Of a DNA stretch of 64,000 bases, positions 1 to 64,000 are shown in pieces; positions within the stretch are counted from its first letter, which is position 1; every line of letters starts with the position of its first letter. The notes below the pieces were generated by a model that saw nothing but the letters and a program-made list of their open reading frames with translations, searched no databases and was not told the DNA's origin. The stretch is from Bradymonadia bacterium (lineage in GTDB: Bacteria > Myxococcota_A > Bradymonadia > UBA7976 > UBA1532): NCBI GenBank assembly GCA_046290225.1, contig JBKAGE010000034.1, positions 480,001-544,000 on the forward strand, given 5' to 3'. Position numbers and translations under genes: made by a program.

Positions 1-1
1 T

Positions 2-1042
2 GGAGCTCGGCGAGAAAGCCGCCAGCTGCCCCAGAGCCTCGGCGGCCTTCGTCCATTGATGTTGCGCCTCGTACATGTTCGCCAGGCGAAACCAGGCTGG
101 CAGGCTCGTCGGATCGGCTTCGACCACCTGCTCCAGAATCGCGACGATGCGCTCGGGGCCCGCGTTGCCCGCCAGGGCCCGCTCCGCAACGCGCAAAAGC
201 GCCTTGCCTCGATCATCGCCAAAGGTGCCCGCGCGGCGCACCCCTGCGGCGATGGCCTCTTCGGGCCTGTCGCTCGACCAGCAACATGCGGCCTTCAACG
301 CCAGGGCCTCGCGGTGATCAGGATCAGCCTCAAGACACAGCTCGAGAAACGCCAGAGCCATGGGATCACGTGGATCGTCCTCGAGCCTCAGCTGGGCAAT
401 GGCGAGTCGGCGGCTCTCCGCCTCCTCATGATCTTCCAGGTGAGGAATCGATGCTTCGAGGGCCTGAAGCACAGGCTTGCGCTCGCTCACGTCCGCGGCC
501 ACGGCAGCGAGGGCCCGTGCAGCAGGATGATGTTGGGGATCGAGGCTCAGGGCCTTGAGGTAACAGGGCACGGCGTGAGTGAGATCGTCGAGATGCCAGC
601 GGTACACATCCCCCTTGAGCATCAACAGCCGCACGCGGCTCCAGAGCGTCTGTGGTGTGCGCAGCTCCGAGTCGAGGATGGTGAGCGCCATGGGCCACTG
701 CTGCTTCTCTGCAAAAAGCGCATAGCTGATCCGGAGCGGCGGGCTGTGCTCCGGTGCCGCAGTGTGGGCTTTCTGAAATGCCGCCAGAGCGCGCCGCGGA
801 TCATGCTGGCCGTCGAGGTGCAGCAGCCCGATTTGCATCCAGACATCTGCCTGGATCACCGCCCCAGAGGTGCGCTGAGCGATCTCGGTGAGACGTTCGA
901 TCTCCCCCTGGACCACCTCAGGCGCCTGAGGGGCGTCGAAGGCTGCCGCGGTAGAAGGTGCAGAAATCTGAAGGTCTTCGTCTGCTCTGCTCACTGGGCC
1001 GCGCTCTCCGCCGACGTCGGCCAGTGGCCGTGCACGTCTCAT
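2..1042 (-). CDS. TPR-repeat protein (N-terminal part; runs off the window start)
   Basis: Translated by hand on the minus strand from ATG 1042 (alternative GTG 994). The frame stays open to the edge, with TPR-like helices (..AVPCYLKALSLDPQH.., ..FLELCLEADPDH.., ..LEQVVEADPTSLPAWFRLA..). It is missing from the ORF track because it has no stop in the window. Confidence 0.7.
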   Translation of the reverse strand, partial: MRRARPLADVGGERGPVSRADEDLQISAPSTAAAFDAPQAPEVVQGEIERLTEIAQRTSGAVIQADVWMQIGLLHLDGQHDPRRALAAFQKAHTAAPEHSPPLRISYALFAEKQQWPMALTILDSELRTPQTLWSRVRLLMLKGDVYRWHLDDLTHAVPCYLKALSLDPQHHPAARALAAVAADVSERKPVLQALEASIPHLEDHEEAESRRLAIAQLRLEDDPRDPMALAFLELCLEADPDHREALALKAACCWSSDRPEEAIAAGVRRAGTFGDDRGKALLRVAERALAGNAGPERIVAILEQVVEADPTSLPAWFRLANMYEAQHQWTKAAEALGQLAAFSPSS

Positions 1043-1118
1043 GCTCTAGATGATGTGCATCATGAGCCACCGACACAGCCAAAGGAAAGAGGAACCCCCT
1101 CAGCATCTCACATCGAGA

Positions 1119-2117
1119 TCAGTGGATCGTGGGCGGACGCCCCTCGTACGGATCTCGAAGATCGGGGGGGCGCTGGAGCCCATGGGCGATCTCGATGTCT
1201 TCGGCCATGTCGACGGCATCTTCCCCACGCAGCTCTTCGAGACGCACCTTCTGGGCACGGCGCCGTCGTCGCCACGCCCACACGAACAAGAAGGTCGCCC
1301 CACCCCAGAGCAAAGCGCTCCCGAAGATCAGGGGCAACCAGCCCCACCAGACTTCCACGGACTCTCGCCAGCGGCGCTCCACCTCTTTGAGGGAGAGCGG
1401 ATAGGTGGCCTCGAAGGCCTCGTGAAAGCCCACCTGCTCTGAGGACATGTGACCGATCAACGCTTTGAGCCGGTCCTCCCCATAGGTCTTGCGCAGGTGG
1501 CCGAGGAAGTGAATCGCCTGCGCATATGCAGTCTCGGCTCGGGCAGGCCCTTTGGGAAACCGCGCTTCGATCTCCTCGAGCTTGAGCAGCCCCCCGGCGA
1601 GGGCCGCCTCAGTGAGCTTGCGGGCCCGGTCCAGGCCCATGCCCTCGGAAAGATGAATCGCGATGCCCTCGTGGAACCAGAGGGGTGGGTTCACCTTGTC
1701 CAACATCTCACCGAGAGCCACATGGGCGATCTCGTGCTGAAACGTCTTGTCCACCTCACCTGCAGGCGTCGCACCGTGCAGATAGATCTGCTTGAGGCGT
1801 GGATAAGCGAGGCCAGCGGCCCACTCCGGCGGTGTTCGCCCGTGCCGTTCCCTGGCAGTGGCCAGCATCTCTGCTTCATCGGAGAGCAGGGTCACCCTGA
1901 TGGGCTTCTCGATTTTGGGGACGCCGCCGAGAGCCTCGTAGATGCGGTCGGCGTGCTCAGGCGCTGCGTCTTTCAGCTGCGCCGCGAGGCCCCCCTGCCC
2001 TTCGGACCACTCGAAGACAAAGCCGCGCACCTCGGCGCGCTCCAGAGGCACCTCTCCGAGGGCGAGACTGGGGCAGATCAGAAGCGCGGCCCACACGATC
2101 CACCGCAGGGCCCTCAC
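1119..2117 (-). CDS. Peptidase MA-like (gluzincin) membrane-anchored metallopeptidase
   Basis: Signal peptide, HEIAH zinc motif followed by WFHEGIA, and a C-terminal TM helix. Overlaps the proC stop by 4 nt. Confidence 0.8.
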   Translation of the reverse strand: MRALRWIVWAALLICPSLALGEVPLERAEVRGFVFEWSEGQGGLAAQLKDAAPEHADRIYEALGGVPKIEKPIRVTLLSDEAEMLATARERHGRTPPEWAAGLAYPRLKQIYLHGATPAGEVDKTFQHEIAHVALGEMLDKVNPPLWFHEGIAIHLSEGMGLDRARKLTEAALAGGLLKLEEIEARFPKGPARAETAYAQAIHFLGHLRKTYGEDRLKALIGHMSSEQVGFHEAFEATYPLSLKEVERRWRESVEVWWGWLPLIFGSALLWGGATFLFVWAWRRRRRAQKVRLEELRGEDAVDMAEDIEIAHGLQRPPDLRDPYEGRPPTIH

Positions 2118-2953
2118 TGATCACCACCAGACAGCTCGATGGACCGCTCGCTCGCCGCTTGAATCGCCGAGATGAAGGCCCCTCGGGTGCCACGGGCTTC
2201 GAGGGCCACGATCCCAGCGGCGGTCGTGCCCCCTGGAGACGTCACCGCGTCTTTGAGCACCGCCGGGTGGGCATTGGGCCGCGACGCCAGGGCCCCAGCA
2301 CCGTACACGGTCATGGCAGCCAGTCGCCGAGCCTGATCCCGGGGCATGCCCATGGACACAGCGCCGTCAGCGAGGGCCTCCATCACCATGAACATGAAGG
2401 CCGGGCCGCTCCCGGAGAGGGCAGTGCCCGAGTGAAAGAGCGCCTCCTTCTGCAAACGCTCCACATGACCCACAGCAGAGAACAAGCGCTCCACCAGCGC
2501 TACGTCCTCGGGAGCATCCTCCGGCCCTGCGAGTACCAGAGTGACCCCTGCCCCCACCTGGCTGGGGGTGTTGGGCATCGTTCGAACGACCCGCGCAGGC
2601 CGGGCGCCAGCGAGGAGCGCCTCTTGAGAGGTGCCCGCCACGAGGGAGATCACCAGCTGGCTCTCACGCAGCGGGTGGGCGCTGAGCAATGGCACTGCTT
2701 GAGCGGGCTTCACTGCCAGCACCAGCACATCGGCAGCCTCCACCACCTGCTTGAGAGGGGCAGCCGTGATGCCGAGGCGCTCGGCGAGCCCCTCCGCAGT
2801 TCGGGGATCAGCCACCATGATGCGCTCGGGGCTCAGGATGCCCCGCTCGAGCCAGCGACTGAGGAGCGCCCCCCCCATTTGCCCGCACCCGATGAACCCC
2901 ACGGTGCCCAGCTCGATGCGCATCGGGGTGTTGTGCACGATGTCAGTGCTCAT
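2114..2953 (-). CDS. proC: Pyrroline-5-carboxylate reductase
   Basis: GFIGCGQMG Rossmann motif, LAVKP, RTMPNTP, SGSGPA and VTSPGGTT. Confidence 0.95.
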   Translation of the reverse strand: MSTDIVHNTPMRIELGTVGFIGCGQMGGALLSRWLERGILSPERIMVADPRTAEGLAERLGITAAPLKQVVEAADVLVLAVKPAQAVPLLSAHPLRESQLVISLVAGTSQEALLAGARPARVVRTMPNTPSQVGAGVTLVLAGPEDAPEDVALVERLFSAVGHVERLQKEALFHSGTALSGSGPAFMFMVMEALADGAVSMGMPRDQARRLAAMTVYGAGALASRPNAHPAVLKDAVTSPGGTTAAGIVALEARGTRGAFISAIQAASERSIELSGGDQ

Positions 2954-3025
2954 CTCAGCTCCATCTCGATGTGTCAGATGAGACGAACCATGGGGCCATG
3001 AGGGTTCAGCGCAAGGGGGGATCCG

Positions 3026-4345
3026 TCATCCCGCTCGCTGACCAAAGAGCAGAGATCCCACCCGAACGAAGGTGGCGCCTTCGGCGATGGCCACGTCGAA
3101 GTCACCGGACATGCCCATGGAAAGATGGGTCAGATCCGGCCACCGCTGCTGGTGCTCCGTCCGCAGCGCTCGAAGCCGCCGGAAGGCACGGCGAGTGGCG
3201 GCGAGATCGCCCGGCGCAGGCATGGTCATCAGGCCCACAGCGGCGACCCCCGTACACCCCTCGATCTCGCTCAGGAGCGCCGGCAGCGCAGCCTCGGTCA
3301 CACCACCCTTCGACGCCTCGCCGGAGAGGTTCACCTGCACCATGACCGGGAGCACTCTTCCGGCAGACTGAGCCGACTTGCCCAGGGCCTCTGCCACTCG
3401 AAGGTCATCTATGGCGTGCACATAACCTACGTGTGCCCCCAGGTATTTGGCTTTGTTCCGCTGCAGCCGCCCGATGAAGTGCCAGGTCGGCCCGTCTCCC
3501 AGGCGCTCAACGCGCTCTCGCCACGCCTGCACGTAGTTTTCGCCCAGGTGGTCTATGCCCAGACTCAGCGCGGCCTTCACCTTCGCCTCGGGCTGGCGTT
3601 TCGACACGGCCACCACCGTCACATCCTCAGGATCCCGACCCACGCCTTCTGCGGCGGCCCGTACACGGCCCTGGATCACCGCCCACTGGCGCCCGATGTC
3701 TCCCCCGGCAAAGCGCACCGCCCCCACCGCCTCGAGATCAGCGAGCACTTCTGCCAGAGGCAGCCCCACGATGGCGGCGTAGCTCCCATCGATGGTCTGC
3801 ACGAAGTCCCCAGCCTTGCCCTGAATGCCGTATGCGCCGGCTTTGTCCATGGGCTCACCCGTGGCCACGTAGGTCTCGATTTGAGCAGCCTCCAGTGTCT
3901 TGAAGGTGACCGCGGTCTTCACGTGACCTGCTCGAGCCACCTCACCCTCCGGCCCGACGATCCCCCAGGCTGTGACCACGTGATGCGTACGGCCGGAGAG
4001 GGCCTGCAGAGTCTTCGTGGCCTCTTCAACACTCTCGGGCTTGTGGAGCAGCCCACCATCGAGCACCACGATGGTGTCGCTCCCAAGGGACCAGGACGGG
4101 CCGCCTTCTCCTCGACGGCGCCACCCCGCTCGAGCCTTGGCCACGGCGAGGCGGCGCACATAGTCCAATGGCGCCTCCCCCTCGTGTTGAGACTCGTCCA
4201 AGTCCACTGGCTGAATCACCAGTGGCACCCCGGCCCCGGCCAACATCGCCCGCCGTCGGGGCGAGGCAGAAGCCAGAAGGATTTTCCCCGCGACTCCAGC
4301 AAGTTCCACAGGCTGTGCAGGATCCTGTTCAGGTGTTTTTTCCAT
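3026..4345 (-). CDS. Fusion of Maf (YhdE-type nucleoside triphosphate pyrophosphatase) and YggS/PLPBP (PLP homeostasis protein)
   Basis: N-half has [16 protein letters not shown] and [11 protein letters not shown]-half has AVSK (PLP Lys), [22 protein letters not shown] and [17 protein letters not shown]. One continuous frame. Start uncertain (ATG 4345 or a downstream GTG). Confidence 0.85.
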
Positions 4346-4402
4346 ATTTATTGACAACCTGTTCAGCCGTTCAGTACGGTTCGGCAGTGAAATTTCGTTC
4401 AG
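4327..4402. promoter_or_regulatory. lexA promoter (TTGACA-18-TACGGT) overlapped by repeated GTTCAG motifs; putative LexA boxes
   Basis: TTGACA at 4351 and GTTC(A/G)G at 4327, 4361, 4369, 4379 and 4397. Resembles the Myxococcus LexA box CTRHAMRYBYGTTCAGS. Confidence 0.6.
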
Positions 4403-4415
4403 TAGGAGGGAGATC

Positions 4416-5027
4416 ATGAAGGGGTTGACCCGTCGCCAACAACAAATCCTCGATTACATCTCCAACTCCATTCAGGAGCGGGGGTATCCCCCGACAATTC
4501 GGGAGATTGGTCGCGAGATGGGCATTCGCTCCACCAACGGAGTGAACGACCACCTCAAAGCCCTTGAGCGCAAGGGTTATTTGAGGCGAGACGACCTCAA
4601 GAGCCGGGCCATGCGACCGGTGAACATGGACACCGAGATGGTGGACGTGCCCCTGCTCGGCGATGTCGCTGCGGGCCAGCCCATCCTCGCCATCGAGCAA
4701 TCAGAAGACACGGTCAAGGTCGACCGCTTCTTCCTCAAGGGCAACCGTGACGTCTTCGCCTTGCGCATCAAGGGCGAGTCCATGATCGAAGACGGCATCC
4801 TCGATGGCGACTTTGTCTTCGTCAAAAAGACCCCCGAGGCCCGCACCGGAGATGTGGTCATCGCCCTCATCGAAGGCGAGGCCACCTGCAAACGCTACTT
4901 CCCCGAGGGGGATCAGATCAGGTTCCAGCCGGCGAACGCCGCCATGGATCCAATCTACGTCCACAAAGAAGAGTTCCGCGAGACCATGATCCTCGGCAGC
5001 GTCGTGGGCATCTACCGCCGGTACTGA
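4416..5027 (+). CDS. lexA: SOS repressor LexA
   Basis: [19 protein letters not shown] wHTH, Ala-Gly cleavage site (VAAG), catalytic Ser (GESM) and Lys (TCKR). AGGAGG RBS. Confidence 0.97.
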
Positions 5028-5132
5028 CGCCTCTTCGAGACCAGCCCGCCTCAGGCCCACTCTGGCCCAACTCGCCACGCCTCAAATCTTCTGTAAAAGA
5101 CTCCCCGCATAAAAAAAGTCACTCGGCGACGC

Positions 5133-5160
5133 TTGACACCCAAAATGCAGTGTTTAGCGT
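5133..5160 (+). promoter_or_regulatory. Putative sigma70-type promoter of groESL
   Basis: TTGACA-16 nt-TAGCGT with an A-tract upstream. Confidence 0.45.
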
Positions 5161-5230
5161 CCCGCTGCCCTGGAATGCCGGGGACCCAAACCAATTTCAA
5201 GCACACCATCGCTCGAGAGGGACGTATCCC

Positions 5231-7154
<1,924 letters not shown>

Positions 7155-7204
7155 TCGAAGGGCCCACGCCCTGACCCACAGCTGAACGTTCAGATGTGGG
7201 TCGT

Positions 7205-7238
7205 GAAAAGCCTGGAGGGTTCGCCCTTCAGGCTTTTC
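7205..7238. terminator. Intrinsic terminator after groEL (probably bidirectional)
   Basis: GAAAAGCCTGGAGGG-TTCG-CCCTTCAGGCTTTTC hairpin with a T-rich tail, between convergent genes. Confidence 0.85.
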
Positions 7239-7283
7239 TGCTTTCTGCTCCGCGAAGAGAAGGCCCGGAAACTCAGACTGGTC

Positions 7284-8795
7284 CTAGTCAGCCCAGGGAT
7301 CGATTGCCGCAGGGGCTGACGCCCGAGGCGGCGCCGACTTGGTGTGACGCATCAAAGCTGCGACGATCTCCGCAGGCAGCCCAGGCACTTCAGGGATCGG
7401 GGTCGGCACCCGAGGCGTTGGTGTAGCCGCAGGCGGCGTAAACGGCTGAGCCTCTGGTTGTGCCCCCCCTACAGCAGCATCTGCCATCACCGAGGGCCCT
7501 GGAGGCGCTGCTCTGGGTGGCTCTGGTGGGGCGACAACAGGCTCAGGTACGGGAAGAGTCTCGGCGTGAGGCATCTGCGATGCAGACTCTGCCTGCACTG
7601 GTTGCACCGTCTGCTCTGGCTCTTGGGGCTCAGATGAGGCCGAGACAGCAGCAGGCCTAAATGGCTGCACCTGCGCCTCGGGCATCTCAGCAACTGGCTC
7701 TGGCTCTGGCACATCGTCGACACTGTCTTCGACCGATGCAGGCGCCTCGGGCTCAGGGTGCGTCACAGAGGCCGCCACCTGGGGCACGATCTGCGCCTCT
7801 GGAGGACGAGTCGGCTCTTGTGGGAGACGGTTGAGGGCCTCACCGAGAGAGATGGGACTCGCCCCTGCGAGCAATGTGTCCACGAGATGACCGATGGCCG
7901 TACAGAACGGCCCGTCTGCTTGACGATCTCGCACCGGGATCATCGCCCTCACCGCTGCGTGCACGGCAGGATCAGGCGGGATCGCCGCGAGCAGATCAGG
8001 CTCGATGTCGAGGTATCGCCGAGACACCAGCGACAGGGCCTTGACCACACGGCGTACAGCGTTCGATCGCGCCTGGTTCACCACGAGGCGAATGTGAGCG
8101 TCCCGCAACACCGCCCGTGCTTCCTCGGCGGCATGGGCATCGAGCTCTTCCAGGGCCGCGATCACTGACTCCATCGAGGACAGACGATCCGGGCCGCGGG
8201 GCAGCAACGCCCGATCGATGACGGAGCCGGCTTCCTGTCCACCACCGAGGGCGAGATAAAGGCGGCGGAACATGACCGACTTCAAGAAGGCGTAGGCGTT
8301 CTGGATTGCCGTAGGCTCAGGACCCGTGACCACCAGGCCTTCGCCAGCGACGTTGAAGAAGTCCAGCGTACTCAGGTGCGTACCTGCACCGAGATCGATG
8401 AGCAGCACGTCCTCGTCGAGCTCGAAGAAGGCCGACATCAGCTTGAAGCGGGCCTCGGTGTTCAGATGCGCGCTCTTGAGCACGCCTCCGGCGCCGCTGA
8501 TGATGCGCAGGCCTTCTACGGGGGTGGACAGCCGCACCTCACCAAGCGTGGCGCAGCGGCCGGAGACAAAGTCGTCGAGGGTCCGCTCGGCGAAGCGCAG
8601 CCCCAGCAGCGTGTGCAGGTTGGCGCCGCCCAAATCAGCGTCGAGCACCGTGACCCGCTGACCTCGAGCGGCGAGCTCCACCGCCACCGAGGAGCAGACC
8701 ACGGACTTCCCCACCCCGCCTTTTCCGCCGCCAAAGGCCCAGACTTGCTTGGTCGGCATCATGGGGCCCTGCATATGGTCAGTGGTAGACATCAC
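7284..8795 (-). CDS. FlhG/MinD-like P-loop ATPase with long Pro/Ala/Glu-rich C-terminal tail
   Basis: GGKGGVGKS deviant Walker A, LDADLGGANL, IDLGAG and VTGPEPTAIQNAY. Exact start uncertain. Confidence 0.8.
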   Translation of the reverse strand: MMSTTDHMQGPMMPTKQVWAFGGGKGGVGKSVVCSSVAVELAARGQRVTVLDADLGGANLHTLLGLRFAERTLDDFVSGRCATLGEVRLSTPVEGLRIISGAGGVLKSAHLNTEARFKLMSAFFELDEDVLLIDLGAGTHLSTLDFFNVAGEGLVVTGPEPTAIQNAYAFLKSVMFRRLYLALGGGQEAGSVIDRALLPRGPDRLSSMESVIAALEELDAHAAEEARAVLRDAHIRLVVNQARSNAVRRVVKALSLVSRRYLDIEPDLLAAIPPDPAVHAAVRAMIPVRDRQADGPFCTAIGHLVDTLLAGASPISLGEALNRLPQEPTRPPEAQIVPQVAASVTHPEPEAPASVEDSVDDVPEPEPVAEMPEAQVQPFRPAAVSASSEPQEPEQTVQPVQAESASQMPHAETLPVPEPVVAPPEPPRAAPPGPSVMADAAVGGAQPEAQPFTPPAATPTPRVPTPIPEVPGLPAEIVAALMRHTKSAPPRASAPAAIDPWAD

Positions 8796-8831
8796 CCCCG
8801 TTATCGGCGCGCAGCCTTCAGACCGTGAGGC

Positions 8832-10226
8832 TCAATTGGGGGGCGGGGTCCCTGCGTCGGCAGAGCTGGGGGTGCCAGCATCAGTGGCAGGCGGCGCAGC
8901 TCCAGCGTCAGCAGCCTGCTGAGCGGCGAGGCGGCGCATCTGCATCAGCTGCATCTGACTGGTGAGGCGGCCATCTTTTTTCTTCTCCAACAAGGCCTCA
9001 TACATCTTCTTCATGAAGACGTGGGTCTTGTACGCCACCCCCTCCTGGTGGTTCACCAACCAGGGGATCAAAGCGGGATCATCCGTGGTGGACATCGCCC
9101 GTGCGAGGGTGAGCTGATAGTTGAAGCCCCGCACCATGACTGGAGCCTGCCCACCCTGCTGCACCGGGATTTTGATCTTGGGGCACATGGTCTCGGGGCC
9201 CTCGGTGCTCTCCCCTTGCCCCACGGCCTCGAAGGCCTTCATGAGCGGTGCGGCGGCGGAATACACCGTCATCTTCTCGAGGGCTTCCGCTGCGGCACAG
9301 CGTACAGCGAGGCTGGGATGCTCCAGAGCCTGGGCCATGAAGTCCACCAGCTTGCCTTCTTTGAGCTCACCGAGAGCCCAGACCACGGCGAGGCGCACAT
9401 CATCGTCGGCAGCATCTTCGTAGATCTGCCGGAGCCGCTCGATGGCCGGCAGCCGCTTGGCCCCGATCATCAACGCCAGGGCCTGAGGCTCTGCCCGCAC
9501 CACCTCGTCGTGGATCAGGCCCATGGCCGCATCGCGGCCAGCCTCCGGGCCCAGACGGCCGAGGGAGATGAGGGCGAAATATGTGAGAGGACGCCGAGTC
9601 TTTGCCATCTGGGCGAGGGCTTCGGCGGTCTGGGGAATCCGCAGCTCCCCAGCGACGAAGGCCGCCCGCGCTGCCACCCCTTCGTCGGGATCAGCGAGGG
9701 CTTTCACCACCACCTCGGCCACAGCGGGGGTCACGGAGATGTCGAGGTGCTCCGTGAGATTCACGAGACCTTTGCGACGATCAGCGGGATCGTCACTGCG
9801 CATCATGATGACGGCATAGCCCGGGCGCTGAAACTGGGTGAGAAAATTACCCGAGAGCCGATTGGACAGCATCACCAGAGCGCCAGCGCAGGCGAGGAAG
9901 ATCAGCCAGAACCGCCCGCTCACGTCGGGCAACGGGAGTTGCTCCTCGTCCTGGTCGGTGGGATCGAGGCCTTCCTCGCCCAACCGGGCGCCGAAGCCTC
10001 GATAAAACAGGATGTCACCGAGGCCGGTGACCGTTGCCAACGCCGTGAGCACGCCGGTCATCATCCAGATGACCACGAGGCCCAACGCCACCCCAGCGCT
10101 GTCACAATCCGCCAGGATGTATCCGTGGATCAGCCGTGCGAGGACGAAAAATGCAGCGTTGGCGACGAGAACGGTGAGGAGAGCACGAACAGGGTGACCG
10201 AAGAGGGCGCGGAGAAGAGCAGACAC
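8832..10226 (-). CDS. Membrane-anchored HEAT-repeat protein
   Basis: Three N-terminal TM segments, then HEAT-like repeats (ALADPDEGVAARAA, DVRLAVVWALGEL, AVRCAAAEALEK). Confidence 0.75.
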   Translation of the reverse strand: MSALLRALFGHPVRALLTVLVANAAFFVLARLIHGYILADCDSAGVALGLVVIWMMTGVLTALATVTGLGDILFYRGFGARLGEEGLDPTDQDEEQLPLPDVSGRFWLIFLACAGALVMLSNRLSGNFLTQFQRPGYAVIMMRSDDPADRRKGLVNLTEHLDISVTPAVAEVVVKALADPDEGVAARAAFVAGELRIPQTAEALAQMAKTRRPLTYFALISLGRLGPEAGRDAAMGLIHDEVVRAEPQALALMIGAKRLPAIERLRQIYEDAADDDVRLAVVWALGELKEGKLVDFMAQALEHPSLAVRCAAAEALEKMTVYSAAAPLMKAFEAVGQGESTEGPETMCPKIKIPVQQGGQAPVMVRGFNYQLTLARAMSTTDDPALIPWLVNHQEGVAYKTHVFMKKMYEALLEKKKDGRLTSQMQLMQMRRLAAQQAADAGAAPPATDAGTPSSADAGTPPPN

Positions 10227-10241
10227 GGGCCTCCTGAGAAG

Positions 10242-11003
10242 CTAGTCGGAGATGTCTGGCACCTGGGGGAAGTAGAAACCCACACCCAGGGTCAGGGTGA
10301 AGTTGTTGCTTAACTCCTCCTCTGCCTGAGCCGCGGTGGGGCTGCCGTCGGGGTTGGTCCGCCTCACCGCGTTCGGTGCAGAAGAGTAGATGTAGTCTCT
10401 GAACTGCACATTGATGGACCACCAATCATCGACAAAAGTTCTCATGCCGATGCCAACCACGGCCCCAGGCTTGAGCCCTTCGACATCGGAGGCTTCTTCG
10501 AGACTCACCGAAGCACCAGAAACACCCACGATGAGGTGCAGGTCGTAATCGAAGACGTAACGGCCGGCGACGGCATATTTGCCGTACAGCGGGGTGTAGA
10601 TGGCCTCGAAGCTCGCGAGCAACGTGTTGTCGGCGAAGGCCGACTCTTCTACCTGGCGCTGGCTGGTGATCTCGTCACCGAGGCCCGTCGTACCAGAGAA
10701 GCCGGAGAGCGCCGTCACCCCGAGGGCCCAGCGATCGGTCATGTGGTAAGCGAGACGGGCGCCGACGTAGTAGTTCCGTTTGAAGGGGTTGCTCAGCGAG
10801 AAACCGAAGATGGGGGTGGCCTCGAAACGGCCATCGCGGAGCAGACGCCGGCGACGGACGGCCTTGCCCTCTTCGAGCTTTTCAAGAGCGCCCTTTCGAG
10901 CGGCGGAGGCCTCGTTCAAAGGCAACCCCGTAATCACCAGCATTGCGCTGGCAGCGAGGGCACCAGCGAGGGCGTTTACAGGCCTGAGGATTCGAAGGTT
11001 CAT
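10242..11003 (-). CDS. Myxobacterial-type outer-membrane beta-barrel protein (GltA/GltB/GltH-like family)
   Basis: Signal peptide, RFEATPIFGFSLSNPF, YTPLYGKYA and terminal LGVGFYFP. Start ATG 11003 or GTG 11009. Confidence 0.7.
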   Translation of the reverse strand: MNLRILRPVNALAGALAASAMLVITGLPLNEASAARKGALEKLEEGKAVRRRRLLRDGRFEATPIFGFSLSNPFKRNYYVGARLAYHMTDRWALGVTALSGFSGTTGLGDEITSQRQVEESAFADNTLLASFEAIYTPLYGKYAVAGRYVFDYDLHLIVGVSGASVSLEEASDVEGLKPGAVVGIGMRTFVDDWWSINVQFRDYIYSSAPNAVRRTNPDGSPTAAQAEEELSNNFTLTLGVGFYFPQVPDISD

Positions 11004-11016
11004 GCGCACAGCCTCA

Positions 11017-11856
11017 TCACCTCAGGGTGGTGTACTCGAAGTCGCCGGGCAGGAAGAAGCTGACGCCGGCGGTGAACAGCAGGTTGTTGTACAGCTCGCT
11101 GCTCGATGGGTAGTCCTCGTTGTAAGTGAGGTTGCGCAGCTCGATGTTCACCGTGAAGTAGCGGTTCATGAAGTACCGCTGCCCCACCCCGGCGGTGAGC
11201 ATGGGCTTGCCCCCGAGCTGAGTCTCCAGATACCCGAGGCCGAGGAGCACATAGGTGTCCCAGGGCACGATCCAGGTGTCGAAGAGGGTGAACTTTCCGT
11301 AGATGGGGGCGTACTGGAAGTGCAACCCGGCGAACCACACCAGCTCGGAGACCTCGGCGAACAGCTCGTAGTCTTCGATGACCTTGTCGAACAAGTCGGT
11401 CTCGGAGCCCAGGGAGTAGCCCCCGTTGAGGCCCAGCGAGAGGTCTTCGCTGATGTGATAGTTGAGGCTGGCGCCGGCGACGAAATGGCTCACCAGGGCG
11501 TCATTGACGTTGGTGCCCATGAAAGGGGCCATCTCGACCCGCTCTCGTCGCAGGAACGGGCGATGCTGAATCACCCGAACACGATCGTCTTGTTCAGCCT
11601 CGATGAGCTTCTGCTCTTCAGCAGCGGCGCCGGTGTCGATGACGTCGAAGGTCATCTCACCGCCATCGCTCCCTTGATCACCACCACCGGTGTCGCCTCC
11701 CTCGACCTCGTCGAGGGAAAACTCCATGCCGTCGCCGTCCTGGGCGGCGGCGTTCTGAGCGGTGAACGCGATCAGGAACACAGCGAGCGCCGCCTTGAGG
11801 GGCAGCGTGAGCAGCTTCGACTGCAGTGCACGTGGGCGTGATGTGCCTTGGGACAT
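11017..11856 (-). CDS. Second myxobacterial-type outer-membrane beta-barrel protein (paralog)
   Basis: Start reset to ATG 11856 (GGAGG RBS). VIQHRPFLRRERVE, YAPIYGKF and AGVSFFLP. Confidence 0.7.
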   Translation of the reverse strand: MSQGTSRPRALQSKLLTLPLKAALAVFLIAFTAQNAAAQDGDGMEFSLDEVEGGDTGGGDQGSDGGEMTFDVIDTGAAAEEQKLIEAEQDDRVRVIQHRPFLRRERVEMAPFMGTNVNDALVSHFVAGASLNYHISEDLSLGLNGGYSLGSETDLFDKVIEDYELFAEVSELVWFAGLHFQYAPIYGKFTLFDTWIVPWDTYVLLGLGYLETQLGGKPMLTAGVGQRYFMNRYFTVNIELRNLTYNEDYPSSSELYNNLLFTAGVSFFLPGDFEYTTLR

Positions 11857-11893
11857 GTCCTCCCCGGGGGTTACGGTACGGAGGTTTGTTTGG

Positions 11894-11922
11894 CGTATAG
11901 CACGGCCTCTGAGGACGAACAA
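11894..11922 (-). promoter_or_regulatory. Putative promoter for the OMP-OMP-HEAT-FlhG operon
   Basis: Minus strand TTGTTC-17-TATACG with extended TG. Confidence 0.45.
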
Positions 11923-11966
11923 GGCGAGGCGTCCGCTCGAGTGGCCGATGCCCCAGAAATCCCTCA

Positions 11967-13202
<1,236 letters not shown>

Positions 13203-13229
13203 GCTCTCTCCTTCCTCTACCGGCGCCGA

Positions 13230-16775
<3,546 letters not shown>

Positions 16776-16955
16776 GAGGTGACGGGGCGTTCGAGGGTCA
16801 GTGTCGGACCGACGGCTATTAACGCAGGACGCCGCTCAGAGCAATCAATCGGTGATTCTCGAAAAAACGTCGCCGCCCGGGGCTATCCCCACTGAGGCTG
16901 TGCGCCTGGCCCAACCTACTTGCCGCCCCACCACCAGTGCGTTAGCACTGCCCTC

Positions 16956-18806
16956 ATGAAAGATGCATTTGACGCAGTCGGCGCTGACGACGACATCAAG
17001 ATCAAGCGCCCCGCCCGCTGGCCCTGGCTCATCCTCCTCGCTGCCCTCGTGGGGGGCGGTGGTTACTACGGCTGGCAGCTGTCTCAAGCCCCCGAGCCGC
17101 TCAAGGTGCTCCTGGCCTTCGACGTCGAGGGGTACTGGTGGGAGGGCAGCACCGCAGCCGCCCGGATGACCGACGATGTCGCCGACACGCTCGCAGATCT
17201 GGGTTTTGACCCTGTGCGTGCAGGTACCCCGGAGGTCACCGAGATTTTGGAGGATGCGGAGAGCGTGCTCGCTGCGGCGAAAACCCTGAAGGCTGCCTTT
17301 GTGGTGAGTGGTCGATTCCCGCCGCAGGTCAACGAGCTGCCTGTGGCTGACGGCTACTTCGAGGTGCGGGGCATCGGTGATGTGCTGTTGCAGCATCAGA
17401 CCGACGACGCCCCTCAGGCCACGCTCCCCATCACCACATGGGCTGGGGCCACAGACAAGGACCGGGCCCTCAAATCTCTGGGCTCCAGCCTCGCCACGAA
17501 GACCTCGCCGCCGCTGGTGACCGCGCTGCTCAAGCACCCTACCCTACGGCCACTTCTGCAGAACAAGGCCACCGGGGGTGACGTCAACCTTCTGGCCAAG
17601 CTGGAGCCTGCCCGCAGCTACATGGGGGCCCGCAATCGCGCCCTCGACGAGGGCACCAAGGCCTACATCGCTCTGGGCAAACGACGGGACAAGGCCGAGA
17701 AGGGCCCCGTGCCGGTGAAACGCCACGCCAACATGTCCGCCGACGACGGCCTCGCAGGGACTGGGCCGCTGGGTCACCTTGTGAAGACGGAGCCGGAGTC
17801 ACTGTACGTGTCGATCTCCAGCAAGAAGCTCTACCGCCTCGAAGGCCTCGAGACGCTCGAGTGGCGCCCGGACGAGGGCGAAGCAAAGATCTTGTGGTCG
17901 GGATACAACGTGTACTCCTACCCTTCTGTGTCTTTGGGCGGCGACACGGTCATGCTGGTGGAGGATCTCTACGGTTGGGCCAAAGCCCTCACCCTCATCG
18001 ATGCCGAGGGCAAGAGCGAGCGCCTGCGCATCGACCCTGATCAGCGATACACCAGCCCCCAAGCTTCGCCCAAGGGCACCTACGCCGCCTTCTATGTGCG
18101 AGATTGTTACAAAACCTCGGAGTGCCCCACCCGTCTCGAGGCGCTGCGGGTGAGCGACGGCGAGGGCCTGATCTCCATCGAGCACGACGAGGGCAACTTC
18201 GAGGGCCGGGCTTTCGCCGACGACAAGACTCTGCTCTTCATGCACCGCTCGCGGAAGGCCACCCAGACCGCCATCATCGAGGGCGGAGGCACGGGAAGCG
18301 TCGATGGGCTCGAGGGTGGCTTGGAGCAGCCCGCCGACACCCTGTGGAAGGTGGATCTCAGCGCCTCGAAGCCCACCCCCGAGGTGCTCTGGACTGCGCC
18401 GAGCGCCTCCATGCGCACTGGCTGGCTCACCACGAGCGCCGATGGCAAGTGGGCCGCCTTCTCGGTCACCAGCCCGAGCGACGGCATCGGCCTCGTCGAT
18501 CTGAGCACTGGGGAGATGATCCTGCGACCGGTCACCGGCGCTCCGAGCGCCCCACGGTTCTCTCACGACAGCACCCGCATCACCTTCAACGCCGTACCCC
18601 CAGCGGAGCGGGACGAAGAGGTCTACGTCATGCCAGTGAGTGCCGGACCCGCGGTTCGGCTCACCGACAACTCGTTCCGAGATCGGTACCCCCACTTCGG
18701 CGCTGACGGCAGCCGCATCTACTTCGAGAGCCTCGATCGAGACCCCAATTTCCGACGCCGTGGGGTCTCGGTGATCAGCTCGGTGCCGTCCACGGTGAGC
18801 CAGTGA
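16956..18806 (+). CDS. Membrane-anchored TolB/PD40-like beta-propeller protein
   Basis: N-terminal TM helix and C-terminal repeats such as SPQASPKG, SADGKWAAF, APRFSHDSTRITF and YPHFGADGSRIYF. Confidence 0.65.
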   Translation: MKDAFDAVGADDDIKIKRPARWPWLILLAALVGGGGYYGWQLSQAPEPLKVLLAFDVEGYWWEGSTAAARMTDDVADTLADLGFDPVRAGTPEVTEILEDAESVLAAAKTLKAAFVVSGRFPPQVNELPVADGYFEVRGIGDVLLQHQTDDAPQATLPITTWAGATDKDRALKSLGSSLATKTSPPLVTALLKHPTLRPLLQNKATGGDVNLLAKLEPARSYMGARNRALDEGTKAYIALGKRRDKAEKGPVPVKRHANMSADDGLAGTGPLGHLVKTEPESLYVSISSKKLYRLEGLETLEWRPDEGEAKILWSGYNVYSYPSVSLGGDTVMLVEDLYGWAKALTLIDAEGKSERLRIDPDQRYTSPQASPKGTYAAFYVRDCYKTSECPTRLEALRVSDGEGLISIEHDEGNFEGRAFADDKTLLFMHRSRKATQTAIIEGGGTGSVDGLEGGLEQPADTLWKVDLSASKPTPEVLWTAPSASMRTGWLTTSADGKWAAFSVTSPSDGIGLVDLSTGEMILRPVTGAPSAPRFSHDSTRITFNAVPPAERDEEVYVMPVSAGPAVRLTDNSFRDRYPHFGADGSRIYFESLDRDPNFRRRGVSVISSVPSTVSQ

Positions 18807-20935
18807 GCGCACCGGAGCCCAACGCCCCGGACACTGATGGGGAGATCGACGCCTTCGATCCTGCGGCGTTGAGGCTGCGCAGCCGTACCCGCTGGGGCGC
18901 CGCCCTCATCGCCCTGGCCACCCTGCTGCCCTACGAGATCATCGACGGCCAGCCGCAGTTCCCATGGCACCTCATGGGCGAGCTGCACCCCGCAGGGCTG
19001 GTGGCCTACCTCGCCCCCTTCGTGGCGGGTCTGGTGATCCTGGTGGCTTCGCTCAAGATGCGCTCCGTCCTTGGGCTCGCCCTTACATCGTTGACCGCCC
19101 TCGGAAGCGCGGCGATTTGCATCCGTCTCGGCGCCCATGTCAGCGAGTGGGACGTCATGCCGCTGCCTGAGGTCCTGGCACAGCGGCCCACGGCCTCGGT
19201 GCTCGCCCTGGCCCTCGTCGCAGCAGGATCCAACCTCTGCTTTCGAGAGAAGACCCGGCAGGTGGGCAAGGCGCTGCTCGTGGGCGCCCTTGTGGTGGCG
19301 GTGCTTTTCTATGCCTGGCCAGATCAGGGCCAGACCCCCATCGAAGCCATCGCCGGCGCCATGGACACCATGATGACCCTGCCTGACTGGCGTATGCGGT
19401 TGGGCTCTCTGGTGCTGGCCACCCTGGTGCTGTGGCCGGGCATCGTAGCGTTGGTGGGTCTGTACCCCATGAACTTCCCACCGAAGGACGATCATCCCGT
19501 GGTGGGCCTCGTGGCGCTGTACGGCTACCCGTTGCTCCTCGGCATGTTCGTGTTCCGTACCCTGGTGGCCTTGCCTGATCCCTGGGCGGTCTACAACGGC
19601 GTCGGTGGGGTGGTGGTCATGGTGGGCCTGCTGGTGGTCCTCACCTCCTCCATCGAGGTCATCGCAGACCATGGCTTCTCTCGACCGAGCTTTCTCAAGA
19701 CGCCGAAGGTGCCCTTCGCCATCGCCGGTGGCGTGCTGGTGGTGGTCACCGTGATTCAGGGTGTTCTGGCCCAACCCCCGGAGAAGGGCGTGGACTGGAC
19801 GCTCAAGCCTCCCTCGCCTGAAGGCGACGCGCTGTTCCGGGACGCGCTGCCGGAGTGGAGCTTCGCCCGGCTGCGCTGGGATCGTCGAGTGCGAGATCAC
19901 AGCAGTGCCCAGGCGACCGTACAGCTGAAAGCCGCAGCGCGTAATGTGAAGGAGGCTGCCCGAGCCCTCAGCCCGGAGATCGGCGAGGCCTTTACCGCCC
20001 TCGCCCGAGAGGCCCGACAGCTCGATCTCGCCGGGCGTCGCTGGTATCGCCTGATCGCCGATCTCAACGCCACCCTTCAGCGGTCAGGGCAGCCGTACTA
20101 TCTCGATCCCACGGTGCGCATCTACAAGTCTGCCGGCGGCCTCAAGCGTCACTTCAGGGTCCGCAGCTATCGTGTCCAGAAAGTCAGGCGGTTCGAGCTG
20201 GCCAGCGATCCCGGCGGCGCTCAATATGCAGCGCTCCGGGTGACGCGCATCGACACCTCGCGGGGGGCGGACACGCGGTTGGGGTTCTCCCGAGATCTGC
20301 AACCCTTCGCCCTGGTCATCGAAGATGAGGTCGAAGACTTCCGCACCGCTCTGCTCGAGGGGCTCGACAGCGAGCCGCCCATCTGCGGCACTGAGCTTGA
20401 GCTGAGCAGCCACCCGGCGATGATGGCCTGTGGGGATCTGCTCACCACCCTCGCCGGGCCCGATGGCATGGCCGCCGAGACCCTGTCGAAGATGATCGTG
20501 GCCACCACTGAGCGCCATGAGATCCAGCATCAGATCGACGGTCCCCATCTGCCCCTCTCCAGGGCGGTGATCGATCACATGACCCGCTATGGCGAAAAGA
20601 CCCAGCGCCGCGTGAACCGTGAGCTGTCGGCCTATCTCGCCGAGCTGACCACCAGCGAGGCCTCCCCGAAGGTGGGTCTCGTCCACCTGACCCGCTTCGC
20701 CGCCTCTCCGAGGTTCGGCGCCGAGCATCACGTGGCGCTGCTGGCCCTCGAGGCCATGAGCGGCAAACACACCACTGATGCCCTGGGCGACGCCTCACCC
20801 ACGGGGGTCACCGAAGCTTTTCGCACGCTCTCAGCCCTGGACGACGCGGCCTTGCGGGTCCTGGCCGCCGAGGCCTGGGGCGAGCTCTTCGACGCAGAAC
20901 TGCCCCGCCTCGTCCCCCTCGATCCACAGCGCTGA
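18803..20935 (+). CDS. Hypothetical polytopic membrane protein with C-terminal HExxH..E motif
   Basis: About 9 hydrophobic segments, then a soluble domain with ERHEIQHQ..RELSAYLAE. GTGA overlap with the upstream gene. Confidence 0.65.
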   Translation: MSAPEPNAPDTDGEIDAFDPAALRLRSRTRWGAALIALATLLPYEIIDGQPQFPWHLMGELHPAGLVAYLAPFVAGLVILVASLKMRSVLGLALTSLTALGSAAICIRLGAHVSEWDVMPLPEVLAQRPTASVLALALVAAGSNLCFREKTRQVGKALLVGALVVAVLFYAWPDQGQTPIEAIAGAMDTMMTLPDWRMRLGSLVLATLVLWPGIVALVGLYPMNFPPKDDHPVVGLVALYGYPLLLGMFVFRTLVALPDPWAVYNGVGGVVVMVGLLVVLTSSIEVIADHGFSRPSFLKTPKVPFAIAGGVLVVVTVIQGVLAQPPEKGVDWTLKPPSPEGDALFRDALPEWSFARLRWDRRVRDHSSAQATVQLKAAARNVKEAARALSPEIGEAFTALAREARQLDLAGRRWYRLIADLNATLQRSGQPYYLDPTVRIYKSAGGLKRHFRVRSYRVQKVRRFELASDPGGAQYAALRVTRIDTSRGADTRLGFSRDLQPFALVIEDEVEDFRTALLEGLDSEPPICGTELELSSHPAMMACGDLLTTLAGPDGMAAETLSKMIVATTERHEIQHQIDGPHLPLSRAVIDHMTRYGEKTQRRVNRELSAYLAELTTSEASPKVGLVHLTRFAASPRFGAEHHVALLALEAMSGKHTTDALGDASPTGVTEAFRTLSALDDAALRVLAAEAWGELFDAELPRLVPLDPQR

Positions 20936-20944
20936 GGGCAGCCG

Positions 20945-23308
20945 GTGCCTCGACACCCTCTCGATGCCCTCATCCGGGCCATCAGCCCCCTGGTGATCAA
21001 GGCGCCGTGGCAGATCCTCGCCATCGCCCTCGCCATGGCCGTGCTCATGGCTTTCGCCGCCCGCCCCATGTCGGTGCGATCCGATCTCGACGCCCTGCTC
21101 CCCAGCAACAGCCCCTCTCTCGTGGCTCAACGAGCGCTCAAGCAACGCCTCGGCGGCTCCGACGTGCTCATCATCACCCTCGAGGCCCGGGATACCCGGC
21201 TGATCCGCGAGCAGCTCGCCGAGGTGGCCGCAGCTGTGGCGCAGCATGAGGAGATCCGCGCGGTGGAGTGGCACCTCGATCTCGGGGTGTTGCGGCGAAA
21301 CGCGTTGATTCTGGTGCCCTCCCTCGCGGATCTGGAGGGCGCCGCGGAGACCCTCACCGCCCTCGTAAAGGGTCAGGTGAAATCCGCTCTGGGGCTGCTC
21401 GACGGGCCGGAAGTCCCAAGGACCGGGCCCCCCCCCGATCTCGAGGCTCAGGGTGAGGTGCTCAATGATCTCATCGCCCGACTGACCTGGGCCGCTGGTC
21501 AGGATCGAGAGTACTTCGAGGCCCGCCGCCACACGGCGATCTCCTTGCTGGCCTTGCCCGTGGGCTCGCCGAGAGATGTGCGCTATGCCCGACGTCTCGT
21601 GGCCGATGTGAAGCCTCTGGTGACCGCCGCCGTAGAGAAGGTGCTCGGTCCCGTGGGCCCGGAAGGCAAAGTCACCTCCATCGCCTTCGACGGCCGCTAC
21701 GTGAGCATCGCCCGAGAGGCGGCCACGCTGTGGCGTCGTGTGCGTCGCATCGGCTTGCCCGTGGCCTTGGGCTCGCTGCTCCTGCTCGCGCTCTATACAC
21801 GCCGCTTGTCGGCCATGACCCTGGTGTGCCTGCCCACGGCCTGGGTGGGGGTGATCTACAGCGGGCTGGTCTCCTTCGTGATGGGCGATCTCGACCTCAT
21901 GACCGTGTCGCTCTATCTGCTGATCCTGCTGCAAGGGATCATGAACGGACTCTATCTCTGGAGAACATATGGCGAGGCCCGAGCCCACGGCTGGTCCGAG
22001 GTCGAGGCTTTGCAGGCCACCCTCGCCGCCCCTGGACGCCGGTGTGTCGTGGCCGCCCTCGTGCTGGCGCTCAGCCTGATGCTGTTGATGCTCTCCGACT
22101 CCCCTGGTGTGCGGCGGCTCGCGGGGTTCGGCGCCCTCAGCGCTCTGCTCGGGGCGCTGAGCGTGCTCTTCGTGGCCCCCGCCCTCATCCGTGTGCTCAA
22201 GCCCGGCCAGCCCTCCACAGTGGGCGATCGCTGGCGCCCTCGGCCCGTGGTGGCCATCGGGGTGTCACTCCTGGCCCTCGCGGCGGCCTTCTTCGCCGGT
22301 ACACAGCTTCAACTGAGCACAGACCTGCGACACATGGGCACGGTGACCCCGAGCCCCCCGGCCATCGCCTTGTTGGGCACTGGCGCCCCGGCCTTGAAGG
22401 CGCCGGTCATCCTGCTCACTGAAGACGCTGAGGCCGCCGAGCGTGTCCGCCGGCGCCTGCCCATCGGTGGAGATCGGCGAGGATCCACGCTGTTGGATGG
22501 TGCCGCCGCCCTCAGCGATGTGTTGCCCCGCGATCAAGCTCGCCGGCTCACCGCGGCCAGGCGCATCTGCAAGTGGCTCAGTCGCAAGGGGGCGTTGTTG
22601 CCCAACCTCGACGCCGAAGGGCTCGCCGTGCTGCTGGCGCATTGTGATCCTCACCCCATCACCGAGCCAGATCTGCCCGCCTGGATCAGACATCAGTTCA
22701 CTGATCGACAGGGTCGGCTGGGCGCCCACATCTTCGTCTTCCCTCGGGGCTCGGCCCTCGACGGCACCGCGGCGCTGGCCCTCCACGATCTGGTGAACAC
22801 GCTGAAGGCATCCGAAGCTCGGCTTCAGGCTGCAGGGGGCGCCTTCATCTGGGCCGAGGTGCTCCTCGATCTCCAAGGCGATCAATGGCTGCTCTTGCTG
22901 AGCCTTCTGACAGTGCCCTTGTGGGTCTGGCTGCTCACGGGCCGCTTTGGACACAGCGTGCTGATGAGCGCCGCCCCCGTGCTCTCGATGGCCCTCACTC
23001 TCGGGCTCCTGGCGCTCTTCGGCAGACCGTTGGCGCTCTTCGACGCCCTGCTGTGGCCCAGCGCTCTGGCCCTCTGCCTCACCCTGAGCGCTCACCGCGC
23101 AGGTGGGGGCTCCCCCTGGCTGCTCTGCGCCATGCTCGTCCCCAGCGCTGCGGGCCTCACCCTTCTGGGCAACGGCGGCCTCGCCTCGGGGGGCCAGGTG
23201 CTCATCGTGCTCCTCGGCGTCGTCGCCGGTGTAGAGTGGTCCCTCAGGGGGGTGAGCAGCATCCCTCAGTTGCCTGCCCTTGCCTCGAGGCCCGCTTCGG
23301 ACCGATAA
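20945..23308 (+). CDS. MMPL/RND-family membrane protein (divergent)
   Basis: Two-repeat topology TM1, periplasmic loop (SDLDALLPSNSPS), five TMs, repeated twice. Confidence 0.7.
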   Translation: MPRHPLDALIRAISPLVIKAPWQILAIALAMAVLMAFAARPMSVRSDLDALLPSNSPSLVAQRALKQRLGGSDVLIITLEARDTRLIREQLAEVAAAVAQHEEIRAVEWHLDLGVLRRNALILVPSLADLEGAAETLTALVKGQVKSALGLLDGPEVPRTGPPPDLEAQGEVLNDLIARLTWAAGQDREYFEARRHTAISLLALPVGSPRDVRYARRLVADVKPLVTAAVEKVLGPVGPEGKVTSIAFDGRYVSIAREAATLWRRVRRIGLPVALGSLLLLALYTRRLSAMTLVCLPTAWVGVIYSGLVSFVMGDLDLMTVSLYLLILLQGIMNGLYLWRTYGEARAHGWSEVEALQATLAAPGRRCVVAALVLALSLMLLMLSDSPGVRRLAGFGALSALLGALSVLFVAPALIRVLKPGQPSTVGDRWRPRPVVAIGVSLLALAAAFFAGTQLQLSTDLRHMGTVTPSPPAIALLGTGAPALKAPVILLTEDAEAAERVRRRLPIGGDRRGSTLLDGAAALSDVLPRDQARRLTAARRICKWLSRKGALLPNLDAEGLAVLLAHCDPHPITEPDLPAWIRHQFTDRQGRLGAHIFVFPRGSALDGTAALALHDLVNTLKASEARLQAAGGAFIWAEVLLDLQGDQWLLLLSLLTVPLWVWLLTGRFGHSVLMSAAPVLSMALTLGLLALFGRPLALFDALLWPSALALCLTLSAHRAGGGSPWLLCAMLVPSAAGLTLLGNGGLASGGQVLIVLLGVVAGVEWSLRGVSSIPQLPALASRPASDR

Positions 23309-23352
23309 GAGCCTGAGAGCATTCCGGCACGTTCAGATCCTCAGGAGCCCCC

Positions 23353-24426
23353 ATGACCGCCCCCCTCACCCTCACGCAGTACACCTTCGAAGGCAGCCCC
23401 ACTGAGATCGGCCACGGCCTCGGCGAGACCCTCAGAGATCAGATCAAGGCCTTCACCGAGGTGCGCTTCGCCGCGGTAAAGCGCTACGCCGCTGATCGCG
23501 GTCGCGAGACGGTGGACGGCATCATGGAGATCGGCGCCCAGTGCCAGCAGATGTACGCCCAGTGGGATCCAGAGGGCTACGCCGAGCACGTGGCCATCGC
23601 CGAAGGGGCTGGCCTCGCCCCCCTCGACCTCTACGTCACCACCAACATGACCGACGTGCGCGACGTGCTGCTGCTCAGCGCCGGCGCCGAAGAAGAAGGC
23701 TGCAGCTCGGTGTTGTTGCCCAAGGGCCGCACCACCACCGGCGAGGCCCTCGTGGGTCAGACCTGGGATCTCAACCCCACTGACGTGGAGTTCATCGTCG
23801 GGATCCACCGCAAGCCCACCGAGAGCCCAGAGACGTGGTCCATGACCTGCACGGGCTGTCTGACCCTCATCGGCATGAACAGCAACGGCCTCGCTGTAGG
23901 CACCACCAACATCAAGGTGAAGGGATCACGTCCGGGGGTCTGCTACCTCGACATCCTGCACCGCATGATCCGTTGCCCTGACGCCGAAGCCGCCTCGGCC
24001 ATCGTCTCCAATGCGCCTCGTGCCGGCGCCCACACCTACTGGATCGCCGACGCGCAGCAGCAGCTGGAGTGGGAGGCGAGCCCCCTCGACGCCGTGAAGC
24101 GCGTCGCCGGCCCAGGCACGGTGCACCGGACCAACCACTGCCTCGTGCCCACCCATGTCGAGGCTCAGGGCGAGCAGCCCGGCGAGAGCAGCAAGGCCCG
24201 CTTCGCCCGCATCGAGCACCTGCTCGGTCAGGGCCCCATGGGTTTTGAAGGTCTAAAAGGGTTGTTTGCCGACCGCGCCGACGGCGTGCTCAGCGTGAAC
24301 CGCTACCCAGAAGACGATCAGGGCACCACCACCAACGGGGTGTTCATCGCCGAGCCGGCGACGAAGCGGCTGTGGGCCTGTCGCGGGCCTGCAGATCGGG
24401 CGGAGTGGGTGAGCTTCTCGTTCTGA
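23353..24426 (+). CDS. C45 family autoproteolytic acyltransferase/hydrolase (Ntn)
   Basis: GSPTEIGHGLG, E-G-C-S nucleophile site, GQTWD, GMNSNGL and RTNH. Confidence 0.85.
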   Translation: MTAPLTLTQYTFEGSPTEIGHGLGETLRDQIKAFTEVRFAAVKRYAADRGRETVDGIMEIGAQCQQMYAQWDPEGYAEHVAIAEGAGLAPLDLYVTTNMTDVRDVLLLSAGAEEEGCSSVLLPKGRTTTGEALVGQTWDLNPTDVEFIVGIHRKPTESPETWSMTCTGCLTLIGMNSNGLAVGTTNIKVKGSRPGVCYLDILHRMIRCPDAEAASAIVSNAPRAGAHTYWIADAQQQLEWEASPLDAVKRVAGPGTVHRTNHCLVPTHVEAQGEQPGESSKARFARIEHLLGQGPMGFEGLKGLFADRADGVLSVNRYPEDDQGTTTNGVFIAEPATKRLWACRGPADRAEWVSFSF

Positions 24427-24473
24427 GCAGACGCTCAGTCGCTGTTCGCCCAAATGAAGCGCACCCCCCTGCC

Positions 24474-24998
24474 TCAGAAGGCCACACCAAATGACAGCTC
24501 TGGATACACGCGGTCACAGCTCTCCAGATTGTTCTCCTCACAGCCGCTCGTGTACTGCTCGTACACCGCGCCAAGGCCGAAGAAGCCCAGACCACCCTGC
24601 AACAAGATGATGCCCCCTCGGGCACCCACCGAGCTCAGATCCTCGAAGGGCTCTCCGAGGAACACGTTGCGGTAAAACACCCCGACATAAGGATTCACCC
24701 CACCTAGACTCAGCACGTATCGCGCAGTGGGACTGATCGACGACTGGCTCGGATCAGCATTGAAGTAGTGCTCGGCGTCCAAACCGATCTCCAGGCCATC
24801 AGCGATGAAATAGCCCGCACCAAGGCCCACGAAAATCACCGATGTATCACCGCCCAGGGGCGTCGCGCTCCCGCCACCCAGGGAGAGCCTCACCCGGCCC
24901 TTGTCGAAGGGCGTGGATCGCTGCGCGGAGGCAACACCCGCCAGCAGGCCGAGGCACACGAGAGAGAGACACGCAGACAAAACGAAATGGCGACGCAC
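24474..24998 (-). CDS. Small outer-membrane beta-barrel protein
   Basis: Signal peptide, amphipathic strands (GLGAGYFIADGLEIG, PYVGVFY) and C-terminal Phe. Confidence 0.65.
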   Translation of the reverse strand: MRRHFVLSACLSLVCLGLLAGVASAQRSTPFDKGRVRLSLGGGSATPLGGDTSVIFVGLGAGYFIADGLEIGLDAEHYFNADPSQSSISPTARYVLSLGGVNPYVGVFYRNVFLGEPFEDLSSVGARGGIILLQGGLGFFGLGAVYEQYTSGCEENNLESCDRVYPELSFGVAF

Positions 24999-25120
24999 AG
25001 CGAAGCTCCGAGGCAGTGAATCCAGAGGACGGGAAGATTATCACCAATCTTCCAATGTTGTGCCGCCGGTGATGCGAGGGTGCTTGCCCTCTCTTGGAGT
25101 GAACGGTAAACCAACTGCCT

Positions 25121-25801
25121 ATGATTCAGCTTCAAAACGTGAGCAAGCGGTACAAGACCGCCGCTCAAGACGAATTCGCGCTCCGAGGTGTGAGCCTCTC
25201 CATCGGCGAGGGCGAGCTCACCGCCATCGTGGGCACCTCGGGCTCTGGCAAGACCACCCTGCTCAACCTCATCGGCGGCCTCGATCGCAGCTATGAGGGT
25301 GTTGTCTCCGTGGGCGGCCAGGATCTCGGCAAACTCTCCGACAAGGCCCTGGCTCAGTTTCGGAACCAGCACATCGGCTTTGTGTTTCAGCAGTTCAGCC
25401 TGCTCGATCACCGCACAGTGTTGGAGAACGTGCTGCTGCCCACCCACTTCGCCAAGGGGGTCGACATCGGCGCCCTCACGACGCGGGCGAGGGAGACGCT
25501 CACCGATCTCGGCCTCGGGGCGAAGATCAACGAGCGGCCCAGCAACCTCAGCGGCGGGCAGAAGCAGCGGGTGGCCATCGCCAGGGCGTTGCTCTTCAAG
25601 CCCAAGCTGTTGTTGTGCGACGAGCCCACCGGCAGCCTCGACACCAAGACCGGCCAGCAGATCATCGATCTCTTCGGCACCCTCAACGACGAGGGCTACA
25701 CCGTGGTGATCATCACCCACGAGGCCAGGGTCTCCGAGGCCGCCCGACGGGTGGTGCGCATCGAAGATGGCCAGATCGTCGACGCGGGAGGTGCCGCATG
25801 A
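25121..25801 (+). CDS. ABC transporter ATP-binding protein (LolD/MacB-like)
   Basis: [25 protein letters not shown] and DEPTGSLD. Putative TTGCCC-17-TAAACC promoter just upstream. Confidence 0.93.
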
Positions 25802-27264
25802 GCCCCGGACGGCTGCTGTCTCTCGTCGGACAGAACATCAAGCGCTCTCGGAAGAACTTCCTGATGAGCGGCATCGGCATCGTGGTCGGCGTGGCCACCT
25901 TCGTGTTCTTCATGGGCCTCGGTGAGGGCATCAAGAACGTGGTCCTCGGCCGCATCTTCCTCATCGACCAGGTCGAGGTGGTGAAGAAGACCTTCGACAC
26001 CGGCATCATCCAGACCGACAGCATCATGGGCTTCGGGGCGAGCAAATCGCTCAACGACGATCTTGTGGAAGCCTTCAAGGAGATCCCTGGCATCAAGGGG
26101 GTCTACCCCAAGATGAAGTTCACCTTCCCCACCACGGGCTGGGGCGGAAAGTCCATCGTGGGCAAGGACATCCGCACGGTGATCTTCGCCGACGGCCTCG
26201 ACCCGGAGCTGGTGAAAGACGAGCTCAGCGACCCGAACGTCTTCGTGGATTACGACGCCCCCCGCAGCTGCAGCAGCGACAACGACTGCTACCCCCACCA
26301 GCAGTGCGCCGAGCAAAAATGCGAGAAGCGGGCGTGTGATCACACCCTCTCGAAGAAGGAGCGCACCGAAGCCTGCCCCGGCAAGAGCTACTGCCCTCGG
26401 GACACCGATCAGTGCGAGATGCCCATCCCCGCCATCGTGAGCAACGGGCTGCTCGAGATCGTCAACGGCAGCCTGCGCACCGCCATGACCACCAAGCGGC
26501 GCAAGATCCCCCGCATCTCGCCAAAGGTGCTCACCAACCTGTCCGGGCACCTGGGCCTCGGCAAGAGCTACCTCGGCAGAGCCGATCGCAAGAAACCCCT
26601 GACCCGGCGGGCCAACCTCGTGGGCCTGAGCGATCGCGCCATCGACCTGGGGCTCACCATCCCCATCGGCTACGTCAAACGCCTCAACGCCCGCTTCAGC
26701 GGCGCCAAGGCCGGCAACGAGTACCACTCCATTTTGATTCAGGTGAAAGACCAGACCCAGGTCCCCGCCATCACCAACAAGGTGCGGGAGATGGGCTACG
26801 ACATCGCCGACAAGACCGAGAACGCCGAGCGGGCCGCGGACATCATCCGCACCATCGAGGGCGTCTTCGGGCTGGTGAGCGTGGTCATCATCGGCATCGC
26901 CGCCATCAACATCAGCCAGATGTTCTTCATGATCATCTATCAGCGGAAGCGGGAGATCGGGTTGCTGCGCGCTTTGGGCGCCGGCCGCGGCGACATCCGC
27001 AACATCATTCTCAGCGAGGCCGCCATCATCGGCCTGTTCGCCGGGGCCATCGGCGCCGCTACGGGCTACGGGCTCGCCCGCCTCGCGGACTTCGTCGCCG
27101 GCAAACTGCCCGACTTCCCCTTCAAGCCTGACACCTTCTTCGAGTTCCCGTTGTGGGTGTGGTTCGCCGCCCTCGGCGGGGCCATGTTGTTCTGTCTCTT
27201 CGGGGCCTTCTTCCCCGCCCGCGCCGCTGCGCGACAGGAGCCCGCCGCCGCCCTCACTCAGTGA
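25798..27264 (+). CDS. ABC transporter permease (MacB/FtsX family) with Cys-rich periplasmic insert
   Basis: Start ATG 25798 overlaps the ATPase stop. GIVVGVA TM1, QRKREIGLLRALGA and FPARAAARQEP. Confidence 0.88.
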   Translation: MSPGRLLSLVGQNIKRSRKNFLMSGIGIVVGVATFVFFMGLGEGIKNVVLGRIFLIDQVEVVKKTFDTGIIQTDSIMGFGASKSLNDDLVEAFKEIPGIKGVYPKMKFTFPTTGWGGKSIVGKDIRTVIFADGLDPELVKDELSDPNVFVDYDAPRSCSSDNDCYPHQQCAEQKCEKRACDHTLSKKERTEACPGKSYCPRDTDQCEMPIPAIVSNGLLEIVNGSLRTAMTTKRRKIPRISPKVLTNLSGHLGLGKSYLGRADRKKPLTRRANLVGLSDRAIDLGLTIPIGYVKRLNARFSGAKAGNEYHSILIQVKDQTQVPAITNKVREMGYDIADKTENAERAADIIRTIEGVFGLVSVVIIGIAAINISQMFFMIIYQRKREIGLLRALGAGRGDIRNIILSEAAIIGLFAGAIGAATGYGLARLADFVAGKLPDFPFKPDTFFEFPLWVWFAALGGAMLFCLFGAFFPARAAARQEPAAALTQ

Positions 27265-27311
27265 GGCCACAGGCCCCTGTTCCACTCTGGGGTAAACTCA
27301 CCTCTCCATCA

Positions 27312-27340
27312 TTGACTGGCGGCACAGGCTTCTTTAACGT
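27312..27340 (+). promoter_or_regulatory. Putative promoter of the Ser/Thr kinase
   Basis: TTGACT-17-TAACGT. Confidence 0.5.
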
Positions 27341-27360
27341 CTGACTCGATTTCAACCTGA

Positions 27361-30093
<2,733 letters not shown>

Positions 30094-30119
30094 TCACCGT
30101 GGTGCGTTCACCACGATGA
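30094..30119. terminator. Hairpin immediately after the kinase stop
   Basis: TCACCGTGGTG-CGTT-CACCACGATGA, with no U-tract. Confidence 0.35.
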
Positions 30120-30231
30120 CCGCCCGCACACACCTGATCTTGCACCACAACAGCCCCGGTGGCACTGTTGCTCCCGGCCCGCTCCACCTCGATGTTGGTT
30201 GTGGTGCAGGCCGAGCACGGTGGGAGTTGAC

Positions 30232-31560
30232 ATGAGTGAGAAGAAAGAGACCGCCAAGTCGGCGGCAAAGCCCAAGGGCAAGACAGATCCACGCGAGGCG
30301 ATGGATCCGCCCAACGTCTACCAGCTGGCCCAGGCACAGTTGAGCCGAGCGGCCAAGGCCCTCGACCTCGACGCCAAGGTGCTGACGATCCTCAACCAGC
30401 CCAAGAACGAGCTGATCGTGAACTTCCCGGTGAGGATGGATGACGGCAGCTACAAACTGTTCAAGGGCTACCGGATCCAGCACAACAACATCATGGGGCC
30501 CTACAAGGGCGGCATGCGCTATCACCACGAGGTGCACCTCGACGAGGTCAAGGCGCTGGCCTCGTGGATGACCTGGAAGTCGGCCTTGATGGAGATCCCC
30601 TTCGGCGGCGCCAAGGGCGGCATCAAGTTCAACCCTCGGGATCACAGCGAGGGTGAGCTCGAGCGCATCACCCGGCGGTTCACCCACGCCCTCGGGGCCA
30701 ACATCGGGCCCAAGCACGACATCCCCGCGCCAGACATGGGCACCAACGCCCAGACCATGGTGTGGATGATGGACACCTACATGAACACGGGGAGCACCGA
30801 CAGCAAGAACTCCCAGCGTGGTGTCGTCACGGGCAAGTCCATCACTTCTGGCGGCTCTCTCGGTCGTGAGAAGGCCACGGGCCAGGGCCTCATCTTCACC
30901 CTGCTCGAGTGGGCCAGGGAGAACAACTTCAGCATCGACGGCGCCACGGTGGTGGTGCAGGGCTTCGGGAACGTGGGCTCCCACGCCGCCCGTATCCTCA
31001 CCCGCCTCGGCGCTGTAGTCATCGGCGTGGCTGATCACACTGGGGCCATCGGCTTCCCCGAGGGTTTCCACCCCGGCCGTCTGATGGAGTTCAGCAAGAA
31101 GAACGGCGGCATCGCCGGCTACCCCAATGGGCAGCCCCTCTCCGTAGAGGAGTTCTTCAGCATCAAGTGCGACATCTTCATTCCCGCAGCCCTCGAGGGG
31201 CAGATCACCCAGACCACTGCCCCCTTGATGGACTGCAAGGTCGTGGCAGAGGGCGCCAACGGGCCCACTGATCTGCGCGGCGAGAAGATCCTCGAGGACA
31301 AGGGCGTAGACATTCTGCCCGACGTGCTCGCCAACGCTGGCGGGGTCACCGTGAGCTACTTCGAGTGGCTGCAGAACCACCGCTCGGAGCAGTGGCCCGA
31401 GGAAGAGGTCGACCAGCGCCTCGAGAAGAAGATCCAGCAGGCCTACAAGACCATGCGCCGCATCGCCCGGGAGCACGGCGTGAACAACCGTACGGCGGCC
31501 TACATGCACGCGCTCTCGCGCATCCAGCAGGTGTACCGCGAGCGCGGCATCTTCCCCTGA
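30232..31560 (+). CDS. gdhA: Glu/Leu/Phe/Val dehydrogenase (glutamate dehydrogenase)
   Basis: GPYKGGMRY, FGGAKGG, DIPAPDMGT, QGFGNVG, EGANGP and NAGGVTVSYFEW. Confidence 0.93.
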   Translation: MSEKKETAKSAAKPKGKTDPREAMDPPNVYQLAQAQLSRAAKALDLDAKVLTILNQPKNELIVNFPVRMDDGSYKLFKGYRIQHNNIMGPYKGGMRYHHEVHLDEVKALASWMTWKSALMEIPFGGAKGGIKFNPRDHSEGELERITRRFTHALGANIGPKHDIPAPDMGTNAQTMVWMMDTYMNTGSTDSKNSQRGVVTGKSITSGGSLGREKATGQGLIFTLLEWARENNFSIDGATVVVQGFGNVGSHAARILTRLGAVVIGVADHTGAIGFPEGFHPGRLMEFSKKNGGIAGYPNGQPLSVEEFFSIKCDIFIPAALEGQITQTTAPLMDCKVVAEGANGPTDLRGEKILEDKGVDILPDVLANAGGVTVSYFEWLQNHRSEQWPEEEVDQRLEKKIQQAYKTMRRIAREHGVNNRTAAYMHALSRIQQVYRERGIFP

Positions 31561-31632
31561 TCTGCCCCACCCCCATCAAAAACAGGGAATCTCAGCGCGC
31601 GCTCCGGTGTGTGTTTCAGGTGTCCACCCGAA

Positions 31633-32298
31633 ATGCACACCACGGAGCAGCCCATGCCGCAGGATCCCCAGCCGACCTCCCAACTCGATCAACTGATTCG
31701 CTACGAAGTGAACCGCGTGCTGCGCTACCCGGCGCCCACCCCACTCGCTCGATGTGATCTCTACGCCTATGCCCAGCTCGGGCTGCTCGAAGCCCGGCAC
31801 AGGTACCAGGTCAGTCGAGGCCCCTTTGGCCCCTATGCTCAGCGATGGATCAGGGGCACCCTCATGCAAGGCCTTCGGTCTCACAGCCCCATCAGCAGAC
31901 GGGCGGCAGAGCGCTTGGGTCGGGAGAGCGAAGCGCTCAGCGCATCGGACAGCGCGCTGGCGTGGCAAAACCACCTCGCTCAGATCGGCGAAGCGGTCAC
32001 CGCTCAGGCTTCAGGGGCTGATCCCGAAACAGCCTTGGAGCAGGCCCAGTTGATGCAGCGCCTGAGATCAGCTTTGGGTCAACTGCCCGAAGAAGAGCGA
32101 GAGGTGATCGAAGCGATCTACGACCTGCATCAGACTGGAGACTCTGGGGCTGCTTGGGGGCGCCGCAAGGGGTTGAGTCGCTCCGCGGTGAGCCGTCGGC
32201 ACCACAGGGCCCTCGGGCGGCTCGCTCACGCCATCGAGGCCCCTCGCCGGCTCAGAGGCTGTCGTCCCCCTTGCCGATCCGGTGTCGGGGATCGCTGA
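31633..32298 (+). CDS. Sigma-70 family factor, FliA/WhiG-like, divergent
   Basis: Region 2 (DL..AQLGLLEARHRY..FGPYAQRWIRG) and region 4 (ALGQLPEEEREVI..LSRSAVSRRHHRALGRL). Start uncertain. Confidence 0.7.
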   Translation: MHTTEQPMPQDPQPTSQLDQLIRYEVNRVLRYPAPTPLARCDLYAYAQLGLLEARHRYQVSRGPFGPYAQRWIRGTLMQGLRSHSPISRRAAERLGRESEALSASDSALAWQNHLAQIGEAVTAQASGADPETALEQAQLMQRLRSALGQLPEEEREVIEAIYDLHQTGDSGAAWGRRKGLSRSAVSRRHHRALGRLAHAIEAPRRLRGCRPPCRSGVGDR

Positions 32299-34669
32299 GG
32301 GCCTCGGGCATGTCGCTGGTCTCCGTGTCCACCTGGGGCCACACAGAGCCCGAGAGGCTGCCGGAGTCATCTTCCCGGATGTTCTTGAGCACCTGAGAGA
32401 AGGTCTTCTTCGACAACGCCGGATCGTCCAGCGCCGCATCAGGCCGGGGGGCTTCCTTCACCTCGGCGGTGGGCCCTCGATCCGAGGACGGGTTGGGCAT
32501 GCCCTCGGTGAGATCGTCCTCGTCATCCTCTGGCAACCGACCAAGGGCGAGCCTCAAGGCGTCGTCATCGATGACGTCGTGCACAGTGGTGGGGGCCAGC
32601 TCGTTGCCCACCTTGGCGATTTGCATGGTGCCCGCCATCGAGGCCGGATCGATGGAAGCGTCCCCTTCGATGACGATGGGCCCTGTAGGCCTCAGCGCGC
32701 CGACGATGGGTCTCACGGCCGTGGTGCGGCTCAGGCTGACTTCTTCTTCGGGTACAGGTTCTTCGGGTACAGGGGTCGGCGCTGGTGTCGCCGCCTTCTC
32801 TTCTGAGGGCGGCGAGGAAGCGTTGTTCTCAGCATCTTGAGGACGCGTGGCGCCCCGTCGGCGGCGGGAGACTGGCACCGTAGTGGGGGCCAGCGAGTCT
32901 CCAGCACCCACCTCGTCCACGCGCCCCGCGGATGTCTCTATGGACTCGCTCGAGCCATCGTGAGAGGCATCGGAGTCGTCTCCTGCGCTCAGAGCGGCCA
33001 GCCCTTGGGGCAGAGCAGCCCGGCTTGAGGGCGTGATGTCAGAAGACTGAGATCCGTCAGAGGAGGCATCGGCAAGATCCTGCCCGCTGCGGCGATCCGT
33101 CTTGGCGACCTCTGTGTCGTGTACGCTGTCGATGCTGCCCATGCTGGGGTCGTATTGCACCATGATGCTGTCGGCATCATCGGCATCCTGGTCGCCGCTC
33201 TCGTCCGCCCTCAGATCCGAACTGGGGCGAGCGCCCGAGTCACTCGGCAAGGGCCGACCCACCATGGGCATGTCGTCCATGGAGTCGTGCACGCTGCCGG
33301 GGATCTCTGGTGCAATCGACGCGCTGCCGTTGGGGAAGTCGGCCTCTGAGCCTGTGGGCGTCGGCGGACCCAGAGAAGGCGTCATCACCGGGCCGAGCAG
33401 ATCGTCGGGGATGTCGGGGATGGGCACCTGGGCAGTCGGCTGCTCGACGTCGCGGGTGTTCACGCGAGGGGTGGATGGCTGAGCCACCGTCTGAGCACTG
33501 GGGCTCGCGATGGCGCCCGGGTCGGCGGGGGCATCCTCAATGAGGGAAGACAGCCCTCTGGCCTCACTCAACATGCTGGCCATGGGCGGCCCATTCAGCG
33601 TCGCGGGCCCCCCCGGCATCTGCGGCACCACTGCAGGTTGAGCGGCCTGGCTGGAGATCTGACGCCCAGTCCACTCTGCCTCCAGAGCAGCGGCGTGTGG
33701 CGTGGCGACGAGCTGACCGCTCACGCCGCCCTGCCAGCTGAACGCCAGCTCCACGGACACCTGACCTTCGTGGCACCTGACGCTGTGCACCTCACGGACG
33801 CGCTGGTCCTGACCGAGGACGAGGGTGATGTCGAGGCCAGCGCCCAAAAGCCCGGCGACGGCGCGATCTCGCGGCGCGGTGGCCGCGGCCCGGGCCAGAG
33901 CCTCGAGCCGTGCGAGGGCGTCACCAGAGGTGGCCCCCGGGAGCGCTACGGCCATGGGGGCCATGCGCTCGGCGAGGAGCGAGACGACATCCCAGGCGTC
34001 TGCCCGCTTGACCTCGTTGAGGCACACTCGATCAGCCGACATGCGCCCTGCGCAGTACAGCAGCTCTCCGGTGGTGACCCCACCATCACCCTCAACGCGT
34101 CTCGGCACGAGGCGGACCACTTCTCGCTCACCGAAATCGAGCTCGGGGAACTCCTCGACGACGACCACCCTGGCGATCTCCGGTAAGAGTGCGGTGATGG
34201 CCTCGAGCACTCTGGCTCGCCCGGTGGCCGCGGGCCCCACGACGGCGATGTTGAGGCCTCGATCGAGGGCTGCACGCAAAAACGGACGCAAGGGCTGGGG
34301 CAGCAGGCGAGCGAGGGTGAGGGTCGGCTCTCCCCCACCGCCACTGGGCCGCGTGATGGAGAGCAGCGGCCCGCCCTTCACCGCAGGCGGACGAATGGCG
34401 AGAAATCGGGTGCCATCTTTGAGCAGGGCTTCGAGATACGGGCGCTGCTCATCGAAGGGCTTGCGGGCCCGACGGGCGAGGCCGTCGAGGCTGTCGCTCA
34501 GCGCCCGACTGCTGTAGTGCACCGGTGCGCGGACCACCCGACCCTCACGCTCGACAAAGACCCGATCGGCGCCATCGACCAGAATCTTGCTCACCTGCTC
34601 GTCTCGAAGCAGGGCGTCGAGGGGGGCGAACAATCGCAGCAGGGGCGCGGGGATGGCCGCCACAGGCAT
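32252..34669 (-). CDS. CpaF/TadA/VirB11-like ATPase, catalytically degenerate, with long acidic disordered tail
   Basis: LLRDEQVSKILVDGADRVFVEREG and P..EALLKDGTR. Walker A position reads GPAATGRA and Walker B reads DRVCLNEV. Confidence 0.75.
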   Translation of the reverse strand: MPVAAIPAPLLRLFAPLDALLRDEQVSKILVDGADRVFVEREGRVVRAPVHYSSRALSDSLDGLARRARKPFDEQRPYLEALLKDGTRFLAIRPPAVKGGPLLSITRPSGGGGEPTLTLARLLPQPLRPFLRAALDRGLNIAVVGPAATGRARVLEAITALLPEIARVVVVEEFPELDFGEREVVRLVPRRVEGDGGVTTGELLYCAGRMSADRVCLNEVKRADAWDVVSLLAERMAPMAVALPGATSGDALARLEALARAAATAPRDRAVAGLLGAGLDITLVLGQDQRVREVHSVRCHEGQVSVELAFSWQGGVSGQLVATPHAAALEAEWTGRQISSQAAQPAVVPQMPGGPATLNGPPMASMLSEARGLSSLIEDAPADPGAIASPSAQTVAQPSTPRVNTRDVEQPTAQVPIPDIPDDLLGPVMTPSLGPPTPTGSEADFPNGSASIAPEIPGSVHDSMDDMPMVGRPLPSDSGARPSSDLRADESGDQDADDADSIMVQYDPSMGSIDSVHDTEVAKTDRRSGQDLADASSDGSQSSDITPSSRAALPQGLAALSAGDDSDASHDGSSESIETSAGRVDEVGAGDSLAPTTVPVSRRRRGATRPQDAENNASSPPSEEKAATPAPTPVPEEPVPEEEVSLSRTTAVRPIVGALRPTGPIVIEGDASIDPASMAGTMQIAKVGNELAPTTVHDVIDDDALRLALGRLPEDDEDDLTEGMPNPSSDRGPTAEVKEAPRPDAALDDPALSKKTFSQVLKNIREDDSGSLSGSVWPQVDTETSDMPEALSDPRHRIGKGDDSL

Positions 34670-34929
34670 GTCTCCGTAAGATTAAGCGATGATGGATTGC
34701 ACCCATGGCGCGACCACAGGCATCCCCATCGAATGGTGGGTCGTGAGCATAAAGGAGCCCGTTCCTGCTGTGCAATCGACCCGTTGACCGTGACGGCAGA
34801 ACGGCGTGTTTGACAGGCTGCCCCAACTTTGGGCATCAATATCGACTTGCGCCGAACATGGACCGGTACATTGACCTCTACAGCGTCGGCATGTTAGCCA
34901 TCCCACGCTGAAACGGTGAGTGGGCTTTG

Positions 34930-35484
34930 ATGCAGCGATTCTCCCTGTTGCTGGTGTTGTGCGTGATCCCCCTGGGGTTCGCTGCGCCTGCTTTTGCGGA
35001 GATCGGCACATGCATCACCGCCAACGGGGTCCCCGTCTCACCCTGGTCCGACGCTCAAGACCCGGCCTGTGGCGCCGATTGTGGCGCTGAAGGGGTGGTC
35101 TACGAGTTCCCCCCAGCAGAGTTCCTCGACGTCCCTCCAGAAGCGACCCCCTGTGAAGACGAAGAGATCGGCGTGTGCACGCTCGCCGATCAGGCCCTGC
35201 CTCCGCTCTCGGCCCTCGTGCCGTCGAAGGTGGCATATGATCCGCCTGCTGATCAGGACGGACCACGGTGCCTTTACGATGGCCCAGAGTGCCAGCCCGC
35301 GGCACCCTTCCCCGCACAACTTCGGCTGGCCATGAGCGACATCGCTCCGGGTGGCCACGTGGCATCGGCCTCTGTGGGCCGACCCAAGCCCCCCGGGCGT
35401 CTGCCCGCTGTCGCAGGCTTCGCTGCGCCCCCCACTCACACGCCCTGGCTGGCGATCCCCGAGTCTCCCCCTCCACGGGTCTGA
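34930..35484 (+). CDS. Secreted Cys-rich protein with C-terminal Pro motif; candidate CutF-like regulatory leader
   Basis: Signal peptide (..APAFA), 7 Cys in the mature part including CxxxC, ends IPESPPPRV. A TTGACC promoter-like element lies at 34871. Confidence 0.6.
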   Translation: MQRFSLLLVLCVIPLGFAAPAFAEIGTCITANGVPVSPWSDAQDPACGADCGAEGVVYEFPPAEFLDVPPEATPCEDEEIGVCTLADQALPPLSALVPSKVAYDPPADQDGPRCLYDGPECQPAAPFPAQLRLAMSDIAPGGHVASASVGRPKPPGRLPAVAGFAAPPTHTPWLAIPESPPPRV

Positions 35485-35496
35485 TCCACATCTGCA

Positions 35497-35666
35497 CATG
35501 CTCTCGTGGTCCATGGTGACCTCGGAGAGAGAGTTGATGGCGAGGTGTCGGCGGCGTGGTCCGCTCGACGCCGTGAGTAATTCTGTACCAAATTCAGATA
35601 TCCAAACCGCGCCTGCCCGACGTACGGGTGGCGTGCATCAGTGCCTTTGAAAGGGCCATAGAGATG
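35497..35666 (+). promoter_or_regulatory. Predicted mRNA helix sequestering the SD and AUG of the multi-DsbA gene
   Basis: CATGCTCTCGTGGTCC (35497-35512) is complementary to GGGCCATAGAGATG (35653-35666), 14 pairs with 2 single bulges, paired by hand. Confidence 0.45.
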
Positions 35667-38297
35667 AAAAAAGAAGTAGTGATCCTCGGCTTCGTGGTGA
35701 TCGCCGCCGCGGCCTTCGGCATCAGCCGTATGACCGCCAGCGACGACGCCCCCGAGACGAACAAGAAGCAGGTGGCCGACACCGCCAAGCCTGCTGACAA
35801 GGCCAACGCCGACAAGGGCGGCGCCAAGGCCCCCGCTGCAGGCAACGCCGCCAAGGCCGTGGCCAAGGGCGGCGACGCCGGCAACAAGATCCCCGTGGGC
35901 ACCAGCTACGGCAAGGGCGGCAACGCCGAAGAGGCCCTCGTGACCATCGTGGAGTTCTCGGACTTCCAATGCCCCTTCTGCTCCCGCGTCAACCCCACGC
36001 TCAAGCAGATCGACGAGACCTACGGCAAGAAGGTCCGCGTGGTCTTCAAGCACAACCCCCTGCCCTTCCACAAGGACGCCCCCCTGGCCTCCGAGGCCGC
36101 CCTCGCCGCCGGTGAGCAGGGCAAGTTCTGGGAGATGCACGACAAGCTCTTTCAGAACCAGAAGGCTCTCAAGCGTCCCGAGCTGGAGAAGTACGCCAGC
36201 GAGCTGGGCCTCGACATGGACAAGTTCAAGTCCGCCCTCGACGGCGGCAAGTTCAAGAAGGCCGTCGCCGACGACATGGCCCTCGCCAGCAAGGTGGGCG
36301 CCCGTGGTACCCCCAACTTCTTCGTCAACGGTGTGCAGATCACCGGCGCCCGCCCCTTCCCCAGCTTCAAGGAGGTCATCGATGCCGAGCTGAAGAAGGC
36401 TGAGGAGATGGCCAAGGCCGGCAAGACCCCTGCCGAGATCTACACCGCCATGGTGAACAAGAACTGGAAGGCCCCCGCCCCCCGCAAGGCCAACCCCAAG
36501 GCCGACGACAAGAGCATCTACAAGGTGCCCGTGGGCGCCAGCTACGCCAAGGGCCCCGCGGACGCTCAGGTCACCATCGTGGAGTTCTCCGAGTTCCAAT
36601 GCCCCTTCTGCTCCCGCGTCAACCCCACCATGGCCAAGATCCAGCAGGAGTACGGAGACAAGGTCCGCATCGTCTTCAAGCACAACCCCCTGCCCTTCCA
36701 CAAGGACGCCTTCCCCGCCGCCCTGGCCTCCGAGGCCGCTGGCAAGCAGGGCAAGTTCTGGGAGATGCACGACAAGCTCTTCGCCAACCAGAAGGCCCTC
36801 AAGGCCGACAACCTGAACGCCTACGCCACCGAGCTGGGCCTCGACATGGGCAAGTTCAAGGCTGACATGGCCGACAAGACCCTCGAGGCCAAGGTGAAGG
36901 CCGACATGGCCCTCGCCCAGCAGATCGGCGCCCGGGGCACCCCCAACATGTTCATCAACGGCCGCAAGGTCGTGGGCGCCAAGCCCTTCCCCGCCTTCAA
37001 GACCATCATCGACGAAGAGGTGAAGAAGGCCGACAAGCTGATCGCCGCCGGCACCGCCAAGGCTCAGGTCTACGCCAAGCTCACCGAGAAGGGCCTCACC
37101 AAGGCCGCCGCCCCTGCCCCCAAGAAGCGCGCCGAAGACAAGACCATCTACAAGGTCCCCGTCGTCGCCGACAGCTGCAAGGGCCCCGCTGACGCCCTGG
37201 TGACCATCGTGGAGTTCTCCGAGTTCCAATGCCCCTTCTGCAACAAGGTGCTCCCCACCCTGAAGCAGATCGAGAGCACCTACGGCAAGGACGTGCGCGT
37301 GTGCTTCAAGCACAACCCCCTGCCCTTCCACAAGGACGCCCCCCTGGCCAGCCAGGCCGCCATCGCCGCCGGCAAGCAGGGCAAGTTCTCCGAGATGCAC
37401 GACAAGCTCTTCGCCAACCAGCGCGCCCTCAAGGCCGACAACCTCCAGGCCTACGCCAAGGAGATCGGCCTCGACATGGCCAAGTTCAACGCCGATCTCA
37501 ACAGCGACGCGGTGAAGAACGTCATCAAGCAGGACCAGGCCCTCGCCACTCAGATCGGCGCCCGGGGCACCCCGAACTTCTTCATCAACGGCCGCAAGCT
37601 CGTGGGCGCTCAGCCCTTCGCCAGCTTCAAGGGCGTGATCGACGAGCAGAAGAAGGCCGCCGAGGCCCTCGTGGCCAAGGGCACCGCTCGCGCCAACGTG
37701 TACGCCGAGCTCACCAAGAACGGCGCCACCAAGGCTGCCGCCCCCGCCGGCCGCAAGGCCCCCGAGCCCGACAACAAGATCTACTCCGTGAAGGTGAACC
37801 CCGGCGACGCCATCAAGGGCAACAAGAACGCCAAGATCACCATCGTGGAGTTCTCGGACTTCCAATGCCCCTTCTGCTCCCGCGTCAACCCCACCATGGA
37901 CCAGATCCAGAAGGAGTACGGGGACAAGGTCCGCATCGTCTTCAAGCACAACCCCCTGGCCTTCCACAAGGACGCCCCCCTGGCCAGCCAGGCCGCCCTC
38001 GCCGCTGGCGAGCAGGGCAAGTTCTGGGAGATGCACGACATGCTCTTCGCCAACCAGCGCGCCCTCAAGCGCCCTGAGCTGGAGAAGTACGCCACCGAGC
38101 TGGGCCTGAACATGGACAAGTTCAAGTCCGCCCTCGACAGCGGCAAGTACAAGGCCCAGATCGACGCCGACATGGCCCAGGCCCGCGAGCTCGGCGCCCG
38201 TGGCACCCCCACCTTCTTCGTCAACGGCAAGAAGGTCCGTGGTGCTCAGCCCTTCGCCGCCTTCAAGACCGTCATCGACGAGGCGTTGAAGAAGTAA
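35664..38297 (+). CDS. Four-domain DsbA-family thiol:disulfide oxidoreductase
   Basis: N-terminal anchor or signal, then four repeats of TIVEFS(D/E)FQCPFC..FKHNPL..GTP. Strong codon bias. Confidence 0.93.
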   Translation: MKKEVVILGFVVIAAAAFGISRMTASDDAPETNKKQVADTAKPADKANADKGGAKAPAAGNAAKAVAKGGDAGNKIPVGTSYGKGGNAEEALVTIVEFSDFQCPFCSRVNPTLKQIDETYGKKVRVVFKHNPLPFHKDAPLASEAALAAGEQGKFWEMHDKLFQNQKALKRPELEKYASELGLDMDKFKSALDGGKFKKAVADDMALASKVGARGTPNFFVNGVQITGARPFPSFKEVIDAELKKAEEMAKAGKTPAEIYTAMVNKNWKAPAPRKANPKADDKSIYKVPVGASYAKGPADAQVTIVEFSEFQCPFCSRVNPTMAKIQQEYGDKVRIVFKHNPLPFHKDAFPAALASEAAGKQGKFWEMHDKLFANQKALKADNLNAYATELGLDMGKFKADMADKTLEAKVKADMALAQQIGARGTPNMFINGRKVVGAKPFPAFKTIIDEEVKKADKLIAAGTAKAQVYAKLTEKGLTKAAAPAPKKRAEDKTIYKVPVVADSCKGPADALVTIVEFSEFQCPFCNKVLPTLKQIESTYGKDVRVCFKHNPLPFHKDAPLASQAAIAAGKQGKFSEMHDKLFANQRALKADNLQAYAKEIGLDMAKFNADLNSDAVKNVIKQDQALATQIGARGTPNFFINGRKLVGAQPFASFKGVIDEQKKAAEALVAKGTARANVYAELTKNGATKAAAPAGRKAPEPDNKIYSVKVNPGDAIKGNKNAKITIVEFSDFQCPFCSRVNPTMDQIQKEYGDKVRIVFKHNPLAFHKDAPLASQAALAAGEQGKFWEMHDMLFANQRALKRPELEKYATELGLNMDKFKSALDSGKYKAQIDADMAQARELGARGTPTFFVNGKKVRGAQPFAAFKTVIDEALKK
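35943..38290 (+). repeat. Four tandem ~630-bp intragenic repeats
   Basis: ACCATCGTGGAGTTCTC recurs at 35943, 36573, 37203 and 37839. Confidence 0.9.
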
Positions 38298-38303
38298 GCT
38301 CCG

Positions 38304-38360
38304 GCGCTGCGGCTCTGTGGCCCGCCATCTGAGTGGCGATTTGGCGCACAGAGGCGGCGC
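38304..38360 (+). terminator. Long GC-rich hairpin after the multi-DsbA gene
   Basis: Nested arms GCGCTGC/GCGGCGC, CTCTGTG/CACAGAG and CGCCA/TGGCG. Weak U-tail. Confidence 0.4.
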
Positions 38361-38616
38361 TTCCCTCCTCGACGCAGCGCTGCTGCGCCTGCGGGTGAAT
38401 CACCACCCCTGCACACCAACTCACCCCTCAGCTGACGACCCCCAGAACCTCCGCGCCTCCGCGGGGCACGTGCGTGTGTGGGTTGTGGCTCTCTTGGGGT
38501 TGGGTTTCCTGACTTGTTTTCGCGAGATGCTCAGCCTGAGAGTGGTGACTTGATTGCTGATTTTTGTGCCTTCTGATACTCAGGAGCACCATCGGCATCT
38601 ACCAGTCTGATGCCAC

Positions 38617-39222
38617 GTGAAGGTGCCCACCATGTCGCGAAAAACCGCCTCGACCAGCCGGATCACCGAGATTGCGGTGGTCTTGGGCTCGATGCTCCTC
38701 ATCATCGGGCTGCTCAACCATCATTTGCAGGCTGCCGGGCCTCGGCCAGAGCTCGAGCTCATCGAGGCGTTCCCGGGTGCGCAGATCGCTGAAGGCCCCG
38801 CGCCGGATTTTGCTCTGGAGCGGGCCGATGGCAGCATCGTCACCCTCGAAGATCTCCGCGGGAAGGTCATCTTCCTGAACTTCTGGGCCACATGGTGCCC
38901 GCCGTGTCGCGAAGAGATGCCCGACATGGAGAAGCTCGCCCGCGACCTGCAGTTCGACCAGTTCGAGATGGTGGCCGTGAGCAGTGACGAGTCGTGGAAG
39001 GAGATCGACGACTATGCCCTGGGCTTCGAGGACAAGCTCGGGGGCATGACTGTGCTGCTCGACACCCAGAAGGCCCTCGCGGCAAAGTACGGCACTGAGA
39101 AGTTCCCCGAGACCTACATCATCGATCCCCAGGGTCGACTGCGCATGCGGTTCGTCAACAAGCAGCCCTGGACCCGCCCCGAGATCGCCACCTACCTGAA
39201 CTGGCTGGCCAACGGCGGATGA
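38617..39222 (+). CDS. TlpA/ResA-family disulfide reductase
   Basis: TM anchor, APDFAL, FLNFWATWCPPCREEMP and FPETYIID. Confidence 0.92.
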   Translation: MKVPTMSRKTASTSRITEIAVVLGSMLLIIGLLNHHLQAAGPRPELELIEAFPGAQIAEGPAPDFALERADGSIVTLEDLRGKVIFLNFWATWCPPCREEMPDMEKLARDLQFDQFEMVAVSSDESWKEIDDYALGFEDKLGGMTVLLDTQKALAAKYGTEKFPETYIIDPQGRLRMRFVNKQPWTRPEIATYLNWLANGG

Positions 39223-40295
39223 AGATCACCACGGGCACTGACGAGATCAGCACCCTCAAGACCCCACCGAGCGCCGTCCGGCGGCGGCTCGTCGTGGCGG
39301 GCCTCTCCGTCGTCGGGGTCATCGTCATGGGCATCGCGGGCTACTATGCCCTCGGTCAGGGGCGCTGGTCGGTCTTGCAGTGCGCCTACATGGTGCTCAT
39401 CACCATCACCACCGTGGGCTATGGCGAGACCTTGCCGGTCTCCGAGTCGCCCATCGCTCAGATCTTCACCATCGTGCTGCTCATCAGCGGTATGGGGGTG
39501 AGCTTCTATTTCCTGTCGGCCCTCACCGCCTTCATCATCGAGGGTGATCTCAGAGAGGCCCTGTGGAGACGCCGCATGTTGCGAAAGCTGCGTGATCTCG
39601 AAGGTCACTACATCGTCTGTGGTGCCGGGGAGACCGGCCGGCACGTCTCCGAGGAGATCGTACGTGCTGGTTCACAGCTCGTGGTCATCGAACACGACCA
39701 GGATCGACTCGACCGCCTCTCTGCACTGCTCGGCGACGACTTCATCGCCCTTAAGGGTGACGCCACCGCCGACGAGGTGCTGCTCGAGGCCCGCGTAGAG
39801 CACGCCGCGGGGCTGGTGAGCTCGCTGCAGACCGACCGGGACAACCTCTTTGTATCGCTCACCGCCCGGGCCCTCAACCCCGGCCTGCGCATCGTCAGCC
39901 GCGGCATCGAAGAGCAGGCGACGGCCAAGCTGCATCGCGCCGGCGCTGACTCGGTCATCAGCCCCAACGCCATCGGTGGGCGCCGTATGGCCCACGAGCT
40001 GATGACCCCGGATCTTGTCGGCTTCCTCGACCTCATCGCCCGAGACGCCGGTGAGGATCTCGAGATCCGACAAGTCACCCTGCCCCCGCGGAGTCCTGTC
40101 GTCGGCCGCACGCTTGCAGATTCTGGGATTCGCGCCGCCTCGAACGCCCTCGTACTCGCCACGATTGACGAAGGCGGACAGGACTACACCTACAACCCCT
40201 CGCCCTCAGTGGAGCTGAAGGCAGGCATGCGCTTGCTCGTCATGGGCATGCACGGCTCGCTCGAGGATCTCGCCCAGTACATCGCTGAGAGCTGA
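39219..40295 (+). CDS. Potassium channel with RCK (TrkA-N/C) domains
   Basis: TITTVGYGE filter, HYIVCGAGETG and GDAT. Confidence 0.92.
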   Translation: MKITTGTDEISTLKTPPSAVRRRLVVAGLSVVGVIVMGIAGYYALGQGRWSVLQCAYMVLITITTVGYGETLPVSESPIAQIFTIVLLISGMGVSFYFLSALTAFIIEGDLREALWRRRMLRKLRDLEGHYIVCGAGETGRHVSEEIVRAGSQLVVIEHDQDRLDRLSALLGDDFIALKGDATADEVLLEARVEHAAGLVSSLQTDRDNLFVSLTARALNPGLRIVSRGIEEQATAKLHRAGADSVISPNAIGGRRMAHELMTPDLVGFLDLIARDAGEDLEIRQVTLPPRSPVVGRTLADSGIRAASNALVLATIDEGGQDYTYNPSPSVELKAGMRLLVMGMHGSLEDLAQYIAES

Positions 40296-42423
40296 GTAAC
40301 TCCACGGCGCCTCCTCGGACGATCCTCGGCAGAGGCTGGACCACTTCGTCGGGCCAGCTGATCACGCTCCGCCAGCCCAAGCCGTGCAACGTGATGGTCT
40401 GCACATGCTCGGGGAGCGCATAGGGAGTCGCAGCGGGCAGCCAACCTCTCGGCTCGCCGTCCACATTCAACACTCCACCACGGGGGCTCCACAGATATGC
40501 ACCATGATCCGTGGAGATCACCTGGAGCATATCGATGCCCTTCTGGCGGATGCAGCGATCTGTTTCGGCAGTATACGGGTAGTCACGGCCCTCGAGGATG
40601 GGGCCCCACATCACCGCGCCCCCGCAGGAGAGCGCGTCGAGATGATCGACGAGGTCGATCCCTGGATGACCTCGATCCCCAGGCAGATCGGGGAGCCGCT
40701 CGAAGAGAGCCTGGAAGACCCGGTCGCCGCCGATCTCCACCCGATCGTCATCAGGATCTACGGCACTTTGCCCATCGTGGAGATCCCACAAAATGGCGGC
40801 CACCAGCCACTCTGAGACCGCCCCGTCCAGAGCGCCACCTGCGGTGCCAAAGGCGAAGTCGTCGTCGATGATCTCCACATCGACCATGGAGACACCATTG
40901 GCCTTCATGTCGAGCAGTTGAGGTGCGCCCTTGATCCAGGCGCCGTGGAAGTGAGCCACCCCCTCGGACCACGCCAGCGTGGGATCGGTGGGCGTGCCGT
41001 CATGGGCGCCACCTGGGCTGTCGTCTATGCCATAAACCTCGGCCACATGGTGGCCGACCTCGTGGGCGATGATGTCGTCATCCCACTCGTCGGGATCACG
41101 TGGCGTCCCGCCGAGCTCGATGACAGGCTGTGGGCCCGGCACAAAACAGGTGCCACACCCGGCAGCCTCACCAGGCCGCCATCTGATGATCATGGCGACA
41201 TCAGCGGCGGATGCTCTGAGCGCCGTTGTCCGCTCGAGGGCCTGTGTCGACGTTGCCAGCACATGAAACGCAGGTGTCAGAGGGGACTCGACGTCGAGGG
41301 TGATCTCACCGAGATCAATCTGCTGTACGTCTACGCCGGGCGCTGGCGTGCTCGGCGTCGAGAGTGGCACGGCCCACGGTGCTTCGAGACCTTCAGCCAC
41401 CACTCGAACCGGTACACCAGAGGCCTCGGCACGGGCCACAATCCTGGCCACTGGGCGCTGAGTGGGCACGCCCGACCAACTCAGCTCAAAGTGGCCCTCA
41501 GCCTCAGTCCGCCCTTCAGCGAGGACCTCACCTGTCTCGTCGTCCACTGCGTCGACCGCTACACCTTCTACAGCCCAAGGCTCAGGATCATCGAGGCCCT
41601 CGAGGGTGACGTCCCTGTCGATGAGAGAGACCTGGCCGGTGATGCGCCACTCGATCTCCGCCACTGGCCTGGGCTCGCTGCCCACCGCCAGCTCATATTC
41701 GAGGACCTCGCCGCCCGGGGCGCTGAGTTCGAGGGTGGCCTGCTCGCCCGCAGCTGTCTCTGCCACGAGCGTCGCTGAGTCTCCTGCAGCCAGTGTACGG
41801 GCCTCAGGGACAGCCTCTCCATCTGCACTCAAGGTGATGCGCATGGGATCACCCCGAACGTGACTGACAGCGACGGTGATCACATCTGTGTCGAGCCCCG
41901 CGACGGTGAAGACGTCGCGCTCTTCGCCGCACATCGACAAGCGACCTCGATACCCCGGGGCCAACACGATGGGGGTATTGCCCCCCCACTCGTCGGGCAG
42001 ACAACGATCTTCGGCGAGGGTGCGCACGACGGTGAGGCTGTACCTCAGACCTTCTGCCGCCACATCACCGGTGATCTCGAGCGGCTGAGATGCACCGTCC
42101 TGGTCAAAGACCACCGAGAGTGGCTCACCGGCACCAGCCTCTGCGTCTCCGCTGCGGATCGTGCCGCCTGCTGCGTTCAGCGTGATGGTGAGCTGATCAT
42201 CTCGATCGCCCTCCAAGAGGAACACGTCAACGGGGGCTTCGGGGCAGAGCCGGAGGGCCTCGGTGAGACCGTCCGGCAGGATGGGTGGGCGCTCTACATT
42301 GACGAAGCGATCGTCGCTGCATCGAGAAGAGGCATCTGGTGTGCTGGCGTCGACCACAACTTCGTCAACGGCGCCGCCGTCATCGCAGGCCTGGCCGGCC
42401 AGCGCGATGGCGACCAGGGCCAT
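40240..42423 (-). CDS. Putative lipoprotein zinc metalloprotease with N-terminal PPC-like domains
   Basis: Lipobox-like AGQAC, acidic beta-domains, IIAHEVGHH..AWSEGVA. Start 42423 or 42465. Confidence 0.7.
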   Translation of the reverse strand: MALVAIALAGQACDDGGAVDEVVVDASTPDASSRCSDDRFVNVERPPILPDGLTEALRLCPEAPVDVFLLEGDRDDQLTITLNAAGGTIRSGDAEAGAGEPLSVVFDQDGASQPLEITGDVAAEGLRYSLTVVRTLAEDRCLPDEWGGNTPIVLAPGYRGRLSMCGEERDVFTVAGLDTDVITVAVSHVRGDPMRITLSADGEAVPEARTLAAGDSATLVAETAAGEQATLELSAPGGEVLEYELAVGSEPRPVAEIEWRITGQVSLIDRDVTLEGLDDPEPWAVEGVAVDAVDDETGEVLAEGRTEAEGHFELSWSGVPTQRPVARIVARAEASGVPVRVVAEGLEAPWAVPLSTPSTPAPGVDVQQIDLGEITLDVESPLTPAFHVLATSTQALERTTALRASAADVAMIIRWRPGEAAGCGTCFVPGPQPVIELGGTPRDPDEWDDDIIAHEVGHHVAEVYGIDDSPGGAHDGTPTDPTLAWSEGVAHFHGAWIKGAPQLLDMKANGVSMVDVEIIDDDFAFGTAGGALDGAVSEWLVAAILWDLHDGQSAVDPDDDRVEIGGDRVFQALFERLPDLPGDRGHPGIDLVDHLDALSCGGAVMWGPILEGRDYPYTAETDRCIRQKGIDMLQVISTDHGAYLWSPRGGVLNVDGEPRGWLPAATPYALPEHVQTITLHGLGWRSVISWPDEVVQPLPRIVRGGAVELLSSQRCTGRDPRASRACP

Positions 42424-42839
42424 CAAGCGTAGCGGCGCTCCTTGAGCTCTTGGGTCTCTTTGCATCGGATGCACAGGGTGGTCACCGGCCGCGCCCTCAG
42501 GCGGTTGAGGGGGATGTCATCCCCGCAGTCCCCGCATTCAAAGTACTCACCGGCCTCGAGGCGCTCAAGGGCGTCTCTGATCTTGTTGATCAAAGCCCGC
42601 TCTCGGCCCCTCATCCGCATCTCGAGGTGTTGCTGGTTGTCCGCCACGGCGGAGTCGATCTCGTCGACGAGCTCGGATTCGTCCACGGTCATGGTCTCAC
42701 TGAGCGTGCGCTGGGCCCGGGCGAGCAACTTCTGACGCTCTTGATAGAGCACATGACGGATGCGCTCTGCCTCGTTGGCCTGCTCCTCCAGGGGCAGCTC
42801 GTAAAAGTAGACATGCCTTCGGTGTGGGTTATCAGCCAT
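42423..42839 (-). CDS. dksA: DksA/TraR-family C4 zinc-finger protein
   Basis: DEIDSA (DxxDxA) coiled-coil tip and CGDC..RLRARPVTTLCIRC. Confidence 0.85.
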   Translation of the reverse strand: MADNPHRRHVYFYELPLEEQANEAERIRHVLYQERQKLLARAQRTLSETMTVDESELVDEIDSAVADNQQHLEMRMRGRERALINKIRDALERLEAGEYFECGDCGDDIPLNRLRARPVTTLCIRCKETQELKERRYA

Positions 42840-42868
42840 CGTCCCCTCCGCTCTGGTACACTCGCCCC

Positions 42869-43447
42869 GTGATTACGCAGGCTTTTGTGTTGTACGCACT
42901 GATGGTGGCGGTGGCGGCGCTGCTGAACAGCACGCTCGACGGCGAGCTCAGCAGCCTCTGGGCCCCGCTGCCCCACACCTCGAGCGCGGAGCTCTCGGTG
43001 ACCTTGGGCGTGTCCACGGGGCTGGTGGTGGTGTTCCTGGGGCGCATCACGGAGCGCTACTCCGCTCGCACCCGGTCGATCACCCAAGCCTTTGCCGACA
43101 TGCTCAAGGGGACCACAGCCCAGGCCGTGTTCCCCATCGCCTTGATGAGCAGCCTCGCTGAGGAGCTGTTCTTTCGCGGCTTTCTTCAACCCCGCTTCGG
43201 GCTCGTGATCACCGCCGTGATATTCGGGGTGGTACACGTGGCCTTCGATCGTCGCCTGATGCCGTGGTGGCAGTTGGCGGCCATCGTGATGGGGCTCATG
43301 TTCGGCTGGCTTATGGAGCTGACCGGCACCATTCTGGCGCCGTTCCTCGCCCACTTCACCATCAACTTCTTCAACTTGCACCACATCCTCGGCCCCACGA
43401 CCTCATCTGCTCAGATGGGTCATACCGCCAAAGAGTGGAAGCGTTAG
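42869..43447 (+). CDS. CPBP (CAAX/Abi) family intramembrane metalloprotease
   Basis: AEELFFRG, FGVVH and APFLAH motifs. Confidence 0.88.
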   Translation: MITQAFVLYALMVAVAALLNSTLDGELSSLWAPLPHTSSAELSVTLGVSTGLVVVFLGRITERYSARTRSITQAFADMLKGTTAQAVFPIALMSSLAEELFFRGFLQPRFGLVITAVIFGVVHVAFDRRLMPWWQLAAIVMGLMFGWLMELTGTILAPFLAHFTINFFNLHHILGPTTSSAQMGHTAKEWKR

Positions 43448-43474
43448 AAGGTTCGTCTCAGAAGAAGCAGGTGA

Positions 43475-44170
43475 TTAGGGGGCAGGGTCCCCGGCGACCC
43501 GGTCGAACCAGTAGCGGACGATGGGCATCTCCGCGGCGACGCACCTTCGCTCTCGATGCGTGAAGGGCAGATCAGCCTCGCCAAAGGGGGTGGGCCCCTC
43601 GAGACAACTCACTTGCTCGAAGGCCTCTCTGATCTCGTCGGCGATCATGGGCACGTCGGACTTCACCCAGATGCGACCGCCCGGGGCCAGCAACCCTGCG
43701 AGGGTGTGCGCATAGTCGAGGTTCACCAGGCGCCGCTTGGCGTGACGCTTCTTCCACCATGGGTCAGGGAAGTTGATGAACACCGCCTGCAGACTGCCGG
43801 GAGCGAAGATCGCCGGCACCACGAGGTGGGCGTCGCCCCAGACGATCTTCAGGTTGTCCATGCCCCCAGCATCGGCCACCTGCTGCGCGACGTAGTAGGG
43901 GTAGCGACGTCGCAGCTCTACGCCCACATGGTTGTGATCGGGCCACTGCTCCGCGAGGGCTCTCAAGAACACACCGCGGTTGAAGCCGATCTCGAGGGTG
44001 AGTGGGGCCTCGCGGTTGAAAACCTCGGGCCACAGCACCGGCAGCGACTCGGGATCAGGGGCTGTCTGATGCCCGCCTCGGGCGTTGGTGCCAAAGAGCA
44101 GTGTGTTGAGCATGACCTCGCCAGCGGCCCCTTCGGGGACGTTGACGTTGGGAGACTTCATGCGGGTCAT
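43475..44170 (-). CDS. trmB: tRNA (guanine-N7)-methyltransferase
   Basis: LEIGF..G, GVE, INFPDPWWKKRHAKRRL and KSD. Confidence 0.9.
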   Translation of the reverse strand: MTRMKSPNVNVPEGAAGEVMLNTLLFGTNARGGHQTAPDPESLPVLWPEVFNREAPLTLEIGFNRGVFLRALAEQWPDHNHVGVELRRRYPYYVAQQVADAGGMDNLKIVWGDAHLVVPAIFAPGSLQAVFINFPDPWWKKRHAKRRLVNLDYAHTLAGLLAPGGRIWVKSDVPMIADEIREAFEQVSCLEGPTPFGEADLPFTHRERRCVAAEMPIVRYWFDRVAGDPAP

Positions 44171-44179
44171 GAGGCGTCC

Positions 44180-44497
44180 TCAGGGGGTTGATGCGCTGGG
44201 GTTTGGGGCGCCGGGATTCGGGGCGCTGGGATTCGGGGCGCTGGGACTCGGGGCGCTGGGGGCAGGCGCGGAAGTCGCGCCCTCGATCTTCGCGGATGCC
44301 GGTGGGGCGGAAGGAGGCAACTCTGTAGACGGATCAACGGTCAGGTTCTGGATGAAGTCGGCGGTGGACTCCCCCATGTTGGCCTTGAAGGCGATGACCA
44401 GAACCAGGGCGATGCTCAGCAACACCAGGTTGAACCAGCTGGGCTTCCGGTGGCGGGCGATGTCGCTGGCCCTCACTCGACGTCGACGTTGGTTCAT
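44180..44497 (-). CDS. Small single-TM protein with PSAP(N/S) repeat tail
   Basis: ATG 44497 after an AGGAG RBS, basic N-terminus, TM helix and Pro-rich repeats. Confidence 0.6.
   Translation of the reverse strand: MNQRRRRVRASDIARHRKPSWFNLVLLSIALVLVIAFKANMGESTADFIQNLTVDPSTELPPSAPPASAKIEGATSAPAPSAPSPSAPNPSAPNPGAPNPSASTP
44193..44260. repeat. 15-bp coding tandem repeat (about 4.5 copies)
   Basis: GCGCTGGGATTCGGG-like units. Confidence 0.85.
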
Positions 44498-44604
44498 GTG
44501 CGCTCTCCTTGACCGTCGTACAGCCGTATATCTCCGACCTCGCTCCAATGGCGGGGCACACCAGCGTACAGCGCTCGGTGTACAGAGGCGACTGCGGAGC
44601 GCCT

Positions 44605-46341
44605 CTACCCTGCGGCGGGTCGAATATCTTTCACCGTGAGGGTGAGCCGTTTTCGACCGCGCCACACATTGAAGCCGGCGGCGAATAATAGATCGACGGG
44701 CGCCTGGATCAATGGCAGAACCTGCTCCGCCATCCTCCAGGCCATGGCATCACACAGCCCGTCGGCGGTATAGACCTGCATCTTCAGGTGATTGTTCCGC
44801 AATACGGTGTAATCCTGAATCTGCACGCCACGGGCTGCGAGCACCGGGGTGGGGTTCGACTGCCCATAGGGTTCGAGCATCTCCAACGCCTTGATGTCGG
44901 CGGTCTTGAGATCGTGCAGGTCGATGACCGCGTCGACCTCTACCCCAGTCTGCTGGGGTTGTCCTTGAAGGCCGGCGGCCACCTCCCGATTGAACGCCTC
45001 GACGAAGGCAGGGAGCGCGCTCACCTTCAGCGCCAGCCCTGCAGCGGCGGCATGCCCACCGTGGCGCAAGAGATGCTCTGAACAGCGATCCAGGGCCCCC
45101 TTGATGTCGAGGCCCGGCACGCTGCGGGCGCTGCCCTTCAGGGTGTCGCCGTCATGGCCCAGCAAGATCGCCGGGCGACGGAAACGCTCGACCAGCCGAG
45201 AGGCCACGATGCCGATGACGCCGGGGTGCCACATGGGATCACTGAGCACCACCGCAGGAGCATCGGAGAGCTGAGGATCACCTTCCACCCTCGCCACGGC
45301 CTGATCAGCGATGCCCTTCTCGATCAGCTGGCGCTCTTCGTTGTGCTTCTCGACGATGGCGGCGAGGCGGTTGGCCTCCTGCAAACTGTCGCCCGTGAGC
45401 AGCTTGAACCCCCAGCTGGCGTCGTCGATGCGTCCGGCGGCGTTGATCCGCGGCCCGAGCCTGAAGGCCACGTCAGTGGAGTTCACGGCATCGGCGGTGA
45501 GCTTGGCGCGAGAGATGAGGGCCTGCACCCCGGTGCGGGTGCGCTTGCGCAGGATATCGAGACCATAACGCACCAGAGGCCGGTTCACCCCTGTGAGGGG
45601 CACCACGTCGGCCACAGTGCCCAGAGCGACCATGTCGAGCAGGAGGTCGGGGCGAGGCTCCGGGCGCCCGGTGAAGAAGCCCGCAGTGCGCATCTGGCGG
45701 CGCAGCTCGATGATGAGCATGAAGGTGACCCCCACGGCGGCCAGCTGCTTGCCGTCGAAGTCACACCCAGGGCGATGAGGGTTCAGGTGAGCGAACGCCT
45801 CGGGCTCCGGATCAGAGACCTGATGGTGATCGATGATGATCACGTCGATGCCCAGCCTGCGGGCGTGGGCCACCTCGTCTACGGCAGAAGATCCGTTATC
45901 GACGGTGATGAGCACACGGGTGCCCCGGGCGGCGAGCCGATCGATGGCTCCGATGTTGAGACCGTATCCTTCGGTGAGCCGATGCGGGATGTACACATCG
46001 AGCTCGCGGTCGAGGGCTTCTTTGAAGAACAACCACAGCAAACTGCTGCTGGTCACCCCATCGACGTCGTAGTCACCATAGACGGTGATTTGCTCACCCT
46101 GGTGCAGCGCCTTGATGATGCGGTGGCAGGCCCGCTCGATGTCGTCGAGGCCTCGAGGATCGGGGATATGGCGCAGATCGGCGTCGATGAAGTCCCGCAC
46201 GATGTCAGGGTCGTCCACCCCACGCCGCAGCATGATGGAAGCCACGAGAGGTGGCACACGGGCAGCCCGAGCGAGCTGATCGACGGCGTGTTGATCAACC
46301 TCGGGGAAGTTCCAGGATCTGCTGCCAGGGACGTAGGCCAT
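44605..46341 (-). CDS. recJ: ssDNA exonuclease RecJ
   Basis: YGDYDVDG, TVDNG, IDHH, LGTVADVVPL, GPRINAAGR and GGHAAAAG. Confidence 0.96.
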   Translation of the reverse strand: MAYVPGSRSWNFPEVDQHAVDQLARAARVPPLVASIMLRRGVDDPDIVRDFIDADLRHIPDPRGLDDIERACHRIIKALHQGEQITVYGDYDVDGVTSSSLLWLFFKEALDRELDVYIPHRLTEGYGLNIGAIDRLAARGTRVLITVDNGSSAVDEVAHARRLGIDVIIIDHHQVSDPEPEAFAHLNPHRPGCDFDGKQLAAVGVTFMLIIELRRQMRTAGFFTGRPEPRPDLLLDMVALGTVADVVPLTGVNRPLVRYGLDILRKRTRTGVQALISRAKLTADAVNSTDVAFRLGPRINAAGRIDDASWGFKLLTGDSLQEANRLAAIVEKHNEERQLIEKGIADQAVARVEGDPQLSDAPAVVLSDPMWHPGVIGIVASRLVERFRRPAILLGHDGDTLKGSARSVPGLDIKGALDRCSEHLLRHGGHAAAAGLALKVSALPAFVEAFNREVAAGLQGQPQQTGVEVDAVIDLHDLKTADIKALEMLEPYGQSNPTPVLAARGVQIQDYTVLRNNHLKMQVYTADGLCDAMAWRMAEQVLPLIQAPVDLLFAAGFNVWRGRKRLTLTVKDIRPAAG

Positions 46342-46658
46342 GTGGGGGTCCGTTCAGGTACTCAGAGTTCAACTGGCCAGGGGTCGCCGCATGCCCCTGA
46401 AACCCATTGTGTTGTGGTGCTCTGCGGCCACTCTTCGTGATCACATACACCTGCAGGTCTCGAATGATGCCCTCAAAGTGAATCAGTGAAGGGCTGATCA
46501 CACATTGATGGTGAGGATGATATGCCGAGGCCTGGGCCGCGTCTTTAATTCGGGTAACACCTGTTCAGGAACAACCGCAAGACATTTGTCCAGTGGTGTC
46601 TAAAAACCGCTTTGACATCGAAGAGATGCATGTGCGGTTCAGCAGGGTGTCTTTGAGG

Positions 46659-46684
46659 GAGGGCGCCCATGAAATGGGGCCCTC
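46659..46684 (-). terminator. Hairpin downstream of secF
   Basis: GAGGGC.CCCAT-GAA-ATGGG.GCCCTC inverted repeat. Confidence 0.4.
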
Positions 46685-46706
46685 GAAGAGGGCCGTCAGG
46701 GCAGGC

Positions 46707-47864
46707 TCAGGAGCTGGCCTCTGCAGTGGCAGGGGCGGGGACGTCGTTCTTGGCGAGGTAGGCATCCATGGCCAGCACAGCGGGGCTGGCGATGTAGATG
46801 CTGGAGTAGGTCCCCACCACCACACCGATGAGCATGGCGAAGGCGAAGTTCTGAATGATGCCACCGCCGAAGATGTAGATGGAGAGCACGGCGAGGAAGG
46901 TGGTCACCGAGGTCAGCACCGTACGGGACAGGCAGTCGTTGATGGAGATGTTCACGTTCTCCCGCAGACCCTTGCCGAGGCCCAACTCGATGGACTCACG
47001 GATGCGGTCGTACACCACGATGGTGTCGTTGAGGGAGTAACCGACGATGGCCAGCAGGGCGGCGATGATGGGGAGGCTGAACTCCATGCCGGTGATGCTG
47101 AAGATGCCGATGGTGATGCTCACGTCGTGGAACAGGGCGAGCACGGCGCCGGGGCTGTACCGCAGGTCGAAGCGGAAGCTGACGTAGAGCAGGATGCCGA
47201 TGAGGGCATACAGCACGGCGAGGATACCCTGGTTCCGCAGCTGCTTGCCCACAGCGGAGCCCACGGACTCGAGGCGCTGAATCTCTTTGAAGTTGTCGCC
47301 GAACTTGGCCTTGAGGGCCGTGGCGAGGCGGGCGCCGACGCCGGGCAGGCGGAGCACGTAGACGGGCTTGGCGCCCTGGCTCTGCACCACAGCCTCCCCA
47401 GTGGGGAAGCCAGCGTCGCCGAGGGCAGCCTTGAGATCAGCGAGGGACTTCTCTTCACCGAAGCGTACCCGGATCTCCTCACCGGTCTCGTCGGTGGCGT
47501 CGAAGAGCTCTGCGGCGCCGAGCTTGGCCTCCACAGCGGCCTTCACCTTGTCGATCTCAGCCTGCTTGAGCAGGCCCTGGGTGCGGCTGCGGACGAAGTA
47601 ACGACCTTCGTCGCCGATGCCGTAGGTCACCACCTCGGGGCTGTCGAGGCCAATGGACTCGGCCACCTCTTTGACAGCGCCGGTGTCCTGGCTGTTGTTG
47701 AAGGCTGCGAGGGCCTCGGTACCGCCGGCAAAGTCGATGCCGAAGTTGATGCCCTTGGTGAAGACCAGGACCCAGGAGGCCAGCACGATGATCACGCTCA
47801 TGGTGACCAGCGGGCGGGCCTTGCCGAGGAAGTCATAGCGAGTGCCGGGCTTGAAAAATTCCAC
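46707..47864 (-). CDS. secF: Protein translocase subunit SecF
   Basis: GIDFAGG, VGSAVG, GYSLNDTIVVYDRIRE and GTYSSIYIA. Confidence 0.96.
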   Translation of the reverse strand: MEFFKPGTRYDFLGKARPLVTMSVIIVLASWVLVFTKGINFGIDFAGGTEALAAFNNSQDTGAVKEVAESIGLDSPEVVTYGIGDEGRYFVRSRTQGLLKQAEIDKVKAAVEAKLGAAELFDATDETGEEIRVRFGEEKSLADLKAALGDAGFPTGEAVVQSQGAKPVYVLRLPGVGARLATALKAKFGDNFKEIQRLESVGSAVGKQLRNQGILAVLYALIGILLYVSFRFDLRYSPGAVLALFHDVSITIGIFSITGMEFSLPIIAALLAIVGYSLNDTIVVYDRIRESIELGLGKGLRENVNISINDCLSRTVLTSVTTFLAVLSIYIFGGGIIQNFAFAMLIGVVVGTYSSIYIASPAVLAMDAYLAKNDVPAPATAEASS

Positions 47865-47880
47865 AGTACGACTCCCTAGC

Positions 47881-49755
47881 TCAAATGCTCATCTTGGCCG
47901 GGGCGGCGCCACGACCATAGACGTAATCGAAGATCAACCGCGTGACCACCAGGGCGGTGAACACGGAGCAGATGATGCCGATGGCCAGGGTGACGGCGAA
48001 GCCCCGGATGGGACCCGAGCCGAACTGGTACAGCACCACGGCGGCGATGGCGGTGGTCACGTTGGCGTCGAAGATGGCGCTGAAGGCCTTCTGGAAGCCG
48101 GTGTCGATGGCCTGCCGCACGGGCTTGCCTTCACGGAGCTCTTCTCGAATACGCTCGAAGATGAGCACGTTGGCGTCCACGGCCATACCCACGGTGAGCA
48201 CGATGCCGGCGATGCCCGGCAAGGTGAGCGTGGCGCCGAAGCCAGTGAGGCACGCCATCACGAAGAGCAGGTTGAGGATCAAGGCCACGTCGGCCACGAG
48301 GCCAGCGCCCTTGTAGTAGATGAACATGAAGGCGATCACGAGCACGAGACCGATGATGACCGAGGTCTGACCGGCGGAGACGGAGTCGGCACCGAGGCTC
48401 GGCCCCACCTGGCTGTCGTAGAGCTTGCGCAGCGGCGCCTGCAGGGCACCGGACTTGAGCACTGCCACCAGGGAGCTCGCCTCCTTGATGGCCTGACGGC
48501 CCACGGAGCCCAGGGTGATCCGCATGTTGGGACCACAGATCTTCTCTTTGATGTTGGGGGCGGAGTACACGATCTCGTCGATCATGATGGCCATCTGCTC
48601 CCGGGTGAACTTGGTGGTCAGATCACAGACCGCGTCCACATCCTGGGGACCGAAGGTCAAGTACACCTCGGGCTTGTTGAACTGGTCGTAGCCCACCCGG
48701 CTGTCGATGACGTTCTCACCGCTCACGCCATCTTTACGGCGCAGGTACACGAGCTGGTAACCCTTGTAGGCGGTGGCCTTGGGGCTGAAGCTCTTCACCT
48801 TGGAGAGAGCGTCTTCCTGCTCCTTGGTGAGCTTGTCGAGGCGACGCAGGTTGCCGGTGGTGGGGTCGACGAAGAGCTCTTCGAAGCCAGCGATGTGCTC
48901 GTCATCGATCTGACCCTCGACGATGTAGTCGAGAATCTCGCGACTGGTGCTGCGGATCGTGCCGTCCACCTGCACCACCTTGTGCTCCTTGAGGCTCGGG
49001 TCGAGCTCCGCAGGCCAGTTGGCGGCGGTGGGGATGCGAGCGCCGAGCTTCTGCACCCAGGCGGAGGCCCCGGCGCGATCGACGATCTGGAACCGCAGCT
49101 GACCGGTCCGGGCGAGCTTCTCTTTGGCGGCAGCGAACTCGGACTCCTTGATACCGGGCAGCTGCACCACGAGCTCATTGTCCCCGCGGCGGCTGATGGT
49201 GCTCTCGGTGAGGCCAAACTCGTTGATACGACGATCAACGGTCTCCATGGCCCGCTCGAGGGAATCCTGCCGGAACTGGTCGATGGCCTCGTTGCGCATC
49301 ACCAGGGTGACGTTGGCCCCGTCGGCAGCCCCCACCTCGTAGTCGGGCAGGAACTTGCCGAGGAAGCTGCTGTCGAGCTTCTCGGCGTCGGCGGCGTTGG
49401 AGAAGACCACGGTGAGGGTGGTCACCTCTTCCAGGCTGCCCTCGGGGTTGCCCGCGGTGGCCTTGGCATCGGTCTTCAGCTCGTCCTTGATGTTGATCTC
49501 GAGCTGGCCGGCGAGCTGGCCGGACTTGCGGGCGAGGGCCTCTTCGATGTCGACCCGGTACTGCAGGTGGATACCCCCCTGCAGGTCGAGGCCGAGGATC
49601 AGCTTGCTGCTGAATACATCGGTGAACCACTCGGGGAGCTCAGCCTCTTGACCCTCTTCGGCGAAGGTGTTGGCGAGGGTGGGCACCAGGCTGAGGATCG
49701 AGACCATTACCAGGCCTACTATCCCGAGAAACTTCCATCTCCACTGGCTGTCCAT
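47881..49755 (-). CDS. secD: Protein translocase subunit SecD
   Basis: LGLDLQGG, VGPSLG and TLPGIAGIVLTVGMAVDANVLIFERIREE. Start reset to ATG 49755. Confidence 0.96.
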   Translation of the reverse strand: MDSQWRWKFLGIVGLVMVSILSLVPTLANTFAEEGQEAELPEWFTDVFSSKLILGLDLQGGIHLQYRVDIEEALARKSGQLAGQLEINIKDELKTDAKATAGNPEGSLEEVTTLTVVFSNAADAEKLDSSFLGKFLPDYEVGAADGANVTLVMRNEAIDQFRQDSLERAMETVDRRINEFGLTESTISRRGDNELVVQLPGIKESEFAAAKEKLARTGQLRFQIVDRAGASAWVQKLGARIPTAANWPAELDPSLKEHKVVQVDGTIRSTSREILDYIVEGQIDDEHIAGFEELFVDPTTGNLRRLDKLTKEQEDALSKVKSFSPKATAYKGYQLVYLRRKDGVSGENVIDSRVGYDQFNKPEVYLTFGPQDVDAVCDLTTKFTREQMAIMIDEIVYSAPNIKEKICGPNMRITLGSVGRQAIKEASSLVAVLKSGALQAPLRKLYDSQVGPSLGADSVSAGQTSVIIGLVLVIAFMFIYYKGAGLVADVALILNLLFVMACLTGFGATLTLPGIAGIVLTVGMAVDANVLIFERIREELREGKPVRQAIDTGFQKAFSAIFDANVTTAIAAVVLYQFGSGPIRGFAVTLAIGIICSVFTALVVTRLIFDYVYGRGAAPAKMSI

Positions 49756-49759
49756 CGGC

Positions 49760-50116
49760 TTACTTCTTGCCCTTCTGGTCTGAACCCTGATCATCTGCGC
49801 TGGCGGACTTCTGCAGGCCGGCGATCTGACTACGCAGCGCCTTGACCCGCACCCGATCGGCGATCTCGAGGGTGAGGATTTGATCTTCTGCGAGGACCAC
49901 CTTGGCCAGCAGGCCACCGTTGGTGATCACTTCGTCGCCTTTCTTGAGCTTGCTCAGGGTGTCCTGATGCTCGCGCTGGCGCTTCATCTGGGGCCGCATC
50001 ACCAGGAAGTAGAAAATGCCGATGATGATCAGCATGGGGGCGAGGCCCCCGATGAGGCCCGCTGGGCCTCCGGCGCCCTGGCTCTGGCCCACGGCCAGCA
50101 GGATGAGTTCACTCAT
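49760..50116 (-). CDS. yajC: Preprotein translocase subunit YajC
   Basis: FYFLVMRPQMKRQ..LKKGDEVITNGG. Confidence 0.95.
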   Translation of the reverse strand: MSELILLAVGQSQGAGGPAGLIGGLAPMLIIIGIFYFLVMRPQMKRQREHQDTLSKLKKGDEVITNGGLLAKVVLAEDQILTLEIADRVRVKALRSQIAGLQKSASADDQGSDQKGKK

Positions 50117-50234
50117 CGTCGCGTTCGTTCCTTCGAGGCCCCCTGGCCTCCCTGATGTTGCGGTGCCTCGTCGCCGGAGCAGAGCCCACGGAGCAGGGTC
50201 GACACAGGTCGGACTCCGGGCGAAAGGCCGAGCG

Positions 50235-50263
50235 GTACTACCAGATAGAGGGTGTCAGGGCAA
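50235..50263 (-). promoter_or_regulatory. Putative internal promoter for yajC-secDF
   Basis: Minus strand TTGCCC-17-TAGTAC. Confidence 0.45.
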
Positions 50264-50292
50264 GTGTGTGGTTGGGAACGCGGGCCGGGGCC

Positions 50293-51102
50293 TCACGGGG
50301 CCATGGTGATTTCATGGGCGGGGCCTTCGCGGCCCTGGAGATCGATGGGGGCGAGGGTGACGGAGTAGGCCTGCTTCGAATCGAGCTGGAAGGTGCCGCT
50401 GCACATGCCATGACCCACCTGCACGTTGCCCTCGTTGGGCACGACGAGGGCGGTCTGCGCCGGAGCACCTCCCACTTTGGCCTCGAGGGTCACGCGGAAG
50501 GCTATGGGGCCTTCCCCCGCGGCCCCTGCGGCCATTCCCCGGCCGTCTTCGCCAGGCCCCATGGCAGGTCCACATCCGAACTCTGTTCGCCCGAGGACCT
50601 GGTCGGTGGGCTTGAGGGTCCACCGAGGGGCATCGCCTTCGAAGGCCGCGCCCACCGTCCACTTCACCGGGCGCTCCTCGCCTGCCTCGGCGTCGTAGGT
50701 ACGCAGCGTCTTGAAGCCCTGCATCACCTGGCGGCCCGTGTTCGTCTTCTCGTCGTAGACATATTTTTCGCGTTTGGTCTGCACACGATACCGCCCGCCG
50801 GCCTTCAGCGGCTGCGTCGGGGTGAGGATCACTTGAGCGGTTCGATAGCCCTCAGCATGCACGGAGACCACCTTCAGCGACTGCGCCTTGCCCTTCTGAT
50901 CGATAAGCCGCACACGTTTGATGGCGTCGAGAGCCACCCCCTTGTCATTGGCATAGCCTGTGATGGCGATGAGGGGCTGGGGCGGCACCGTGGCGCCGGA
51001 GGCCGGCCAGGTCCAGACGCCTGAAGAAGAGCATTTGCTGTGGGCAGTGCTGGCGGCACAGGCGACGAGCAACGCGGCAAGGAAAGCGAGGGGACGGCGC
51101 AT
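50293..51102 (-). CDS. Hypothetical secreted protein (beta-rich, FGCGP and GHGMCSG motifs)
   Basis: ATG 51102 with a GGAG RBS and a signal peptide. The longer ORF in the track overlaps tgt and is spurious upstream of this point. Confidence 0.7.
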   Translation of the reverse strand: MRRPLAFLAALLVACAASTAHSKCSSSGVWTWPASGATVPPQPLIAITGYANDKGVALDAIKRVRLIDQKGKAQSLKVVSVHAEGYRTAQVILTPTQPLKAGGRYRVQTKREKYVYDEKTNTGRQVMQGFKTLRTYDAEAGEERPVKWTVGAAFEGDAPRWTLKPTDQVLGRTEFGCGPAMGPGEDGRGMAAGAAGEGPIAFRVTLEAKVGGAPAQTALVVPNEGNVQVGHGMCSGTFQLDSKQAYSVTLAPIDLQGREGPAHEITMAP

Positions 51103-51161
51103 GAGATCTCCCGAGGTGTTCTGGTGACGTCTACGGGCGAGGGCGCGAAAAGCGCTACCAC

Positions 51162-51227
51162 CCTGTGCTTCTTTCCTGTGCTTCTTTCCTGTGCCCCTCT
51201 TTCCTGTGCTTCTTTCTGGGGCTTCTT
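51162..51227. repeat. 13-bp intergenic tandem repeat CCTGTGCTTCTTT (4 copies plus 1 degenerate)
   Basis: Directly visible. The third unit is 15 bp. Confidence 0.9.
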
Positions 51228-51230
51228 CGC

Positions 51231-52352
51231 TCAGTCGTTCTCTGGCAGCCCCGACTTCCACTCTCGATAGAACTCCGGGAACGTGCCCTGCCTCAGCGCC
51301 CGGCGGATGTCGGCCATGAGGGTCAGATAGACGTGCAGGTTGTGGATCGACAGCAGCCGCCCCGCCACCAGCTCGCCCATGAGCATCTGATGTCGCAGAT
51401 AGCCTGTGCTGTAGCGTTGACATGTGTAGCAGCTGCAGTTGGAGTCGATGGGCTCCCGGCTGGTCTTGAACCGCGCGTTCTTGAGCTTGATCTTCCGACG
51501 ACCACGATCGATGAACAGGTAGCCTTTTCGGGCGTTTCGGGTGGGCATGACGCAGTCGAACATGTCCACGCCCCGGGCCACGCCCTCGACGAGATCTTTC
51601 GGCGTACCCACACCCATCAGGTAGCGGGGCTTCTCCCAGGGCATGCGGGGGGCGGTCTCTTCGAGGGTGGCGTACATCTCGGGGATCGACTCCCCCACGC
51701 TCAGGCCGCCCACGGCAAAACCGTCGAAGGGGTGCTGGCACAGCTCCTCGACGTGGCGGTGTCGCAGCTTGACGTCCGTGCCCCCCTGGATGATCGCAAA
51801 CAGCGCCTGCTTGGGATCCTTCCGGGCCTCGAGGCAACGCAGCGCCCACCGCGTCGTGCGGGCCATGGCCTCTTCCACCACTCGGGGGTGACCGTTGCTC
51901 GGGGGCAGGTGATCGAGGCACATGGCGATGTCGCTGCCGATGGCCTGCTGCAGCTCGATGGCGTGCTCTGGGGTCAAGTACAAGGCCCCGCCGTCGATGT
52001 GATTCTGGAACTTCACCCCCTCCTCGCTGATCTTGCGCCGGCTCGCCAGCGACAGAATCTGGAACCCGCCGCTGTCGGTGAGGATGCTCCGCCGCCAGTG
52101 GGCCATGGTGTGCATGCCCCCGAGGGCCCGCAGCACGTCGATGCCCGGGCGGATGGCGAGGTGATAGGTGTTCCCGAGGATGATCTGGGCCCCGAGATCT
52201 TCGAGCTCGTCGCTGGTGAGGCCCTTCACCGAGGCCATGGTGCCCACAGGCATGAAGATGGGGGTCTCCACCTCGCCGTGGCTGGTCTGGAACCGCCCGA
52301 GCCGGGCGTGGGTCTCGCCGCAGTGGGCTTCGACGCGGAAGTTCAGGTCCAC
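51231..52352 (-). CDS. tgt: tRNA-guanine transglycosylase
   Basis: TPIFMPVGT, GNTYHL, TDSGGFQ, GGLSVGE, DCVMPTRNAR and CxCxxC. Confidence 0.97.
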   Translation of the reverse strand: MDLNFRVEAHCGETHARLGRFQTSHGEVETPIFMPVGTMASVKGLTSDELEDLGAQIILGNTYHLAIRPGIDVLRALGGMHTMAHWRRSILTDSGGFQILSLASRRKISEEGVKFQNHIDGGALYLTPEHAIELQQAIGSDIAMCLDHLPPSNGHPRVVEEAMARTTRWALRCLEARKDPKQALFAIIQGGTDVKLRHRHVEELCQHPFDGFAVGGLSVGESIPEMYATLEETAPRMPWEKPRYLMGVGTPKDLVEGVARGVDMFDCVMPTRNARKGYLFIDRGRRKIKLKNARFKTSREPIDSNCSCYTCQRYSTGYLRHQMLMGELVAGRLLSIHNLHVYLTLMADIRRALRQGTFPEFYREWKSGLPEND

Positions 52353-53404
52353 CTGCCCTCCTCTCGACGCATCAAGGTGGCGTCGCCGTAACTGTAGAAT
52401 TTCATCTGGGATTCCACCGCACGCTCATAGGCGTGGAGCACCCGCTCTCGGCCGGCGAGGGCACTCACCAGCATCAGCAGCGTGCTCTCGGGCAAGTGGA
52501 AGTTGGTGATCAGGCCGTCGACATAGGTGAAGTCGAAGCCGGGGTAGATGAAGATCTCCGTCTCCACCGGGGCCCCGATGATCTTTTGCTGGGCAAAACT
52601 CTCCACGGCGCGGACGGCGGTGGTGCCCACGCACACAATGGGTCGGCCTTGCTGTCGGACCTCTTCGAGCGCCGCGGCGGTGGCCTCGGGGATCGAGTAC
52701 CACTCCCCGTGCATGTGGTGAGCGCTCACGTCATCGACCCGCATGGGCATAAAGGTCCCCAGGCCCACGTGCAGCGTCACCGGGTACACCTTCACCCCTT
52801 TGGCCTTGATCGCGTCGAGGATCTCGTCTGTGAAGTGCAGCCCCGCCGTAGGCGCCGCCACTGAGCCCGGATCTCGGGCATAGACGGTCTGGTAGCGCTC
52901 CACATCGTCGGCGTCAGGGTCCCGCTCGATGTACGGCGGCAGCGGGATCTGCCCCTGTCGGTCGAGCCAGGACCACAGCGCGTCGATGCCCGTGAGCACC
53001 ACCTCGGCGGTGCCATCCGCCTGTCGAGCAGTGAAGTGCGCCGAGACACCTTCAGGGAACTTCAGCGTGATGCCGGGCTTGAGGTTCTTGCCCCGGAGCA
53101 TGGCCTCGATGACCAGGCCGCCGGCGTGAGGCCCCACAGTCTGTGGACCCACGGCGCGGATCACCAGCATCTCCACCTTGCCACCTGTGGGCTTCTCTCC
53201 ATAGATGCGGGCGGGCACCACCTTGCTGTCGTTGATGATGAGCAGCTCTTCGCCGGTGAAGGCGTCGACGATGTCGGCGAAAGGCCCGATCACCGGCTCT
53301 CCCCCCACAGGGATCTGCATCAGCCGGCTGCCCCCGCGGTCGGGCGCAGGACGCTGAGCGATGAGCGCCTCGGGCAGTTCGAATGAGAAGTCGCTGCGAT
53401 TCAT
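52343..53404 (-). CDS. queA: S-adenosylmethionine:tRNA ribosyltransferase-isomerase
   Basis: IAQRP, PLPPYI, AAPTAGLHF, LHVGLGTF, TNFHLPESTL and FYSYGDA. Confidence 0.97.
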   Translation of the reverse strand: MNRSDFSFELPEALIAQRPAPDRGGSRLMQIPVGGEPVIGPFADIVDAFTGEELLIINDSKVVPARIYGEKPTGGKVEMLVIRAVGPQTVGPHAGGLVIEAMLRGKNLKPGITLKFPEGVSAHFTARQADGTAEVVLTGIDALWSWLDRQGQIPLPPYIERDPDADDVERYQTVYARDPGSVAAPTAGLHFTDEILDAIKAKGVKVYPVTLHVGLGTFMPMRVDDVSAHHMHGEWYSIPEATAAALEEVRQQGRPIVCVGTTAVRAVESFAQQKIIGAPVETEIFIYPGFDFTYVDGLITNFHLPESTLLMLVSALAGRERVLHAYERAVESQMKFYSYGDATLMRREEGRWT

Positions 53405-55386
53405 GGCTGCTCAGGGGCCTTCGGGGCCGGGCTCATGATGGCATCACCGGGCGCAGTCTCTGGCGCCTCGGGCTCGGGGCGCTTCACGCCTGTGAGCCAG
53501 CGGGTGCGCCGTCGGCGCTGGGCCGTGGTGGCCTCAGGGTCGAACTCGAGCACCCAGCGGTTCTTCGGGGCCTCGGCGAAGGCGCCATCGAGGGTGATCA
53601 TCCGGGCACGGCGGCTCACGAGCATGCTCACGCCGTCACCGGGCTGGTAGCGGGAGAGCACCCGCGCCTTGTGCTTGCCGTCGATGCGGTAGCCGTCGAG
53701 GGCGATGATCTCATCACCGACGTTGAGCCCCATCTGCCACGCTGGGGTGTCCCGGAGCACATTCTTCACGATGAGGCGGCCACCCTTGTCGTCGACGTGC
53801 AACCCCAGCCAGCCCTGGGTCGGGTCATCCTCCTTGGGGGGCTTCACGGGCTTGAACCTCAGCCCGAGCCAGGACAAAGCAGGGCCATAGTTGAAGGACT
53901 GCGTGCCGTCGATGTGATCCCTGAAGAAGTCGTTGAGATCTGCACCTGCAACCTGGTTCACGAGCTTGCGAAACTCCATGGGCGTAAAGCCACGCTCACC
54001 GCTGTATCGGCGATAGGCGAGCCGCATGACGTCGTCGAGGCTGGCCACCCCACCGGAGGCCTGCTGGATACGAGCGTCGAGCAGGAAGGCGGCGAGGGAC
54101 CCCCGGGTGTAGTAGCTCACGGCGGTGTTCTCGGAGTTCTCGTCGGGGCGGTAGTGCTTGATCCAGGCGTTGAACGACGAGGCGCCGAGGCTCTGCACGA
54201 AGCGACCCGGGCGATGCTCCACCCTGCCGATGCTCTTCGACAAGCGCTTCAGATACTCCGCGTCGGTCATGATGTCGGCTCGCCGCAGCAGCAGGTCGTC
54301 ATAGTACGAGGTGACCCCCTCGGCCACCCAGAGGCTGCGGGTGTAGTTCTCGTGCTCGTAGTCGAAGGGGCCCAGAGCCTCGGGCCGCAGCCGCTTCACG
54401 TTCCAGGTATGAAAGAACTCGTGGCTCACGAGGCCGAGCCAGCCCAGGTAGTCCTTCCGGCGCTCCGTGGCCCAGAGGCTGGTCATCATGAGGGTGCTGT
54501 TCTTGTGCTCGAGGCCGCCGCCAGCCTCGGCGAGCACGTTGAGAAACAAGTAGTTGTCGTAGGGCACCTGACCCCAGAAGTCGATCTGAGTCTGTACGAC
54601 CTTCGCCACGTCGGTGGCGGCCTTCACGCTGTCCCAGATGGATCGGTCGTCCCGGCCGATCAGCCCGGCGTCGATGAGCATGTGGGGCTTGCCGGCCACC
54701 TCGAAGCGTTGCACTGAGGGGTTGCCCAACAACACGGGGCTGTCCACGAGGGTGTCGAAGTCGGCGGCGCGGTAGTGATGGGCCTTGCCGCTCGGGTGCC
54801 CTTCGAGGCCCGTGTGGCTCTGGAACCACCGCTCGGGCATCTCGAACTTCACGTCGTGGGGCAGCTCGAGGCCATCGGGCCGGGTGATGAAGGTGGGGGC
54901 GCCGTTGAGCACGGCGAAGTCCGCCTCGACCCAGTTGGTGCGCACCGACATCTCTCGGCCGTAGACGCGATAGTTCACCATCACTTTGGTGGAGCCGTTG
55001 GCTTCGATCTTCCACCGGTTTTTGGCCACCTGACTCCAGGTGAGCGCCTCACCGCCATCGTTGAAGGCCTCGAAACGCTCCACATGGCGGCTGTACTCCC
55101 GGAGCAGGTACGACCCCGGCGTCCACGTGGCCATCATCAGCTCGAGGGTGGGCGCCTCGTCCACGAGGAAGATCGCCTGCACTTCCATGTAGTGGCTGTG
55201 GGCCTTGGGGAAGCTCACGGTGTAGCTGATGGGCGCCTGGCTCGGCGCGGTGTCGGGCACCGCGACCTTCGGCGACTCCGCTGGAGGGGGCGGCAGCTGA
55301 GGCGGCGCCTTCGGCGTGGGTACGTCACAGGCGGAGAGGCCCGCGAGGATCAGGCCTGAAAGAAGATGACGCAGGGCGTGACGCAC
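53401..55386 (-). CDS. M61 family metallopeptidase with PDZ domain (lipoprotein)
   Basis: Lipobox LSAC, WTPGSY, GGLEH, SHEFFHTWNVKR, WVAEG, YYTRG and a PDZ domain (GLNVGDEIIALDG). Confidence 0.92.
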   Translation of the reverse strand: MRHALRHLLSGLILAGLSACDVPTPKAPPQLPPPPAESPKVAVPDTAPSQAPISYTVSFPKAHSHYMEVQAIFLVDEAPTLELMMATWTPGSYLLREYSRHVERFEAFNDGGEALTWSQVAKNRWKIEANGSTKVMVNYRVYGREMSVRTNWVEADFAVLNGAPTFITRPDGLELPHDVKFEMPERWFQSHTGLEGHPSGKAHHYRAADFDTLVDSPVLLGNPSVQRFEVAGKPHMLIDAGLIGRDDRSIWDSVKAATDVAKVVQTQIDFWGQVPYDNYLFLNVLAEAGGGLEHKNSTLMMTSLWATERRKDYLGWLGLVSHEFFHTWNVKRLRPEALGPFDYEHENYTRSLWVAEGVTSYYDDLLLRRADIMTDAEYLKRLSKSIGRVEHRPGRFVQSLGASSFNAWIKHYRPDENSENTAVSYYTRGSLAAFLLDARIQQASGGVASLDDVMRLAYRRYSGERGFTPMEFRKLVNQVAGADLNDFFRDHIDGTQSFNYGPALSWLGLRFKPVKPPKEDDPTQGWLGLHVDDKGGRLIVKNVLRDTPAWQMGLNVGDEIIALDGYRIDGKHKARVLSRYQPGDGVSMLVSRRARMITLDGAFAEAPKNRWVLEFDPEATTAQRRRRTRWLTGVKRPEPEAPETAPGDAIMSPAPKAPEQP

Positions 55387-55462
55387 AGAAGAGCTCCCGT
55401 GTGAATGCAAGCGGGGGATTCTCGCCGCCCCCCAGCGTCGCCTCAAGGGATTTCTGAGCGCG

Positions 55463-56332
55463 TCAGGGGTCTCGAGACTCGACAAAGGCCACAGCACGCT
55501 CCACGAGGACCCCAGGCTGTTCGAGGTGCAAGCTGTGACCAGCGTCTTCGATGTGTTCGAAGGCGCCTCCTCCCGGCAGGTGCTCTCGGTAGAACGCCTC
55601 GTGCTCTGGCCAGAGCAGGCGCTCCCCTGCCCCCCACAACACCAACGTTGGTGCGTCGAGGGCGCTCAGCGTCTCTGCGTCGAACTGGTCCTCGGCGCTG
55701 ATCTGCTCGAAGAAGCTCTGAATCGAGGGTCGCTGAAACTCTGCCTGTACCAGCGGCGCCACCAGCGGGGTGAACCACGGGGGTCGCCGGAACAGCCGCC
55801 CGCTGAAGTCGAGGGCCCGACGGTAGGTGGTGGGGTCGAAGCCCCCGAGGAACTGCTCGAAGCGCTCTGGAGACAGCGGCCCGCCCGCCGGCGCGCAGAG
55901 GACGACAGCCCGTACGGAGAGACGCCTTCTGAGGGCCAGCTTCACGGCGAGGGCACCACCAAGGGAGCACCCCAGGAGCACCACAGGGCCCTCGACGGTC
56001 TCGAGGAGGGCCTGCTCGATGGCCGTCACCATCTGATCTGCGGTCATGTGCCCGGGCTCACCGGCTGACCGACCATGACCAGGCAAATCAGGGGCCACGA
56101 GGCGGGTCACGTGGGGCCGCAGCGTCGAGAGCAGGCCACCATAGGCTGTGGCGTGAGAGCCCACGCCGTGGAGCACCACCCACGTGCCCAGGGCGCCACC
56201 ACCATCACCGCAGTAGAGTCGCAGTGGGCCCATCTCGGTCTCCACGGGCTGCGGCCGCAGCCCGAGGCCCTTGAGCCGGAGCGTGGCGGCGCCGAGAGCC
56301 GTGGCCCTCAAGAGGCGCAGGTGAGGTTGCAT
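55463..56332 (-). CDS. Alpha/beta-fold hydrolase
   Basis: VLHG, DLPGHGRS, GCSLGG nucleophile elbow and AGH. Start reset to ATG 56332 (AGGAGG RBS). Confidence 0.88.
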   Translation of the reverse strand: MQPHLRLLRATALGAATLRLKGLGLRPQPVETEMGPLRLYCGDGGGALGTWVVLHGVGSHATAYGGLLSTLRPHVTRLVAPDLPGHGRSAGEPGHMTADQMVTAIEQALLETVEGPVVLLGCSLGGALAVKLALRRRLSVRAVVLCAPAGGPLSPERFEQFLGGFDPTTYRRALDFSGRLFRRPPWFTPLVAPLVQAEFQRPSIQSFFEQISAEDQFDAETLSALDAPTLVLWGAGERLLWPEHEAFYREHLPGGGAFEHIEDAGHSLHLEQPGVLVERAVAFVESRDP

Positions 56333-56392
56333 CGGAGCCCTCCTGTTCGCCCCATCTGCCAACCGGGGACCCCAGATCTGTATCATAGGCCC

Positions 56393-56866
56393 ATGAGCAA
56401 TCACCGACTGCACACGTTGATGCTGTGGTGCGCCGCCACCGACAAGACCTTCGAGCGGGTGATGTTCGGCGATCACGAGGCGCTGCGGGGCAAGTGCATC
56501 CACTGCAACTCGGCCCTGACGATCAACCTCAAGGGCAAGCCCCTCGACAAGGCCAGCCTGGAGCACATCGTCCCCCAGACCCATGGCGGCACAGACGATC
56601 TGGCGAACCTGTCTCTGGCATGTAAGAAGTGCAACAACCTGAAGGGCTGCCGTCTCGATCGACGTCCGCTGAGCGATCCGACGCTGGCGGCGGTCATCGA
56701 GACCCTCACCCGACGAAAGGCCGAGCGGGCCCGGCCACCCCTGGCCAGCTTGAGCCTGCCTCCGCTGCCTCCCATCTCCACTCAGGTGGTGCTCGCCGAG
56801 GCCGAGCCGCCACCCCCACCCCCGCGTCGTGGGCGCAAGGGTCGCAAACGCAAGAGCCGACGGTGA
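56393..56866 (+). CDS. HNH endonuclease-domain protein
   Basis: CIHC..LEHIVPQTHGGTDDLANLSLACKKCNNLKG with a basic C-terminal tail. Confidence 0.88.
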   Translation: MSNHRLHTLMLWCAATDKTFERVMFGDHEALRGKCIHCNSALTINLKGKPLDKASLEHIVPQTHGGTDDLANLSLACKKCNNLKGCRLDRRPLSDPTLAAVIETLTRRKAERARPPLASLSLPPLPPISTQVVLAEAEPPPPPPRRGRKGRKRKSRR

Positions 56867-56900
56867 ATCCGAAGCCCCTGCCGTGCCCGAGAGAGAGCGC

Positions 56901-57707
56901 ATGATCCCCGCCCGAAAAGGCCCCCGCTTCAACCGCTGGTTCTCCAAACAGGCTGAAGGTCGAATTCACAAGACCTTCGGCCGGGTCTACTCCCGGGGGC
57001 TCGACGGCTTCGAAGCAGCGTCGAGAGAGGGTCCCATCTTGCTGGTGAGCAACCACAGCGCATGGTGGGACTCGATGCTCATCATCTGGCTGGTGAACCG
57101 CCCGCTGAGTCTCGACGGCTACGCCATGATGGACGCGAAGAACCTGCGGAAGTTCCCCTTTCTGGGCAAGGTGGGGGCCTATGGGGTGGAGCTGGACCAA
57201 TCAGGCGACGGCCCTGAGGCCATCGCCTATGGCGCGGATCTGCTCGACCGGCCCGGCCGCATGGTCCTGGTCTACCCTCAGGGACGAGAGCGCCCGCTCA
57301 ACGTCAGGCCTCTGGGTTTTCGCCGCGGCGCCGCGGTGATGGCCGCCCAGGTGGTGGCCGCTGGAGGGCCGCCTTTGCAGGTGGTCTCTCTGGGGGCGCG
57401 CTATGTCTTCGGACCCCGAGAGGCCCCGGACGTCTACCTCGCCTTTGGCCCGGCGGTGACACCGGCCGTGGGCCTCGACGAGGCCAGCATCGAGCAGGAG
57501 CGTCGACGACAGGAAGATGGGGTCGCCGAGCAGCTCGATTTGATCGAAGGTGCTCTGGAGGCCCCCGCAGCTGCGGGCTTCGACACGTTGTACGCCCGCA
57601 AGCCTGGGGCTGTGGCCCAGTGGGCCGAGCGCACCCTGGTGAAGGCCGTCAGGGGGCACCTGAAGTGGAAGGGTCAGGCCATAGCCGCCCCGAAGGATCA
57701 ATCCTGA
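56901..57707 (+). CDS. PlsC-like (lysophospholipid) acyltransferase, probably a carotenoid-glycoside acyltransferase
   Basis: SNHSAWWD (HxxxxD) and YPQG motifs, adjacent to crt genes. Confidence 0.8.
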   Translation: MIPARKGPRFNRWFSKQAEGRIHKTFGRVYSRGLDGFEAASREGPILLVSNHSAWWDSMLIIWLVNRPLSLDGYAMMDAKNLRKFPFLGKVGAYGVELDQSGDGPEAIAYGADLLDRPGRMVLVYPQGRERPLNVRPLGFRRGAAVMAAQVVAAGGPPLQVVSLGARYVFGPREAPDVYLAFGPAVTPAVGLDEASIEQERRRQEDGVAEQLDLIEGALEAPAAAGFDTLYARKPGAVAQWAERTLVKAVRGHLKWKGQAIAAPKDQS

Positions 57708-58830
57708 GACGGCGGCCGCGCCACACCACGCTGCGGCTGCGCAACGCCTTGAGAAAGCTCGCCGTGAGGGCCAGCTCTGACAGCGCCACGTCCATGGGCC
57801 AGCACCATGGCTGAAGTGGCCGCCGCGCAAAGCGTCGCGCGGCGGCGGCCACGGCGAGCCGGTTGAGTGCCAGAACACTCCACGCGGTCAAAGCGACGCT
57901 CGGCGCAGCAGAGGCGCCGAGGGCCAGAAGCACAGTCACTGGCCACAACGGAAAAAAGAACAGTGGATAGGTGATCAACAGCGCAGGCCGCTGGGCCCGG
58001 ATGACCGTGAGCCAGCGGCTGTAGCGGCCGATGATCCCCTTCAGCGTGCGGCCGTGGGTCACCGCCGGCACCACCTCGGTGGAGGGCGACACAGACAGCC
58101 CCGCCGCCTGCACCCGGCGAGACAGCTCCATGTCCTCGCCGAGATAGTCCACCAGGGGCGCGAAGCCTTCGAGGGCCTGCACCGCCGCTGGCGACAGCGC
58201 AAAGAGCTTGCCCACCAACCCCTGCGGATCGATGGCACTCAACAACGGGAAGGCGTGCAGAGAGGCACCGAGCCAGGCCTGAGAGGCGCGATCACCCCAA
58301 GAGTTCACCGGCCCGCGCTCTGCGGGTGGCATCCAAGCCACCCCATCACCGGCGAGTCGTCGCAGGCCTTCGAGATCCACCCCAGTGAGATCGACGTCGC
58401 TGTCTGCGGAGAGCACCCAACAAGGGGCATCCAGTCTGGCGATGGCCTGAGCGATTTGAGCGGCTTTGTGATTGGGCGCCTCACCCACATCCACCACCCA
58501 GACCTGAGCGTCCATCCCCTGCCCTCGCAGATCGGCGCAGACCTGCTCGGCGATGGGCCGGGCGGCGTCTTCGGGATCGGCGACGGTGACACGATAGATC
58601 AGCGGGCCGCTCACCTCGGCGGCCCCTGCAGAGGCGAGCGTGTGCGAGAGCCAGATCTCTGAGCCGGCACAGGGCCTCAGCAACACCATGGGGGTCTGGG
58701 GATCCACGATGGGCTGTGATGCAGGGCGTCGCGCCATGGCCCACCGACGCGTTATGGCCACCGAGGCCACCACGAAGGCCCCAAAGCCCCAGAGCACACC
58801 GAGGGCCAGAGGCACCCAGAGAAGGCTCAC
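57649..58830 (-). CDS. GT2/GT21-like glycosyltransferase, probably a carotenoid glucosyltransferase
   Basis: LLRP, PNHK, DSD, LGED and RYSRW. GTG 58830 overlaps the crtC stop. Confidence 0.78.
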   Translation of the reverse strand: MSLLWVPLALGVLWGFGAFVVASVAITRRWAMARRPASQPIVDPQTPMVLLRPCAGSEIWLSHTLASAGAAEVSGPLIYRVTVADPEDAARPIAEQVCADLRGQGMDAQVWVVDVGEAPNHKAAQIAQAIARLDAPCWVLSADSDVDLTGVDLEGLRRLAGDGVAWMPPAERGPVNSWGDRASQAWLGASLHAFPLLSAIDPQGLVGKLFALSPAAVQALEGFAPLVDYLGEDMELSRRVQAAGLSVSPSTEVVPAVTHGRTLKGIIGRYSRWLTVIRAQRPALLITYPLFFFPLWPVTVLLALGASAAPSVALTAWSVLALNRLAVAAAARRFARRPLQPWCWPMDVALSELALTASFLKALRSRSVVWRGRRLRIDPSGRLWPDPSTSGAP

Positions 58831-59894
58831 GAGCGCTCTCGACGCATGCGGAATGGCAGCAGAAAGCGCACCCAGCCGCGATCGAAGCGATCGAGGTCGA
58901 GGGACTCGTGGACGGCTTTCACTGGGCTGCCCGCCCAGGTGTTGGCCACCAGAGAGCGGCAATAGAACGGGGTGTCCTCGAGGCTGCGGATGAGCTTCGC
59001 CGGGGCCCCCTCTGGATGACGGGCGGCGCGCTTCACCCCCCACCCTCCGGTCTTGAGCGCCGCCACCGGCCACCGCGCCTCGGGATCTACAGGGATCATC
59101 TCGCCCTCGGGGGTGAAGCGGTGGGCCCACCTCAGAGTGGACCCGTCACGTCGATCTGCGTCGTAGAAGACCACCGCCCCCTGCCCCGGGATCTCCGCCC
59201 GGGACCAGTCCCACCGCACGAAGCCGCGCTCCAGGGGCTCGCTGCCCTGGTTGCTGTCGTGATAGGCCGCGCCAGAGAAACGGACCGACGGCTGGTCGAG
59301 TTGCACCTCGGCCCGGGCGTTGGGGGCGATGGGCCACCATCGATGGCGCCCGTTGGCGTCGAGGTGCACTTCGGGGCCGAAGATCACACCAGGATCGAGG
59401 GTGATGGTGCCCGCCATGCGCTGGCCAAAGGGGGCAGCCTTCTCCTCGAAGCGCACGTGCAGGCGCCCCTCGGACCATGTCAGGGTGGTCCCACCGAGGG
59501 TGTAGCTGTCGGGGCTGCGCTCCAGGCGGTCGGCGCGACCCTCGGTCATCACCCAGAGCTTCTTGCGCCCAGGCCCGTAGAGCACCACGTTCATCGCCGG
59601 GAACTTCAGCGGATCTACGCCAGCGCCCTGCTTGCGGGCCCTGGCGTAGAACGGCGAGAACACGCTGCCTACGAAGGCGATGAGCACCAGGCTGTAGCGG
59701 CCGTCGTCGCTGGTGACGTCGAGGTACCACCAGACATAGCCGTCGGGATCTACCCTGACGTCGAAGGGGGGGCCAGGGCGAGATCGGCGGCGATCTTCTC
59801 CGCCGCCAGCATCCCCCCCAGGGCCACCATGGGCACCCCCGCCCCCGGGTGCGCGTATCCCCCCGTCAGGTAGAGCCCCGGCACCTTGCTCCAC
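58827..59894 (-). CDS. crtC: Carotenoid 1,2-hydratase (hydroxyneurosporene synthase)
   Basis: GYVWWYLD, AFVGSVFSPFY, HRWWPIAP, YHDSNQGSEPLE, WDWSR, LEDTPFY and HESLDL. Start unclear: the nearest GTG (59894) lies within crtD. Confidence 0.9.
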   Translation of the reverse strand: MEQGAGALPDGGIRAPGGGGAHGGPGGDAGGGEDRRRSRPGPPFDVRVDPDGYVWWYLDVTSDDGRYSLVLIAFVGSVFSPFYARARKQGAGVDPLKFPAMNVVLYGPGRKKLWVMTEGRADRLERSPDSYTLGGTTLTWSEGRLHVRFEEKAAPFGQRMAGTITLDPGVIFGPEVHLDANGRHRWWPIAPNARAEVQLDQPSVRFSGAAYHDSNQGSEPLERGFVRWDWSRAEIPGQGAVVFYDADRRDGSTLRWAHRFTPEGEMIPVDPEARWPVAALKTGGWGVKRAARHPEGAPAKLIRSLEDTPFYCRSLVANTWAGSPVKAVHESLDLDRFDRGWVRFLLPFRMRRERS

Positions 59895-61300
59895 GCCGGC
59901 GGCCTCAGGAACGACGTCTTCCACGAGTGAGACGCCAGTCCGTACAGCGCTCCCCCCGTGTGGGGGAACAGCGCCTCGAAGCCCCGGGGATCGGTCCTGA
60001 GGGTGCCCGGGCTCAGCTCGATCTCCAGGCCGCATCGGCTCAGCTGTTGGCGCATCTGGGTCTCGCATGCCTCGATCATCTCCTCGTACTGGGCCGGGGG
60101 AGCGTCCCCGTCTGGGGGCGCGTTCACCAGGATCAACATCCGCTCTGCCTCACCTGAGGCCACGGGGCGGGCCCCGCGATCCTGAGCGCAGATGTAGACC
60201 GTCGGGGACTGGGGGGTTCTACGACGGGTGAAGACGTCTTTGAACTCTTCAGGGTAGTCATCGCCAAAGCAGACGTTGTGACGCACCAGCGGCCAGCCCA
60301 CTGCGGGGCTCACCGTGGCCCAGGTCACCGCCGATTGTGATCGCAGCGCGCGATCGGGGGCCTTCACGGCCTTCCGGGTGGCCTCGCCGAAGGCCCCGGC
60401 GGCGAGGGCGCCGGCGTCGGCGTTGCACACCACCACATCTGCCTGCACCCGCTCTCCAGTGGCAAGGGTCACGCCCACGGCGCGGCCCTGCTCCACCTCG
60501 ATGGCGGCAACCTCTGCGTCGCACCGCACCTCGCCCCCATGGGCTTCGATGAGGGTCGCGAGGGCCTCGGCGAGGCGGTACATGCCCCCCTCGACGTACC
60601 AGACCCCCTCCATCTCCACGTGGGCGATGAGGTTGAGGGTGGCCGGCGCCTGAAAAGGCGACGACCCTGCGTAGGTGGCGTAGCGGGCGAAGAGCTGCCG
60701 CAAGCGCGGATCGGGGAAGAACTTGCCCAGGGCCTTCCAGACCGTGCGCATGCTGTCGATGCGGGTGAGCCCCGCGAGGCCTCTCACGCCCCGACCGGCC
60801 ATCACCGTGGTGAGGGTGGGCCGCTGCGCCCGTATGAAAGGCCCCTCCACCTCGGCATAGATGCGGGCGGCGTAATCGCAGAACGCGCTGAAGCCCGCGG
60901 CTGCCTTGGGGCCCGCCAGCTCTCCGATGGCCTCTCGTGAACGTTGTCGATCAGCGAAGAGGTCGAGGCGGCTGCCCTCGGGCCAGGCGTGTCGGGCGAG
61001 GATCTCAGCCTGCCTCACGGGTACGCGCTCATCGAAGCTGGCCCCGGCGCGCTCGAAGAGCTCGTCGAAGACCCAGCGCATGGTGAGCACCGTGGGGCCG
61101 GCATCGATGCCCTGTCCCTCTGCGATGGGCAGCCCGTCGGGGCCATGGGGCCTCAAGCGGCGCATCTTGCCCCCGGGGGCCTGCCCCCGCTCGAGCACGG
61201 TGACCTGCATGCCCGTACGGGCCAGCTCCAAGGCAGCGCTCAGACCGGAGATGCCGGCGCCGACGATCACAGCCCGTCGAATTTTTGTAGTTGTGTTCAT
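59750..61300 (-). CDS. crtD: 1-hydroxycarotenoid 3,4-desaturase
   Basis: GAGISG FAD motif, DAGPTVLTMRWVF, LARHAW, YATYAGSSPF and HPGAGVPM. Lies upstream of crtC. Confidence 0.9.
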   Translation of the reverse strand: MNTTTKIRRAVIVGAGISGLSAALELARTGMQVTVLERGQAPGGKMRRLRPHGPDGLPIAEGQGIDAGPTVLTMRWVFDELFERAGASFDERVPVRQAEILARHAWPEGSRLDLFADRQRSREAIGELAGPKAAAGFSAFCDYAARIYAEVEGPFIRAQRPTLTTVMAGRGVRGLAGLTRIDSMRTVWKALGKFFPDPRLRQLFARYATYAGSSPFQAPATLNLIAHVEMEGVWYVEGGMYRLAEALATLIEAHGGEVRCDAEVAAIEVEQGRAVGVTLATGERVQADVVVCNADAGALAAGAFGEATRKAVKAPDRALRSQSAVTWATVSPAVGWPLVRHNVCFGDDYPEEFKDVFTRRRTPQSPTVYICAQDRGARPVASGEAERMLILVNAPPDGDAPPAQYEEMIEACETQMRQQLSRCGLEIELSPGTLRTDPRGFEALFPHTGGALYGLASHSWKTSFLRPPAWSKVPGLYLTGGYAHPGAGVPMVALGGMLAAEKIAADLALAPPSTSG

Positions 61301-61365
61301 GCTGCTCAAAGGGATGATCCGACACCAGACAAGTTGCCCCAACCTCAGCGGAGAGAACACCCTCC

Positions 61366-62913
61366 ATGACCGAGCCAACCCCTGAACGCCCCACCCCCGT
61401 CCCCAACCGGGGCCGTGAGCAGGTCGAATTCGCCACCGTCGATCTCGGTTCGAACAGCTTCCACATGGTGGTGGCCCGGGAGACAGCCGGCGGTCTGGTG
61501 ATGGTGGACAAGCTCCGCGAGCGCGTGCAGCTCGGGGCGGGCCTCGACGCTCAGCGTCGCCTCACCGCTGAAGCTCAACGCAGGGCCCTGGCCTGCCTCG
61601 CCCGGTTTGGCCAGCGGCTCAAGCACCTGCCCCAGGATCACGTGCGGGTGGTGGGCACCAACACCCTGCGCCGCGCCAAAGACTCGGGCGAGTTCATCAA
61701 GGACGCAGAGAAGTCCCTGGGTCACCGGATCGAGATCATCAGCGGCCGGGAGGAGGCCCGCCTGATCTACCTCGGGGTGGTGAACAGCGAGACCACCGAC
61801 GCCCACCGGCGCCTCGTGGTGGACATCGGCGGCGGCAGCACCGAGTGCGTCATCGGCGAAGAAGAGCGGCCGACCCACTCCCACAGCCTGCACATGGGCT
61901 GCGTGACCTACAGCAAGCGCTTCTTCCCGGGGGGCGCCATCAACGCCGAGCGGTTCCACGAGGCAGAGATCGCCGCCCGCCTGGAGCTGCGCACCATTCA
62001 GGCGAGGTTCCGGGTCGCGGGCTGGCATCGAGCCTTCGGCAGCTCCGGCACCGCCACCGCCGTGGCCCAGGTGCTTCAGGAGCACGGCTGGCAGGGGCCC
62101 AACGGCGAGATGACCCCCGAGGGTCTCAACCGCTTCAAAGATCATCTCATCGAGCGGGGCCACACCAATCGCCTGCAAGACATCCCCGGCCTCAAGCCGG
62201 AGCGCGCCACGGTGATCTGTGGTGGCCTCGCGATCTTGATCGCGGTCTTCGAGGGCTTGCGCATCCAGCAAATGTGGCCCGCCTCCGGCGCCCTGCGAGA
62301 AGGTCTGCTCTACGATCTGCTCGGCCGCGTGCACCAGAAAGACGTGCGAGAGAACACCGTGGCGCGCATGATGGAGCGCTACCAGATCGACCTCGACCAG
62401 GCCGAGCGCGTCGAGGCCTCGACGTGGCAGCTGTTCGAAGGGGCCATGGACGCCTGGGACATCGACCCCGCCCGCATGTGGCCCTTCGTGCGGTGGGCGG
62501 CCCGCATGTATGAGATCGGCCTCTCGGTGGCGTACAGCGGTTATCACAAGCACGGCGCCTACCTGCTGGCCAACAGCGACATGCCGGGCTTCTCCAAGGA
62601 AGACCAGGCTCTGCTCGCCGCCTTCGTACGCACCCACCGCCGCAAGCTGATCGCCGAGCGGTTCGAAGGGGTATCCGAGGCAGAGATCCCCGTGGCCATT
62701 CGTGCCTGTGTCCTGCTCCGGCTGGGGGTCAGGCTCAACCGCAGCCGCAGCCCCGAAGCCCAGCCAGAGATCGAGATCTTCGCCGGGGCGCCGAACACTC
62801 TGAAGCTGAAGTTCCCCGAGGGCTGGCTCGACGATCACCCCCTCACTCGAGCCGATCTCGAGGGTGAGGTCGAGCAGCTCAACGCCAACGGTTTCGATCT
62901 TGAAGTGAGCTAG
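61366..62913 (+). CDS. ppx: Exopolyphosphatase (Ppx/GppA)
   Basis: DLGSNSFHM, ISGREEARLIY, DIGGGSTE and ALREG. Neighbour of ppk. Confidence 0.93.
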   Translation: MTEPTPERPTPVPNRGREQVEFATVDLGSNSFHMVVARETAGGLVMVDKLRERVQLGAGLDAQRRLTAEAQRRALACLARFGQRLKHLPQDHVRVVGTNTLRRAKDSGEFIKDAEKSLGHRIEIISGREEARLIYLGVVNSETTDAHRRLVVDIGGGSTECVIGEEERPTHSHSLHMGCVTYSKRFFPGGAINAERFHEAEIAARLELRTIQARFRVAGWHRAFGSSGTATAVAQVLQEHGWQGPNGEMTPEGLNRFKDHLIERGHTNRLQDIPGLKPERATVICGGLAILIAVFEGLRIQQMWPASGALREGLLYDLLGRVHQKDVRENTVARMMERYQIDLDQAERVEASTWQLFEGAMDAWDIDPARMWPFVRWAARMYEIGLSVAYSGYHKHGAYLLANSDMPGFSKEDQALLAAFVRTHRRKLIAERFEGVSEAEIPVAIRACVLLRLGVRLNRSRSPEAQPEIEIFAGAPNTLKLKFPEGWLDDHPLTRADLEGEVEQLNANGFDLEVS

Positions 62914-62940
62914 GCCCAGTCTAGGCCCAAAGCAGCCGCC

Positions 62941-63999
62941 TCAGCGGCTCAAGCCCATCAACCACACCTGAGCGGCGTGGGGCGGCGAGACCTGGCCCGT
63001 CACTCGGGTGACCTGTGTGTAGGTGCCATCGGGTTGGAGCAGCCAGGCTTGGGTGTCGTCCTTGAGATAGCTCAGCAAGCCCTCTTCTTTGATCCGGAGG
63101 AACAGCTCGGGATCCTCCACGGGGAAGCAGGCCTCCACCCGGCGGTGGAAGTTGCGCTCCATCCAGTCCGCAGAGGCGCAGTACACGACCTCGTCGCCGC
63201 CGTTCTCGAAATAGTACACCCGGGTGTGCTCCAGGAACCGGCCGACGATGGAGCGCACGCGAATGCGCTCGCTCAGTCCGGGCACGCCAGGGCGCAGGCA
63301 ACAGATGCCCCGGATGATGAGATCGATCTCCACCCCCGCCTGAGAGGCTTGATACAGCTGGGCGATGATGGCGGGCTCGGAGAGCGAGTTCATCTTGGCG
63401 ATGATGCGGGCCGGGCGCCCGGCTCTGGCGTGCTCCATCTCGCGGCGGATGTGCTCCACCATGGTCTTGTGCAGCCTGAAGGGGGCCTGGATCACCTTCT
63501 TGAAGGCGGTCAACCGGCCCAGGCCCGTGAGCTGCATGAACAGCTGGTGCACGTCGTGGCCCAAATCGGGATCCGCGGTCATGAGGCTGAAGTCGGTGTA
63601 GGCCTTGGCGGTGCCGGAGTGATAGTTCCCGGTGCCCAAGTGCACATATCGGCGCAGGCGGTTGCCCTCGCGGCGCACCACCAACAAGAGCTTGGCGTGG
63701 CACTTGTGCCCCACCACCCCGTACACCACGTTGGCGCCGGCCTCCTGCAGCTTGGTGGCGAGCCCGATGTTCGCCGCTTCGTCGAAGCGTGCCCGGAGCT
63801 CCACCACCGCGGTGACCTCCTTGCCCGAGCGGGCGGCCTCGATGAGGGCCTCCACGAGGGGGGACTTCTTCCCGGTGCGATAGAGCGTCTGCTTGATGGC
63901 CAGCACATCGGGATCTTGCGCCGCCTGTCGCACCATCTCCACCACAGGCGCGAAAGCGTCGAAGGGGTGGTGAAGCAACAAATCGTGCTTGCGCAGCGA
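62941..63999 (-). CDS. ppk: Polyphosphate kinase 1 (C-terminal part; runs off the window end)
   Basis: [39 protein letters not shown] and SADWMERN. Confidence 0.96.
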
Positions 64000-64000
64000 G

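Follow-up and report, generated by a model that had tools for sequence, protein, structure and literature searches.

A predicted secreted, Cys- and Pro-rich ORF of 184 codons (nt 34930–35484, plus strand) lies directly ahead of the gene for a multi-domain DsbA/ScsC-like enzyme in the 64,000 nt stretch of DNA analysed here (the window). Compared with its homologues, the ORF is real and conserved, and it is very probably a dedicated leader, widespread and built like a force-sensing arrest peptide. The best explanation, which we hold with slightly more belief than doubt, is that it is an arrest leader that monitors disulfide formation and sets the level of the DsbA. Rather less secure, with doubt just outweighing belief, is the specific idea that the multi-domain DsbA itself draws the leader out of the ribosome and so shuts down its own synthesis, which would make the leader a natural oxidative-folding monitor with a new motif, [R/P]PPR.

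In the mechanism proposed here, the leader would act in cis as an exported ribosome-arrest peptide: it would follow how disulfides are handled in the periplasm and adjust the amount of the enzyme encoded on the same mRNA. The ribosome would pause at the prolines, with the chain in SecYEG, as the last Cys pair reaches the periplasm; once the pair is oxidised, or a Dsb enzyme captures a free Cys, the chain would be pulled and the pause would end. Weak oxidation or isomerisation would lengthen the pause and raise dsbA output, which is also the direction of the response in CutF and CruR. The likelier output steps are Rho protection, known from CruR, and an indirect switch between helices of the intergenic RNA. 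We infer the stalling, its signal and its output step from sequence.

The leader ORF and its linkage to dsbA

The features listed for this ORF in the initial annotation (184 aa, 7 mature Cys, CGADC, a Cys-free tail of 63 residues and the C-terminus IPESPPPRV*) were all borne out. The mature Cys are C28, C47, C51, C75, C83, C114 and C121, and an eighth, C11, falls inside the signal region. A Sec-type signal peptide (residues 1–23, nt 34930–34998, plus strand) was likewise recognised, by eye, from a hydrophobic core and an AxA site (AFA ahead of E24), both kept in the alignment of homologues described below (A1). It is followed on the same strand by the Cys region from C28 to C121 (nt 35011–35292), delimited by conservation in homologues and closed by a GPxCx6C pair, by a spacer of fixed length but low identity (nt 35293–35466; 25% pairwise), and by PPPR (nt 35467–35478), the candidate arrest motif of the form [R/P]PPR.

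The leader matches no Pfam or NCBIfam family, and its AlphaFold2 model (pLDDT 60, pTM 0.20) was discarded as giving no usable fold; every match in an Atlas structure comparison fell below TM 0.35. Its reading frame is the best of six on the genome codon model, but weakly so (2.5 over 184 codons), while the strongly codon-adapted dsbA gene scores 320 over 877 codons on the same model. Among 1132 small secreted ORF candidates in the whole genome, taken from our own gene calls with a hydrophobicity filter, two end in [RP]PPR, and of these only the window leader has a same-strand gene behind it.

From the dsbA side, relatives of the enzyme were located at 76 loci, in seven of which the upstream DNA was too short. 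Among the remaining 69, a secreted Cys ORF with a PP tail lies directly upstream in 26, and 43 have no leader. The latter include one- and two-domain paralogues, and their record titles include Myxococcaceae, Archangium, Corallococcus-type, Nannocystaceae and Anaeromyxobacteraceae. Since the 19 distant leaders in this set had been picked out by eye and for their PP tail, a choice that is in part circular, a search from the leader side was made too. Two protein searches (4 and 23 matches) provided the 22 aligned leaders of A1; P0009, being a long protein of repeats, was left out, as were P0022 and P0026, in which the C-terminus looks chimeric or shifted. Mean identity is 32%, and C28, C47, C51, C83, C114, C121, P181, P182 and R183 are invariant in all 22 sequences, as is an N-terminal motif within this family of leaders; no His or Met occurs among the invariant or near-invariant columns. 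The A1 profile found 20 of 113 genomes of the class, one copy each and all in the family of the window, and 15 of 401 genomes in a sample of the phylum, one of them spurious. The GPxCx6C pair is present at 25 of 26 loci of the window's family.

Two further leader types, A2 and A3, come from Polyangiales loci and have little similarity to A1; their profiles matched 30 and 78 of 201 genomes, respectively, in single copy (one of the 78 is unpublished), and four genomes in another family of the class carry a further, longer type. Starting from the leader, 26 of 27 A1 loci (L077–L103) lie directly before a multi-domain dsbA gene, and 29 of 30 fetched loci precede the enzyme gene for A2 and likewise for A3, the one A3 exception stopping at a contig edge. 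These locus counts include kin and overstate the number of independent events. The leader thus sits, in the sequences compared, almost only ahead of the multi-domain DsbA gene in myxobacteria and relatives. Candidates at L083, L187 and in G196 were rejected as weak, spurious matches. At L009 both leader and dsbA have apparent frameshifts, and in P0022 DsbA sequence follows a leader N-terminus; both cases look like errors of sequencing or assembly.

Leaders with unrelated N-termini carry the same [R/P]PPR tail within a few residues of the stop. The 96 distinct leader ends comprise 64 with RPPR, 23 with PPPR and 9 near variants, and in 70 of them the stop codon follows within two residues of PP. 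R[AG]PP is found in none of the 96 end tetrapeptides, so the motif differs from RAPP/RGPP. All four Pro codons and five Arg codons are used in the tail, and this free variation of synonymous codons argues that the peptide, not an RNA word, is what is conserved. Both leader and Pro tail, on whose conservation the initial annotation had made its reading depend, are conserved across three leader families. The lack of a fold, the poor codon adaptation and the loss of the leader in some relatives that keep synteny fit a regulator.

The gene behind the leader (nt 35664–38297, plus strand) encodes a predicted four-domain DsbA/ScsC-like thiol-disulfide oxidoreductase, as the initial annotation had it: four Thioredoxin_4/DSBA domains were confirmed, each with CPFC, together with GTP cis-Pro loops and an N-terminal hydrophobic anchor. 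The closest solved structures include actinobacterial-type DsbA, BdbD and ScsC entries. Trimeric ScsC and class II DsbA/BdbD, the closest solved relatives of these domains, share the CPxC site (PMC8900818, PMC11634996, as far as accessible), but here 3–7 predicted catalytic domains are fused in one chain. Chains with five and seven DsbA domains (1168 and 1679 codons; G110:C166 and G111:C5, loci L142 and L143) are both leaderless. Tandem multi-domain DsbA genes were seen at L013, L035 and L040 and at L030, L032, L047 and L057 (Nannocystaceae-titled and Polyangiales loci).

Downstream of dsbA lies a TlpA/AhpC-TSA-type thioredoxin gene (nt 38617–39222, plus strand), and the same family follows dsbA in 10 of 24 scanned leader loci. 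Recurrent neighbours of leader loci are TlpA-type genes, a second multi-domain DsbA and glutaredoxin-like genes. Of 68 neighbouring proteins extracted, 60 were scanned, and one is a copper protein, a multicopper oxidase; by their sequences, the neighbours are thiol-redox genes, not copper genes. The genome also encodes Rho, two EF-P matches, two DsbD-type proteins and a VKOR-DsbA fusion, and no DsbB was found in it. In the fusion, VKOR and a DsbA-like domain occupy one frame of 431 codons (G000:C35:502891-503997, minus strand; loci L104/L110); it is probably the primary oxidase. On the other side of the leader, a divergent gene of 805 aa (nt 32252–34669, minus strand) has a T2SSE/TadA-like ATPase region and, behind it, a long tail that is acidic and rich in Pro, and a similar gene flanks the locus in several relatives. 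A long hairpin (nt 38303–38363) follows the dsbA stop, without a clear U-tract.

Cysteine spacing and likeness to known arrest peptides

The distance between the last conserved Cys and PP is 54–56 residues in 24 of 25 loci of the window's family and 59 in the window; one further locus, which has no GPxCx6C motif, was left out of this count. The segment between the third and sixth Cys, which is equally divergent, ranges from 33 to 62 residues. In A3 leaders the distance is 54–57 residues at 30 of 30 loci, if an occasional extra Cys inside the spacer is ignored, and it is 56–57 in the four long leaders of the other family. The A2 (Polyangiaceae-type) spacer measures 62–68 residues and that of a small further group 82–92, so that the ruler distance is not universal. 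The path from the peptidyl transferase centre to the periplasm takes about 50 extended residues, and an engineered SecM stall is released by the DsbA-dependent folding of PhoA, according to the part of the source available to us (10.1101/2020.07.06.189464). With a spacer of 54–59 residues, the Cys pair would have only just come out into the periplasm by the time the ribosome is at the prolines. By our count, most A1, A3 and long leaders have an odd number of Cys (7, 5 or 3) up to the last pair, and A2 has two. As a speculation, the free thiol of an odd-Cys leader could catch a Dsb enzyme.

The nearest parallel is CutF of Rhodobacter capsulatus, which ends in PEPEGPPPRL and stalls at its prolines under EF-P control; its authors proposed release by disulfide formation (10.1101/2025.02.05.636593, accessible part). 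CutF and the window leader have in common a Sec signal, periplasmic Cys, a PPPR-hydrophobic-stop ending and the position of first gene before an envelope enzyme (PMC9973294). CutF, however, has 118 aa against 184, and its last Cys is about 40 residues from the prolines (our count from the published numbering) against about 55–59 here; furthermore, the leaders described here would target a thiol-disulfide enzyme, their CxxxC is not kept throughout and an SD stem-loop is unsupported. Against the rules given for CutF-like proteins in the accessible text of PMC9973294, the window leader has PP in the last 15 residues, a same-strand gene within 1000 nt and a predicted signal peptide, but at 184 aa exceeds the limit of <150 aa, which several Polyangiales leaders (121–136 aa) would satisfy. 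The stall-opened SD stem-loop of that rule set did not appear in equilibrium folding without pseudoknots. DUF2946 (Pfam PF11162) matched none of 22 A1 members and none of nine leaders from other clades, in a search whose positive control was weak, the genome's RAPP leader scoring 18.4 bits, below the cut-off. That leader is a His-rich secreted ORF (G000:C40:91617-92111, minus strand; locus L155) that ends in RAPP-x8, 66 nt before two lipoprotein-like genes. It is the only RAPP candidate of the genome under our own filter, and is likely to be a CruR-like metal leader.

CruR of Bordetella pertussis resembles the window leader as an exported Cys leader with a C-rich leader end and Rho present, and has an intergenic region of 162 nt, compared with 179 nt in the window; RAPP, CXXC, a copper import target and a dispensable signal peptide set it apart (PMC9426467, accessible part). 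By the tests run, the leaders described here would work like CutF and CruR but are not members of either group, having no DUF2946 and no RAPP/RGPP. Arrest leaders before DsbA and thioredoxin genes are already hinted at in print. Fujiwara et al. (2025) found RAPP/RGPP uORFs enriched before genes for DsbA-family and thioredoxin-domain proteins and suggested a functional link between arrest peptide and thioredoxin-fold gene (PMC12992588). For one of them, Streptomyces lividans SLIV_27375, arrest was demonstrated and regulation was not; like the leaders here it has a conserved Cys pair and precedes a thioredoxin-fold gene. It differs in having four transmembrane segments and in coming from a screen for RAPP/RGPP only, unlike the [R/P]PPR seen here, and the accessible portion of that paper reports neither a spacer rule nor a Myxococcota family. 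The statement in the initial annotation that no feedback loop of this kind is described for DsbA therefore holds in part: none turned up in the literature searched, but RAPP/RGPP uORFs before DsbA and thioredoxin-domain genes have been published (PMC12992588). A search of mostly open literature, in which the supplements of PMC9973294 and PMC12992588 may list members, returned no report of this leader family and no paper demonstrating natural nascent-chain feedback on a Dsb enzyme.

The likeness to CutF raises the alternative that the signal is copper or some other thiophilic metal, which by binding to the Cys would block the disulfide, prolong the stall and induce an ScsC-like isomerase against copper damage. 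CutF, which has the same tail, senses Cu via Cys (PMC9973294; 10.1101/2025.02.05.636593), and the ScsC entries among the structural relatives of the downstream domains point the same way, since the trimeric ScsC isomerase binds Cu and serves copper tolerance (PMC8900818, accessible part) and a 3–4-domain fusion could mimic its trimer. A CzcI cluster was also a lead (0.89) in the Atlas, and thiols by themselves can bind Cu(I). The CxxxC motif to which the initial annotation drew attention is present in the window (CGADC) and in 17 of 25 close homologues, but it is missing in the other 8 and in A2, so it seems not to be a defining feature. A2 leaders keep just two Cys, 26 residues apart, and no His or Met is conserved in A1 or present in the Cys region of the window leader. 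The single copper protein among 60 neighbours, and the failure of the leaders to match DUF2946 where the His-rich RAPP leader of the same genome matches weakly, also argue against a metal signal, which we consider unlikely. The two readings overlap, because in the CutF model copper works by blocking disulfides.

A second alternative is an export monitor, in which SecYEG/SecDF would pull on the chain as for SecM, or a device that parks the mRNA at the translocon for efficient insertion of the highly expressed DsbA, the Cys merely stabilising the released peptide. SecM, MifM, VemP, ApdA/ApdP and uA_LPPP share with the leaders here a localisation signal, a spacer, a C-terminal Pro motif and presumed feedback on the machinery by which the nascent chain is handled (PMC10987492), and Sec monitoring substrates in general are built from a signal peptide, a long spacer and a Pro tail (PMC12992588; PMC10987492). 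A positioning role would also suit a dsbA start that is open by default: opening takes 7.8 kcal/mol, against 12.9 kcal/mol in controls whose starts are our own predictions, dsbA having an A-rich start. A Sec monitor, on the other hand, has no need of a Cys pair placed at a constant distance from its prolines, and the leader is linked to dsbA, not to sec genes, which makes this reading distinctly improbable. The known Sec/YidC monitors act on translocation, whereas the leaders here are proposed to act on oxidative folding, and [R/P]PPR is not among the motifs given for their substrates in the accessible part of PMC10987492. Most RAPP-like motifs tested out of context in that study did not stall.

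Transcript, intergenic RNA and the output step

A putative sigma70-like promoter (TTGAC, 15–16 nt, TGnTA; nt 34871–34899, plus strand) was recognised before the leader as a conserved motif. The pattern TTGAC-N15/16-TGnTA occurs in this position at 20 of 26 loci, and a leave-one-out promoter matrix (score >=10) found it in 23 of 26 regions upstream of the leader and in none of the 26 leader-dsbA intergenic regions of the window's family; a strict consensus scan did not pick up the promoter at nt 34871–34899. In all four relatives that lack the leader but keep the neighbourhood, the motif lies 59–122 nt before dsbA. The leader therefore behaves like an insert between promoter and gene. On this sequence evidence leader and dsbA form one transcript, leader first, an arrangement shared in the window's family with the SecM class, and the separate dsbA promoter that the initial annotation had named among the things that would refute its model was not seen between the genes of that family, at least as one of the leader's type. 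The matrix recognised no promoters in Polyangiales or at the four loci of the other family, and fails for such distant clades. TATAAT-like words are visible in some intergenic regions of both. Two metatranscriptome runs of one study contained 8% and 5% of the words, and a contig of 204 nt maps to nt 34861–35064 with one difference, with short pieces in dsbA; no piece bridges leader and dsbA, and these data demonstrate neither transcription nor attenuation.

The intergenic region (nt 35485–35663, plus strand; 179 nt) is structured in folding calculations. According to the initial annotation, an arm at nt 35497–35512, which begins 13 nt past the leader stop, can pair with nt 35653–35666 and would hide the dsbA SD until a stalled ribosome melts the helix. 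The two arms can indeed pair (14 pairs, 2 bulges, −15.6 kcal/mol as a duplex), and an equally good partner for the dsbA start turned up in 11 of 500 shuffled intergenic regions, the duplex being better than the other 489. Its probability in the ensemble, by contrast, is 0.00–0.09 in five folding windows, and forcing it without a ribosome costs about 8 kcal/mol. The footprint of a ribosome at PPP does not reach the helix, whose probability is highest (0.45) with a ribosome at the stop and 0.00 without one, the wrong way round for an off switch. These are values from equilibrium, pseudoknot-free software, and the helix would cross, as a pseudoknot, the one between the arrest codons and nt 35524–35533. 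SD and AUG accessibility are the same with and without the ribosome (0.46 and 0.04), because a local hairpin at nt 35636–35666, which dominates the fold, covers the start in both states. Taken whole, the region folds no better than shuffles (z −0.54).

Ribosome position nevertheless changes the pairing of nt 35524–35533. Without a ribosome this segment pairs with the arrest codons (0.57), and with a ribosome on PPP it pairs with the arm at nt 35497–35512 instead (0.63); further hairpins were predicted at nt 35544–35572 and 35609–35634. When the 5' RNA is removed, the opening energy in the window falls by 1.7 kcal/mol in one calculation and by 2.7 kcal/mol in another, made for the SD alone (from 7.3 to 4.6 kcal/mol). 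This fall, the exchange of partners and the strength of the duplex favour the model of the initial annotation, but no such effect was found across homologues. With a stall simulated at 44 loci, the energy needed to open the start region shifted by +0.4 and +0.9 kcal/mol, compared with +0.2 in controls (p 0.34; 150 of 372 control pairs were used). Cognate pairs of leader end and dsbA start paired no better than mixed pairs, and pairing between arrest codons and intergenic RNA was weak (p 0.03 in one clade, 0.09–0.48 in others), although the intergenic regions have more structure than the controls do (mean z −1.7 and −1.4 vs −0.8). No counterpart of the two arms was found across homologues, and the 25 regions of the window's family proved unalignable (29% column identity), so that a shared intergenic RNA was rejected for this family. 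On ensemble probability, forced-fold cost and non-conservation, the helix was dropped as the off switch, and a stall that frees the dsbA SD by melting it is very improbable.

Covariation was seen in one clade of 22 A3 loci (A4, L190–L217), where three intergenic hairpins include 7 compensatory pairs, a number reached in none of 500 shuffles. One of these hairpins is excluded by a helix that joins the codons immediately ahead of PP to the intergenic RNA; this helix is 92.8% paired with 1 compensatory pair (7 of 500 shuffles), in a structure drawn by hand from the same sequences on which it is tested. In the same clade dsbA begins with 12 nt that are invariant at 22 of 22 loci, wobble positions included, and a U-rich run comes after a short covarying hairpin. 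A switch among helices that depends on ribosome position is plausible in A4 and in the window, and its output, in these calculations, is not SD opening.

The alternative output step is Rho termination, which performs this role in CruR (PMC9426467, accessible part). The gaps between leader and dsbA, 59–303 nt across loci, resemble the CruR arrangement, and a C-rich stretch over the leader end (nt 35428–35505, plus strand; C/G 2.7 in 78 nt) is a possible Rho-loading site. Its C-richness is due to the proline codons, and RNA-level selection for such a site was set aside after comparing third-position C (0.47 in the tail, 0.48 upstream). As the output step of the arrest leader, Rho termination or an indirect RNA switch appears likelier than the SD helix of the initial annotation.

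Significance of the leader-dsbA pair

That the ORF might be an ordinary small secreted partner or substrate of DsbA, co-transcribed and with an incidental proline tail, would agree with its operonic position and the N-terminal motif invariant within the family, but the absence of a fold, the same tail near the stop behind unrelated N-termini, the fixed spacer, the long gaps (59–303 nt) and the weak codon adaptation leave this reading a very small probability.

For an arrest leader that would monitor disulfide formation, the family is a clean test case: it has a single target, about 100 natural variants and a spacer of fixed length, its motif falls outside the RAPP screens, and relatives that lack the leader can serve as controls. 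In the force-sensing arrest leaders known so far, the process under feedback is translocation, membrane insertion or the handling of copper. If the DsbA does draw out its own leader, disulfide formation would join translocation and membrane insertion under nascent-chain feedback. The pairing with dsbA also points to this little-studied multi-domain Dsb protein as one of the main foldases of the envelope in myxobacteria and their relatives.
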